Source: Orbicella franksi (taxonomy: Eukaryota). From it: DNA of 64,000 nucleotides. Where the stretch lies: assembly GCA_964199315.1 (NCBI GenBank), contig OZ116711.1, forward strand, positions 23,188,001-23,252,000, in the 5' to 3' direction. A model generated the notes under the pieces. It saw only the letters and a list, made by a program, of their open reading frames with translations. It made no database searches and was not told where the DNA came from. Position 1 is the stretch's first letter, and the number at the start of each line of letters is the position of its first letter. Shown one piece after another: positions 1 to 64,000 of the stretch. The position numbers and the translations under genes were made by a program.

Positions 1-250
1 GTGCTTATTGAGGTTTTGTGGAACCGAGATAGCTAGCTTCTCTTTACGTATAACTCATAAAGGGAAATTGCAGATTACCTAACTGTACATGGATTTGAAC
101 ATTAAAACTGACTTGCATTTTTTATGCATTCTCTAATGGATTAAGCGTTTCTTGTAGGAAGTCTTGAGTCACTCCTTAAATGACGCAGGGCTGAGATGTA
201 GATGTAAATAGGATGTTACGAGTTCAGTGAATTAGTCGAAGATTAATTTA

Positions 251-613
251 GGGAGCTTAAGCAATGTCGTCGTCGTCGCCGAGGACGACGCCTAGTAGAA
301 AATGTAGCTATATTTTACCCGCGAAATTCGCGATTGCCTAGATCTGTTCAGTATACCATGGCTGTAAAAACGTGCTTAAGCTAAATATGCAATGACGGCC
401 TTCAATTTCATATGAAAATACGAAAAATTAGCCGTCGTCGTCCGCGCTCAGACGACACGGAACTTGGTCATTTTCACGTTCTTGTCTCGCCCAGGACTGC
501 AAAGAAATGCACAAAGATTTATAACGAACGTGCACAGCTATTGTTTTACTCATTAAGTCTTTTGTTTGGTGACGTTCTCGCTGCCGTCGTCGTCGTGGTT
601 TGCTTGAGCTCCC
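251..613. mobile_element. MITE with 14-bp terminal inverted repeats
   Basis: gggagcttaagcaa ... ttgcttgagctccc (1 mismatch). A diverged homologous copy lies at about 9138-9494. Confidence 0.8.
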
Positions 614-925
614 CAAGTATAAAAGACGACGTTTTCAGCGTAACGGATCAAGTTCATACTTCCTGGTAAATATCATAATGATTTATCGATATTAACTTGT
701 TTCAGAACAAACTCAAGATATAATTTGCCAAGGTTTGCTAATACTTTCAAAAACATGTTGCTATCAAGGCTTGATTTTATGCAATTTTCAATTATTTCCA
801 GATCAAGTGTGGTCCATCAAAGAGCTTTGACATGATACCTTAATTTATGATTCTTTATAAAAGAAGTCAATTAACCCAACAGAATAGACTGCAGTAATGA
901 AAATTTACCCTTTTTCCTTTAACAG

Positions 926-3900
926 CAATTGACGGTGGCTACACTGATTGGAAAGAATCTTCTGTGTGTACTGTGACGTGTGGAGGAGGAACCCAGACAC
1001 TAACAAGAACCTGCACCAAGCCCCCGCCATCTAACGGTGGAAAAGGCTGCAGTGGCCTGGGACCAGCTAAGAAGGTTGTTCCATGCAATGAACAGGAATG
1101 CCGTAAGTTAATATTGTTTCCCTTATTGTTGTATATTTTGTCAGTTACCTGTCTGGAGATATCGACTGAAGCGAGTTAGTACAAATTTAATGTTCTTCGA
1201 CCGCTGAGGGATTCTTAGAGAGACCAACCAAAATAAATTGACGTTCAAACTCTGTTTACGCGCGCTCCTTGTCCTGACGTTAACGTGCCCATAGTAACGT
1301 CGGTATTCTTTGATCTTCTTTCAGGAATAAATTTTTGGAGAATTGAATTTAGTTTGGAGAGCATATAGACACTATAAATTGATTATAACTTTACGACTTA
1401 ACCATCAGTAACTGCAGCAAATATGAGAGAAACCCCTTAAATACTGAACGAGACATTTGCTAAAGACGATGATATGGCGACGTCGTCATCATCATCATTA
1501 TAGCCACCAACATCATCACCATCATCTCTTGTAGGAAGTCTTAAATCCCTGACGTTTACCTTAATTTAGTTTACTGTTCTTCATGAAAGAAGTCACTTAA
1601 CCAACAAAATAGAGCGCAGTAGTGAAAGATTTCTCCTTTTCCTTTTAACAGCAATTGACGGTGACTACACTGATTGGAAGGCATCTTCTGTGTGTACTGT
1701 GACGTGTGGAGGAGGAACACAGACACTAACAAGAACCTGCACCAATCCCCCGCCATCTAACGGTGGAAAGGACTGCAGTGGACTAGGACCAGCTACAAAG
1801 GATGTTTCATGCAATGAACAGGGATGCCGTAAGCTGACATTATTTCACTAACGATGCAATGCAGTACTAGTATATGCTGTAACATATAGTTCCATAACAT
1901 ATCGTTCTGTATCGATCTTCTAAGTTTATTTTCAGTCTGAATATTGAGTTGAAAATGGGTTTGCATACTATTATCACCATCAGTATTATAACAATCTTCA
2001 CAACTACCACCAGCGTCATCATCATCTTCATCATCATCATCGTCATCATCATTAGAATCCTCCACGGGCAACTTTCCCCTCGCTTGTCACCAAATTTTTC
2101 AAATGGGCAAAACTAAATGAAGTCCAAACTTTGAAATTGTATTAATTGAAAACACCGAGATATTTTTATGTTTCTTTTCATGCATTAAGACGCAATACTT
2201 TTGATATTGCAGCCGTTGACGGACGGTATTCTGATTGGTCGGCGTGCTCGGAGTGCAGTGTGACGTGTGGAGGAGGAACACAGACACTAACAAGAACCTG
2301 CACCAATCCCCCGCCATCTAACGGTGGAAAGAACTGCGATGGACCAGCCCAGAAGACAGCCCCGTGTAATGAAGTAAATTGCCGTGAGTATTATTGGAAA
2401 TAATTGGTAACACTCATTTATGACATTTAATTTCTGTGGGATGTTGAACGACATGGTCGAAGTGTCGGGAGAAGCAAGTGGGTTATATATAGCCAATGCA
2501 TTATTGAAATGGGTTTGAACCAAACGAAAAAACAGAACCATGCAATGAACAAGAATGTAGTAAGTGCTTTTTACATCAATTGCACTAGCTTTTTTTTGTT
2601 CTTACAATGAATTATTTTCATATTAAATTTTCATGAAATTTACCTCAAAAGGCTGGTTAATTTAAATTGCTTCACTTTGGGAAGAGTTATCTCCCTTTTA
2701 GAGAGTAAGAAATAGTTTTCCAGTTGATAAAATGCAAGGAAAGTAAGAGCGGGAAATTCCAAGGTTTACATTTCGGTATTTTGACTGTTGGTCATCAAAC
2801 TACTGAAAATCAACCCAATGAAAAGGTTTCTGGCAGAAAAAAAATTTATCAGGTTACAAAGAGGATCGAAAATTTGAAGTTATTATAATAAGTGTCACTC
2901 AGAAGTCCGATCTAAATAGGTTATTCTTTTGTAAATAAATCCACTTAAGTTGTTCTCGCAGTCAAGATGAAAAAGTATCCAATTTATAACGTTAACGTGG
3001 TTACTTTTCTTGCAACGTGCTCGATTTCAAATATTATTCTTTCCTTCTTTTAGCTGTTGACGGCGGCTACACTGATTGGTCGATTTCTGAGTGCAGTGTG
3101 ACGTGTGCAGGAGGAATACAGACACTCACAAGAACCTGCACCAATCCCCCGCCATCTAACGGTGGAAAGGACTGCAGCGGATTAGGTCTAGCGGAAAAGA
3201 CAATTTCTTGTAACAAACAAGAATGTCGTAAGTATTTTTTTGGAACAGTTACAGGCTCTCTTCAGTTTATCTTAATCTATTGTATCTTTTAAAATGAATG
3301 AGGACTCTCTTTTTCTTTAGCCCTTATCGATGATTACGTGTAACAGTCAACGTCTCGTTAACGATTTGTTGTACAATTGTGAACTGAAAATAGAGAAACG
3401 AGGCAGTGGGTGATTTGACTGAAGAAATATCAAGACAACGTTGGAAGGAAGAAGCATTAAATGAAGACCAAACTTTGAAATTGTATTAATTGAAAACACC
3501 GAGGTATTTTCATGTTTCTTTTCATGCATTAAGACGCAATACTTTTGATATTGCAGCCGTTGACGGACGGTATTCTGATTGGTCGGCGTGCTCGGAGTGC
3601 GGTGTGACGTGTGGAGGAGGAACACAGACACTAACAAGAACCTGCACCAATCCCCCGCCATCTAACGGTGGAAAGAACTGCGATGGACCAACCCAGAAGA
3701 CAGCCCCGTGTAATGAAGTAAATTGCCGTGAGTATTATTGGAAATAATTGGTAACACTCATTTATGACATTTAATTTCTGTGGGATGGTGAATGACATGG
3801 TCGAAGTGTCGGGAGAAGCAAGTGGGTTATATATAGCCAATGCATTATTGAAATGGGTTTAACCCACGCTTTCGTCGTCTTCTTTGGAGAGCAACTGGTT

Positions 3901-6653
3901 GCTGTTGTTATTTTTTATTAAAAAAATTCTAAATCTAAGGCAAAACTTTCAAATAGTTTTGTTGTAAAATATGGTTCGCGTCAGCGTGAGGAGCGGATAT
4001 TTTTTTGGGAATGTTTTTAGTAATAAATAAACTTGCGCAAGTAATTTTATAAGAGACGCTTCATTTTTTATACTTCAGCATATCTTGTTTAACCTTCACT
4101 TGATAACCACTGCTCTGTATGTGCATACATACTATGCTGCATTGCTCTGCATTCACACTGTATTGCACTGTTTTGCCTTGGCTTGCCCTCCACAGTACGG
4201 TGCACATTGCTTTGTTTGACTACATCTATCCTTCTTCATGTAAAGCTCTCTTAGAGAAACTAAATTTGTCTGTCCCTACGGAAGATGTTTCTCTCGTAAA
4301 CATTCAATAAGATTCTTAGGCCTGTATCACGACCGTTTTGCCTTGGCTTACCCTCCGCAGCAAGGTGCACATTGCTTTGTGTGACTACATCTATCATTCT
4401 TCATGTAAAGCTCTCTTAGAGAGACCAAATTTGTCTGTCCCTACGGAAGATGTTTCTCTCGTAAACATTCAATAAGATTCTTAGGCCAGTACTTCGACAC
4501 TGAACAATTTTAAAAATACCATTAGACAAAACGACCTTATTGTTTTCATTGAGGGCATGTGCACAAAGTGTGTTGTGTGTACGTATTTGAGGAATTTATA
4601 TACATATAGTCACAAACACTTTTATCGTGATTGTAAATACATTAATACGTTTTACGTTCTTACCTTAGAACAATTTTAGCATGTGTAAAAATTTATATCT
4701 CTTATTCATTCATTTTTATTGTTATTGTTTGTGTCCACAATTAGTTATTTAAGCTAAATACTCAGACACTTAGATAAAGTTCATTCATTCAATCGTTCAG
4801 TCATTGTATAACCACAATCACCATTACCTTTTATCGCCACAGCACCTCCTTGTACTGCAGGACTTGACATTGGGATCATTCTCGACAAATCAAACAGCGT
4901 TGGAAAAAAGAACCTGCAAAAAGCTATTGAATTCTTGAAGAAACTGGCTGGTGAGTTCAATCCTTCGCCAGAAGCTGATCACTTTGGTTTAATCACATTT
5001 CACAGCAAGGCCAACTTGGTGTTTAACTTCAACCAGTACCAGAATAAGGCTGCCCTTTTACAGAAAATAGCCGAAGAGCCGATAGACTTGGAAGGACAAA
5101 CTCGCACCGATCTGGCGCTGATAAAGGCGAAGGACGAGCTGTTTACCGAAGCAGGAGGAGACAGACCAGACAAACCAGATATCCTGTTCATTTTCACGGA
5201 TGGTAAACCAACTCATCCCAAAAAGAACCGCTTTAATTTTACAGCATTTTTTGAAGAAATTGCAAAAGATTTCAAGGTGAGTATCTGCAGTGCAGTGCAG
5301 TGCTGTGAGGTGCTGTGAGGTACAATGCTGTGCAGTGCTGTGCAGTGCTATGCAGTGCTATGCAGTGCAGTGCAGTGCTGTGAGGTGCTATACAGTGTAC
5401 TGCTGTGCAGTGCTATGTAGTGCTATGCGGTAAAGTGCTGTACAATGCAGTGCTGTGCGGTGCTGTGAGGTGCTGTGCAGTGCAATGCTATGCTGTGCAG
5501 TGCTGTGCTGTGTAGTGCGGTGCTTTGCTTTGCTTTGCTGTGCTGTGCTGTGCTGTGCTGACGGTGCTGTGCTGTGCTGTGCTGTGCTGTGCTGTGCTGT
5601 GCTGTGCGGGACAGTGCTGTACAGTGCTATTCATTACTACATCATCCATTTATCTTTCATCATCTCTTTGTGCGTCTGCCACCCAGCCTTTTTATTTCTA
5701 ATCATATATACAGCGTGCACTACAACTTTTGTCCTTTCTAACAGGCAAAGGATATTTATACAGAAGCAGTGGGGATTGGTAAAGGAATAAACTTCGAGAC
5801 TCTTCGTCAGATTGCAGGTGCTGATAACCCTGTAACACTGGTGAATGACTTTGCCAAACTCATGGAAGAGATTCCGGTTATCAAATCAAAGGCTTGTTCT
5901 GGTGAGTGGTCAGAGAGAGTTGCCGGCGATTCTGGTTTTTTTGAGCCACTTGCTGTTTGGTCCCTAAATTAAGGTCTATTTTCAAATTACACCCTGTGTT
6001 TTTTTCACTTGCGGTTACTCAAATAAGCATCTCTTTTTTTTCCCCCTTTTCCCGAGAAACACCCCTCGATTTTTCTACAGAATTAACCAGGGTTTTCTGT
6101 CCATTAATGAAAGTATTGAAATTATCCGGACCTCGATTATCCGGACTATTCGATTATCCGGACTTTTTCTCTGGTCCCAATTTTTTCATGAATATCAATT
6201 AGTTGTGATCTTGAAAACTCAAAGTCGTAAAAAGCCCAATAATCCTTTCAAAAGACTGTTGAAACAGCATATTATCCTGTGGGCTTTTCAAAATTCGCAA
6301 GTGCGACGAGACAAAGAAATATTCTGATGCGTTCAGCTGAAATCTGATTGGCTCAACATTTTAGACCTTTGTAAATACCTGAACTGAAAGTTTTTATTTG
6401 TAAATACATACAGGCTGTGTAGATTTCACAATTAAAATGATGTTTCTTTGCTGTATACCTTTTGTTTACATTTCTATCTCATTAATATTCATGTTTTCGA
6501 TTATCCGGACTCTCGATTCTCCGGACTATTTACCAAGGTCCCGACGAGTCCGGATAATCGAGGTTCGACTGTAACTTTAATGAATATGAAAAGGTGATAA
6601 GATTGCCGTTGAGTAAAAGACTCAGCTGTTTTTTATTTTGTTTTGCAGATTAA
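926..6653 (+). CDS. TSP1-repeat + C-terminal vWA protein, coadhesin-like, paralog A (5'-partial; start upstream of window)
   Basis: Five phase-1/phase-1 TSP1 exons (926-1102, 1652-1828, 2213-2383, 3054-3227, 3557-3727; pattern DGGYTDW..[28 protein letters not shown]..C..C). vWA exons 4843-5276 ([28 protein letters not shown]) and 5745-5901. Terminal exon 6649-6653 (G|AT TAA). All junctions are GT-AG and in phase. No transmembrane segment. Confidence 0.9.
2114..3860 (+). repeat. Recent 403-bp duplication containing a TSP1 exon (2114-2516 and 3458-3860)
   Basis: Offset 1344 bp, with about 7 substitutions counted by eye, two of them in the exon. Confidence 0.9.
2517..2559 (+). pseudogene. Remnant 3' end of a deleted TSP1 exon
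   Basis: Reads [14 protein letters not shown] followed by the same phase-1 donor (A|gtaagt) as intact TSP1 exons. In-frame TGA at 2505-2507 and no usable acceptor. Confidence 0.75.
4170..4487 (+). repeat. Two-copy tandem duplication, period 165 bp
   Basis: gttttgccttggct...aataagattcttaggcc starts at 4170 and again at 4335. Confidence 0.9.
5286..5625. repeat. Degenerate pentamer satellite (TGCAG/TGCTG)n in the vWA intron
   Basis: About 340 bp of TGCAG, TGCTG and TGAGG variants starting 9 nt after the 5276 donor. Confidence 0.92.
6121..6571. mobile_element. Tc1/mariner-type MITE, left end truncated
   Basis: Repeated cgattatccggac units on the left and inverted gtccggataatcgaggttcgactg|ta at the right end. 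Confidence 0.65.
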
Positions 6654-8908
6654 AGAAGTTTGTCGTTCAAAACCCAATGTTTGAGATGAACGGCGTAAAC
6701 AAGATTCGGGCTTGTTTGTTTGTTTCTTATTTCAGCTTCTTTGTAGAGAATAGTATGACAGTAAATATATCTTAAAACTTTGAAAAATACACAATTTAAG
6801 TAATAGGTCAAAATGACTAGGTATTTTATTTCGGTGTTTTTTCTGGTGCTGATTTGAGCTCAAAGACGTCTGCATCATATTGAGCAGAATATAACCACTT
6901 GACTACATCTTTAGTCTAGACCATGATAAAATTTCTTAATATTGATATAATTTTGGATCAGGGATAAAATGACAAAAACCTAATGTTAAAAGGTAGAAGT
7001 GATGTCAGTTTATATCATAACTGAGGTTTATCAGAACCCTGTGCACCAATAAACGACAGGTTTAGCAAGTGCTTTGTGTTAAATAAATTACTGTAAGTTG
7101 CCTTGCAACATGGATTTACTGCTGGTTTTATAAAAAGTTTCCGTTTTATTTGCAATACGTGTTGTTTATTTACAATGTCCTCAGTTACACTGTTATACCC
7201 CGTATAACGTAAATCCACATGGCTAGATAGCAAATTATTATACTTACTATTTGCCCTTCATCGTTGCGTCTTAGTAGATTTCTAGTCGGAATCTCGATAT
7301 TTCCGGCCGTGCGACATTTTCGGGCGAAAGTTTACAACAAGAGTTATCACTCGAAAATATCGCGTCGTCCCGACTGGCTGCCCCTGGGATTCGGAGAATG
7401 AATCTGCTCTGTAATTCACCAAAGTGTTCTCGCTTGAGTTGACATTTAGCATTTATATCCCATGTCCCCAGTTTAGTGGCGCACGCTACGCACGGCATAC
7501 TGATAACAGCCACCCTTACTTTTGTTGTTGTGAGTACAAACTTTTATCCACAAAAACATGCCTGCTGCGCTGCCGGATTTTGTCTCGCTCCTTATTTTCG
7601 TACGGGAAAGATAAGTAGACTAAGCATTTGTGCCTTAAACTCTTCAACCGTATGAATATTTTGCCTCAGGTGATTCACATGAAGTTTCACCCAGCCCTAT
7701 AATAGACCACAGGAATTTTGATAGAGCTTCCATCACGAAAATTGTCTTCTCTAATAATTATCATTGTTGCTTCGTGCGACTGCTGGGGCAGTAAACACGC
7801 AATCTCTCCGACACTTTGATGGCAACTTATGCCCTCATTGATAGCTATTGATGTGAGCTGATGTACTCCTCAAAGAAAACAGCCCTCCTCTTTCCCACAC
7901 AGTTCACATGCCACACTGTTATACATACTAATTTAGGCCACAGCTGCAGTTTTCCTGTTACTACATCTATCAGAATGGAAAATCTGCGAAGTGTTTCACA
8001 CCCAACAGCGTGAGAAAATCGTCCGTTTTTGAAACAAGGTTCACACATAAAGGAGACCTCCCCCGCGTTTTCAGCTATGTTTTTTAAACTCCCACGCACG
8101 TTTTTACCCGCGGGGAACATTTCTAAAGAAAATTACTGAACCAAGAAGCAAGAAGATCAAGGTTAAGTGTATTTCAAAATTAACATTTAGCTAGCTATTT
8201 CCTCCCGTTAGGTGTACCGCAACATCACGGAAATTATTTCCGGCCAGCAGGAACAGAGCACATCATTTGATTGCTTTTCAGTCAGTTCTTTACTAGCACA
8301 CGACGAACCTTGAGCAAACTGCTGCTAAACTTCTGCAGGATACTGGATATTCCTCTTTGCTAGTGTTCCTGTTAAGTTTTGGTTCACTAAAGACTGATTA
8401 ACTTTTCATTATTCTTCAATCTCAGCTCGTTAGAATTCACTTCATTCGCCGTAAATCACAGCAAGAACTCTTCGTTCCAAGCCGATGCAGACCACTAGCT
8501 TTAGATTGTTTTGATGGCTCTTGGCTCATACCCAGCAAAAACCTTCACGAATGCTCGAATGCATCATTCTTTGTTCTTAAAAGTCTTTTGCCAACTTAAC
8601 AAGGTTTGTCAAATTAGAAGATTTTATTCATAGGTCTCGAACTGCTATAAAAGGCTGATATATATGCTTCATTATTCCTCCACAGTGATGCTCCTTGTGC
8701 AGCGCATATTCTAAATCTAATATAGTTTGTTTGTTTGCAATTACAGTTCAATGTAAAGAAATGCAAAATAATCAATAAAAACGGGCCAGTTAATTATAAG
8801 TACATGCTTTCATCATCATACATTCTCCAGTACCATCACGTTCACTAACATCTCCACGCCTTTTTTAACTTTATCTTGCAGGTTTGGACTTGACACGTAA
8901 GAGACGCT

Positions 8909-11900
8909 ATGCTAGCTTTGATCGTCAGTATGATTTTAAGCCTGACTTTAGGTAAGAAATGCATATAGGAATATTTAATTTTTTTAAGAGGAGTGCTAGA
9001 GGAACCACACGCTATGAGTAATGTTATTGACTGATTTAATTTCTCCTCAGTCTGATAACCTGAAACTTCGAGAGAGTCCAAGCGAGTTACTTCAATTATG
9101 ATTCACCGACGACACTACCGTCTTGAAGACATGGATGGGGAGCAACGACGACGGCGACGCCGAGGACGACTCCTTGTCAAAAATGAATTTATATTTTACC
9201 ACCAAAATTCGAAATTGTCTTGTTCAGTACACCAATGGCTCTAGAAACGTGCTCCGGCTAAACATTCAATGACAGTGTTCAAATTCAAATGGAAATACGA
9301 AAAATTAGCCTTCGACGTTCGCGTTCCTCAGACTTCGCAGAACTCTACGTCATCTAACGTTGTTGTTTTGCAGAGGACGGCGAAGAAATGTGCAAAGATT
9401 TATATCGCACGCGCACAACCATTGTTTTGCTCACTAATCCTTTTGCTTGGTGACGTTCTCATTGACATCGTCGTCGTTGTTTGCTTAAGCTCACTCTTAG
9501 CTTAATTGCTCAAATTTGTTGCTACTATATGAAACTCGAATGTAAGGAAACTTTCTCTACATCATAAGCATAAGTCAAATTTAACGCTACCAGAAATATA
9601 ATAAGGTAGCAATATTTTCCTCATACAGCAACTGAAGGTGGCTACACTGATTGGTCAGCATGTTCTGAGTGCAGTTTGGCGTGTGGAGGAGGAACACAGA
9701 CATTTATAAGAACCTGTGTGCCATTGGACGGTGAGGGCTGCAGTGAACTGGAACCAACTGTGAAGACAGAGTCGTGCAACGAGCAAGACTGCCGTGAGTT
9801 TTCTTTACACCTTTCGTATTGTTTGTTTTTCTTTTAGTTCTTCGACCTGATCAAAAAATAGAAAAGCTCTGAGAGATCACCCGTTAGTTATTACGCCATA
9901 TCTCGGGGTATGACGTCATACGTTTCACTGAATCTCCCAAGCCATGAAGAACATGGAATAAACTATTCAAACAGAAATAAGTTGCGCCAAGGGTGGTAGG
10001 ACAACCTGTCAATAGTATAATTACCATCAATAAAATTAAATCATGTTCAGAATTATTCCCCATTAATTTTTGGGAGAAATTCTTACTTCATGATTTTCAT
10101 TTGCTGTCACGACTGAAAGAAACATATATTATATTACTTCCAACAAAGATGATAAAAAATAGCTTAGGAGAAGATTTGTTATAATTTAGACATATAATAT
10201 CTCTGATGACGGCCAATGTCATAGGCATATAAAAATCTCAATTATTTCTTCGTTTTTCTTGTAGACTTGTAGCTAGTTCCTATAATTTAATTCTAGTCTC
10301 ACCCCTGATAGAGCTGTACTACTTTTATGAGAAGATAAGCGTACCAAACTTCTCAATATTTTTGCAGCTATTGACGGTGGTTACACTGATTGGTCGATTT
10401 CTGAGTGCAGTGTGACGTGTGGAGGAGGAATACAGACACTCACAAGAACCTGCACCAATCCCTCGCCCTCTAACGGTGGAAAGAATTGCAGTGGACTGGG
10501 ACCATCAGAAGAGGAAGTCTCGTGTAACGATCAAGAATGTCGTAAGCTATGTATTCTCAATGACGGTTATATTGCTTCCCTGGGTTGGGTAATATATAAC
10601 AAGCGCTGTTCTATTCCCATTACAGCTATCAACGGAGGTTATTCTGATTGGTTGGAATGTACTGAATGCAATGTGACGTGTGGAGAAGGAACAAAGATAC
10701 TAACAAGAACCTGCACCAATCCCCCGCCTGCTAACGGTGGAAAGGACTGCAGTGGACTGGGGCCAGCGGTAAAGAAAGACTCCTGCAACGAACAGGAATG
10801 CCGTGAGTGTTTGTTCATAACAATTATAATTGAGTTCGAATTGACATGCTGTTTTCCTTTCTACAAAAGATTTCAAATAATTGATGTTTTTTGATGTATT
10901 TATTGATTTATTGATGGAAAATAGATTAAGCCAAAGAATAAGTCACAAGTTTTTTCCTTGATAACATATTGGGATCAAAACAAAATTTAAGTGTGAAGGT
11001 TCATAGACTTGAAGCAAAATGCAACTTCCGTAAGAATGTCTTTTAACAAAATAAGAAAATATCGGGGAGTACTAAAGTGGAATTGTTTATTGTACGCTGA
11101 CAGATGAGGCTATCAGCGAGGGGCAAGAGATGTATAACTCATAATTTGTGGTAAAGTTAACGTGAAGCTCTCTCCTAGGGCACTAAGAATATCAATCCAA
11201 CATGTATGTGACTTATATTTACCATTTATTAAACAATTTCCTCTTTGATCATACAGCACCTTCATGTAAAGCAGGGCTTGACATTGCATTAGTTGTCGAC
11301 AAGTCTAGCAGTATTAGCAAAAAAAACCTAAAGAAAGCTGCCGAGTTCTTGGAGGATCTAGTAGAAAAATTCAACCCTGGACCAGATGAAGATCACTTCG
11401 GGTTGATCACTTTTAGCAGGAAGGCCACCACGGCGTTCACCTTCGCCGATTCAGAGTACCACGACAAGGAAGCCCTCAGGCAGGGAATAGCCAGCCGACT
11501 AGTTGAGCCAGGAAGAGGAACTCGTACCGACCTCGCACTGAGGGCAGCAAATGAACTGTTTACAGAGGCTGGGGGAGACAGAGCAGACAAACCAGATCTC
11601 ATGATTGTGCTTACGGATGGAAATCCAAATCACCTCAGAAAGACGACTTTCGAAGAGTTTGCCAAGGAAATAGCGAAAAGTTTTGAGGTTAGTATCCCTA
11701 GATCGTTGGTCGTTTATATGTGACCGTCAGTCAATTCCTGGGTAAGGATGCAAAGCGTTCCTCTCGATAGTAAAGTTTGGAGATCATTTTTTTGAAAATT
11801 GAATTCATCTTTGATCCAAACTTGACAAATTTTACTCCAAATCAGTTCGTTTGGCAAGTTTAATATGTTAAAACACTCCTAGTATCTCGTCATTTATTTC

Positions 11901-12636
11901 TTCATCGAACTTTTATAGGAGAATATGCGTCTACAACAACATGACGGTTTTCATGTGTTTTCATGTTCGTCGTCATCATCATCTTAGTCGTCATCATCAT
12001 CATCATTATTATTGTGTAGGTCGTACTACATTTGTTCTCTTTTGACAGGCAAAAGATATTTACATAGTAGCAGTGGGGATTGGTAAACGAATCAATGAAG
12101 AGAATCTGCGGTTGATCGCGGGAGTTTTTGACGATGAAGAAGATACAGACCGAGTGGTCCAGGTGGAGAACTTTGATAAACTACAAACGAAGATTGATGA
12201 AATCAAAGAATCCGCTTGTTCAGGTAAGTCTAAAACCTAAAACTTGTCAACAACATAAGTCGCCTATTTTCAGCTGCTAACTCGGACTGTTTAAATACAA
12301 TACATTACGGAACAACGAAATATTGGGAAAGAAACGACTTCACCTTTCAATTACAGTCTTCTCCTTCCTTAGCCATGATCTTTTATAATGTAAGCTATTA
12401 TTTTTTAATTTTTTTTTTATGTTGGGTTAGATGAAAGTTATATTTTATTTTCATAAAAGAAATGTGCCTTGCCTTGATGTAGGCCCAAAACAAAAGTAAC
12501 TTTAAAAAAGAGGTGCGCAATTCTAAATATCTTCATTTTGCGACGTAACGTTTCTTTGTTTTTCTCTTTCAAGAGTGACAAATATTCTTGTCTTAAAATC
12601 AAGCAAAGCAATTTTCTTTCTCTTTTTACAGATTGA
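8909..12636 (+). CDS. Secreted protein: signal peptide + 3 TSP1 repeats + vWA, coadhesin-like, paralog B
   Basis: Signal-peptide exon 8909-8951 (MLALIVSMILSLTL, G|gtaag, in-frame TGA upstream). TSP1 exons 9629-9793, 10368-10541, 10626-10802. vWA exons 11257-11687 (DKSSS MIDAS, LTDG) and 12049-12223. Terminal exon 12632-12636 (G|AT TGA), the same layout as paralog A. An extra micro-exon after the signal exon cannot be excluded. Confidence 0.87.
9138..9494. mobile_element. Diverged copy of the MITE at 251-613
   Basis: Collinear similarity (gccgaggacgac, aatacgaaaaattagcc, ggtgacgttctc, ttgcttaagctc end). Confidence 0.75.
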
Positions 12637-14168
12637 AGAAGCTTGGCATTTAAATGCTCAGAAAATTGGTCAAACTATTGCATGGAGCACAGACTTATGT
12701 ATACACATTGTACCTGACTTTGTAATAGGTTAAATTAAATGCATTTTCATGTATTGTAAATGCATGCTTGTGATTGTAGGGACACGATAAGATTTAAGTA
12801 AACTACATTGCAGATGTTTGTTCCAATTTCATCTGCCAGTGCGACTGCATATTGTTTTCATTTTATGTAGCAAAAGTCCAAAAGATAATTCGTAAAGTTT
12901 AGCCAAATAATTTACGGCTTTCATTTTGATATACAGTTGTTACTAGTCAGAATCCGTGTATTGCCTAGAGATCAATAAATTAGTCACTTTAACTTTCAGG
13001 CCGCGATCTCTTGGGTCAGCACCAAGAAATCGACCTCTGGGAGAAATCGGGATGTGAGCCGGCGCTATTAACAGCGGCTACACATGCGCACAACCAAAAA
13101 GGTTCTCTTGGTCCAGGTAGCACATTCGGTTTATAAACGGCGCCTCTCTCACATCTATTAAGAGCTCTTGTAACTCCCCTCCTTATAAACTGCGGAAAAT
13201 TAGTCAAGAAATTTTCCCCTTTCCCCTTCTCCTTTCCCTGCTCACCTCCCCTCAGCTCATCGTGCTCGTTTGTACCTAGGGTCTCCCTTACTTGGGGCGT
13301 AGTAACAATGTTTCCACAAATCTACGATGGCGCTTGGCAGTTCGTGTCTTGAATTTCCTTACCCTGGTCAAACAGAGGATATTTGACACAGCTTTTTTTC
13401 ATCAAAGGCAGACAAAATTTTCTGGCGCATTTTAAAGTTCAAATAGTTAATTTGATTTGTAACATGATCTATCTTTGATATCACGGTTACAAAATAACAG
13501 CCAACCATTGTCTTCAATTCAAAATCCATCGGAACGAAACGTGAAGTTCTCGCTAAATTTGCCGACAGTTGAGAGAGAACATAGTTAGTAGACTAACTAT
13601 GATGAAAGCAAGTGAGAGCCAGAGTTTACATTCTCCTGACAGTTTGCAAGGGTTTAACATGTCTTCAAATGTGCGGATCGTCTACTTATTTTAGTCTGGT
13701 TAGCAAATGAAACTCTAGCGAGGATATAAACGGGATTTCAATTCAAAAACACACTTGTTGTTTATAGTTTCTTTATTGTGCTCTTAACAAGGTTACACAC
13801 ACATCACACAGAGAATCAAAAAGAAATATTCTTGCAAACCGCCCCCCCCCCTCCGCCCACATCCCCCTCCCCCCCCCTCCACACTATAGTTCCCTACGAC
13901 GAACATTTGGAGCAAATATCTCAATTCATGCTGGGTCTACCGATAAGTAGTAGTAATGCTTTTTCCTTAATATGCTTTTTTTTTTTAAACGTGGCAGCAC
14001 ACTAACAAAACGGGCAATAGCGTCTGTGTCAAATCACTGTCTAATTCTACTTTATTTTGGCACAAAAAATTTAATCTACTTTTCTAATTGTCACAAGCAC
14101 CATTGTGTGACTGCTTTGGGAAATAGCAGCGCTTTAGCTTTTCTGTGTCGCGCAAGTCACAAAGTCAT

Positions 14169-17100
14169 CTAGTCTGGTTTCTTCAGAGATTCACGCGGAT
14201 ATGCGTTTAAGAAATCACGAATGTGCTTATTCACAGTCTGATAGTCGTCCACCTGAACCCAGTGACTTGCTCCCTCGATATATCTGTAAACAAATCACAA
14301 TGAATTAAATTAGGAAAGTTCTCATTTAAATCGCAGTGTTAGGAATTTGAAGGGAGAATATATCATCTGGTCAATTACTAGCCTCCGAGCAGGCTCACGT
14401 TTGGGGAGAAGTGGCGCCTAAATCCAGACTCCTCCCTACCGGATGACTTCACTAGTAGGAGGGACTCAAAGGTGAGCCTACTCACAAGATAGTCAAAGGT
14501 TCTTTGTTCTCATCAGCTGTCTGTTTATATAAAGAAACAAGCTATTTTCTAACGTCAGCTACAACAAGAAAAATGTTATGACTGAAAAGTGTCACTGTCC
14601 CCTGCACCTTCCATCATTTACCAATCTTGTTTAGTACTTCCCTATGAAACATGTATTGATACACAGCCTGGATTTTACTTTCCTTTTGTTTTGTTTGTTT
14701 GTTTATTTGTAGTAAAACGCCAAATGAACGTCTTACTTGATGGTCAAGTCCTCCACATACTGTTCTGTTCCTATCAAGGTTTCTTTCATAAGATAGATAT
14801 CTCCTGTTCCCTGTGCGAAAGAAGAACAATGGAGTCTAACTCTCTACCCCAGATGGATACCAAACTTTATAATCCATCAAATATTTTCGCTCGCACACGA
14901 TTGGTTTAAACACGACACGTGACTGAATATCCCCCAGTTAACACTAGGAAATATCTGAGTGATATTCCCCAATTTTCAAAACTGCGTGTGTTGCAAAAAA
15001 TATTTGAAGAATAATAAACACAATAGCCTTCATTTTGGCCCAAAAATATGAATCACGGATATTTGTCCTTGGACATTATCTGTTCCTCAAAGCTCACAGT
15101 TTTCTTTGCACTATGCTCTCAAAAAACTGTTTGCTTCCCTGAACAGATCAGGTCTGCAGACAGATACCAGAGCATGTCTTTGCGCTGAATGGAGGCTATT
15201 GTTTATGTAATTTAGAATGAATGATGGAAATGTGGCTTCTGAAACAAGGCAAAATCTGGCCCCTCCATTTTTTAGTTGTGGTTAACTGTTGTAAAATTAT
15301 CAAAATTTGGTGGAATATCTAGCATCATTCCTTCTTCAGTGATTGGGTGGAATTAGAGGCATGAGCAACTCATAGAAAAGCTATGCAGTAAGCTGAGATT
15401 GATTTGCAGATTTATCTTTTGCCTTAGGTTCTTTTCATGTTCAATCATCAATAAAATCAAATATGAATGTGTTATCATTTATCAGAGCAAAAATCAATCT
15501 TTCCTGCAGTTCAGTGGGAAGATCTGGACTAATGATTCACTTCTGGTGTGAACTGGGTACAAACTGAGATGGATAGGGATATATAGACATGCATGGGATG
15601 GGAAGTGGTTAGTGGTCCCAGACACAATACCCCTGTCCTCTGAACTTGCTGTGGACTGGTGTTACTTACCCAAACCACAAGGGTCGGGGCCTTGATCTTT
15701 GTGCGGGTGTGACCTCGAGGCAAATCAGATGACAGTGCTTCCCTGTAATAGTTTATGGGACCGCTACATCCAGACTGACTCAAAGCATACTTGTACGCCT
15801 CCACATCTTCTTCAGTAAAGTTATTTGTTTCCTGAATAACAAAGTTAAAGACATTTCTAATAAAGTAAAACCATAAACTTGACACTTCTGAGCAGAATTT
15901 TGAGCTTGCGAAACAGAGGTTAAATGGCATATTGCAGGTTAGTTCCATCAGAGACATGACTGAGTGAAAGTTGTCCAAAAGTAGAGGTTCAAGTGCTCAA
16001 AAGACAACAACAGGAAAAAAAATCTTGACCTGGTCCTAAAAGAATTAATTTAGTTAATGCTAACAATATTTGCAATGTAAAGCCAAGTGACTGCAGTTAA
16101 CTAATCTCAGTGGGTCAGCATTACTCCCTTAATCAGCCCATTCTTACTTTTATTAGTCCATAGAAGTTATCATTTCATTTCGTCACCACCTTGTGGTAAT
16201 GTTGTTACAAAGATATTCGCCAAGACAATCCTACCCCAAAACCTTTACTTAGTGTTTTGTAGTCACCCATCTCTATAATGAACTCTGGCAGGCAAGGCAA
16301 TTGAAAGAAAAACATGTACTGCAAAAGAGAGAAAGAAGAAATGGATTAGGCAGTACACAAAAACTGACATTTATGTTAGCACAAAACAAACAAACAAACA
16401 CCTGAGCGCTTAAATTTACTGCTGCGCAATCAAATTAATTTTTGTAAATCATATAAACTCTACAACAGTCCAATGCATTGGTCCAAAATATCAAGGTGCT
16501 ATTCACAGCAAAGTTTTAACATGTGTAATGCTATGCATTTCTTTCACACAGCTCTTTCTACTGGTTCTGCCTGAGGGTGGTCATGTCGCTATGAAAGCTT
16601 CCACAAACTGTTCAGAGTTCACCTTAGTTGGTTAGTAGCACTTGTTGTTAAATTAATGTTAAATTTTTTCCGTCCATTCCTGGGACATATCATGTAGTTT
16701 CTAATAAACTTGGATCACTCCTTTTTCATTCAATTAGGTCTAGGCAGCAACTACTCTACGTTTGTTGGTTTTGTTGCCATTGAATATTACTTGCTAACTG
16801 ATTCTAGCACATGTTTACTTCCCTCAACACATGTGCTACAGAGATGTAACATCTTTTGTGGTCACACAATAATAGGACGTCACACTGCCTAACCTAATGT
16901 AAAGCAGTGTTCCCTGATAATGCCAACTGGAACAGCTTGTTAATTAAACAAACACACAGGAGTTGATCATGAAATGGTCTGTTAAGAAACAGGGACATTA
17001 CCAATAATAAAAACCTGTCTTATTATTCATAATTACCCAGGAAGCAAGGAACTGCTTTTTAGAGGACAGCAAACACTTTCCAAAGCACCTGATGTAACAT

Positions 17101-19718
17101 AAAATCATTATTGTATTACGTCTATTGTAAATGAACATTTGTACGTAAATGTACAATACAAGGACAGTAATAAAATATGGTAAGCCAGACAGAGAGATCT
17201 CGTGCAGTAGCTTCTTGTTTTAGCATACATATATATTTGTGTAAATTTTAGGCCTTTCTCAGACTTACCAGTACAGAATGAGCATGGCTAGCGAGAATTA
17301 CATAACAGGTTTTAATAATTCCATAGTCAAAAATTGGGTATAATTTGTGCCAAGGAAACTGAATGAATTAACAAGCCCCTCAAATGTAAAATAAATGATC
17401 TTAAAAGGTCCATAGTGCTTACATCCATATTCCTTACAGTACTGAAAAAGTTCAACAATATGCAAGGCATCTCAGTTGAACAGTTTAACCCCACACCACT
17501 GAATACTTGAATTTCCTTGACTAAATTATTTTTAAAGTGAAACTGAGAGTGACTTTAATAGGGTACATCTATGTGTTAGTTATGGGTCTTCAATTTAAGC
17601 ATGTATGAGAGGTGCTCCCAAGGAACGTTTATGATAAAAAACAGTAAGTAAAGAAATGTTTTATGCTGAAAGTAACACTACAAAGTGCAATTACTTTGGG
17701 TGTGGAATGTTGCATACAATCAGCTTGTCCACTAGCTCTGGATATATGTGGGTAACACTCCTGAAATTAACAAGCAGATTTTAATTAAATAATAATACAC
17801 ATGAAAAAATTACTTGATTCTGATTGGCTAAGAGCAGTGCAGTTCAAGTGTAACACCAGTGCAAAAAGTGTAACATCGGTGCAAAAAGTGTAACACCAGT
17901 GCAAATTACACATCAAAATTCTGGATTATGATTGACTGAAAGATAATAGGAATTTTTCTAAGAATATGATATCAGGTAAAATGATGACGAAAATTTTGTG
18001 TTGAAACTTTGAAAAAAGTTTTCTCAAATAAGAAAAAATGGCTCCAAGAAAGATCTTCCGGCACTTCCTCTGCGCGAATTTTTCCATGTTTATATTATTA
18101 ATAAGTAATCATACGGTTTTTCTCGTTCAATTTGGAGTTAATTTGCTCTTGTGAGTTTTTAAAAAAGCTGAAATTACACTCGCCGAAGCGGCTCGTGCAA
18201 TTTCAGCTTTTTGAAAAACTCACTTGTGCAAATTAATTCCAAATTGAACTCGAAACCGTATGATTACCTATACTAATAGCATGATGAAAGATATGTTACT
18301 GTCTAGAACTGCTTTTCCTTTCATTAATATTTATGGATATTTAAATTAAGATCCAAACTTTTGTCAACAATGATTCAGAAAACGTCACAGTACTACAAAG
18401 AGGACTATTTCTATTCACTAAATCCCTTACCATGCAATACCGCCTCCCCAATCATGGGCCAGCAACACACAGGACTTGTATCCCAGAGCTGCTACCTGCA
18501 TCACATACAGTACACAGATTAGATGATCAAGACCTGGCTACCTACTCCATGTCACTAGTTTCCATTTCAAAATGTGTCATTAACACTGTGACAGTCAAGT
18601 CATGACACTTGGAGTACAAATTCCAACGTACCATTTCTTTGACGTCATTTACCAAGTATGACATCTTGTACTGGTCTCGTCCCTCAGGATGATCACTTTC
18701 TCCATATCCCCTATAAAAGAGCCACAAACTCTTAATTACATTCCCAAAGGGTGATTATTTGATGCTCAAAGTACTCTGTTTTTAAAACAACATATTTCTA
18801 GTAAGGTGACCATATTATTTTCAAAGTTATTTGCCAAAGGTCTTAACGATAAAAGTCATCCATACTCAGTAAAAGGTTGCACTTTTTTCTGCCATCAATC
18901 ATTTAAGAAACCTCCAAAGCAAAAGATACACATTTTTATGGGTGCAATAATATTGTGTAAAGTGGCATTCCAAACCACATCCTTTCTCCTTTTGACCCTC
19001 CTCTATTACCCCAACACACCCCATGCAACCCCACGTCAGCAAATCCATTTTGAAAACCTTTCCTTGAAGGGAGGTATATATGTTATGTATTTGTCGAAAT
19101 TTTACAAGTAATACAGAAAACATTATTACCTCATATCCACAGCCACCACCCTGTAGTTATCACTGAAAGCCTTCAACTGATATCGCCAGGAATACCAAAA
19201 CTACAAAATAATACAGAATAATATGATACTCAAGAAACAATCCAACTTACACACCTCTAATAAGCAGACTAATATCCGAGTGCATACTATTAATGTAAGA
19301 CACATTGATAAATGACAAAAACACACCTCAGGGAATCCATGTAGGCACAACATCAGTGGCTTGCTTGGATCGCCTTTAGCCACATAATGGATTCGTAAAT
19401 TAGAAGCTGTTCTTAGGAAGTTGTGTTCTCCAAGCTCAGGGTCGAGAAGGCATGCAGGAGCTGTAGAGTGTAACCCAATAATCAACATTTTAGGCTTATT
19501 AAGTCAGACACACACTGTCAAAAATATGTGAAATTTTCAGAACCTCAACTGATTTTCTTGAAATTAAGAGCTCTTAAAATGTGCTTACGGGTTTCTCTTT
19601 TCTTAGGCCCCGGCGGAATCCTAAAGTTTCGAATGGTGTGCCATAATAGTCGTAAACAGACTAGTAGACCATAAAATAAAGCAAGACTGTATACAAACAA
19701 ACTCTGTAGCAGTTGCAT
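14169..19718 (-). CDS. EPHX4: Epoxide hydrolase 3/4-like (EPHX4/ABHD7 type) alpha/beta hydrolase, 343 aa
   Basis: 11 in-phase exons: 19589-19718, 19327-19460, 19130-19200, 18632-18710, 18431-18495, 17695-17760, 17037-17088, 16235-16318, 15670-15831, 14737-14810, 14169-14283. Shows an N-terminal hydrophobic helix, PPACLLDP, HGFPEFWYSWRYQL, DMRGYGESD, nucleophile HDWGG, both lid Tyr (SWYMFFFQLP, INYYR), GTGD and catalytic ASHWVQ. EPHX3 versus EPHX4 orthology is not resolvable by eye. Confidence 0.9.
17791..18276. mobile_element. Interspersed non-autonomous repeat in an EPHX intron
   Basis: Contains 3 tandem units of about 19 nt (aagtgtaacaccagtgcaa). Family assignment is from general resemblance only and the boundaries are approximate. 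Confidence 0.45.
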
Positions 19719-19967
19719 CCCCGTACTAATATCGAATAAGCCTCAAACAACAGCTCCGTAGTACAAAGGTGGCCTCTTCCAAATGCAGAGAGTTCAAAGG
19801 ACGGCCCAAAATTTAATACGTTTGCAAGGTTGCAAGGAAGCCTGGGATCTTAAAATTTCGAATTTGGATCGGACTAACGCGTACGGCAGGAACACAGTGT
19901 AGGAAGTTCCACTGACAGGCTCTCAAATTTCGCAAAAACCTTACCATACACTTCCCAGACCTAGGAA

Positions 19968-20148
19968 TAGGCTGTTCACAGCCTCCCTATTTACACACGC
20001 GAAAGAAAAAGCGAGTGCGAAGCATGCGGTCAAGCACCCAGTCAAGTCTTCCGTTTTGCGCTGGCGTCCGGTCCTCTCGCGATTATATCCACGCGTTCAA
20101 CGATCGAATTTAAAAAATACGAGAAAATAGGGGGCTGTGAACAGCCTA
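19968..20148. mobile_element. MITE with about 25-bp TIRs and exact 9-bp target-site duplication
   Basis: taggctgttcacagcctccctattt ... aaatagggggctgtgaacagccta, flanked by acctaggaa at 19959-19967 and 20149-20157. Confidence 0.88.
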
Positions 20149-20350
20149 ACCTAGGAAGTATACATTTGACTTGGGAGAAATAAATTCTACTGGTCGCCGA
20201 CAATGAGATCATGACGACAAGGCTACTGCGAGTTCACTACAGATTGTTTCTAGGTTTTATTAACACTGCTGCTCTGAAGCGGACCAGTTTACAACACAAC
20301 TGTACTAGCAATTGGCATTCTACTCACCTGTAAAGCTCTCTAGTATGGTA

Positions 20351-20437
20351 TTAGTTCAGTTCTGGCTCTCTCTCCCCCAACGTTGCGTGACACACACACA
20401 CACACACACCCAGAGAGAGAGAGCCAGAACTGGACTA
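20351..20437. mobile_element. 87-bp hAT-like mini-MITE with 8-bp TSD and internal (CA)n
   Basis: tagttcagttctggctctctctc ... gagagagagccagaactggacta (1 mismatch), flanked by gtatggta at 20343-20350 and 20438-20445. Confidence 0.8.
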
Positions 20438-21085
20438 GTATGGTAGCGTGTCCCACTCGGCTCGCTGATTTTTTATTTATTTATTATTTTTCTTTGGCTC
20501 TGGACTCAACTTGAGAGCCTCTTCACAGGCTGGTAAGCTACATTCCCCACGCGTTGTAAGTTGCCCTTGCTCATCCTCACTGTAACTACAAAAAGAAAGG
20601 GTGGGAAGAGGGTATCTCTGCCGAGCAGGATGGCCACATACTTTAGCAAGAGATTCTCTCATTCATGATGCCAGGTCCTCAAACTCTTTATAGAAAGAAA
20701 AAAAAAAAAAAAGAAAGAAAAAACTAAGTTCCTGCAACAGTGTTTCTACGGCGCGCAAAGTTAACCTTCACTGAATTCCTAGTGGAAATTTCAATTAAAT
20801 TGTTTTGTAATCCGTTGCTGTAAAATCTTAGGCACTTATGTTCGTGAGAAAAGGCATTTATGGGTTAAGCAATACAAGAAACAAACTGGAACATTTCCTA
20901 TATAGTTTTGCAACATCGCGCGTTTAGCAAATTAATAGTTTGCGAAACATTCCTTTGATCTAAAAGAAATCAGTTTGAATCGTGCAAAAATGACCCCATA
21001 TTGTGTAACGTACTCTTTTAATGACGCCATAAAGCACCTTTATATTTCAATGTTTAGCATTGTTTATTGCCAGTCTCAGTAATAA

Positions 21086-24000
21086 TCAGCTGAGCTGTTT
21101 GAGTGACAGGTACAGTTTTCCTTTGATCGTTTTTTGTTCTGGTTGCAGCTTTCTCACAATAGCCGCAATCTTTTTTACAGTCTCGTCATTAGATAGTCCT
21201 GTTCTTTTACTCTTGAACTTCTGCAGCAGGTCCTTACTCGTCATGGGCTTCCTTGTTAGGTATCTCTTAACGGCTTCCTCGGTGATCCCCTGAGGGCCTT
21301 CCTCGCTACCGGTCGGCGTTGGAGTGCTTGTTCTTGAACCACCTCCTGTCCCCCCCGAAGAAGGTGCGGGGGATACACGGGGCTTTTTAGACGCGGGACT
21401 TCCATCTTCCGCTGTGTTTCCTTTTTTGGCTGAGCTTGCTGGGCGCTTCTTGGTTTTAGCTGATAAAAACAAATAACTGTTCTTTTAAAAAAAGAGATTG
21501 CCATGTGGAATAAAGGGTAAAATGTACTCACAGGTTGTCGCCGTTGGTTTAAGTAGTAAAGTGAAACCGGCATGCGAGTTTTTGTTGCTAGGCAAGGGTG
21601 GCTGGGGAGAGGGTTGGATGTGGGGGGTGTAGAGATGTGGTAAGTAGTTGGTTGCTCCACCCCCTCAATTAACTATGGTTGGTCCTAAACAAGACAGGAA
21701 TCGATAGACGTGCAGGACGTGAAACATGGTGTAGAATTACTTACAGGGTGTTCCTGGTCGATCTTGACCGAGCTTTTTTGCAGCAGCGGCAATAGTGTTA
21801 GCTGCACCGTCCACAGCAGCTGTAGGGGTTGATGATCGGCTGTTGGATGACGTACTTGATCCACTAGCTGACTTCCTCTTCCTTTTCTTATCACCTTTAA
21901 AATAATATTAAACGTTAAGGTAAGTATTTTCTCTGTAGTATTTCTTATCACATTTTCAGAAGAAATTAGATGGTGAAAATGACTTGAACTTGTTATGAAG
22001 CAGACAAAAGAGAAGCAGCCTTGTGAGAAACCACAGACAACTGTTCCACCTCTCATCAAAATGTTTTAACTCTCGTTCAAAGAATGTGTGTAATGCCAGG
22101 CAAATTGTGCTGCAACTAACGCATCGATTTATAAGGGGGCATTTCTAGGATAAAACATGGAGTGTCAACAATCTTGAATAGCTTAATTAAAATGGAGTAG
22201 AGAGAAGGACAAAAAACCTCAAGAAACAACATGCCAATTAATTTATACTTGTACGTTTGGCAAGTGATTTTTGAAACGTTTTCACACAAAAAACATCACA
22301 CGTTGTCAACTTTGTTTTCATGGAGGAGATGAACCACTTTGCTAAGTTGTATTAACTACATGTAACAATAGTACCCAGGCTCTTTCAAACCTTGTAAAAA
22401 GAGAGCTGAAGTGCCCTTAATATCATCTTGATCAGGATCTTCCTCCTCCTCGTCCCAGGACTCTCTCCCTTCCTCTCTGTCAAGCATATCTTTTAGTTCC
22501 TGTCCTTCACGTGTCAAATCATCTTCCTCTTCACTTGACGTCTCCTCGGCATTTAGATCGTCTTCAGCTTTGGGTTTACTCACTTCAACAGTCTTGACAG
22601 CCTCTGTATCAAAACGAACAAGTTTGAGAGTTTTGTAGTACATTAAGATTGCTTCACAACAGCTTGTGATTTCCAGCTTATGAGTGTCTTTATTTGCTGG
22701 ATCTGACTCCTTGAAAATGCAATAATGCTGCAAGGAGAAAGTGGATGTTTAATTCCGAGTTCTTGAGCTACAAAAATTTATCAGCAATCTGAGACAGTTC
22801 CATAACCTGGCTTTGCACAAAAGTTACATGGACTATGTGTTCGAGTCACCTTGACTTCACAGTTTACGTTGAGGGTTGCATTGGCTAACAATTTCATATT
22901 TTGTCTAACGAGACTACAATCTACTGACCCTCAGAAGATGAGGAAGTGTCTGACAGATAATCCATTTCCTTAGAATCCAGGTAGCCATCTTCCTCAGATG
23001 ATGCATCGCTGTCATCTGAACCCTTCTTTTGTTGTCGTTTTTGACCAACTTTATGCTTGTCTTTCTTGCCTCGTTTAGCTGCTTGAAGCAAAACAGACAG
23101 GCTCACCATAAAAATATTAACAATAAAATTCAAATGAACTGACACACTGCCCACTATTAGTAGTATGTCTGCTGCTGCTGTCCTGTGCACCATACTAACT
23201 TCTAATTACACACGTTGATCCCTCCTAACAGGACTAGAGGAAGTCCTACCTTCCTTGTTTTTGTCACGTCCTTGCCCTTCTTCATCTTCCTCATCATTTT
23301 CATCCTCTGACAGAGAATGATCCCTTTCATCATCATGTATGATCTGCAGAAAACAATAAAATCTCTGAGACTCGGTAGTAACCAATCCTAATGCAAATTC
23401 CTAGCGACACATTGTCAAATTGCTAAGCTGATTTCTCTCACAGTCAGAGGCTTGTGTCCATTCATTTGGTTAAAAATGATAATCAGAGAAGAGGGATTAG
23501 GGATCTGAGCATTAGGACTGTAACATTCAATCAAAATTTCAATTTCTTGCAATTACGACCATCCAGTTTGATTCACAAAGTTTTGACAGCAGATGTCAAT
23601 TTTCATTTGATTCAAAAATTGCCAATGCCAGACCAGGTTTTCACAACGTAATGTAAAAGATTCCTTGTTCCCAAACTTACAGTGATTGATAAATAAATTG
23701 AGTTCCCTTTTGCCTTTTGATCGCCGAATAGAAAGTTAGTGAAGGTACTCCATTTTCACTTTTTAGTGTTGATGCCTGGTGACAATTAACTTGCCTACTT
23801 CCTCTACCTCAAGATATCCAAATAACCTGTAGTCAGGAAAATCACCTACCCAACATCACATTTGTGATTGTGCAGTTCCAAAAAATAGCCATACTCCCCC
23901 CACAGAAGGGATGGAATTTCCTGGGTGCTGGGGGATTCTGGAAGACCAAAACATTTAAAGAAATGTATGAAGCTTGACTGGAATTTCCAGAAGGGTGGGG

Positions 24001-27000
24001 AGGTGTTAGAAAAAATCTCTTCCGTGGGGGACGTATGGATATTTTATGGAACTACACATTTTCAACAAGATGTCAATGTCACTGAAGGCCTACACTTCAT
24101 CTCTTTTTTGCATGTAGTGTGAAGTAAGAGAAATTTGCATTTATCAGTCAAAAAATTGGTATTGGAAAGGCCATAATTGAAATAATAATGGAATCAAAAA
24201 GTAAATGAATTATTACACCCCACCCTTGTTTCTCACCAGGTTTCCTGTCCTACTGGCTGCTTTAACAGTTTTATCCAGCATGTTCTTCTCATCTCCTTCT
24301 TCCGAGTCCTCCTTGTTGTCCATTAATCGTTTCTTGACCATCAGAGAAAAATAATTCACTGTCCTCTCACGGCGACCAAATTCTTCCTCAGCCTCGTCTG
24401 CTGTTAGAGTTTGATATTTGATGTCGGCAGTGAAGTTGTACCAGTTATTGACTGGGACAGCTTCAAATGCTCCATCCTCACACTGAGTCAGTATGTAATA
24501 AGATGAATTCTCATTGATTCCTGCTTCCTTTCGACCAGTAAACCTGTAATTAATAATACAAGCTTAAAAATATGAATTTGTTACAGAGTAACAGAGAAAA
24601 AATCCAATTTGTCATAAACATTTCATTATCAAATGGAAAAAATTATTTATCAGAAATTCACATTAAAAACCATTGACTGAATGAGCAGATCTTCAAGATT
24701 AAAAAGGTCATGATTACATACACCTAACACTGCAAAATGAAATTGCTGGATAATAATTATTAGAGATAATAATTGAAAATGGTAATATGATCATTGTGTT
24801 TATCCAGAGAGAACTATGTTCCTATAACAGTTCAACTAGTTCAACTACCTTCTCCCACTTTTGCCACCAAGCTTCAAATTCCATGGTTCCGCCTCAGGAT
24901 CCTTGGGTTTTGGAACAAACCCACGGCGCTTTTTACGTGCCTCTTCACGTCTTTCTCGACCAAATTCACTACCAGCACCAAAAGCAGGAAGATTTTCACT
25001 TTCTTTTTCTTCTACTGCTTCTGTTTGACGGGACATCTGGGCCTTAAAGGAAAGATAAATAAATAAATAAATAAATATACATTTATATAGCGCCATTTTC
25101 CACTAATTGTCCATGGCGCTTTACAATACTTTAAAATAAAAATCCTAATTCTTTAAAAACCTAAAATCCTAAATCCTAAAAGTTAAAATCCTAAGAATTA
25201 AATACGCTATATAATACAATTAGGCTACAAATAAAAAGTAAAAACTACAAATCAAATGCACGCTTAAAAAGATAAGTCTTAAGATTAGCCTTAAAAACTG
25301 CCTCTGATGATGAAAGTCTGATCTGGAGGGGTAGTTTATTCCAGAGCCTTGGTGCCGCCACGGAAAAAGCCCTTAGATCATAATATTCAAACTATAGAGT
25401 AAAATAAAAAAATATCAATAACAATTATTATAATCTAGCAATTTTATCACTTGCAGGTGATTGGTCTTGAATATTCCCTTGCTAAAAGTGGTGAATATTC
25501 GAGTGATATTGCCCAATCATAACGCCTGTGTCACAAAAAACATTTGGTAGGATAATGAATACAATAGCATATTTGCTATTTCGCTTAACGGAACAGATAA
25601 CATCCAAAGACAAATATCTGTGCATATTTTTGTGCCAGATAGAGGTTACTGTAACTTTATTACATCACTAAAAGCTCACAACAGAGTTGGCAACTAAAAC
25701 CGACATATGATTCAATGTTCAACTTCCTTAGTGCAACAATGTACCTTTGAGATTGATGAGAAGTCTACTTTTGTGCTCTGGAAACGCATCACAGAATATT
25801 TTTTTGCCAAATTCCTTAGAAACCAAAACAAGTATAATAATTAGTAGAGGCAAACTAAAAATATCTGAAAAAGTAATAATAGCATTGTGTCATGATGTTT
25901 TGGTTATCCAGAATAATCAAGAAAAAGTATAGTGCTATTAAACAAAGCTAATTGTTATGGCTGATAATACTAGATACCAAGACTTTGATTATCCCTTTGG
26001 CAAAGGGTTCACTTGTTTGGGTTCAAGTTTTTCCATGGAAGACAGAAAAGATCAGTTAAGTTTCCTACCTTGGTACTCGCACCTTGTACATGTTGCTGTT
26101 GACCGAACCTGCTATAGATCCTGACCCTGAAGACTGTGGCATACCTCCCACCTGATTTAATATAGAGCAAATAAGCCACAAATTTCACATAACCTTCTAT
26201 AGCCACACGATGCTGCATTAAGTCCAAACTTTTAATAATTTTAACCATAACAGGACACCACATGCTAGAAAAGATCAGCTCATAGTCATCATTAACCCAG
26301 ATGCCCAAAGCTAAAAAAAATGGGCTCATGTGTACTAAAGGCGTCCACGGTTGAGTGTCAATCGATACCCTCAATCAATACCCTTGATCAACCCTCAGTC
26401 AATGCACACTCCAACAACACCTCAGTTGACATTCAATCAACACTCCATTGACATCTCAGTCGACAATCAACAAATTTTTGATCGTTACATATGAGTCAGT
26501 CCACACTTGGCTGACTATCCACTGACCGTTTATCAAGTGTTGATCAAGTGTCGATTGAGTATCGATCGAATATCAATTGGGATGTTGATCAAGTACCGAT
26601 TGAGATACTGATTGAGAGCATTGATACACACTCACCCGTGGATGCCTTTAGTACACATGATCCAGAAAATGTACATCAAGACAAAGAATGTTTAGGGCTT
26701 GGTTAGTCAGCAGCTGGTACAAACATTTGAAAATATTAATTTCCTTAGATCAGAATACAATCACAATCACTAAATATAGGCTAACATGAACGATCTACAA
26801 AGTTCCACATTGCTACTAAGCCTATAAGATTATAGATTAATCTAGGTAAAGTAGATGTAGACTATAATATGAAAAAACAGAAACTGAATTTATACAATAT
26901 TCAAGCTTAATAAGAAACTTTTAGCAAGTAAGTCAATAGTTAGGCTTGAGCATAGCCATAAAGATTTTAGCAAGCGTTTTTACCTTTTGTTGAAGGATTG

Positions 27001-27153
27001 TCTTTGCTGTCGCTTGTACTGGCGACACGGTTATTTGTTTCTCCATTATATTTTTTAACCAAAGTGGCAAACAGATGAAAAGAAAATGAAAATGGAGTAG
27101 ACACGAAGGTGCGACACACGAAATATAATCGATAATTATAACGGAGTCGACAT
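21086..27153 (-). CDS. GTF2F1: General transcription factor IIF subunit 1 (RAP74), about 547 aa
   Basis: Exons 26069-26111 (YKVRVPR), 25745-25814, 24849-25042 (FGAGSEFGRERREEARKK, EPWNLKLGGKSGR), 24237-24543 (ENSSYYILTQCEDGAFEAVPVNNWYNFT), 23250-23343, 22929-23081, 22391-22603, 21745-21894, 21086-21459 (winged helix ITEEAVKRYLTRKPMTSKDLL). The two 5'-most exons (26984-27018 and 27143-27153) are tentative. Confidence 0.93.
23869..24058. mobile_element. MITE in a GTF2F1 intron
   Basis: tgtgcagttccaaaaaatagccatac ... gtatggatattttatggaactacaca inverted termini. A related degenerate copy lies near 53515-53690. Confidence 0.75.
25056..25385 (-). mobile_element. 5'-truncated L2/CR1-type LINE 3' end
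   Basis: Minus strand encodes YDLRAFSVAAPRLWNKLPLQIRLSSSEAVFKANLKTYLFKRAFDL*, then a 3'UTR with an 8-bp stem (agcgccat/atggcgct, 25089-25120) and a (TATT)n tail. Confidence 0.85.
26323..26663. mobile_element. MITE in a GTF2F1 intron
   Basis: tcatgtgtactaaaggcgtccacgg ... ccgtggatgcctttagtacacatga (25-bp inverted repeat, 1 mismatch). Confidence 0.8.
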
Positions 27154-27453
27154 CAGACAGGCGCCATGTTGAATTCTTGGTAACCTCTCCAAAAGGATTG
27201 CTACTTTGCAACCACGTCAGAAAGAGAGAGCGAGGAGCCTGGGGCGAGGAGGTGCAGAAAGGGGAGGGGGGTCAGGGAAAAATAGTGGACAAGAAGTTTT
27301 GAGTTTTCATAGACTCAGAAGGCAAGTTTTTTTTCTTCATACTATTGTTTATTTTTTTCCATTATTCTTGCTTAATTGTGTATGTAAAGAGTCTGGAGTA
27401 TACAGAGCAATCTGCTAGCAGCTGTTTTCAACCCGCCACTTTTGAACAAAATT

Positions 27454-28160
27454 ATGCCATTAAGTTCTGAGAAGTTTACGGATGGAAAACTGTAAGAAAT
27501 ACATGCTGCTCCCTGCTGATCATCCTCCCATATCCTTTTTTAAAAATTTATATTGTTTATACATATGCAATTAATTTTTTTCAATATACTGATTATATGT
27601 TTTTTGTTTATTGTTGTTGTTTTTCAATTTTCTTCTGGAGTCAGAAGTTCAAAGCATGACCATCATAATCAGGATTTAAGTCACTGATTGGTATGAAATA
27701 TTTTGATTTTTATCTCAGTTTGGTGGTTTTCACTTAACACAGCTGAGCCCACTATCTTGAACTTTCAAGGGAATGAAAGATAGTTCCAGATAGTGCTGAT
27801 ACTAAATTACTGAAAAAAATATCCGGGGAGCTTAATTTGAGGTATCCGAGTTTGATATAACAATTATCTGTATTTTGAAAAGTTACCATATCCCATACAA
27901 GTCTGTTTGTGCAAGTCACAGAGTATCCGCTAGCATTCAGTCAACATCAGTTGATTGTGGAACAAAATGCAAAAAGATGAAGAAAAAGAATTGTAAGTCA
28001 TGAGCTGGGAAAAATTTATATGGATAATTGGTTAACTTGCTGCTTTGATAAACAATCATATGACCTGAAGCCTTCGCATTTCATGGAAAGTTAAGCAACA
28101 TCTTTTTTTATAAAAAATATTTTTATTTTCCTTTTCACACCAGTAAGATGCTGGACTTAA
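27454..28160 (+). CDS. Candidate 3-exon small-ORF gene (54 aa) or spliced lncRNA, divergent from GTF2F1
   Basis: Exons 27454-27491 (ATG...CT|gtaaga), 27883-27992 (open in matching phase, T|gtaagt) and 28144-28160 (strong acceptor, TAA, then AATAAA at 28160-28165). The middle acceptor (ttttgaaaag) is weak and no family was recognised. Confidence 0.35.
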
Positions 28161-29260
28161 ATAAAGTTAATGCAAACTTGCATCGCAAAAATATGTTCCA
28201 GTCTTCGAGAAATTCAATATCTACAAATCTTTTCATGTCATTTTCTATGTCCCAAATCACTCTTATTCGCAAAGCTTGTTTCAAATGTCTCCATTAATTT
28301 AAAACTCATAAATTTGTCAAACATGCTTTTGCATTTATGTGGATTTTTCATCGATAACAATGATAATTTCATTGCCTCAGGCGAAAAAAATTGAACTAGG
28401 AACATGTCTGCTAAAGACGTCAATGATGTTATGCAAGTTCACTCTTCCGTAAACATCATTCAGAAAATGAGGTACATTATTCATCAAATTGCAACATTGT
28501 CAATATTTAAGAATGCTGATTGGAGATGGGTTGTGTTAATAAATAATTAACTCAGCTTTCTATGGATATTGACACCTGATTGGTCATGTAATAAACCAAT
28601 ATTTCTGCAAAAATTAAACAACTTGACCATGACTGTGAGGCAATAAACGGAACTTGAACAATATTAGGAGAACATTTCAATTAAATATTCTGAAAGGGCT
28701 TGAGAATGTTAATTTGATATAGGCTAGTGTCACTCGCAAATCTGGAGCCTGACAAGACAAAATTCATCAAGTTGAACATTCTGATGACAGATGAAATTCC
28801 CAATAATTGATTGGTTATTTCAACTGACGGTTTACGAAGTTTTGCAATGTATATTATAAAATCACTCTCATGCAAAATATATTACAGTGATCGGTTTCTG
28901 GTCACAACCCAGCAACGTATTGCCAAACAAATAATTTATGTATGTATGTTTGCATGTCTCAATTTCCTCAACGAGAGCCTCGCGTATGATATGTTTATAT
29001 ACAAATTTTTGAGACAAAATGTGTAAAAACTATATGCAAATATTACTCAAGTGTTAACAGATGCTAAAGAATTAAACCACGAACCTGCATGGAAAGCATT
29101 CAAATACTTACCGTACGAACCTTTCAAATCTGTTTTTCAGCAATAAAAAAATGTTTCGAAGTTCTCGCAAAAAATAAATTGAAATTGGCACGTTCAAAAT
29201 TAAAATCACTTTTTGAAACTTTTAACGAAGTTTATAACAAAAATAACTATTTCACAGAGA

Positions 29261-30934
29261 TTATAGAATGATGCAGAATTTTGACTTGGGTTGCGTCTTA
29301 GCTCCTCTTTCGTTGCTTTCAGTCTTGTGTGGTCGAGAATCCACCATCAGGTGGTTATTGTTGCTGTAAGTGCTGAGTGTAGACGTTTTCCGGATAAGGT
29401 CTAATTTCTTTCTCGTAATTCGATGAAGGACTACCCTGTAGGTTCCTGTTATACTGTCCCTTGAATCTCTACATTTCGCAAAATGTTCCGACGAAATTCC
29501 AAGTTCTTTCATCGTGTTCAAGGCATCTCGTTCGTCTTCAGACAACTCCGTACTCTCCGTACCGGAAGGACAGAGACTGTACTTTGTATCAGGCCGTGGA
29601 AACACTTCGCTTTCAAGCCAAGCGGAGTGTTTGATCTCCTCCATTGTAAACCTATCTGTAGGAACAGGTCTCAGAATGTTCCGTAAAAGGAACCGACAGC
29701 GATCGGTCAAAAACTCTGGCAAATAATAAGTTCCATCAAGAATACACTTCTTTAGCTTGCCTACTGTCTCGGCACGGAATGGCATTACGCCAGTGACCAT
29801 GAAATAAAGTAGTATTCCTAAAGCCCAAATATCCACATACACTCCGATGTAGTGTTCATCCTTAAACAATTCCGGGGCGGCATATGGTGGTGAACCACAA
29901 AAAGTATTAAGTGTGCTGTCCTTAGTTGACAATGTACTAAACCCGAAATCTCCAACCTTCACTAAATTCGGACCCGCAATGAACACATTCTCTGCTTTGA
30001 GGTCGCGATGAATTATGTTGTTGTCATGCTGAAATTCAGGAAATGAAACATCATAAGCAACGTTGCAAGTAAAATCGACCTTCATTATTTTACATTGTTA
30101 AAATCTGTATAGTGTACCAGTTGTTCAATCCCCAAACAAGAACGATCGGTCTTAAGACGTTCTAGCTTACAAAATGAAAGCTTACCTTACGTCTTAACGC
30201 TAAATACTTATTTAGCAGGAAACGATGTCGAGTAGCCATACACTCTGTTGGCGCTCTAAAGCTTGTTACATCAAGTGTTGAATGCTTTTATATCATTAAG
30301 GAAAAAAATCCCGTTTTGCCTACTTACCATATGTTCTACTGCGGATGCTACTTGGGCATAAATTCGACGAGCTGTTCGCTCGTGCAATTTTCCCTCGTTC
30401 GAAATTCGAGCGAACAATTCGCCACCAGGCGCGTATTCCATCACGATGTGCAGCTTGGAAAGCGTTTCGATCACTTCATAAAGTCTGATTATATTGGGAT
30501 GATGGAGTTTCTCCATCGAAGAAATTTCCCTAGATAGCAATCGTTGCGTTTTCTGATCCAACTTTGTCTTGTCCAAGATCTTGATAGCAACTTTGTCTGC
30601 AAGTAAAGGTAGCATGTAAGTTCACGCTAAGTGACGCAGGCCGCCATGCAATAATTCTCGATCGCCTAACATTCTTACCTCTTGTAAGTGAATGTATTCC
30701 CATTTTAACCTGGCAAAAGTTCCCACTACCCAATTCTCCTCGAATGCGATAAAATCCAATTCGTTTGCCGAGAGTTATTTCCTTGATATAGCGTTCGTCG
30801 TGAGATAAATCGTACGTCAAGCGTTCGAAAGGTGTCAGACTCTTTTCTCGATGTTGTTGTTCGATGTGTTTGCGTTCTGCTTCTCCTTCACGTTCCCGTG
30901 AGGAAGAATCAGCCATGTTGTTAGACACCGTCAT
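29261..30934 (-). CDS. NIM1K: Serine/threonine kinase NIM1 (AMPK-related), 430 aa (424 aa from second ATG at 30916)
   Basis: Exons 30679-30934, 30328-30596, 29261-30028. Motifs: GKRIGFYRIRGELGSGNF, KVAIKILDKTKLDQKTQRLLSREISSMEKLHHPNIIRLYEV, HRDLKAENV, DFGFST, LNTFCGSPPYAAPE. C-terminal CaaX-type CIIL. Confidence 0.95.
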
Positions 30935-31041
30935 GGTTCTGAAAGGTTTAGGGCCGCCATGGCGAGAGTGACTGATCAATGAAGAGCGGGCGGCCAGTGC
31001 ACTCTGTTGTGACGGCGAACAAAGGCTACGAAGTCCCGGCT

Positions 31042-31055
31042 GTTACTATGGAAAC
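31042..31055. promoter_or_regulatory. RFX X-box upstream of NIM1K
   Basis: GTTACTATGGAAAC, a full match to RTHNYYWTRRNRAC and close to the GTTGCCATGGCAAC palindrome, 108 nt upstream of the ATG at 30934. Confidence 0.65.
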
Positions 31056-32869
31056 CTCTGATCAATTCACTGATTAATTTCTTTGTGTTCGTCTTAGTCG
31101 ATTGTCTCCTAGCGATGCGTCGTACTGTTTTTATTTTCCCAAGACAAAAACAGATTTTTATCTTTCTTTCGATGAGATAAACAAAATATTCAAGTGGATT
31201 AAGCAAAAATACCATAAATCGTTTAGTTAGGCTCAACTATCGGAGAAAATTGTTTTAAAAAGTAGAGATTATGTTTAGCTACAAAACAAACTTCTTGAAA
31301 CTTCGATCTTCACTCTAGGTTGTCAGCTCCAGAGATCATGACCTACATTGTTGCCTATAAGTTGCTTTCTTTCAAACCAATTTAATAAGTTAACTATTAA
31401 CACTTTATTGAAAGCTTAATTATAAATAGTTTGCTGACGATTCTCGTGCCCAGATGAAGGCTGTAATTAAAGAAACGAACTTGTACTTAATTTTGAATTC
31501 TTGCTGATTCCGTGCGGATCAAAGAAAGTGACGTCTGAAATCTGTGATCAAAAGAATCCGAAATTAAAATTTTACACGCCATGTAGTGCAACCAACCAAA
31601 CACGTTGCCGTTGATAACCGGACTTAAATTCTTGGCATTTAAGTATTAAAAGTTATTGCCCGTTAGTCATCCATTTAATTTGGTAACAAAATGATCTTAA
31701 GTTGTAGGGAGGGTATATAAATGTTATAACATTTTTTTAAGTCTAAGTTCTGTATTTCGTGTGTTATTTGAGTTCAGTTCTTCATGTGTCTGCAGGGACG
31801 GCGGAGCCGGGGGTACTGGGGGGGGGGATCATTAGGCCCCCAATTTCAAGCAAAAACTACACAAAATAATAATTTTATAAATATATCCAGACTCTGTAAG
31901 CCCCCCCCCCCCCCCCCGCACCCTCCCAATTACGCTCTGCCATCCCTGGTTTGTCCTGTTCACCGCTGATCATGAATTTCGTCATAACATTGTCAAAGTA
32001 GCTGTGAGTCCACGAAGCGAAAGCCGAGTGGCTCCGCAGACTACTTTGACATTCATTGTCAATAACAGGACAGATGCATGAAAAACTGGCGTTAATTCGT
32101 TTTTTTACGTTAAGAAATTGTCAAATTGTCCTCTCTCGCTCGTTGACGCATCGCATAAATTCATGTGTCTCTCCGCTTATTGACAATGAAATTAAGCCAA
32201 TGAGCCCGCGAGAATTTCTGCAGTTATCGCAAAACTAACAATTGCGGTGACAAAGTGCAACGCAATCGTAATCCAGTCTGTATCGAGATTTTTTGGGACA
32301 GATTTGTTCACCGATTTGGCCTCCCCACAGCAGGGGCAAATTACGTCATACGTGCCTGTACGCAGTCACGTGAACAGCTCCAGATTCGATGCAAGTGTTC
32401 AAAGCTGCAGTCTGGCACTAACTGCAAACTTTGGTGCTGTGATTTTCGGTAATAGGTGGCTCAACCCTCGTCATCAAGAGTGCAGCTCAGCGACGGAAAA
32501 TTTCCATAATTGTGGTCCGAAAACAAATTTTTCGGGACGTGTAGCTTGGCTAATGGCCAGGATATGTGGTTAGAAGAGTTTCCGAGTTGTAGCTTGGACT
32601 AGCTCTGCAGTGACCATGATTTGTTGTCAGAAAACAAACTTTCCTTGTCAGGTAGCTCGCCAAAGAATGAGATTTGTGTTTAGAAATAATTTCACCTTTT
32701 CCATGCATTTGTGTAAACAAGATGTAAGTCGAGCAATTTAAACAAAATTGAAAAGCTATAATGTATTGGTGACGCGCTGTCTGGCAGGGTCGGCTAGTAA
32801 AAAAATTATTTTCTCAAGAAAAAAAAAATAGAGAAAAATATCATAAAAAGGTAAAAATCTCACGTTCGA

Positions 32870-33790
32870 GTTTAAAAACCTCGTTTAAATTAAGTTTACG
32901 TTTATAAACGCTAATAGAGCCAGCATTCTTGATGTCCTCTGGTGAGCCGTTCCAGAGATGAGGTGCCGCAAAAGAGAAGGCACGTCGGCCATAGGATTTT
33001 AGATTAATATTATGGTAAGGAGATTCTTTTGAGACGATCTGAGGTTGCGCGCGGGCTGATAAGTAAGTCCTTGATGTAGCGAGGAGCGAAATCATGAAGG
33101 CCTTTGTAAGTGATAAGGAGGGTCTTGAATTCAATGCGTAAATTTATAGGAAGCCAGTGTAGATCAGCATCTTGGTGACAATGATACGTGGCGGGCAGCA
33201 ATATGTTGTACATTTTGAAGTCTTTTAAGGACGAAGTTAGGTAAACCGTACATCAGCGAGTTACAGTATTCAAGTTTTGAGGCGTGAATGAGGCACCGTA
33301 TTTAAACGTACAACGAATTCAGTTGTGAGGTACGTGAAATCATACCAATATTGCGTAATGGAAGAAAGCCACTTTACAAACAATGTTACATGAGGTAACA
33401 TACAAAGAGACTGATCAAATATAACACCAATGTGACGTGCATTAGAAGAAAAATATACTGTCAAATCACATATTGTAATAAATGATAGAGGAGGCCGAGG
33501 TCCATGCAAGGATACCCTCAGTCTTGTCCTCGTTCATTTTTAGTTTATTACAAAGCATCCAGATGGCGATATCACGAACACAGGCCATCAACTTGGACTC
33601 ACTCCGGTCCATCATCAGGGGAAGACTTAAACTGAGTAATAAATACCGCTGCATGTTGTCCGCATATATGTTTAAGTGAAAATTGATATCATGAGTTCGA
33701 GCAATATGACCACTTGGAGAGGTGTACAGTGAATGTAGCAATGGTCCAAGCACAAACATAAGGGTGCGACGATCAGAAACGGAGCCATAC
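32870..33790 (-). mobile_element. Degenerate L2/CR1-clade LINE reverse-transcriptase fragment
   Basis: Frameshifted pieces: VLGPLL, IYADNMQ (YADD-like), NKLKMNEDKTE, GVIFDQSL, LHWLPINLRIEFKTL, YGRRAFSFAAPHLWN. Confidence 0.88.
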
Positions 33791-34311
33791 ACTTCGACAG
33801 ACCGTACGGTCGGAGAGATACGACTGAAACCCCTTAAACACAGTCCCACTGTTCCCAAAACGACGAGAAAGGCGCGAAAGGTGAATGGTATGGTCAACAT
33901 GTACTGTGTATAACTCTTCGTTTTGCCTTCACGCGTCTAAGAGTGGTTGCTTACACGCTAAGTAACTACTCAATAACAGTTATGGCCTGGGGTGCCTGTG
34001 GACAACACAAAGACAAACGATGTGCGAGTGGCAATGGAAACCTTTTACATTTTATTGTCATTAATTCTGTGCCATATGCTCTCACGTTAGCAATGAAATA
34101 CTGGACTCAGTGAAGTACTATAAAGAGAACTCAAGAGTGTGCAAATACAAATCGTTCCTATGTATGATGATGACTTTTATTAACATTGCTTTAGACTTGT
34201 CCAGCATAAATACTTTATAAATAAAAGTAGTTCATCATATTGAACACAGCCTGCCAGAGCTGTTCTGAAGTGTCGCCGAGTCCTCTGAAATCAACTCGAT
34301 GCTGCTGTGTA

Positions 34312-34715
34312 TCACCGTGAGTGCTTTTCTGCTCCAGCCCCCCTGGATGTGTCTCGAACCTTCCGCATGGCCAACTTCCTGTATCTCTCAAGTTCCTGCA
34401 AAGAACAAAAGCAATTTACAAAGTAATTTAAAAAGTACTTCACAACCAAGACTTCGAAACATTTCAGTTGAGCACCGGGGGGTCAGGAAATAACTAACAT
34501 AACAAAAACCTCGGCCAATCATGTTCAAAATCGCGGTAATCAAATGGAATACTTGATACTTCATCTATCTTCAGCTGCTTGTGATTAAAAAATCACAAGG
34601 GTATTTATCTATCTCAAAGCATTTTTGTACCTATAATTTCTAACCTTTTGCCAGACTATGCAAAAAATAATACTAAGAATAATATTATTTCCATTGAAGT
34701 TTGTCAGTAAACAGC

Positions 34716-34769
<54 letters not shown>

Positions 34770-37700
34770 ATGGCAGAATTTTAAAAGAACACCACAAACG
34801 TGACCTGGAGCGAAAGTACCAGATTGCTGAAATAGGCCTTAAACATGTCTCTGAAGATCTCAAACAAAGAACTAATATAATAATAATAAAGTGAGAGGTT
34901 TTTTTTTCCAGCAAGCATTTGCGATGACACTCAGTCTCTAAGTAATGTAAGGTTTGCGTTATTGACTCAACACCTGACAAGGCGAATTATCATTGTGGTT
35001 TCCAGTTTACCTCATCTTTCTGTTTCCTCATAGTGTCGACCGCTGGCTCAGCATACTGAGGATCTTTAGAAGGATCTTCGCTAGTGCTGCGGCCCTGGGA
35101 TTTCTATAAAAGAAAATTGTCCTTCTATAACAAAACCCACCCCTAACAACAATGAACATCGAAGATCATCTACCCAAAGACACCAACCACCGAATTCTCA
35201 TTAGAAACATTTAACGAGGTGCACGTAAGGAGAAGTATCAATTAAGTTTGGGACTGTAGAGGATCGACTGTCGTTTCTTAAACAAAACTACTATTTTCAA
35301 TGGAAAGTTACATCGAGCCTTACCTCGGGTGGAAAAAACGCGGAGAAGGCAGCCTTCCAAAGTTCAGTTGGATCCCTGAAAAGTAAAGCGAGGTATACTA
35401 AAAAATCAAAAGTCACTACTTGTTTACTTCAGGTTAAGGTTCCTTAGCTCTCTCCATATTTGGTTCCTAAAACTCCTTTAACTCGCTTTAACCAATCGGA
35501 AAAAAAAGTTTAAAACTGAAAAAAACTGCCCAAAAGTTCAAGCTTTGTACAAGAAGTCATCAGAATTTGATTTTGTAAACCTGTTATTTACAAACACAAA
35601 ACAGATATTTTATCCAAAAAGCTTCGTTTTACTTCGTTTAAACCGTTCACTTGTCAAAGATGATAAACGAGTTGCGTCGACCAATCAGGAATGAGACTGC
35701 AGATGCTAACTGGTGTATTTACCTGCTGTGTATTTTTCCCATATCTTGACTGGCCACTGGGGGTGCCCCTGTTTAACAAAATAAACTTGTGAGTGATGGA
35801 ACATGATAAGGTGTCAGATTCATTTGGGGTTAGTCGAGCCCTCATACATTTAGAAACTCTCTATCCACAAAGAGAGGAATATTGAATTGTAGAACTACTA
35901 ACAAAGAACCTGCCGAAACAGCGATCTTAAAGAAAAAGCTGTTTAGATTTTACACTTATGGCAGTGTTGAGCGCGCTAAGTCAGTTACGGGAGAGAAGTG
36001 CTGGCAGTGAAAACGCTCTCACCAATCTGAGATAACGAGTCCTGGCCAGCTGGAACAATGACGGGTTTGTTGTGATCCACTGATACCACTTTACTACAAA
36101 ACAAGGTATAAACACGTTACACTTGTTAGTACACTTCTTTGCAACGTTAGTTCATATCGGCTAATAATCTCAGAAGGCTACTTTGTTAGCATAGCGCTGA
36201 CTGAAAGTAAATTTCGCTCATTCGTTCAGTAACGAAAGGCGACTTTGCACAAAGAAAGCATCGCTACTAAAGTGACTTGAAGAACTGATGCAGTAGTAAC
36301 TTACCTGAGTGGGGTGCGGAATAGCAGTGACCCAACCAGACCCCGGGTGCGGTTCGTCAGACCTTCAGCTTTGGTGCTAAAGAACTGATAAAGGAAGTGA
36401 ACTTTAAGTTTTCACCAAAACTGATCATAATAACAAATTTGTGCGAAACATTTCACTGACAAAAGGGTCAAGGTTCCCTGTGAAATCTAATAATGAATTG
36501 GGTTTCAATTTGTGATATGACTTGGTACTCTTTGTTCGCGTTGAACTAATGCAGGCCAGAACTTTGCTACAGGACGATATAACTGGTACCGAGTGAGATT
36601 CAGCTCGAGTATGAGGAAGATAGCAAGTCACAGTGGTGAGAAACTCACTGACAACCTTTTGACGTATTTCTGCTGGTTTCCCCAGATTCCTCAGCCAATC
36701 AAGAGCTAACTGCTTCCCGCGTTTACTTTGAATCGAGAGAAACTGTCAATAAATTGTAATGACAGACACGATAGACAAACAATGTTTGTTCCTTAGTTAC
36801 TTCAAGTGTTAATTACGACTGAGACAATGCATTAGAAGAAATTACAAAGCCTCTGGACTGTGAGCAGTCTCTCTTTTCCTCGAAAATCCGTGGGGAAGAA
36901 CGCAAAACAAGTAAACGTCACAAAGCCCGTTGCATCGACTCATTGGTAGTCTCATCTGGATTGTGTAGAAGTTTTAATTTTGTTAATTGAAAATTGCAAA
37001 TACCCCGCGTTTAACTAAGTCCATCATCAAAAATTCTTGAAGCCATGTCCACAATAGACCGGCAATATATTAAAACTCAGCTTGGCAGTGAGGATTAGAG
37101 GACACAAACAAAGGGAATTGAATGACCATGTTTATTCATTTCTTTTGTTTGTGTCCTCTAGGCCTCACTATCAAGCTGAGTTTGTATTATTATACTGAAA
37201 GTGGCCTATTGAAGGATCATTATTCCAAATTAAAATTCAGCTGCGCGACTAACACTTGTTATAATACGTAAGTAAGCAACTTTATTTTACCAGGGTAGCA
37301 AAAAAGAAAGGGAAAGAAAAAGAAATGGTAATAAAATCAGCAGTATAATACCAACCTGAAGGTGAGCACCATTCTTGTGCGCTACAAATCGTAACGCTCT
37401 GCTTATCATTTTTCGTTTCTCAGGATCAAAATCCTGGAATTGTTAAATTACAAAAACATATCAATAAAAACAGCTGTTCGTGACAACGTTATATTTTTAG
37501 GACTACGTTGGTATTGGTTTTTCTTGCATTATTAATAGTTTCACTCTTGGTGAGAAGCAAGGGATATTTTGAAATAGTGCCATGCAGTCCAAACTGTACA
37601 GAATCACCGGTCCTTAAAGAGGCTCACGGTATTTAAAGTTATAATTTTGGCCGCGTACAATATTACCTTTCAATTGAAGGAAACCTGAAAATAACAGTTT

Positions 37701-40700
37701 TTTTAAGATAGAAAAACACCGAAGAGATAATAAAAAACCACAAAGAACAAGGATGGCTGAGGATGGGGAAGCTTCACACCAATTACAAATGAAGAACTTG
37801 AAAAATTTAGCCTAAACTTTTCAAGATGCACAAACCATGACGTAGCTCCTTTCAGTTAGTATAAGAAACAATCCTGTTTTTGGCAAAGTTGTTGGTTACT
37901 AAAGAAACTTTGTCAGAGGGCAAGTAAAACACTTAGCTATTCTTCAACTTGAAGTTGATACGGATCAATTATCCACCACTGTAGCTCATTGTAGCAAGTT
38001 TGTAAGTCTGACATTTTGAGGATTGCCCTTCATCAGAGCAAAGTCATATTTTTGATTTAGGCTCAGGTTCTTGAGAAATGATGCCACATAAGATGTACAA
38101 AATTTTGTTTGATCATTCTTGCTCCAAGACCAATATCATGTTTAGATCTTTCCAGGAGTTGACTCACTGCTCACCTGATAAATGTCATATTTCCCACCAA
38201 TTATGGCAAGAGGTATGGGAAAGGGATAAATAGAAGATTTGTCCTGCAAAACAAAGAAGATAAAACCAAATATTCTTGTCAGAACGATTCTCAAACAAAT
38301 ACATGTAAAAAAAATATCTGACTATAAAACACAAGAAACAGATTCATACATACAGGATGTTCTTCTCCAAATTTTTTCCAAGCTTGTTTCTTAAGCTGCT
38401 GTACAGAACTGAAAAGACATAATCAAAATTCTTACATACCATAGACAAATCAATTTTGAGCATTTTTTTCTAATTAGTCTTCGATACAAAACGAAAAATG
38501 CATGATGTAGTTCAAAGGAATATTGAATAATTTACCCTTGTTTTGCACTTTCTAGACTCTCCAGTGCTTTATTGACTTTAGACTTCACCTAAATAGACGT
38601 ATTGAGATTAGCTACATGTACATGTAATGTCATTTGTAACTATGTTGCAAAATGGCTGTGGTATTGGCAAGGGTTCCATTTAGATTGATCAATATATAGT
38701 GAGTTTGATTACTAAACACAACCATTTCATAGCTGTCCAATGACTTCTTACCTGAGAGAGAAGTGTTTCCATGGTGTGCCAGAGTTCATTTGGAAGGGAC
38801 AAGTCTAACACAATCACAATAGCCATACTCCTGTACAAGAACCAAAGAGAAGATGCAGCAACAATATTCATGGTCGTTTCAAATGTTCTCTCTGGGGTGG
38901 ATACCAGATTTTCGAGAAGCAGGGTTCGAGATATGGTCCCCTGTGTAGGGGGGCCTCCCCCAGAAAATTTTTAAAATCTAGGTCCTCGGAAAAGGGATTT
39001 CTGGCATTCTGAGCCCAAGTCAGCGCGCTATAATGTCTCTCAGGTTCAACTGAACCCAAGAATCCCCCTAGATCTATCATCAGTAATTCAAGTTCACAAG
39101 CAATCAAGTGTCAACTTGCAAGCATGCACTGACCTAATTGTAGCAGAAGTGAGAGGAATTTCAATCAGTTTGGACAGATATGTTCCACCTCCAAGTTCCC
39201 ATATGTGGCCTATGTCTTTTCCCTGCAAGAGAAAACAGGCAGAAATTGAGAAATTGAAGTTCACCAAGCTAAACTAATCAGTGCTGTTGATATCAAAATA
39301 TTCCCCAGTGATAGAGTTTCTAACAGTAGCTTCTCTTCGCCATTTTAGTCTAAATACATGCAGGCAAAGGAAAAACTAACTTGGTACCAAAATTAAGTTA
39401 ATTTTAAAAGTATCAGTCTGAGGAGGGAACTCTCTCACACTGATCTTGTTCAATAGACAGTGCAAATGTGCTTATTTCCTTGATGTCATTCTGATCTGAA
39501 GTCCTAGCCCACATTCTCCATGATTTACTTGCTCTATACCATTTTATAAATTACATACAACACTGTCAGTAAAAACTTACGATATTATGACCAGTTTTAG
39601 CTCTTCGTCCAAATGTATAATCTAGAGCTGTGGTTGGTTTGGGAGCTTCATCACTACAACAGAAAACAATATGAATTTAAGGTTTTTGCTTTCTCACTAC
39701 AGGGTTTTACAACATCACTAAAACTTGTTTTATAACACAAAGTCTGGATCCTAGAATCATTTAAAGCTGAGGTGTCTAAGAAAGAAAGAGGTATCTAAGA
39801 AAGGTTCTACTTACCGGTCAAGAAATCTCAAAATCATTGAGGTTTTTCCCTAAAAACATATTTGATTTACAATAATTAATAATGAGTAAATAAAGTAAAT
39901 TTTCAATTAAAAATTGCTGAAAGGCCAGAAACAATATTTATAACTCATTAACTGCAGCATAGCATGGATTCATCATAACACATTGGACTGAGCTTGTGAT
40001 CAAGAGAAGGGAAAGGAATTTAAGGTGGCTGGCAACAGCTACCTTAATGACACTTATCAGTTGATGATACACCAATGGCATCAAATGAATGTCTTATCAT
40101 TAGTGAACAGGTTGTGATCATCCTTACTGACAATAATAACTCTAGCTAACATGTATATATGATTATTTCCTCGGATATAACCCTAACCCTAACCCTTGGT
40201 TCAATAATTGTTGTGCTTAACAGAATTTCTACAACATAGCAAGCTACAATAGAACCAGAAAAACCTATAAAACACCCCCTTATCCTAGTTTCAAGTGATT
40301 ATAACTTTAAAATAAGCTCAGTGACCCTCATTTAAGGTGACATCTTAACTTGCAGTGTATAGCTATACTTGTTTAAGTCACCTTCAAGTTCTTGAGGGAA
40401 TTTGAATCAACCAAACCTCGTACTGTGGCTTTGGTCGAAACATATGACCTGCTTTTGATGATCTCAAAAATGCAGAATATAAAAAGGCAACATAATATTT
40501 AAGACACAAGGTCTCCACGTTTAAGACTTACAGAGTTTTTACTACCAAGGATAAAGATGCTGGATTCATCACTACTTGATAAAAGTGAATCTTCTTGTTG
40601 ATCTATAAAAAGTAAATATTAACAAATAAAGAAGCCTAAGCCGTGTATTACACTGTCATAAAACACGACAGGCATTTGAGAACATGAAGGAAATGTAGAA

Positions 40701-42242
40701 TAACGAGCCGGCGTGTTTTATCACAGTGTAATACACAGCTTAGGCTCCTTCCTTTGCTTTATGATATAGAGGTAATGTGGTGAAAAACAATTGAACATGC
40801 TTTTCTACGTTTTATAATCTGATAAAACAAGGGTTTTCGACCAATCAGAGCACATGCAGGGTCCTATCTATATTATGATTACCCATAAAATAACATGCCC
40901 AATACATATGATGATTGAAATGGTAATAAAACATTTTGGAAAGTAAATTCCAAAATATACCTTTGTTGGAGTGGTTTTCTACTTTGTCTCGTTCTTCAAC
41001 TGCCAAATCCCAGATGGTCTTCTCTAACCTGTTAAATAATAAATCATCTTGTCATCTATTCAGATTCTATTTGGTACCAGTGGGACCAAAATCCACCTTA
41101 AATTCCTCCTGGATATACAAACTAATAAATTCCTTCTTTTCATATATCAACACTGGTTATGTAGGTAGGTGAAGTCTGCATACAAGCTAAGTGGCCCATC
41201 GGGCTGGAGCTTATCCAGGTTTCTGTAGCGTGAAGCGACCAATCCAGGAGGGAGTAGAAATATTTCTAGGTGCTGTTCCATCACAGGGTTACCCTCAGCA
41301 TTAAGTTTGTTGGTACACGTACCCATTTGTATGCTTGAGTGAGAGAGGCACTGTGAGAGTTAAGTGTCTTGCCAAAGAATACAACACAATTTATGCCCCT
41401 GACCAGGGTTTGAGCCTGGACAAGCACTAACCATGAGGCCACTATGCCTCCAACACAAGTGACAGATAATTATACCCATCTATAACATAGGTTAGAGATG
41501 GGTATAATAATTATCTGTTACAAATAGGTTTAAAAGGATTAAAATAGCTCATTCTAGTGCTGATACTAGATTGATTAGACAGAATAACAAATGAGATTTT
41601 ATGGACTTTTTTTAAGTAGCCAATCAAAAAGCAAGAAAAGCTATTGACAATGTTCGCATCATTTTGAATAAATTCACTTATCTTTGTTTACGGCAAGTTT
41701 ACAGCGTCTTTTCCCCTCATTTATTCCTGGCATTAGGCCATTTTGGGGTCTTGTTATTGTGAAAAACAAATCGATGTCAGTATTTTATGCGTCTGTCAAT
41801 TTATTGATGATAAATTTCGTCATAACATTATCAAAGTTTACAGCCACTTTGACAATTTTATGATGTAATTTATCATCAATAAGAGGTCAGACGAATAAAA
41901 AACTGACGTCAATTTGTTGAATTGCAGGTGAATATTTTTTCACCAGTAAAACCTTGTTTGTAGTTCTATTTTCTTTTACAAACTGAGAAGTTTGAATTTG
42001 ATAAAATTTTTCCCATCAGCTCAGCTCATAAGCTATTTTTTTTACTATTTTATCGACAAAAGAGGAGCAATATCTAAGTCTCGCGTGCACTGAGCGCACA
42101 ACTCTAACTGTTAATCGTTTCCAAAGCAACTGTAGCTAACTATGAAGACTACATGTTTTATCAAGCTTACATCTGGATGTGAAAAAGCTAGAAGTAACGT
42201 GACAATCGTTAGACATTTTTTTCCTTACCTCTTCTCGCCCAT
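34312..42242 (-). CDS. DYNC2LI1: Cytoplasmic dynein-2 light intermediate chain 1 (D2LIC/XBX-1), 369 aa
   Basis: 17 in-phase exons: 42229-42242, 40961-41028, 40532-40602, 39815-39849, 39581-39653, 39134-39222, 38752-38830, 38536-38588, 38354-38408, 38175-38243, 37356-37433, 36305-36384, 36023-36093, 35723-35768, 35324-35375, 35011-35103, 34312-34395. Motifs: [89 protein letters not shown]. Confidence 0.95.
34716..34768. repeat. (TAA)n microsatellite in the last DYNC2LI1 intron
   Basis: About 17 perfect units. Confidence 0.95.
41161..41451 (-). mobile_element. tRNA-derived SINE, degenerate
   Basis: Minus strand starts ggaggcatagtggcctcatggttagtgc (A-box-like) and continues ttggcaagacacttaactctcacagtgcctctctc to a short repeat tail. 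This resembles the common anthozoan SINE as I recall it. Confidence 0.65.
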
Positions 42243-42423
42243 TTTTATATCACTACGCTCAGCCTAGGAGAAAGTAAGTCACATTACGATGTTTTCAGCT
42301 TGTAATCGCACTAGTGTTGTTTCTTTGTGAGATCGAGCCCGCAGTCAATTTGATTCGTTGCCAGCGGATTTGTATCGTTACCAGTTTCTTCAGAGCAAGT
42401 TTGACGCCTGACGGAAATCAATC
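42243..42423. promoter_or_regulatory. Bidirectional promoter DYNC2LI1/RWDD3
   Basis: Divergent start codons are separated by only 181 nt. Confidence 0.75.
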
Positions 42424-43749
42424 ATGTCTGCTCCAGAAGTGCTCGATGAGATTTTAGCCCTAAAATCAATTTTTTGTAGCCCAGGAGAATTTCACTTCAT
42501 AAACCCGTCCTGTTTAGAGGCACTTGAAGCATCACGCGGACCAATTTCGTTCAAGATTGGCGTTAAATGTACAGCAGACCAATGGTCGAACGATGCCGCG
42601 AAATCTCCCTTTTTGTCTGTGGTGGAAATGACGATGGTCCTTCCACTTGACTATCCACAAACTTTGCCAGAAATATCACTCTCCTGTGCGGACATCTCAA
42701 AGAAAGGATTATCTTCTTTGCGAAACAAACTGAAGGAGTATGTAGAAAATATACACAGTTCGAATAGTGAGCCAATGATTATGAATATGGCGATGTGGCT
42801 GCAAGAGAATGCGTCATTATTTTTCGATAAACCAGAATTAGGCAACACATTTAATTGTAGTTCCTCGGATGATTCTATTCTTTTACTTAAGTTGGACCAC
42901 ATGAGGAATAAAACTCGTTACATCAAAACCTTAACTCGCTGGATTGACGAGCTACACTTGGATGGAAGACTCTTCTTTGCCAATTACTTGATCTTTATTT
43001 TGTTAACTGGAGAAACTAGCAGTATCAGAGAATATTTACGGCGACACAAGACTTGCAATATTGACGTTGACTCGTGTAGGAAACCATGCAAGGAAAAAAT
43101 GATAAATGTTCTGGTGCAAGAGGAGGCTCCAAATGATTTAAGGTAAATCAAAACGAAAATAGACAATTAACACATATGTACCTTAAGTTGTCAACATAGA
43201 TCTTATTTCTCCACCCCATATTTATATTCCACTAAGAATGATAATAATCAGTCCATTTCAAGCAGTCAGGTGATTAGCCTAGGCTCAATTACCAGTTGCT
43301 GTTTTGGAAAGAAGCCACTCAAGAGAGCAGCAGGAATCTAGCCTAGTTAGGTCTAGCAAGGTGATGAGAATTTAACTACAACTAGAATAATATCAAGGGA
43401 CACAAAGGGCCTTCTTTTCAAAATATTTAATTTTTTGAAATTGGTGGTAAACTTATAAGGAAAACATCATGATCCCTGTTTGGAGTTGAGAGAAGAGAAT
43501 CGTTTCTAGCACAATTGATTGAAACTACCTTGTGGGGATTATCTGTGATTTTTTTTTTATCATTTTTACCAATTTTGTAGGATTTGTGGCTTTGAGGAAG
43601 TGGAATGTAAAACCCCTGCAGAACTTAAGGAAAGCTTCACAGAGCTGAATCTTGAGCATTTATTCAAACAGCACATCACACCATTACTCTCATTACTTCA
43701 ACCACAGAGGGATGCTCTCCAGCCAAAACCTTCACAGAAAAATGACTAA
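42424..43749 (+). CDS. RWDD3: RWD-domain protein 3 (RSUME)-like, 295 aa
   Basis: Exons 42424-43142 and 43581-43749 (AG|G phase-2 join, TAA at 43747-43749). RWD YPxxxP motif (DYPQTLP) and a C-terminal block LDHMRNKTRY...DVDSCRKPCKEKMINVL typical of RWDD3. Confidence 0.88.
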
Positions 43750-44729
43750 GACTATGGGAACGTGCGCTACTTGTTTAATCCACAGACCAGACCCCAACAG
43801 CCAAGCAAGTGGTCCCAGTCACAGGAAATTTTGTTTGTGCAATACCTCCTTTGGTGGACACCTGTGGTCAACACAGATCAACAAAACTAATTGAAAATAG
43901 TAGCTACGTTTATTTGCTATTTGTGGTCAGGACTGACCTGGTTGGATATTTCATATTTTTAATTTTACAGAAATATAATAAACTTGATAAGAAAATAAAA
44001 TCTTGAAAAACTACTTGCATTGAAGCTCAAAAGTCAAACATTATTTTTGTAACACAAAAAACAATCTTTTTTTTCAATCTTTCCTTTGTAGCTAGGATAT
44101 CAAATTTAATTGTATCTACGATAAAATTCTTAATCATGATTGTTCTCCATGCTCCTATTTGTCACGTAATCAGTGTGTGACGAGGTGGATGTCCGATTAC
44201 AGGTATCCAATTTTAACTTTTTGTAATTGGATACCTTGTGTCATACAATTCAGGGAGAAATCGTGCTCATAATTTGAAATCAGTCTTGTGTCGCACACTT
44301 GTCTGATTTTGAAATTACTCACCCGATCACTCCCTGAATTGTACACATGGAATGTTATGTGCAAGGTTATCAGATCAAAGACAATCCTAAACAGGAAATC
44401 AGACAGACTGGGGGATGTTGAAATGGGATTACACAGTGGAATAACTGCATAATTAATTTCTTAACATACAATTAACTCTTAAGTTTTGACAGATATAATT
44501 AATTTGACTGTTTCAGATTATTATATCTGCATGTATGATAAATTAACTATCACTTAGCAGGCCATCATCATAACTTTAATGAGGAATAATAGCACTTGAG
44601 CTTGTGCACTGCAATTTGTTTCCCTGTTGGACTTTTAAATAAATAAATAAAATAATATGGTTGTGTCACAAGAATAGATATAGATTGCGAAGTACACATG
44701 AAGCTTTGCCTGAGATCGTAATGTGATAG

Positions 44730-47700
44730 TTATTTCAGGAGATCGTCAGACTCCAGCGAACTTAGTGATGAGCTTGAGATGTTTCCTACTCCATTTCCAG
44801 ACACTCCTGCAAAGAAATAACAGCTTTTGTTGTAGTATCAACGTGATTAAGGTTTCTTTTTAAAATACAGGTATTTTCATAATCCTGACTATTTTAATAC
44901 AGTTTAATTACCTCCAGTGGATCTGGGAAACTCAGAGGAAATCAGTTCTGTGTCACTAGGACTGCTAATATCCAGTGTCGTCAAACTCAGATCAGTGTTA
45001 CTGCTGCTAGATAGCACAAGATTGTCTGAAGCTGCTTTAGACTTCTTTTTCACACCTTTTCTTCGTGTGTTGGAGTCACCATTGGTTATTTTTGTTTCCC
45101 TGGACCCACGTTGCTGGGGCTGTCTCAGAGAAGAGCTTCTACCTGTTCAACCAAATTAAACCAAATGACCCATCATTGACATGTTTTACATTAAACACGG
45201 TGTGGAGATTCTGTGAAGATGGTATCCATTGGAGATGACAGCATAGGCATTGAAAGATACCTGTGCCTTTTAATGTAAGGTTTGCTCAAAGTTAATAGCC
45301 ATACTCAAAACTAACACGAAAATACCAAACAAGACAGCAACATTCTTTTGATGGCTCTCTTACTTGAAACTCCTGAGTGCCTGATGCTGGACTGCAATTC
45401 AGATTCCAATTCAGAATACTGATGACTAACTTTGTTTACAAGCTGCCTGCAAACAGAAATTAACTTCACTTTGATTACAAATTGAATGCCAGTTATTTAA
45501 AAGTACCTCCTCACCCCTAGCTCAGGACACAGCCCTTTTGCTCAGCACCAAGAATCTTGACCCAACTCCAAGTCAGTTGCAGTTTTGAGAGACGTGATGG
45601 ACTATAGTTAACAAGCCTTGGCCTGTGCTAGTGTGGTGTGTTTTTTTGAGAAAGCTGTGTTATTTTCATGACTTGTATTTCTCTACTCAGGAGTATTTTA
45701 TTAATGGTATGGCACATTTTCACTGGGGATAAACCTGCAATGGTCCACCATTCCATCTCAGGGAGGTAGAAACCTTAAGCAGAAACTTACTTTTGGTCAC
45801 CAGGCAAATGAATCTATTTAAATGCTGCATGTTCTTGTCATACATTTCACACCTAAAGATACTTACTTGAGTTGCCGCATCTCGTAGGAGTCTGACTGTC
45901 TCTCATCCACAAGGCTGCTCAAACTTCTTGACTGTGAGCGCTGATTCTCTGAGAGTGATGATAAAGCCTAAGCAGTATGTTATTAAAAACAACCAATTTA
46001 GTGCTCTCAGCCAACTTATCAATATCCTACAAAGATCTCAACAACATAATGAAAGTAAGTCATGCTGCATGCCATTCAAGTTGTGCAGTAAATAAAGTCA
46101 ATGTATATGTTTATTTCAATCATCCTGCACTAACAAAAAACAAGATTACAGATCTTACCCTGTCTAATCGGTCCTGTTTGCGAAGTACATCTCTAGACTC
46201 GGCAAGGGTTGAGTGTAATTCCATTTCTATTTTGCCTGGCAAGGTATGAATAAGAATTAGGTGTAAATATATTCATAATTATAATGATAAGTCTGTTATG
46301 ATATAATAAATATATTAAATATTCACTAGAATAAAGGCATGCAGGGTAAAAATCATTTTTACTTACCCAGCTTTGTTTTCAGCTGCTTGATATCCCTTTG
46401 TAAAGACTCTGTTTCATCTTCGATAATTTTTCTCCTTTAAAAGATTGTACAATTAAACACAAAACAGGTTACAAATTTGTCAAGGAGGATGCCTCTAATT
46501 CATTTAAAATATTACTTTCCAGATTTCTTGTTTATTTCATGTTTAACCCTAACCCTCAAGCAGTTATGAATAAAAGCACAAAATAAAGGCAAATTTAGTG
46601 AACTCTGTATTGCATAAATTAGTATTGGACAACACACAGTATCATTACTGCTTAAACGGTAATATCCTGCTAACGATTGTATCCTAAGCTTAGTATAGAT
46701 AAAACTATTTCTGATCACTGCCTTGCAGTGGAACACATCAGATTAATTTATTTGGTCTCAAATACTTCAAAATCAAAATTTTGGATGTCTACTTTGTTAG
46801 GGATGAAAGATAATTCTAAATTAACATGGACCCTAAATGTGATTGAAACCCTATATGTAAAAAAACTTACGCTTCATTCACAACAGCAGAGTCACTGAGA
46901 GGAGAGTTCTCAGCAGAAGTCAGTTTGAGCTTTGCTTGGCTTTGAACAAATTCCAGTTGGCTGTATACATCGCGTTTAAACTGAAAAGTGATCAAAATGT
47001 ATGATTATGTTAACCAGGGAAAATTCAGAAAGTTATGACCAATAAAAGAGCTCTGTTTTATTAATATTAAGTTAATTCCTTGATTTATCAATATTAATCC
47101 ACACCACTGTTAGATGTCATTGATCAATGCAGCTTGTTAACAACTGCACAGATTACAAGTTTCACAGCAAGATTACAACCCCTTTCAAGACAAACTTGTT
47201 ATCCCCAGCTGTTTGATTGACAGTCTAAACATGCTATTAATCAAACATGTATACACATACTTGTTCCAGTTTTCTTTCTGTTTCCATGTCCACTCCTTTT
47301 TCTCTGAGCCTCTCACTTAGGCTGCTCATTTCATCTGTTATAAAAGCATAAAAAATAATAACACTGTATATTGTACTTTGTCACAAAGATATTTGCAGGA
47401 TTTTGACAACAGCTACTGCTGTGAGCATTAATTTCTGTTCCAGGCCCCTGACGATGACACTAATGATGGTGACGACGACGACGACGACGACGACGATGAT
47501 GATGATGATGATGATGAGTGCAAAATATAAACTGATCAACAATGGATGTAACCACTTGACACTGGTGGGAAATACCAAATCACCAAGTTTCAGAACAATC
47601 TGAATTTACAGTAAATACTTGGAAAGATACCCTGTGCCATCCCAACCTGCTGTACCATTTAAAAAAACCTTTTAAATAACATATATTTGGAAAAAGACAT

Positions 47701-49410
47701 TTTGCAAAACCTTTCATTTTCTTTATCTCGGCGGCTTGTACATCTTTTTCTTTCTCCAGTCTCTTAACTGTGTCAGTTAAATGACTCACTACCTGAGGTA
47801 AGGCAACATAAAAATATTATATTCTTGACTGGAAAAAGGACTCAACTGCTAAATATAAAAGTATTGTGATTGACAGTCAATGAACTTAGAAGCTGCTCTT
47901 AGAGACACTTTAATCTTTAAAAGTCATTTTACACAAGGGCACCATTGACAACCCAAAAGATTGCCTGTGATGTTAGATTTGTAAGCATTCTGGCCAACAT
48001 ATTGTAAACATTAAAAAGTAGTAATTTAATTTGTAAATGTAATATGTGAGAAATAAAGTATGTTGTTGTTGTTGTTGTTGCTGTTCATCTTAGGAAAGCA
48101 GTAAATACACCTAGTCACTTTTTTTCATACAGCCACTTGACTTAAATATGAGCACTAACCTCTGCTTGTTCCTCAACTCTTTCAAACAACGCATTCACTA
48201 GAGCAGGTGACGTCTGACTGGATGGGACACTAGTTGCCATGCCAACCGTTTTTATTGGACTATGTTTACTGCTTTGCAAGTCCCATGCTACTGTACCTGT
48301 ATATGGACTCCTTGATGCCTGGGATCGAAGGTTACTGGCTGAGACAAAGATAATACAAAGAGGCAGCAAACATCTTACTGTGAGACACGGAAAACCATGA
48401 ACACTTTGATTTGATTCTGACAGGTCAATAATTGTGTGCTGACCAATCACCACAGTCAATAGCTGACCATAGAGTGTTGATCGAGTAATAACCAACATAT
48501 TGACCTGTACATTGGTCGATATGTCAATCGAGGCTCCCCATAAGATACATGATCCAAAATTTCTCCATATACCAGAAAAGTACAGCGTTGTTCACTGATC
48601 TGTCCATGATATTGCAGGATCGACTTTTAATACAATTAGTTTTCAGAAGGGTGTTATAAAATAGCACACTTCTTGCCTTCCAGATGAAATCGAATTAAGC
48701 AGTCCTATACAATACATGTAGCTTCTCATGTGGTCAGTTGAAATATGCAATGCCTTGCCCACGTATTGAGTGTTTACATTGCGCTTCACAAGGTTATCCC
48801 GAAAATTGTCTTATACATTGGACCATCGAGGTAAACATAACAAGTTTACATTACAATACGAATTGCAGTTGTTCATTCTATACATCGTCATACCATTCAA
48901 AGAGAAAACGTCCAATCACAATGATACATACTTACCGCCATAACGGTTTCCACTTGACCTGGGGTGGAATGTTTTTGTTTTACTGGTGGAACCCAAGCGA
49001 TCCTAAAGTGTAAAACAAACAAACTGTCAGTAGATCTAAAGGAACATGAACTTTTTGGGGGGATTCTGACAGACACAGCTAAAACTATATTTGTTTCAGT
49101 GTGAAATTTCGGTTAATAAATCCGCCAAAAGTAAGCTTCAGTTAATTTTTGCGTACGTTACTTTTGCATTTTGGCAATCATTTTTTTGTACTTGGCGTGA
49201 TGGAATGTGTGACCATTAGTACTTCCAAGATCGACGGCTACATGTACTAACCCGTACTCTTGCCAAGTTCGTCTCTGTTTCACGAACGATGGAAGAAAAC
49301 TTGTTTTCCCACTCCATTTCTCGAACTACAGAAAAGCACTAAAGTGAAATTGCTCATTTCACTGCAACGGTATCACATCGTTAAGGCTCATTAAACATAC
49401 CGCTGACCAT
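44730..49410 (-). CDS. Uncharacterised coiled-coil protein, about 410 aa (weak resemblance to CCDC159)
   Basis: 13 in-phase exons: 49401-49410, 49252-49325, 48936-49002, 48160-48338, 47711-47792, 47261-47334, 46871-46980, 46367-46434, 46159-46235, 45867-45967, 45364-45446, 44912-45142, 44730-44806. Heptad-like central region (LFERVEEQAEVVSHLTDTVKRLEKEKDVQAAEIKKMKDEMSSLSERL) and Ser-rich tail. The gene structure is well supported; the identity is not. Confidence 0.8.
47471..47517. repeat. Compound (GAC)n(GAT)n microsatellite
   Basis: Visible directly, in an intron of the coiled-coil gene. Confidence 0.95.
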
Positions 49411-50432
49411 GGCGGCAAACGGGCGCAAATTACTTCTCTCCCGACCCTCCCTGCCCCCACTCAGTTGAAGAAGCAACTTACCATTTTCAAAATTACACTC
49501 TTGAATATACATGGATTTGACTTAGCGGTAAAATGCCACGCGTGTTTCTAAAACACTAAATCAACCAGTTAAATGATACGCAATCTTGCTGATTCCTATA
49601 TGGGGTCCGGTTTCCCCACCACCACCCACTGGATCCGTCAATGAACGAGTTTCTTCTTGAATCTATTTTCTCCAATTTTACGTTCCATATTTTCCATTTT
49701 ACGGCATCAATATGATTTTTAGACTTTTCCACTGGACTTTGGACACGTTTTCTGGGTTGCTGATCAGTGGAGTAGTCCTAATCACTTCCGGTTACCTCAG
49801 CGTCGCCTACCCCGTAGAGTCGAGTGTACGACGACTGTAGGGCAGGTGGGGACTAGCTTTGAGAGTCACCCGAGCTCGAAGCAAGTTGCAAATCGAAAAC
49901 AAAGCACACCTACCCAAATTGAAAATCCCGATGATGGCAATACTGGCAATTTCTCTAGATCTCTACAAGATAGCCAAACTCTTCAAGGAGCTACGACCCC
50001 TTTGGAAGCTACAATCCTGGTCAGAAGTCTTCGGACACTTTGCACTTTTGCCATCATTATTATGATATTTCTGTCCACCTCCACCTCCCCACCCCCAATA
50101 CGATGTTGATGTTGAATCATCCAAAGTCCAACATTGTTTTGGGGGGAGGGGGGCTCGGCAAATTAAATAATGACGTCCCACTTCAAAATGATGCCGCACC
50201 AGTTGGCATTTTGTCAAATGTCTCAAGGATGCGCGCTATTCGTAAAAATAACACTTTCAGGGCATCAATCTGCCTGCAGGATGAAAGAGCTGGCCACGTC
50301 ACGCCGCCAAAGCACTCGAAAACGGCGCGAATTTTCATCCAATAAAATCAATCATTTGGAAAGAATACACCAATCAGAGAACGAGGTTTACACTTGGCCC
50401 GAGGGCAAGCCGAGTGCTCTGCAACATCCAAC

Positions 50433-53400
50433 ATGGCTTCCCCTTTCGCTAATTTCGAGGAGTTTTACGCTCCCAGTGCCACAGATGTTTTAGCCTTTGT
50501 ATTTATTTTATTGTGGTTAGTGTTAGTATTATTCCAGTTGATATCTATAGCAACAGGGTAAGTATTGCTTGCTTCACTGTTTACTGAGCTGCGTAATTCA
50601 ATACTGTCTTGTTCGCTAGACTCAATGGGTTGCTTGTACACAACCATGTTTGTAGCAATTTTACTGATTTGTCATTGTATCCGTATTTTAGAAAAATATA
50701 CCTCCACAAATGCCCTCTCATTGCCAATAATAAAGAACTTCCAGGGGTTTCAATCTTGAAGGTGAGATATCGTTCATAATCGACCTTATTGTCCACATGC
50801 AATTTCAAATGTTGTTTGATCGATCAGTTAAGTCATGTTGGAGATTAAAAACATTTCTCTTATTAACGGTGTGTGTATCTTTATTTTGTAGCCCTTGGTC
50901 GGAGATGATCCGAATCTTATAAAAAATCTTCAAACTTTTTTCGAACTCAAATACCCAAAGGTAAGATACAGAAGTATCGTACGCTCCACCATATCAGTGA
51001 CTAAATTCGCTATGTTTCATTTCTCGACGACATTGTTTTAAAATAAACTTACATTACTTAATTTTTCTCCTTTTAATTTTTCTCGTTGATGTTATTTGGA
51101 GCCCGCCCGTTGACGGTTGAGATATGTTAAAATATGCATACGCTAGTTTACTAAACAAGTCTGTTGTCTAATTTGTTTCAGTTTGAAATTCTCTTCTGTG
51201 TACAAGATGAGCTAGATCCGGCTGTCAAAATTGTACGCCAGTTGATGGAAGCATTTCCTTTAGTGAATTCACGACTATTTACGAGTAAGTTAAATCAGAG
51301 CAAAATTATCCGGATAATTTAATCTTGGTGGGGTTGTTTTATATTTACATAAATATGTCCCCAGAGAGCTTGAATCTGGAATGGTCTCCAGACCACAAAG
51401 CTAACTGCATTTTAAAATACATGAACTCAAATCGAATAAACAATGACAGAAAGAAAACTTTTGAAAATTGCTTTCCTATTAAATTCTCGACAGGGTCTGA
51501 ATTTGGGCAAATGTTGGCATGGCAAAAATTTCCAGATAGGCATTGTATTATGCCTGATGATGCTTATGAATATCTGTCTAAATTGCACAACTTTGAAATT
51601 TATAGGGTCGTTCCAAAGCAGATAATTATAACAGCATAATGCTCTGAAATTTTTTTGTCAAAATTTAGAACAATACAAGGGTGCTTTCTTTTAATTCAAA
51701 AGGATTAGAATTTTTGTTTATCTGTCCTGTGGCTCATTAAATATTCAGCTCCATTATGTTCTTATTCAAAGCCCATTCTTGAATCTTCGCCAAGTGAAAA
51801 TATGAATAAATTGGCTGTGTTTTTAAATTGTTAACCATAATATTATGCCCTCAGATGAAATTTTCTTTGATGTTTTTAATAACCTTTTGTAGGATAGATA
51901 ATCTTTATTTAAACACAGTCAAAAAAAAAAGTCAGCTAAAACTACTAATAACTAATAGTGAAAAAAAAAAACAATTAAATTTAAAAAAAAGCTGCTTTCC
52001 ACGAATGCTGTGCCTCATACATTTCTTTGAGTAGGCATTTAAACTGCCTCAGGGACTCTGCTTCCCATAAGTCACAAGGAAGACTGTTCCAAAGAATGGC
52101 GCCACTATAGCTAAAGTTGTTTTTATAATAGTTTGTGCACAGCAATGGAACATTAAGTTTGTTCTCAGAGTCCCTTAGATTACATGTATATGCAGCTTCT
52201 CGCCTCTGGAATTTAGAACTTAGATATTCTAGAGCCAAACCATGCAAAGACTTATAAACCATTGTAGCTCTTTGAATTTGCTGCTGGCTTGTTCAATTTT
52301 TCCACCCGAGAAGTTTGAACAGGTGACCAGCATCTACGTCATAGTTTGAGTAGGTCAAAACACAGGCTGCTCTTTTTACAATATTTTTGTAAAACAGTTT
52401 TTAGAAGTTTTTGTAATTTTTCTTGGTTTTTTTCTTTTTACTTTGTAATTTTAAAACAATATTTTTGCAAAGTGCATTTGATCATTGAAATTAAACTTGC
52501 TCTGTATAAAATAATTTCAAACATTTTTATAATAATAATTATATATGTAGTGTATCTTAATAAGTGTTTTGTGGTATGGATGTTTCAAGAATTGCCTTTG
52601 TGCAGATTCATGATGATACTAGTGTTTTGTGAAGTCAACTGCCACATCAACTTACATTAATAACCTCCCTAAATGTTTTTAAACAAAATGTTCAAACCTT
52701 CCATTTTAAGCATGTTTTTAAGCTAGGTAAGTTTTTAATTATGTTTATCATTTATATGTCCATTTTAATATATTAGGACCTACTTTTTACAATATTTTTT
52801 TTAAACAGTTTTTAGGAGTTTTTGTATTTTTTTTTTCAGTGTCTTTTTAGTTTGTAATTTTAAAACTGTATAATATTTTGTAAAGTGTATTTGATCACTG
52901 AAATGAAATTTGTGCTACATAAATTTCAAACATTTTTATTATAATGATGTTATTATTAGTGGTTGATTGATGACAATGGGAAACAGGCAACGTGACACTG
53001 TTTACTCTAGCGGTATTTGTTGATGAACAACTGTTGCAAAGTTGTGCTATGACAGAATTTTTCGGATTTTTAAAACAAATAGAATTTTGACTAGTGAAAT
53101 TGATGATCAAAATTAAGAAGGAGGTGAGAATTGTTGAGCTGATTTTTTATTATTTTACAATCTTCCATGAAATGTTTATAAATTACTCAAACTTGGAGCT
53201 TAATTTGATCACTTTGACATGTGCAAATTACACTGTCATTCTTTAGCCAATCAGAGAAAAAATATATAGTATTTAAGCTTGTGCTAATTATTTTCTTTGT
53301 GGGGTTGTCATTGTTAAAAGGTTTGGAGTAGAGATTTTGTCTTCTCAAATTGAAGTTGTTTTTAAATTCTTGAATATTAAGTTTCTGTTATTAACATTTA

Positions 53401-56400
53401 ACGAGTTTCTGACTGCCACCGAGCAGTCAACTCAATGTAGAGAGTTCACCAGAGGTCACATGTGTGTGATTGACCCAAGACTTTGAGCAATTTCAGTTTT
53501 GAAATAGTATAATGTATTTTTCCAGAAAATATCCATACCCCTCCCACAGAAGTGTTTGGTTTGAAACATCCCCTCCCCCCACCCCACACCTCTCTGGATT
53601 CATACTATCCTTTGAAAAATTGGCTTTTGAGATCTCCCTCCCACTTAGAATTATCACTAACCCTTCTCAGGTTGGGTATGGAATACCAATTACTATCTCA
53701 TGAATGCAAGACATAATTTGGTCATTTTGTCAGAATGGGGAAATTCCAGTCACTGGAGAGTGCTTCATAATAGATAATTAAAATATCCAGATGCTAGACA
53801 GCTTAGGCTCCTTAGGATTCAAATGGGTTTTATTTAACAATCAAAGTGGTTTTGTGATTGACTACTCCTTGGTTGCGTTGAGTCTAGGAGGAACACAATC
53901 AACTGGAAAATTTGGTTAGACTTGTCAGTACATCTGTATATAGATTAACTAATCAGGAAAGAACCCTGTTGTAATGGATGCTGTCTGAAGGATGACTATA
54001 GATTCACATACTTTCACTATTTTGTGTCAAACTGAGTTGCTAATTAAAATTTGCTCATTTCTGTTTTGACCACAGCTGCCAAGACAATTGGTGTCAATCC
54101 AAAGATAAATAATATGAATCAAGGTTATAAGGCAGCCAAGTATGACCTGTTATGGATCTGCGATAGTAATATTAAAGGTAATTTAGTTTGTCCAAATCAT
54201 GCCACAATTCACTACAGTGCCCCTTTAACTTGACACATGTATATTAATTAATTTGAGATGCTATGATGCTAGCATTCTATGATGACATGGCTAAATAGCC
54301 ATATTTTTTAAGTGTTTTAAAGAAAATGGCCCATGTTATATCACCAACTTATTCAAGCCCCGGGTCACGCCATACAATCTTAGAAGCAGTGGGCTAAACG
54401 TAGAACAACGCCCTTACAATAGTAGATTCTTCCACGGCTCGTATTCTTATATCATCTCTAGAATTTGGAATCAGTTACCGCCGGCAGCAAAAAATGCAGC
54501 AAACGTTCCAGCTTTTATCAATCATCTTAATAGAACAAACTTTGGTGGCTGCCAATGCAGTTCTTGTCTTAAATGATTCCTTTATAGATATGTTGTATTT
54601 TTATCGTTTTTTAATATTGTATTTTTAACGCATATTTTTTAAGATATTAATAGTATGACAACTTTGTATTTTTTAATATATAGTTTTTAAATCTTTTTTT
54701 TAACATGTATGTCAAACACTTTTATCATGAGCCCCTGGCTCAGGAGACTTGGGCAACCACTCCCCGTGTTCTTGACGTAAAATAAATTACCTTACCTTAC
54801 CTTACCTTACCTTACGTCACTGCAACACCTGTTATGTAGTGTTCTGTTTATATCTTTCCCTGTAACCATGTTTTTTTCTGGCAGTTGCCTGATGATTGCT
54901 TCAGAAGAAGCATGAAACTCTGAGAAGCAAGTAAATGTTTTGGACCAACTAATCCAGCTCTGTAATTCTGTTATTATAACTTGTTCTAGTTTAACTATTG
55001 AGCACTCTAATAGCCAATGAGGATTTCAACCTGCTATTTGGTTATATCTATTTATTAATATTTATTGTCTGTTATTGTTGATTTTTAGTCCATCAGGGCA
55101 CTCTTCAGGAGTTAGTGTCTCATATGGGGCCAGGTGTAGGAATGGTTCATCAGGTATTAAGTAAAAAACTGTTTTTTTCTTCTTCCATGTATGTATACAA
55201 GGAAAATAGAATCACTGTACTCAGCATGGAAAGTGTGGCTAGGGGTAGACATTTTTTAACTGTTATTTAAAAAATACAAAATGTACCATGTTTCTGTCGA
55301 GTTATAGAAACAGGAGCATAAGTTTGGGAGAGTGAGAAATGCTGTGGGAACACAACCCGATAGGCGTCAGTATTTCCACAGCTTTTTCAACTTCTCCCAA
55401 ACTTCCATGAGTGTTTCTATAACTCAACAGAAACATGGGCGACATGTTTTCCATTCTTTTTAGAAAATTCTGCAACTAAAAAAAACACAAATTGTTTACT
55501 CTTTGCTTGCGTCATCATCACATCAACAGCTCATGTCAGTTTGGTGTTTCCATCACGTTATAGAATCACGATTTTGAACCAGTCAGCAGGCATATTTTCT
55601 TTGGGCTATTTTCTAAAGGTAATCAAGGCAGTGATTGTCAGAAAAGTGATTATTGTAACAATATTGTGAGATAGTAGCCTGGTTACCCAGCACTGATGTG
55701 AGCTAGCCAACACAGTTGCTGTATGTAGGCCTTTTCAGAACTACGGAATTACAGGGACTTCACAAAGCTGTTCTTGTGTTCTTTTATGCCTCGAGATCCT
55801 TACAATGATCTCGCCAAATGCTAATTTGTAGTCTTTTTTATCTTGAAGCTTTAATGAGTATAATTATTATTTTCAATAGATACCGTTTGTTGTTAACTGC
55901 ATGGATTTTGCTGCTTGTGTAGATAAGGTAAGAGAAGATATTGCTTGAAGGTATGGGAGTGTGTATGTGTTATGTGGCTTAACTTATACTTGTTCACAAA
56001 TCTTGACAGGTCTACTTTGGAACCCAACATGCATTTGTATATTTGCTAGCTTATAGCCTGGGTCAGCTGTGTGCAAATGGCATGTCAAGTCTCTATAGCA
56101 AACCTCTTCTGGATGAGATAGGTAATGTTGAACTCAAGAGTTATTGTATTCACAAACAGTGATTTGGGATGCTAAGAATCTTTGGTGCAGTTTCATTTCA
56201 TTGATATATAAGGTGAGAGAGAATATCTACTGGATTCGCATAAATACTTATGGTGTGATCAAAATAATCAATGGCACAGAAATAGAAAACAATTTTATGG
56301 GTCATTAGCAAGGGAAAGGCTGTGGTCTAAATCAAATTATGAGGAGCCCACAGGTTCCTAACCATGAAATCCTGGGTGCCTAGCACCTAAGCTGATATGA

Positions 56401-57127
56401 AAAAAAATTAAGTTTTCCTGTCCCCCAAAGGTAAAAGTTAGTCACCGTGGCACCCAGGCACTTCTAGAACACAGGCCTGAAGGGTGTCTCTAATTCACAC
56501 ACTACTAATTTTGCAGGAGGTCTAGAAGTGTTTTCTTGCTATATAGCAGAAGATTATTTCATATCAAAAGCAATATTTAAAAGGTTAGTTACAAACTTTG
56601 GTATTTTGATTGATGCATTGAGTTAATCTGTATCTTCACATTGATGTTGTTGTCAAGAAGACTGGCAGTCCTATTAATGGTGATAGTAACTAGATAGTAA
56701 CTTCACATTTTGTTGATTGCAGGGGAATGAAAGTTGTTCTGAGCTCTGACCCAGCCATGCAGAATCCAAGTAGTTACTCTCTTTTTCGATATCAGCAAAG
56801 AATGGTCAGGTATGTTGACATTACTTTTACTGTGAACAATCCTTTGACAGTAAATGTTTGCCTTTGCTGGCCTTGCTGCACGTTTTTCTGCATCTATATG
56901 TGTTCATCACAGTTGACGTTAGAAAGTGTGCACAGTTTTCAATCCCAGATAATTTAAATTTAATTTTTTGAAGTTAACTATTGATGGAGTTATAGACAAA
57001 AGTGCTGCTTTAACAAAGCTTCATCATGTGTCTGCTAACTGTACCTAGCCCAAAGCAAACTTTGAATATACATTAAGACAATAATATACATAGTGTTGAA
57101 ATTGAAAGACCAATGACTTCCTTTGGG

Positions 57128-57161
<34 letters not shown>

Positions 57162-58291
57162 ATTCTTTTTTAACCTGTTTGACCATGAATCCCCTCACTG
57201 GTATCCATTGTTTTAAAACAAAGACATGTTTGTGATTGGTTGTTTTATTACCGTGACTCTTTGATGAGAATCTATTGACTGTTCATCATGTTGTTTTCTA
57301 GATGGACCAGGTTGCGTCTTACAATGCAACCATTTCCAGCTATATTTGAACCCCTAACAGAAAGTGCTGTGATTGGTTTACTGACCTGCTGGGCAGTACA
57401 TCATCTTTGGGAATTCAGTGCAATACTTTTCTTCATTGAACACCTTGTTTTGTGGTTCATGTTGGATTATATTTTACTCAGATGTCTTCAAGGGGTGAGC
57501 ATTTTTTAGTACTATTACAAGCCTAATATCCATTCTAAATATCACTAATTCTTCCTACAAGTCTCAAGCTTAAGGTGGTGGCTTACTACAGTTTTGATGG
57601 ATTATAACAGCCCAACTCCTAACTCTTTTGAAAAATGTTCCAAGATGTTTCTACTTTCTCTATTTACTGTTTAATTAAGTCTTTTACCATTCTATGTGAA
57701 ACTTGAACAATTAAACGTCAACAAATGGCCAAAATGAACGACCGAGTACCTAAGGAGAGACTGGGCACTAGTAGGTTAAACCACGTTTTTCTCAAAATCT
57801 ACCCGTATGACCCCACCTCAAAATTTCAGGAATAAGAAATTGGCTCTGATTTAACATTCAGGCAAAGTAAAATAAAAATCTGTAAGACAGATTTTGAGCT
57901 ACTTTAGATTTCACATTTTCTTAGTTTGCAAAAAATCAGCAAGTTGTTGTATTGCGTTAGACATTCTCTATACCTCTCTGACAGAAGATGCTGGTTTCCT
58001 TTGGTATCTCCAATGAGCTTTCCTTGTCATTTCTTCTTTAGTATATGTTTGTATCATCACTTATTTTGTCTGACTTGCATGCTTTTGTTTCAGCCCAACA
58101 ATGCCTTACCACCGTTATGGAAAATCTTTCTGGCATGGCTGTTTAGGGAGTTTTCATGGATAGCATTTTTTCTTCAAGCAGCGTGTGGCCGTGAGATTGA
58201 ATGGCGAACATCACACTTTGTGTTGAGGCTAGGTGGTAAGGCTGAGCGACTCCAAGAAAAATGCCAAGACCTAAACAACCACTGCTGTTGA
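50433..58291 (+). CDS. UGCG: Ceramide glucosyltransferase (GT21), 412 aa
   Basis: 12 in-phase exons: 50433-50557, 50692-50761, 50892-50960, 51182-51284, 54076-54177, 55089-55153, 55880-55927, 56010-56121, 56517-56583, 56723-56809, 57302-57494, 58094-58291. N-terminal TM helix, LPGVSILKPLVGDDPNL, CVQD, GVNPKINN, LWICDS, YIAEDY, RMVRW, IEWRT. Confidence 0.95.
51860..52330 (-). mobile_element. L2/CR1-type LINE 3' fragment in UGCG intron 4
   Basis: ORF 51981-52262: VYKSLHGLALEYL...NLRDSENKLNVP...FSYSGAILWNSLP. Boundaries are approximate. Confidence 0.8.
52373..52940 (+). repeat. Imperfect duplication of an AT-rich segment in UGCG intron 4 (period about 410 bp)
   Basis: ttttacaatatttt...aaacagtttttag...tttgatca.tgaaat...aatttcaaacattttta occurs near 52375 and near 52785. 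Confidence 0.7.
54295..54815 (+). mobile_element. CR1/L2-group (Crack/Daphne-like) LINE 3' end in UGCG intron 5
   Basis: Frame encodes PCYITNLFKPRVTPYNLRS...SYIISRIWNQLP...GCQCSSCLK* (stop 54574-54576), followed by a 3'UTR, AATAAA at 54781 and an (ACCTT)n tail. Confidence 0.82.
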
Positions 58292-60712
58292 ACTGAAATG
58301 AACACTGAACTGCTATTTATTATAATTCTAAAGTCTACTACACACAGTAGTGTGGTCTCAATCGAACTCGTTAAGGGTAGTAAGAGCAATTTCATGGTTC
58401 CCTTGTGGAACTTAGCGTTAAGAAATTTGTGGGAACTTATATTTGGGGATTCCTAGAAGATTTATCTGCTACTTGCAGTAATGTCAGTGCTATCAGATGA
58501 TTGTACTGCTGTACTTGATGCCAGAGTTGTAGACAAACCGCAAGGTGCGCTTACATTATATCAGTTTTGTGTGGAAAGATGAGATTAAAGTGCCAAATAG
58601 TGAACTTGTTTTCTAAGCAATTTCAAGGTAAAAGGAGACTTAACACCTCTGGTATCAAGAAAAAGTTCTTTATTAAATGTAATGAAATCTATGAGTGTTA
58701 AGGATGAAATCTTATTTTGTAAAACGTGGAAAACAATTATTTATTTTACATCATAGAGTTTTGCAGGATAGGTTTTACGCCTAATGCAGTCATTTGTGAC
58801 AAGGAATTGTAAGTTATTGTAATTTATGTCAAGCATGTTGACATGATGGTTTTCATGTTATAATGCTATTAATGCTTATTAAACAGCAACAACTTAGAAC
58901 CAGATTCTTAATGTACTGCTGATTCATTTTCTATTCAGGGATGTTTTATGCATACAGTATTATAGCGAATAGTACATGTGAACGTGAGTTGCTTTGTGAG
59001 TTTCTTTGACGCGTTTGTGAAAAGAAAAATGCGTTACGTGTTGCGATATGCAGAAAATATTAGTTTCAAACTGTCAAATATTGTCTTTCACGGCACAGAG
59101 TCTCAAATATGTTAATTTAGTTATTCTTATGACGGTCTGGCTTTTCTCAGTTTCTCTCGTTAAGCTGGGGCATTTGTTTGCATTCAAATAGGAAAACCAT
59201 CATGGCGGCTGTAGTGAGTACAGCCAATTCACAAGGTAATTCTCCATACACACATACGTATCGTGATCTTAGTTTGCTTCATTCGATTCTTTAAAGTGGT
59301 TTTGCTTATGAAACTTGTAATGTCGTTTTCAGACAGAAGAGGAAAGAAAAAAGGCGGGAAAATGCGTTCGTGGTAGAACACTACTTGATACTTGATTGGT
59401 TAAGCGGGAGGATCAACTCTGATTGGTCCATTCACAGGATACTAGTTGCGTCTTTGTTTTACTATACGATTCTCTTTTTTCCATTTCGGTGAATTTTAAG
59501 ACGCTCATTTTTTTATTATTTATGTTTAACGAAAGGGCAATTTATATACTTTCTCTTTAAACTGCTTTTTTAAGGTTTTTTTTTCCCGAATCCACACGTT
59601 AGTATCCGCTATTATTGGTTTGGATTTTATAATAAGGCTAACTGTGCAGGTATTTTTTTTTCTGGTTGAAATTGTACTAAATCGGATGTGCTTTCTGATT
59701 ATGCCAGTTCTTTATTTATCTCACATTTAAGTTAATGCACCTTATGTAAAATTCGAGGAAACTGAACGTAACTTCTATTTAGTGACTAAGTAAGTTTTCA
59801 AACGTTCCTTACCTATTAGCAGTACTTATCAATAGTTTAAGGCTTATTCGAGCCGTTTATCTGATAAGAAAGCATGGTCTGCTATGCTTAAGATTTTGAC
59901 AATAATTTACAGTTGAATTTACTCAGTCGGAAGAAAATTAACGCTTCTTTCCGAGACATCGTGTTCTGTTGTGTTTGGTTTGTAAGTTTACTTGTTGTTG
60001 AGTAAAGAAAGTAAAACTGAAAGTGACAAATAGCCAAGGTGTTATGTTCATTTCCTTCCAAACATATGTCACTGTATTCCTTTGTAACTACTTTACGGTT
60101 TTCTTGATGTGACGAATATTCAAGATCTCGGTATTTGGGGTGTGATTACAAAACATGACCTAAAACTTTGGACGTTAAAAGTAATGATACGTTTTATTTT
60201 CTACAGCGAATTTTGTTTCAGTAGCAAAGCTTGTTGGGATTGTGGGCGATTCTTCGTGTTGGTAGGTCTATAAATAACAAAGGGTTTAAATCTTAATTAG
60301 GGCTGGCAAAGATGTTATTCTGAACCGTTTTCTTTTAATTATTACTTGTGTTTCGCTTTTCAGAAACATAGAAAAATAGGGATGACAATATAACAGCATG
60401 TAGCGTTTCGTTTGTTCAAACTAAACTCATTAACATTGGTAAAACCCTAGTCTATGATTGGTTGGTTTTAGCGATTGCACCTGTTGACTTGATATCATGT
60501 ATTTACATACTCACACAACACGCAGGAACACGTTTCACATCTACATCTCATTTATCAAACGCCATGTAAATTTAATGTAACCATGCTATCGCTATAACAA
60601 CGTTTCGTCTCTTAAAAACATTCATGTTTGGCTTACGTGGGTGAATCTGTCGGATTTGCGTTGGGTAGTTGTTATTGACTGTATTTTTCGACTGTCGTTT
60701 TTAGCCACGAAC

Positions 60713-61366
60713 ATGAGTGCTCAAGTTTCTGCCCATTCGAGAAACTCCTCACTCGGTGGAGGACCTTCAATGATTGGTATGATTAGGGCCCGAAAACTCG
60801 CCGTTAAAATGAAAAAGCGGGCGCAGTTTTTAGTGGCCGATAGGAAGCGAAGAGAAAACGCAGGTAAGACGGCTGTGATTCACTGGGATTTCCCTCGAAA
60901 TTTCCGTCGAGATGAGCCACCAACAAGGTTATTAGTCCCTGGAGGAAAATCCCCAACGAGCTCACGATCTCCAAGTGCATCATCGCGTTATGGCTACGTG
61001 AATGTGAGTCAACCGCCCAAAAACACATACCGCATGGAACCTCTAAGCCGCTTTTCCGAGCCAAAAGTCAAAGAGGTTATTGAAGATGTTCTGGATCAGA
61101 ACCTTAATGGTCACACTTACGAAGCAGTGTTCTGCCAGGAAATGAGTAAAAAACTCTCTGATATTATCAAACAACGGGTCAAGTTCTTGGGATTTTCACG
61201 GTACAAATTCATCTGTATTGTACACATGGGACAGGTTAATAATCAAGGAATGCGGATAGGAAGTCGCTGCTTATGGGATCAGAAATTTGACAATGTTGCG
61301 GAAGGATATTTCAGAAACGGTGACTTATTTGCAGTCGCCACTGTGTTCGGTTTGTATTGCGAGTAG
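60713..61366 (+). CDS. Tctex1-domain dynein light chain (TCTEX1D1/DYNLT4-5-like) with basic N-terminal extension, 217 aa
   Basis: Uninterrupted ORF from ATG 60713, with an acceptor-like ttttag at 60699-60704 just upstream. C-terminal Tctex1 domain NTYRMEP...RYKFICIVHMGQ...SRCLWD...FAVATVFGLYCE. Confidence 0.88.
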   Translation: MSAQVSAHSRNSSLGGGPSMIGMIRARKLAVKMKKRAQFLVADRKRRENAGKTAVIHWDFPRNFRRDEPPTRLLVPGGKSPTSSRSPSASSRYGYVNVSQPPKNTYRMEPLSRFSEPKVKEVIEDVLDQNLNGHTYEAVFCQEMSKKLSDIIKQRVKFLGFSRYKFICIVHMGQVNNQGMRIGSRCLWDQKFDNVAEGYFRNGDLFAVATVFGLYCE

Positions 61367-62309
61367 ACAATAACAAGACGGCAAGCCTGAACTGGCGTCT
61401 TCTGCCATTGACCGCGTAGCTTCATTGTTTTCTTGTTAGTTGCCTAAGAAAATAAACGTCTAGAAAGGAAATTGTGTTAAGCGGGGGAAATATGATTGTT
61501 ATAGCACGATAGTAGATTTGATATGAAACTCTCGAACCTAGTGTATGCAAATTCGGGGCCGGATGAAAACTAAGAACTGAAAACATTGTTACGAATTTTA
61601 ATAACAGTAACTGAACGAAAATTACCCCGCAGAGAAAGACCTTTAAAACAATAATTCAAATTGCTGTGTGTCAGACCTCGCTTTCCAATTATGAAAGCGG
61701 TAAATGACATTTATTCAAACACCTGTACACATTGTTAAAATACATGTCACGCTACTAGAGCCCGCTATAAACACTAAAAAGCTGACTAACTTAAACAGGT
61801 CAAAATTTAAATATTAGTAAAGGCACAGTGAAAATTCTATATTTGCTTTACAGAGGTGTCCACAACAATCGTTGTTCAACTTCTTTTATTCCCACGCCTT
61901 GCTTTAATATTTCCATGGTAACCGTATTTTCACAAGCTTCTCCACCCAAATTTATATTCACGTTACTTCAGGTTTCAGAAGAGCTCACTCTGTTTACAGT
62001 CTTAGTACATTTTGACTTCTTCGTCAACGGTTTTAGCGTTTTTATCCGATTTTTGGAAACACTGATTTTTTTTTAAACCAAGATGGCGTTTCTAAAGTGT
62101 TGGTAATTGATTCTGGCAGGCAACAACTACGGGTGCTATACAAACCATAATAATGGCAAAATCGATCATACTTCTAAAGATACTGAGGGGGAAGGGGACG
62201 GGGGATATTTCTGTTCCACCCGCTACCAGGCCCGCGCCTACGTTGCCAGTGTAAAACGCAGCAAAGTAACTAAACAGAGCCTAGACAGACAATGTATTAA
62301 CTACCAATT

Positions 62310-63011
62310 TTACTCCACAAAAACAGCAAATATCGACGCTTGTGCAAAAAGGTGATCGTTTCCGTACGACTCCTGCGCGAAATTATCAAAATGAGCATTC
62401 CATAAGCATCTGCTGGTGATATGAACACCTTGACCGAGCTGCTGACCAATCCAAACTACGCAAACTAACTTATACCTTTCCGCAGGCGCTTCTGCCTTCA
62501 CTTTCCTTTTAATCTCCTCGCTTATCTCAACAGATAACCTCTTGCTTTCTTCTGCAATGTACGACTTGCTTCTCAAGTGCCCTTCCAACACGTCACGAAT
62601 GATCACGCCCGCTTTTCCAGTCAAGAAGAAATTGTCGGGTTTCATTTTATATGTGTTTTCCATCATCGCTTTTTCCCCAAGATACAGAGAAGAGTTGTCG
62701 TCGACGGAATTTGCCGCAGCTAAATTAGAACTTGTAACCTTTGCAAGTGGCACTTCTGCGTGGTAATTCGGGATCACGCCTGAATTCTGACCATGGCCTA
62801 CTTTCCGTCCAACAGCCGGTGGAAAAGCGCGGTTAGCAAGCAATACAGTTCGAGCAACGGAGGCAAATTTACCTTTGATCTTATCCTTTTCGCCGGCTTG
62901 TTTTAAATCGTTGCTAGGTTCTCTTTGTCCTTTTTCTTGCGCGGTTAAAAAGAAAGTTGTTTTCTTTTGAGAAGTCTTCGACTGCAGTGAGCTCTTTCTT
63001 GAAGGTTCCAT
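62310..63011 (-). CDS. Second Tctex1-domain dynein light chain, 233 aa, convergent with the first
   Basis: First ATG at 63011 (the track start at 63089 is a TTG). Domain MENTYKMKP...RYKLVCVVWIGQ...SRCLWNAHFDN...FAQASIFAVFVE. Probable 5'UTR exon donor near 63558. Confidence 0.88.
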   Translation of the reverse strand: MEPSRKSSLQSKTSQKKTTFFLTAQEKGQREPSNDLKQAGEKDKIKGKFASVARTVLLANRAFPPAVGRKVGHGQNSGVIPNYHAEVPLAKVTSSNLAAANSVDDNSSLYLGEKAMMENTYKMKPDNFFLTGKAGVIIRDVLEGHLRSKSYIAEESKRLSVEISEEIKRKVKAEAPAERYKLVCVVWIGQQLGQGVHITSRCLWNAHFDNFAQESYGNDHLFAQASIFAVFVE

Positions 63012-63837
63012 TATAAAACAACCAGAGACAGAAAAATCAAAACCATTGTCTGTTTTTGGCAAACTTTGAGGTTTGAATACTGGTTCCAATTCGTGTGATT
63101 TATTATGTAAGCTACCTTTACTAAACAGCTTCTTTTGAACTCTTAAGTAGCTTCAATCAGCTCCCTTGAGAAAACTACAGAAAAATTGTTCATTATATAA
63201 TGCAAATCGTTTAAAAAGTTTGCATGTAAATTAACGAGAAAACAACGAAGCTGTTATGTTGTTTACCATTAGAGTTTGAGAATAATTGACTTATGTATTC
63301 GATACTAAAAACACATCAATGGTGCTTAATATAAACTGGCATTCAGTTCAAAGTGCGCCAATCAGTAATTGAGAGATGCATGTCCCAATTAAACGCTACG
63401 CTGCACAGAACTTAACAATGTTGGCATCGAACGATAGATCACAGTTTAGTTTCTACTGTATTTCTCAATTTGACGAATCCGTAAACAGCTAGCGGTTCGT
63501 TTCGAAGTCGTTCATATTTTATTCTGTTGAGGTGTTGATGGAGTGACTACTAGACTTACCACAAGTCGACCTTTTCGTAATCCTTGACTTACTAACCTCC
63601 CTCGAGCGAGGCGAGAGGGTAATCTTCGCGCGAAGAAGTCGAGAGAAACTAACAATGGAAATATTATTGGAAAGGACTTTTAGAAAGTATAAGTGACCAC
63701 CTGTACAGAAAGAAAGAAACAGACATTTACGCTAAACTAAGGTAATGGGGTCAGTTTCAATTCCAACAGAACGAAGAGTTTTGCTGTGAATCTTTGTTCG
63801 TTCATTAACACCCGATGTATCTGATGTTTTTTTTAAG

Positions 63838-63957
63838 TTCCTCGACTATAATGGACTTTACTTACATATCAATGATGTGAAGAATACTGAAGGATGTCTC
63901 TGGTGCGGGGCTATAGATTTCTCTCAATTTAATGACTGTTATCCAATCAGGGCTGGG
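63838..63957 (+). CDS. Candidate internal coding exon of an unidentified gene running off the window
   Basis: ttttttaag acceptor, 40 stop-free codons in phase 0 (FLDYNGLYLHINDVKNTEGCLWCGAIDFSQFNDCYPIRAG) and GGG|gtatgt donor. The other two frames are closed. Confidence 0.4.
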
Positions 63958-64000
63958 GTATGTGAATGTACCTAGAAATCAGCATCTTTTCTTCGTTCTA

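Follow-up and report, generated by a model that had tools for sequence, protein, structure and literature searches.

Why should exons whose two ends are strongly unlike share near-identical middles? The question is raised by TSP1 exons in a 64,000-nt stretch of the Orbicella franksi genome (contig OZ116711.1, positions 23,188,001 to 23,252,000; here the window). The region belongs to a coral gene cluster of TSP1-vWA paralogs, each encoding a signal peptide, an array of three to five TSP1 repeats, and one MIDAS-bearing vWA domain. Two of these genes lie in tandem at 1 to 12.7 kb of the window, gene A with five TSP1 exons and a vWA domain and gene B with a signal peptide, three TSP1 exons, and a vWA domain; at least four further family copies are found at other places in the same coral genome. 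Every TSP1 repeat is a single symmetric phase-1/1 exon, and the exons belong to old types (K and T1 to T4) whose 5′ and 3′ thirds are strongly unlike. Boundaries and translation bear out an earlier note on this DNA in that all eight TSP1 exons are phase 1/1, being AG/GT bounded with lengths divisible by 3. Its expectation that such exons can be gained and lost holds within the family, where repeat number is 3, 4, or 5 depending on the paralog and gene A contains both a duplicated exon block and a relic fragment; repeat number and composition vary among species as well as among paralogs. Copy number, repeat number, and chimeric genes vary between close lineages.

All features described here are on the forward (+) strand of the window. 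The TSP1 exons of gene A are A1 (926-1102, K type, identical in amino acids to P1), A2 (1652-1828, K type; Pfam TSP_1 E = 6.6e-7), A3 (2213-2383, T3 type; E = 1.9e-12), A4 (3054-3227, T2 type, a copy of C2), and A5 (3557-3727, T3 type, a second copy of C3). They are followed by vWA exon 1 (4843-5276, with the MIDAS residues DKSNS...T...D; Pfam VWA E = 2.3e-27), vWA exon 2 (5745-5901, ending in phase 1), and, in the gene model, a 5-nt terminal coding exon (6649-6653) that supplies the final D and the stop. Metatranscriptome contigs L043 to L046 confirm the splicing of vWA exon 1, and spliced contigs whose best match is gene A connect a T3 exon, both vWA exons, and the terminal exon, so that the transcripts of gene A end after a single vWA. 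Contig L043 is identical to the second vWA exon over 159/159 nt and aligns to 6648-7303 at 99.2%, extending the 3′ UTR to at least 7303. A MITE-like insertion at 6126-6570 in gene A is absent from paralogs C and D. Gene B begins with a signal-peptide exon (8909-8951, MLALIVSMILSLTL, ending in phase 1), followed by B1 (9629-9793, T1 type, with a core four codons shorter; Pfam TSP_1 E = 4e-6), B2 (10368-10541, T2 type), and B3 (10626-10802, T4 type). Two vWA exons (11257-11687 and 12049-12223; Pfam VWA E = 2.2e-26) and a terminal exon (12632-12636) complete a spliced model that encodes an open 389-residue protein.

The five exons tested against Pfam PF00090 score 27.3 to 47.6 bits (cut-off, 21.6), and each TSP1 exon in the window other than B1 and A4 has six cysteines and the motif C(S/T/N)VTCG; B1 reads CSLACG and A4 reads CSVTCA. 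In the translations the WxxWxxW ladder is absent, with one tryptophan per repeat, in Y(T/S)DW; these repeats are a reduced-ladder variant. Both vWA domains match PF00092 (E = 2e-27 and 2e-26) and carry the DxSxS...T...D signature as DKSNS or DKSSS, TRTD, and TDG. Their first exons are about half identical, as had been judged by eye (54% of amino acids, pS 0.60, dS about 1.2). The A and B proteins both end in ACSD directly after the vWA domain and have no membrane anchor.

The shared blocks are present as first described. A 73-nt stretch is exactly identical in A2 (1698-1770) and A3 (2259-2331) and occurs again in the fifth exon, A5 (3603-3675). Exons A4 and B2 align without gaps and differ at offsets 2, 10, 13, 54, 95, 100, and beyond, and therefore match over 81 nt (3068-3148 versus 10382-10462) with one mismatch, at 3108. 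A GENECONV-style permutation over 103 polymorphic sites gave P = 1e-5 for the 35-site run over which A2 and A3 agree (4.5e-4 after correction for 45 pairs) and, before correction, P = 3e-5 for A2-A4 and 7e-5 for A3-A4, values that permutation alone cannot assign to a converted rather than a slowly evolving block. The A4-B2 pair was not significant in this strict-run test (P = 0.15); divided at the 3′ edge of the core, a split chosen post hoc, it differs at 6/116 versus 17/58 positions (Fisher P = 2e-5).

Silent sites divide the exons in the same way. Across the 72-nt core (24 residues), pS between most exon types is 0 to 0.15, whereas flank pS is 0.5 to 0.76, near saturation; Fisher P for this contrast ranges from 1e-5 to 5e-3 for most type pairs, with about 20 synonymous sites per segment in these short exons and with exon pairs that are not independent. 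Flank pS matches the old vWA divergence among genes A, B, and P (pS 0.56 to 0.64, dS 1.0 to 1.4), and introns of different exon types do not align. The flank tree separates the exon types, most of which include an orthologue from another species (SH-aLRT 94 to 99). The core tree collapses to a star in which 0/16 branches are supported, species do not group, and the cores of other assemblies fall among the rest. Exchange boundaries can be read from T2 exons. Copies from the B and C genes of three assemblies are intermixed across the 5′ flank and core, 2 to 11/116 apart, and split across the 3′ flank into two deep groups 15 to 20/58 apart; B2 itself has a C2-like 5′ flank and core and a B-specific 3′ flank. 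In another coral, L041, the C-like and B-like genes share a 3.1-kb segment (91% identical) whose end lies immediately beyond the T2 core, at the core's 3′ edge. The patchy identity reflects non-allelic recombination (gene conversion or unequal exchange), as originally suggested, and neither codon-level constraint nor chance.

Gene conversion between repeat exons, together with later rearrangements, is the explanation of the locus that we consider probable. We infer that non-allelic homologous recombination, acting within and between genes, transferred the central 72 nt between exons as short gene-conversion tracts. The core, as the longest unbroken identity, would seed exchange and have its identity refreshed by each exchange, and the diverged flanks and unalignable introns would halt the tracts, with the consequence that boundaries would pile up at the core edges and leave mosaic exons. 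Most homogenisation probably took place before the three compared coral lineages split or at about that time, with fewer later events. The nearest core of another exon type differs at 0 to 5/72 positions versus 3 to 5/72 for the orthologue; for T3 and T2 it is the closer of the two, and for B2 and B3 it is level with the orthologue or no nearer. Since the core tree has no species clustering, species-specific, ongoing homogenisation is unsupported. The exact identity of the A2, A3, and A5 cores and one homoplasy (ata/ctc), common to C2 of the window genome and the B2 group and absent from oC2 and qC2, hint at events after the split.

Coarser events on the modular exons (unit duplications, multi-kb exchanges, and illegitimate joins in introns) would then build new genes, and gene A, called paralog A in the earlier note, is not one old paralog but a young chimera in which a P-type 5′ half, with A1 and A2, appears to have been joined to a C-type 3′ half, with A3, the relic, A4, A5, and the vWA domain, and with a duplicated 1.35-kb block. 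The A2/A3 pair consequently compares exons from two different parent genes. A segmental duplicate in inverted orientation makes up positions 1-2052; its counterpart is the 5′ part of paralog P, located on the minus strand of G000:C14 at about 23.1465-23.1485 Mb (blastn 97.7% over 2,055 bp in one HSP), and the homology to P stops within a (CAT)n microsatellite. Junction J1 (2053-2113) follows, with the breakpoint into C-type sequence at 2113/2114. The segments 2114-2521 and 2516-4333 are 98% identical to paralog C. The first of them, which holds A3 and flanking intron as a copy of exon C3, is 98.3% identical to C14mid 7391-7797 and 97.8% identical to window positions 3458-3866. At junction J2 (2516-2562), where the microhomology is t..aacc, the C14mid alignment jumps from about 7797 to 6449, marking the 1.35-kb internal tandem duplication; the same interval is a relic of a T1-type TSP1 exon, its last ~44 nt, with the donor site kept and the acceptor lacking. 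Short-read contigs are interrupted at 2516 and at the cores, and a structural difference between organism labels may exist at 2114.

Does this process serve diversification? A programmed or selected system would use the core as a handle for reshuffling flanks, so that a secreted recognition protein would take many forms among individuals or cells. Several observations fit: exchange boundaries do fall at core edges, repeat number and composition differ among paralogs and species, the possible difference at 2114 could be structural variation of this kind, vWA dN/dS is about 1 to 2 among the youngest copies (small counts), and TSR proteins are implicated in cnidarian symbiont uptake (PMC5446238). 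The flank types, however, are few and old and have conserved orthologues in other assemblies, dN/dS in the flanks falls well under 1 (pN 0.1 to 0.3 versus pS 0.5 to 0.76), no donor cassette arrays were seen, and the analysis found no evidence of a programmed or individual-specific process. Exchange had been said to diversify the protein by varying the flanks, a claim that we do not uphold, as the types are ancient, each with its own orthologue and near-saturated silent sites. Being old and common to several species, they were not created by the conversion process, whose visible effect is a homogenised core. Nor is a constant core with variable flanks the rule: the P-like gene of another coral (L042) has the reverse pattern, with homogenised 5′ flanks (1 to 3/44) and cores that differ at 7 to 13/72. 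We therefore regard programmed or selected diversification as unlikely, and think it similarly doubtful that the core is a standing recombination handle through which TSR exons trade their outer thirds, 5′ or 3′, leaving coral populations with a wide range of flank combinations and repeat numbers in secreted TSR-vWA proteins recognising microbes or symbionts. If it were, one visible allele would be the J1 chimera, which seems to occur with certain organism labels and to give way to a different continuation with others.

Pure constraint, in which selection on RNA or DNA (splicing enhancers, codon preference, or RNA structure) keeps the core alike and recombination plays no part, would account for the great similarity of the core in the other assemblies and for orthologue core pS (0.10 to 0.17) at about half of flank pS (0.20 to 0.25), a difference that is not significant. 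We find this reading very improbable, as it is contradicted by exon P3 and by orthologue rates. P3 serves as an internal control: it keeps 24/24 core residues with six silent changes, and its core pS (0.30 to 0.45) about equals its flank pS. A check of unlinked TSP1 genes for an equally identical core did not refute conversion, finding the same residues in other codons; in arrays on contigs C5 and C6 of the same genome, 15 to 19/24 core residues are common, with different codons at 4 to 13 of them. In positional orthologues from two other coral assemblies the core differs at 3 to 12/72 positions and the flanks at 4 to 14/100, with three-point branch lengths alike for both, and the branch leading to the L047 orthologue of T3 carries about nine core changes, matching the rate in its flanks. 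Because core and flanks of the orthologues change at about the same rate, the silent sites of the core are under no special constraint, though some extra constraint on the core may exist; the variable L042 cores also speak against the purely selective reading.

Still less credible is a recent origin of all repeats from one exon whose ends then diverged under positive selection. Recent copies do exist (A3/A5/C3, A1/P1, A2/P2, and the tandem 620- to 650-bp units in L042). Set against this are near-saturated silent sites in the flanks, introns that cannot be aligned between types, and flank types that predate the lineage split, as each has its own orthologue in another assembly; flank pS and the orthologous flank clades contradict the reading. 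Least credible is a misjoin of P and C that made gene A, and hence the A2/A3 adjacency, an assembly artefact: the region is repeat rich and short-read contigs do break within it, but the A blocks, instead of being identical to P and C, have diverged from each by 2%, J1 consists of 61 nt of unique sequence (all six sampled words of 2046-2130 occur in 14 public runs from at least eight studies), the MITE-like insertion distinguishes gene A from C and D, and transcripts match A-specific variants.

Conversion followed by rearrangement can be placed beside several known systems. Among coral proteins, coadhesin (TSP-1 and VWA dcp) likewise pairs successive TSP1 repeats with vWA; it has three vWA and two F5/F8 type C domains and is regarded by its authors as a lineage-specific product of domain shuffling (PMC4890752). 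Compared by description, the genes here differ in having one vWA each (possibly two if upstream gene U belongs to A), and a Pfam scan limited to 10 ORFs (118 to 274 aa) from 13 to 64 kb gave no F5/F8C match. Hydractinia rhamnospondin (cited in PMC5446238) is also a secreted cnidarian protein with a TSR array but has a rhamnose-binding lectin domain where the genes here end in vWA. Apicomplexan TRAP/MIC2, too, are secreted adhesins that combine a MIDAS vWA with TSP1 repeats, though TRAP runs from vWA through TSR to a transmembrane helix and cytoplasmic tail, whereas here the TSRs precede the vWA and there is no membrane anchor. Candidate roles for coral TSR and TSR-vWA proteins lie in the skeletal matrix and in symbiont uptake, and lineage-variable copy and repeat numbers, with short-read breaks at cores, make such loci matter for annotation and comparative expression studies.

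Under Patthy's rule, symmetric phase-1 modules are shuffled as exons in extracellular proteins. The locus conforms, with one TSP1 module per phase-1/1 exon, duplicated, deleted, and recombined without loss of frame, and with gene A a fusion through introns. Unlike the ancient shuffling usually inferred, these events are recent (about 2% divergence) with both junctions readable, the 61-nt unique stretch and the relic half-exon making this a case caught in the act. As in gene conversion and concerted evolution elsewhere (PMC3924837; KRTAP1, bioRxiv 10.1101/282418), short tracts of near identity lie in much older surroundings, homogenisation includes silent sites, and tracts end where similarity falls; tract length exceeds expectation in three pairs, and silent homogenisation is confined to the tract. 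The unit here, unlike in classic concerted evolution, is the middle third of a 171- to 177-nt exon, across distinct types in several genes, and because homogenisation is largely old and not species specific, the signature of paralogs closer than orthologues is weak. On present evidence the locus is a clear and new instance of a process already known rather than a novel diversity-generating system; with gene conversion below the exon scale, duplicated exon units, and a recent gene fusion in one cluster, it is a well-resolved case, with readable breakpoints, of how modular extracellular proteins get built and rebuilt in an early-branching animal.

Two tandem genes in the first 12.7 kb of the window, genes A and B, combine TSP1 repeats (TSRs) with a vWA domain. 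The spliced model of gene B is complete, with a signal peptide (MLALIVSMILSLTL), three TSRs, and a vWA domain in 389 residues with the C-terminal sequence ACSD; that of gene A has five TSRs and a vWA domain and likewise ends in ACSD, and no first exon of gene A was found within the window. Pfam identified TSP_1 in the five exons tested and VWA in downstream exons. All eight TSP1 exons (A1 to A5, B1 to B3) are phase 1/1, as proposed in the earlier note, and each is bounded by AG and GT; we set the boundaries of A5 (3557-3727), B1 (9629-9793), and B3 (10626-10802) in this analysis. The 73-nt identity previously reported between A2 (1652-1828) and A3 (2213-2383) is exact (1698-1770 and 2259-2331), and the same block occurs again in the fifth exon, A5 (3603-3675). 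The block described in A4 (3054-3227) and B2 (10368-10541) was also recovered, with 3068-3148 matching 10382-10462 at all but one position, and the two whole exons align without gaps.

We identified relatives of these genes by searching the 497-Mb coral genome with exon A2 and then mapping domains. Gene P, about 40 kb upstream on the minus strand, has four TSRs and a vWA domain only 62% identical to that of gene A; gene C, about 24 kb upstream, has three TSRs and a vWA domain 93% identical to it. Two further genes on contig C11, Da and Db, have three TSRs each and do not differ from one another in TSP1 exons or in vWA coding sequence; contigs C5 and C6 carry TSP1 arrays that are more distant. 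The C11 copies (L034 at about 1.697 Mb, L033 at about 1.846 Mb) are about 149 kb apart with vWA pS = pN = 0; either the segment was duplicated very recently, or the assembly contains this stretch twice. The fourth TSP1 exon of gene P, P4 (L031 9320-9496, minus strand), has TAA where the acceptor AG is expected; another acceptor may be used, or the exon may be skipped. Between the vWA of gene A (4843-5901) and the C11 copies (L033 8348-9337), pS is 0.024 and pN 0.050 (dN/dS about 2), and dN/dS between gene C and the C11 copies is about 1; counts are small in both comparisons, and the values suggest that the youngest vWA copies are under relaxed or positive selection. These young copies also form a three-way mosaic (window 2516-9386 against C, L032/L037, and Da, L033/L038): over the TSR part, identity among the three is about 97 to 99%, with A slightly nearest C, while from about 4500 on gene A is nearer the C11 copy (96 to 99%) than C (94 to 97%). 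A profile search with the vWA exon matched mostly giant multi-vWA proteins.

Grouped by their flanks (the 5′ and 3′ thirds on either side of a central 72-nt core), the TSP1 exons fall into type K (A1, A2, P1, P2, and P4), T1 (B1 and C1), T2 (A4, C2, and B2), T3 (A3, A5, and C3), and T4 (B3). We placed P3 with K, though it is K-like in the 5′ flank only and its flanks overall group with the repeats of L042, a locus in another coral assembly. Several TSR introns carry (CAT)n tracts, with microsatellite stretches also at 1475-1533, 1984-2072, and 11959-12026, and a long (GTGCT/GTGCAGTGCT)n microsatellite takes up the intron that separates the two vWA exons (5286-5640); this tract occupies the same site in other corals, where the P0052 ORF reads through it. 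Elsewhere in the window, the genes are unrelated to this family (29261-30085, minus; 42424-43146, plus; 60641-61366, plus; 62310-63089, minus), comprising a protein kinase domain, an RWD domain, and two Tctex-1 family ORFs, and none of 10 ORFs scanned there has a TSP1 or F5/F8C domain.

With the core defined as 24 codons, most pairs of exon types differ far more at synonymous sites in the flanks (pS 0.5 to 0.76) than in the core (pS 0 to 0.15; Fisher P = 1e-5 to 5e-3). Flank pS is on par with the old vWA divergence among A, B, and P (pS 0.56 to 0.64, dS 1.0 to 1.4), and introns beside different exon types do not align. A GENECONV-style permutation over 103 polymorphic sites gave P values of 1e-5 (A2-A3), 3e-5 (A2-A4), and 7e-5 (A3-A4), all of which hold after correction for 45 pairs. 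Permutation alone fits a slowly evolving block as well as a converted one, and we therefore added three controls. Exon P3 retains 24/24 core residues yet carries 6 silent changes, and its core pS (0.30 to 0.45) equals its flank pS. The earlier note held that the same core identity in unlinked TSP1 genes would point to pure constraint; instead, the C5 and C6 arrays encode 15 to 19 of the 24 core residues, with different codons at 4 to 13 of those, and the outcome does not refute recombination. Finally, we compared orthologous loci from three other coral assemblies (L041, L042, and L047), with introns roughly 74 to 84% identical to ours. Positional orthologues differ at 3 to 12 of 72 core sites and 4 to 14 of 100 flank sites, with three-point branch lengths alike in core and flank (for T3, core 2, 3, and 9 versus flanks 5, 4, and 9), and the silent sites of the core thus appear to evolve at a roughly ordinary rate.

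Between different exon types, flanks are 3 to 4 times deeper than the species split, whereas cores are about as near as orthologues. In the flank tree the types separate, most with an orthologue from another species (SH-aLRT 94 to 99), whereas the core tree is a star with no support. The simplest reading is that cores have been homogenized across types by non-allelic gene conversion, with a core coalescence that would fall at about the time when the compared lineages split, or somewhat earlier. The case for conversion events after that split is thin: A2, A3, and A5 have exactly identical cores, and a single homoplasy (ata/ctc) is found in our C2 and B2 and in oB2 of another assembly, with neither oC2 nor qC2 carrying it, but cores do not group by species in the core tree.

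The A4-B2 pair was not significant in a strict-run permutation (P = 0.15). Across three assemblies, the 5′ flank plus core of T2 exons intermixes B-gene and C-gene copies, 2 to 11 of 116 sites apart, with oB2 differing from our C2 at 2/116 and from our B2 at 6/116; the T2 3′ flank falls into two deep groups 15 to 20 of 58 sites apart. At L041, C-like and B-like genes have in common a 3.1-kb segment, 91% identical, that holds the first TSR exon and intron and ends just past the core of the T2 exon. Together with the 3′-flank split, this end point indicates that exchange boundaries recur at the 3′ edge of the core, as would fit tracts that start in the identical core and stop at the diverged flank.

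On its block structure, gene A is a young chimera. Window positions 1-2052 (A1 and A2) are one inverted block, 97.7% identical to the 5′ part of P; the homology stops in a (CAT)n microsatellite and is followed by 61 nt of unique sequence (2053-2113; junction J1, breakpoint 2113/2114), which has no second copy within the gene cluster. Positions 2114-2521 are 98.3% identical to C3 plus its flanks, and at about 2516 (junction J2) the sequence switches back, via the microhomology t..aacc, into the last 44 nt of C1, a relic that keeps its donor site without an acceptor. Downstream of the relic come C2 (as A4), C3 (as A5), and then the vWA exons. A1 and A2 are thus copies of P1 and P2, A4 of C2, and both A3 and A5 of C3, so that the A2/A3 pair singled out in the earlier note derives from two different parent genes.

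A misassembly could produce such a structure, and DNA contigs break off both at 2516 and wherever the core is repeated, leaving J2 unbridged by them. Against misassembly, each block differs by about 2% from its source and is not identical to it, and all six 31-mers sampled from 2046-2130 are present in 14 public runs, which come from at least 8 studies. The last intron of gene A also carries a MITE-like insertion absent from paralogs C and D, and spliced metatranscriptome contigs fit gene A best (vWA2 exon, 159/159 identical; 3′UTR, 99.2%). These contigs confirm the joins of the T3 exon, vWA1, vWA2, and the terminal exon; they begin at the repeated core and therefore cover exons from that point on, not those upstream. 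The 50-aa A2/A3 junction peptide, used as a query, gave one-sided matches only (coverage ≤54%). The MITE-like element is 445 bp long (6126-6570; terminal inverted repeats 6127-6152 and 6542-6567), with 58 genome matches, counting itself, full copies, and halves, at 88 to 99% identity. Contigs in public runs X6 and X14, labeled organism B and organism C, match the window to 2114 and then diverge, with a 30-nt continuation found neither in this genome nor in the paralog regions, and runs labeled organism B contain only 4/6 of the J1 words. These observations hint that the gene A chimera is not universal and may be missing in those taxa.

Genes C and Da, and also a vWA-only gene, U, are each preceded by the signal-peptide exon of the family (MESLKVVFVIILGLSS). 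A search between the last exon of U and A1, including window positions 1-925, found no such exon, and the same layout is repeated in L042. Gene U (G000:C14:23184438-23187981) has a last vWA exon that is phase 1 at its end, 24 nt before the window start. Given this phase and the lack of a signal-peptide exon before A1, U and A may be a single vWA-TSR5-vWA gene, and U′ and P, and the L042 locus, may likewise be single vWA-TSRn-vWA genes. In a search for U transcripts, every match was an unspliced genomic ORF.

Gene content also varies among assemblies. C-like genes have three TSRs in each of the three assemblies carrying them, though the one in L041 (7621-8971) looks decayed: its first repeat has Arg in place of a Cys within the CSVTCG motif, and its third repeat is frameshifted in the core. 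Next after C, L041 has a B-like gene with three TSRs, and L047 has a gene that combines one B1-like and one P4-like exon with a P-like vWA. Our genome adds the five-TSR chimera A. The proposal that this locus diversifies its product by keeping the core constant and varying the flanks was not supported: the flank types are old, and flank pN (0.1 to 0.3) is well under flank pS. The L042 P-like gene shows the reverse pattern, its four repeats being 620- to 650-bp tandem units, introns included, with 5′ flanks 1 to 3 of 44 sites apart and cores 7 to 13 of 72 apart. As read from these genomes, recombination is seen to homogenize and re-assort existing modules, and flank diversity does not appear to be its product. 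One polyA RNA raw-read run had 0 reads on 900-6000, and the contigs of a run labeled "RNA" cover introns and have no splice joints.

A coral protein with similar domain types is coadhesin, the Acropora "TSP-1 and VWA" skeletal-matrix protein (PMC4890752); its architecture is different, and we rejected it as the identity of these genes because the domain set differs. TRAP-like adhesins have a membrane anchor, unlike the coral TSR-vWA proteins. Our literature search found no paper on gene conversion of TSR exons. The process itself is ordinary non-allelic gene conversion together with exon shuffling of phase-1 modules, and this locus is a clean case of a known process, its value lying mainly in the readable fusion junctions and sub-exon tract boundaries.
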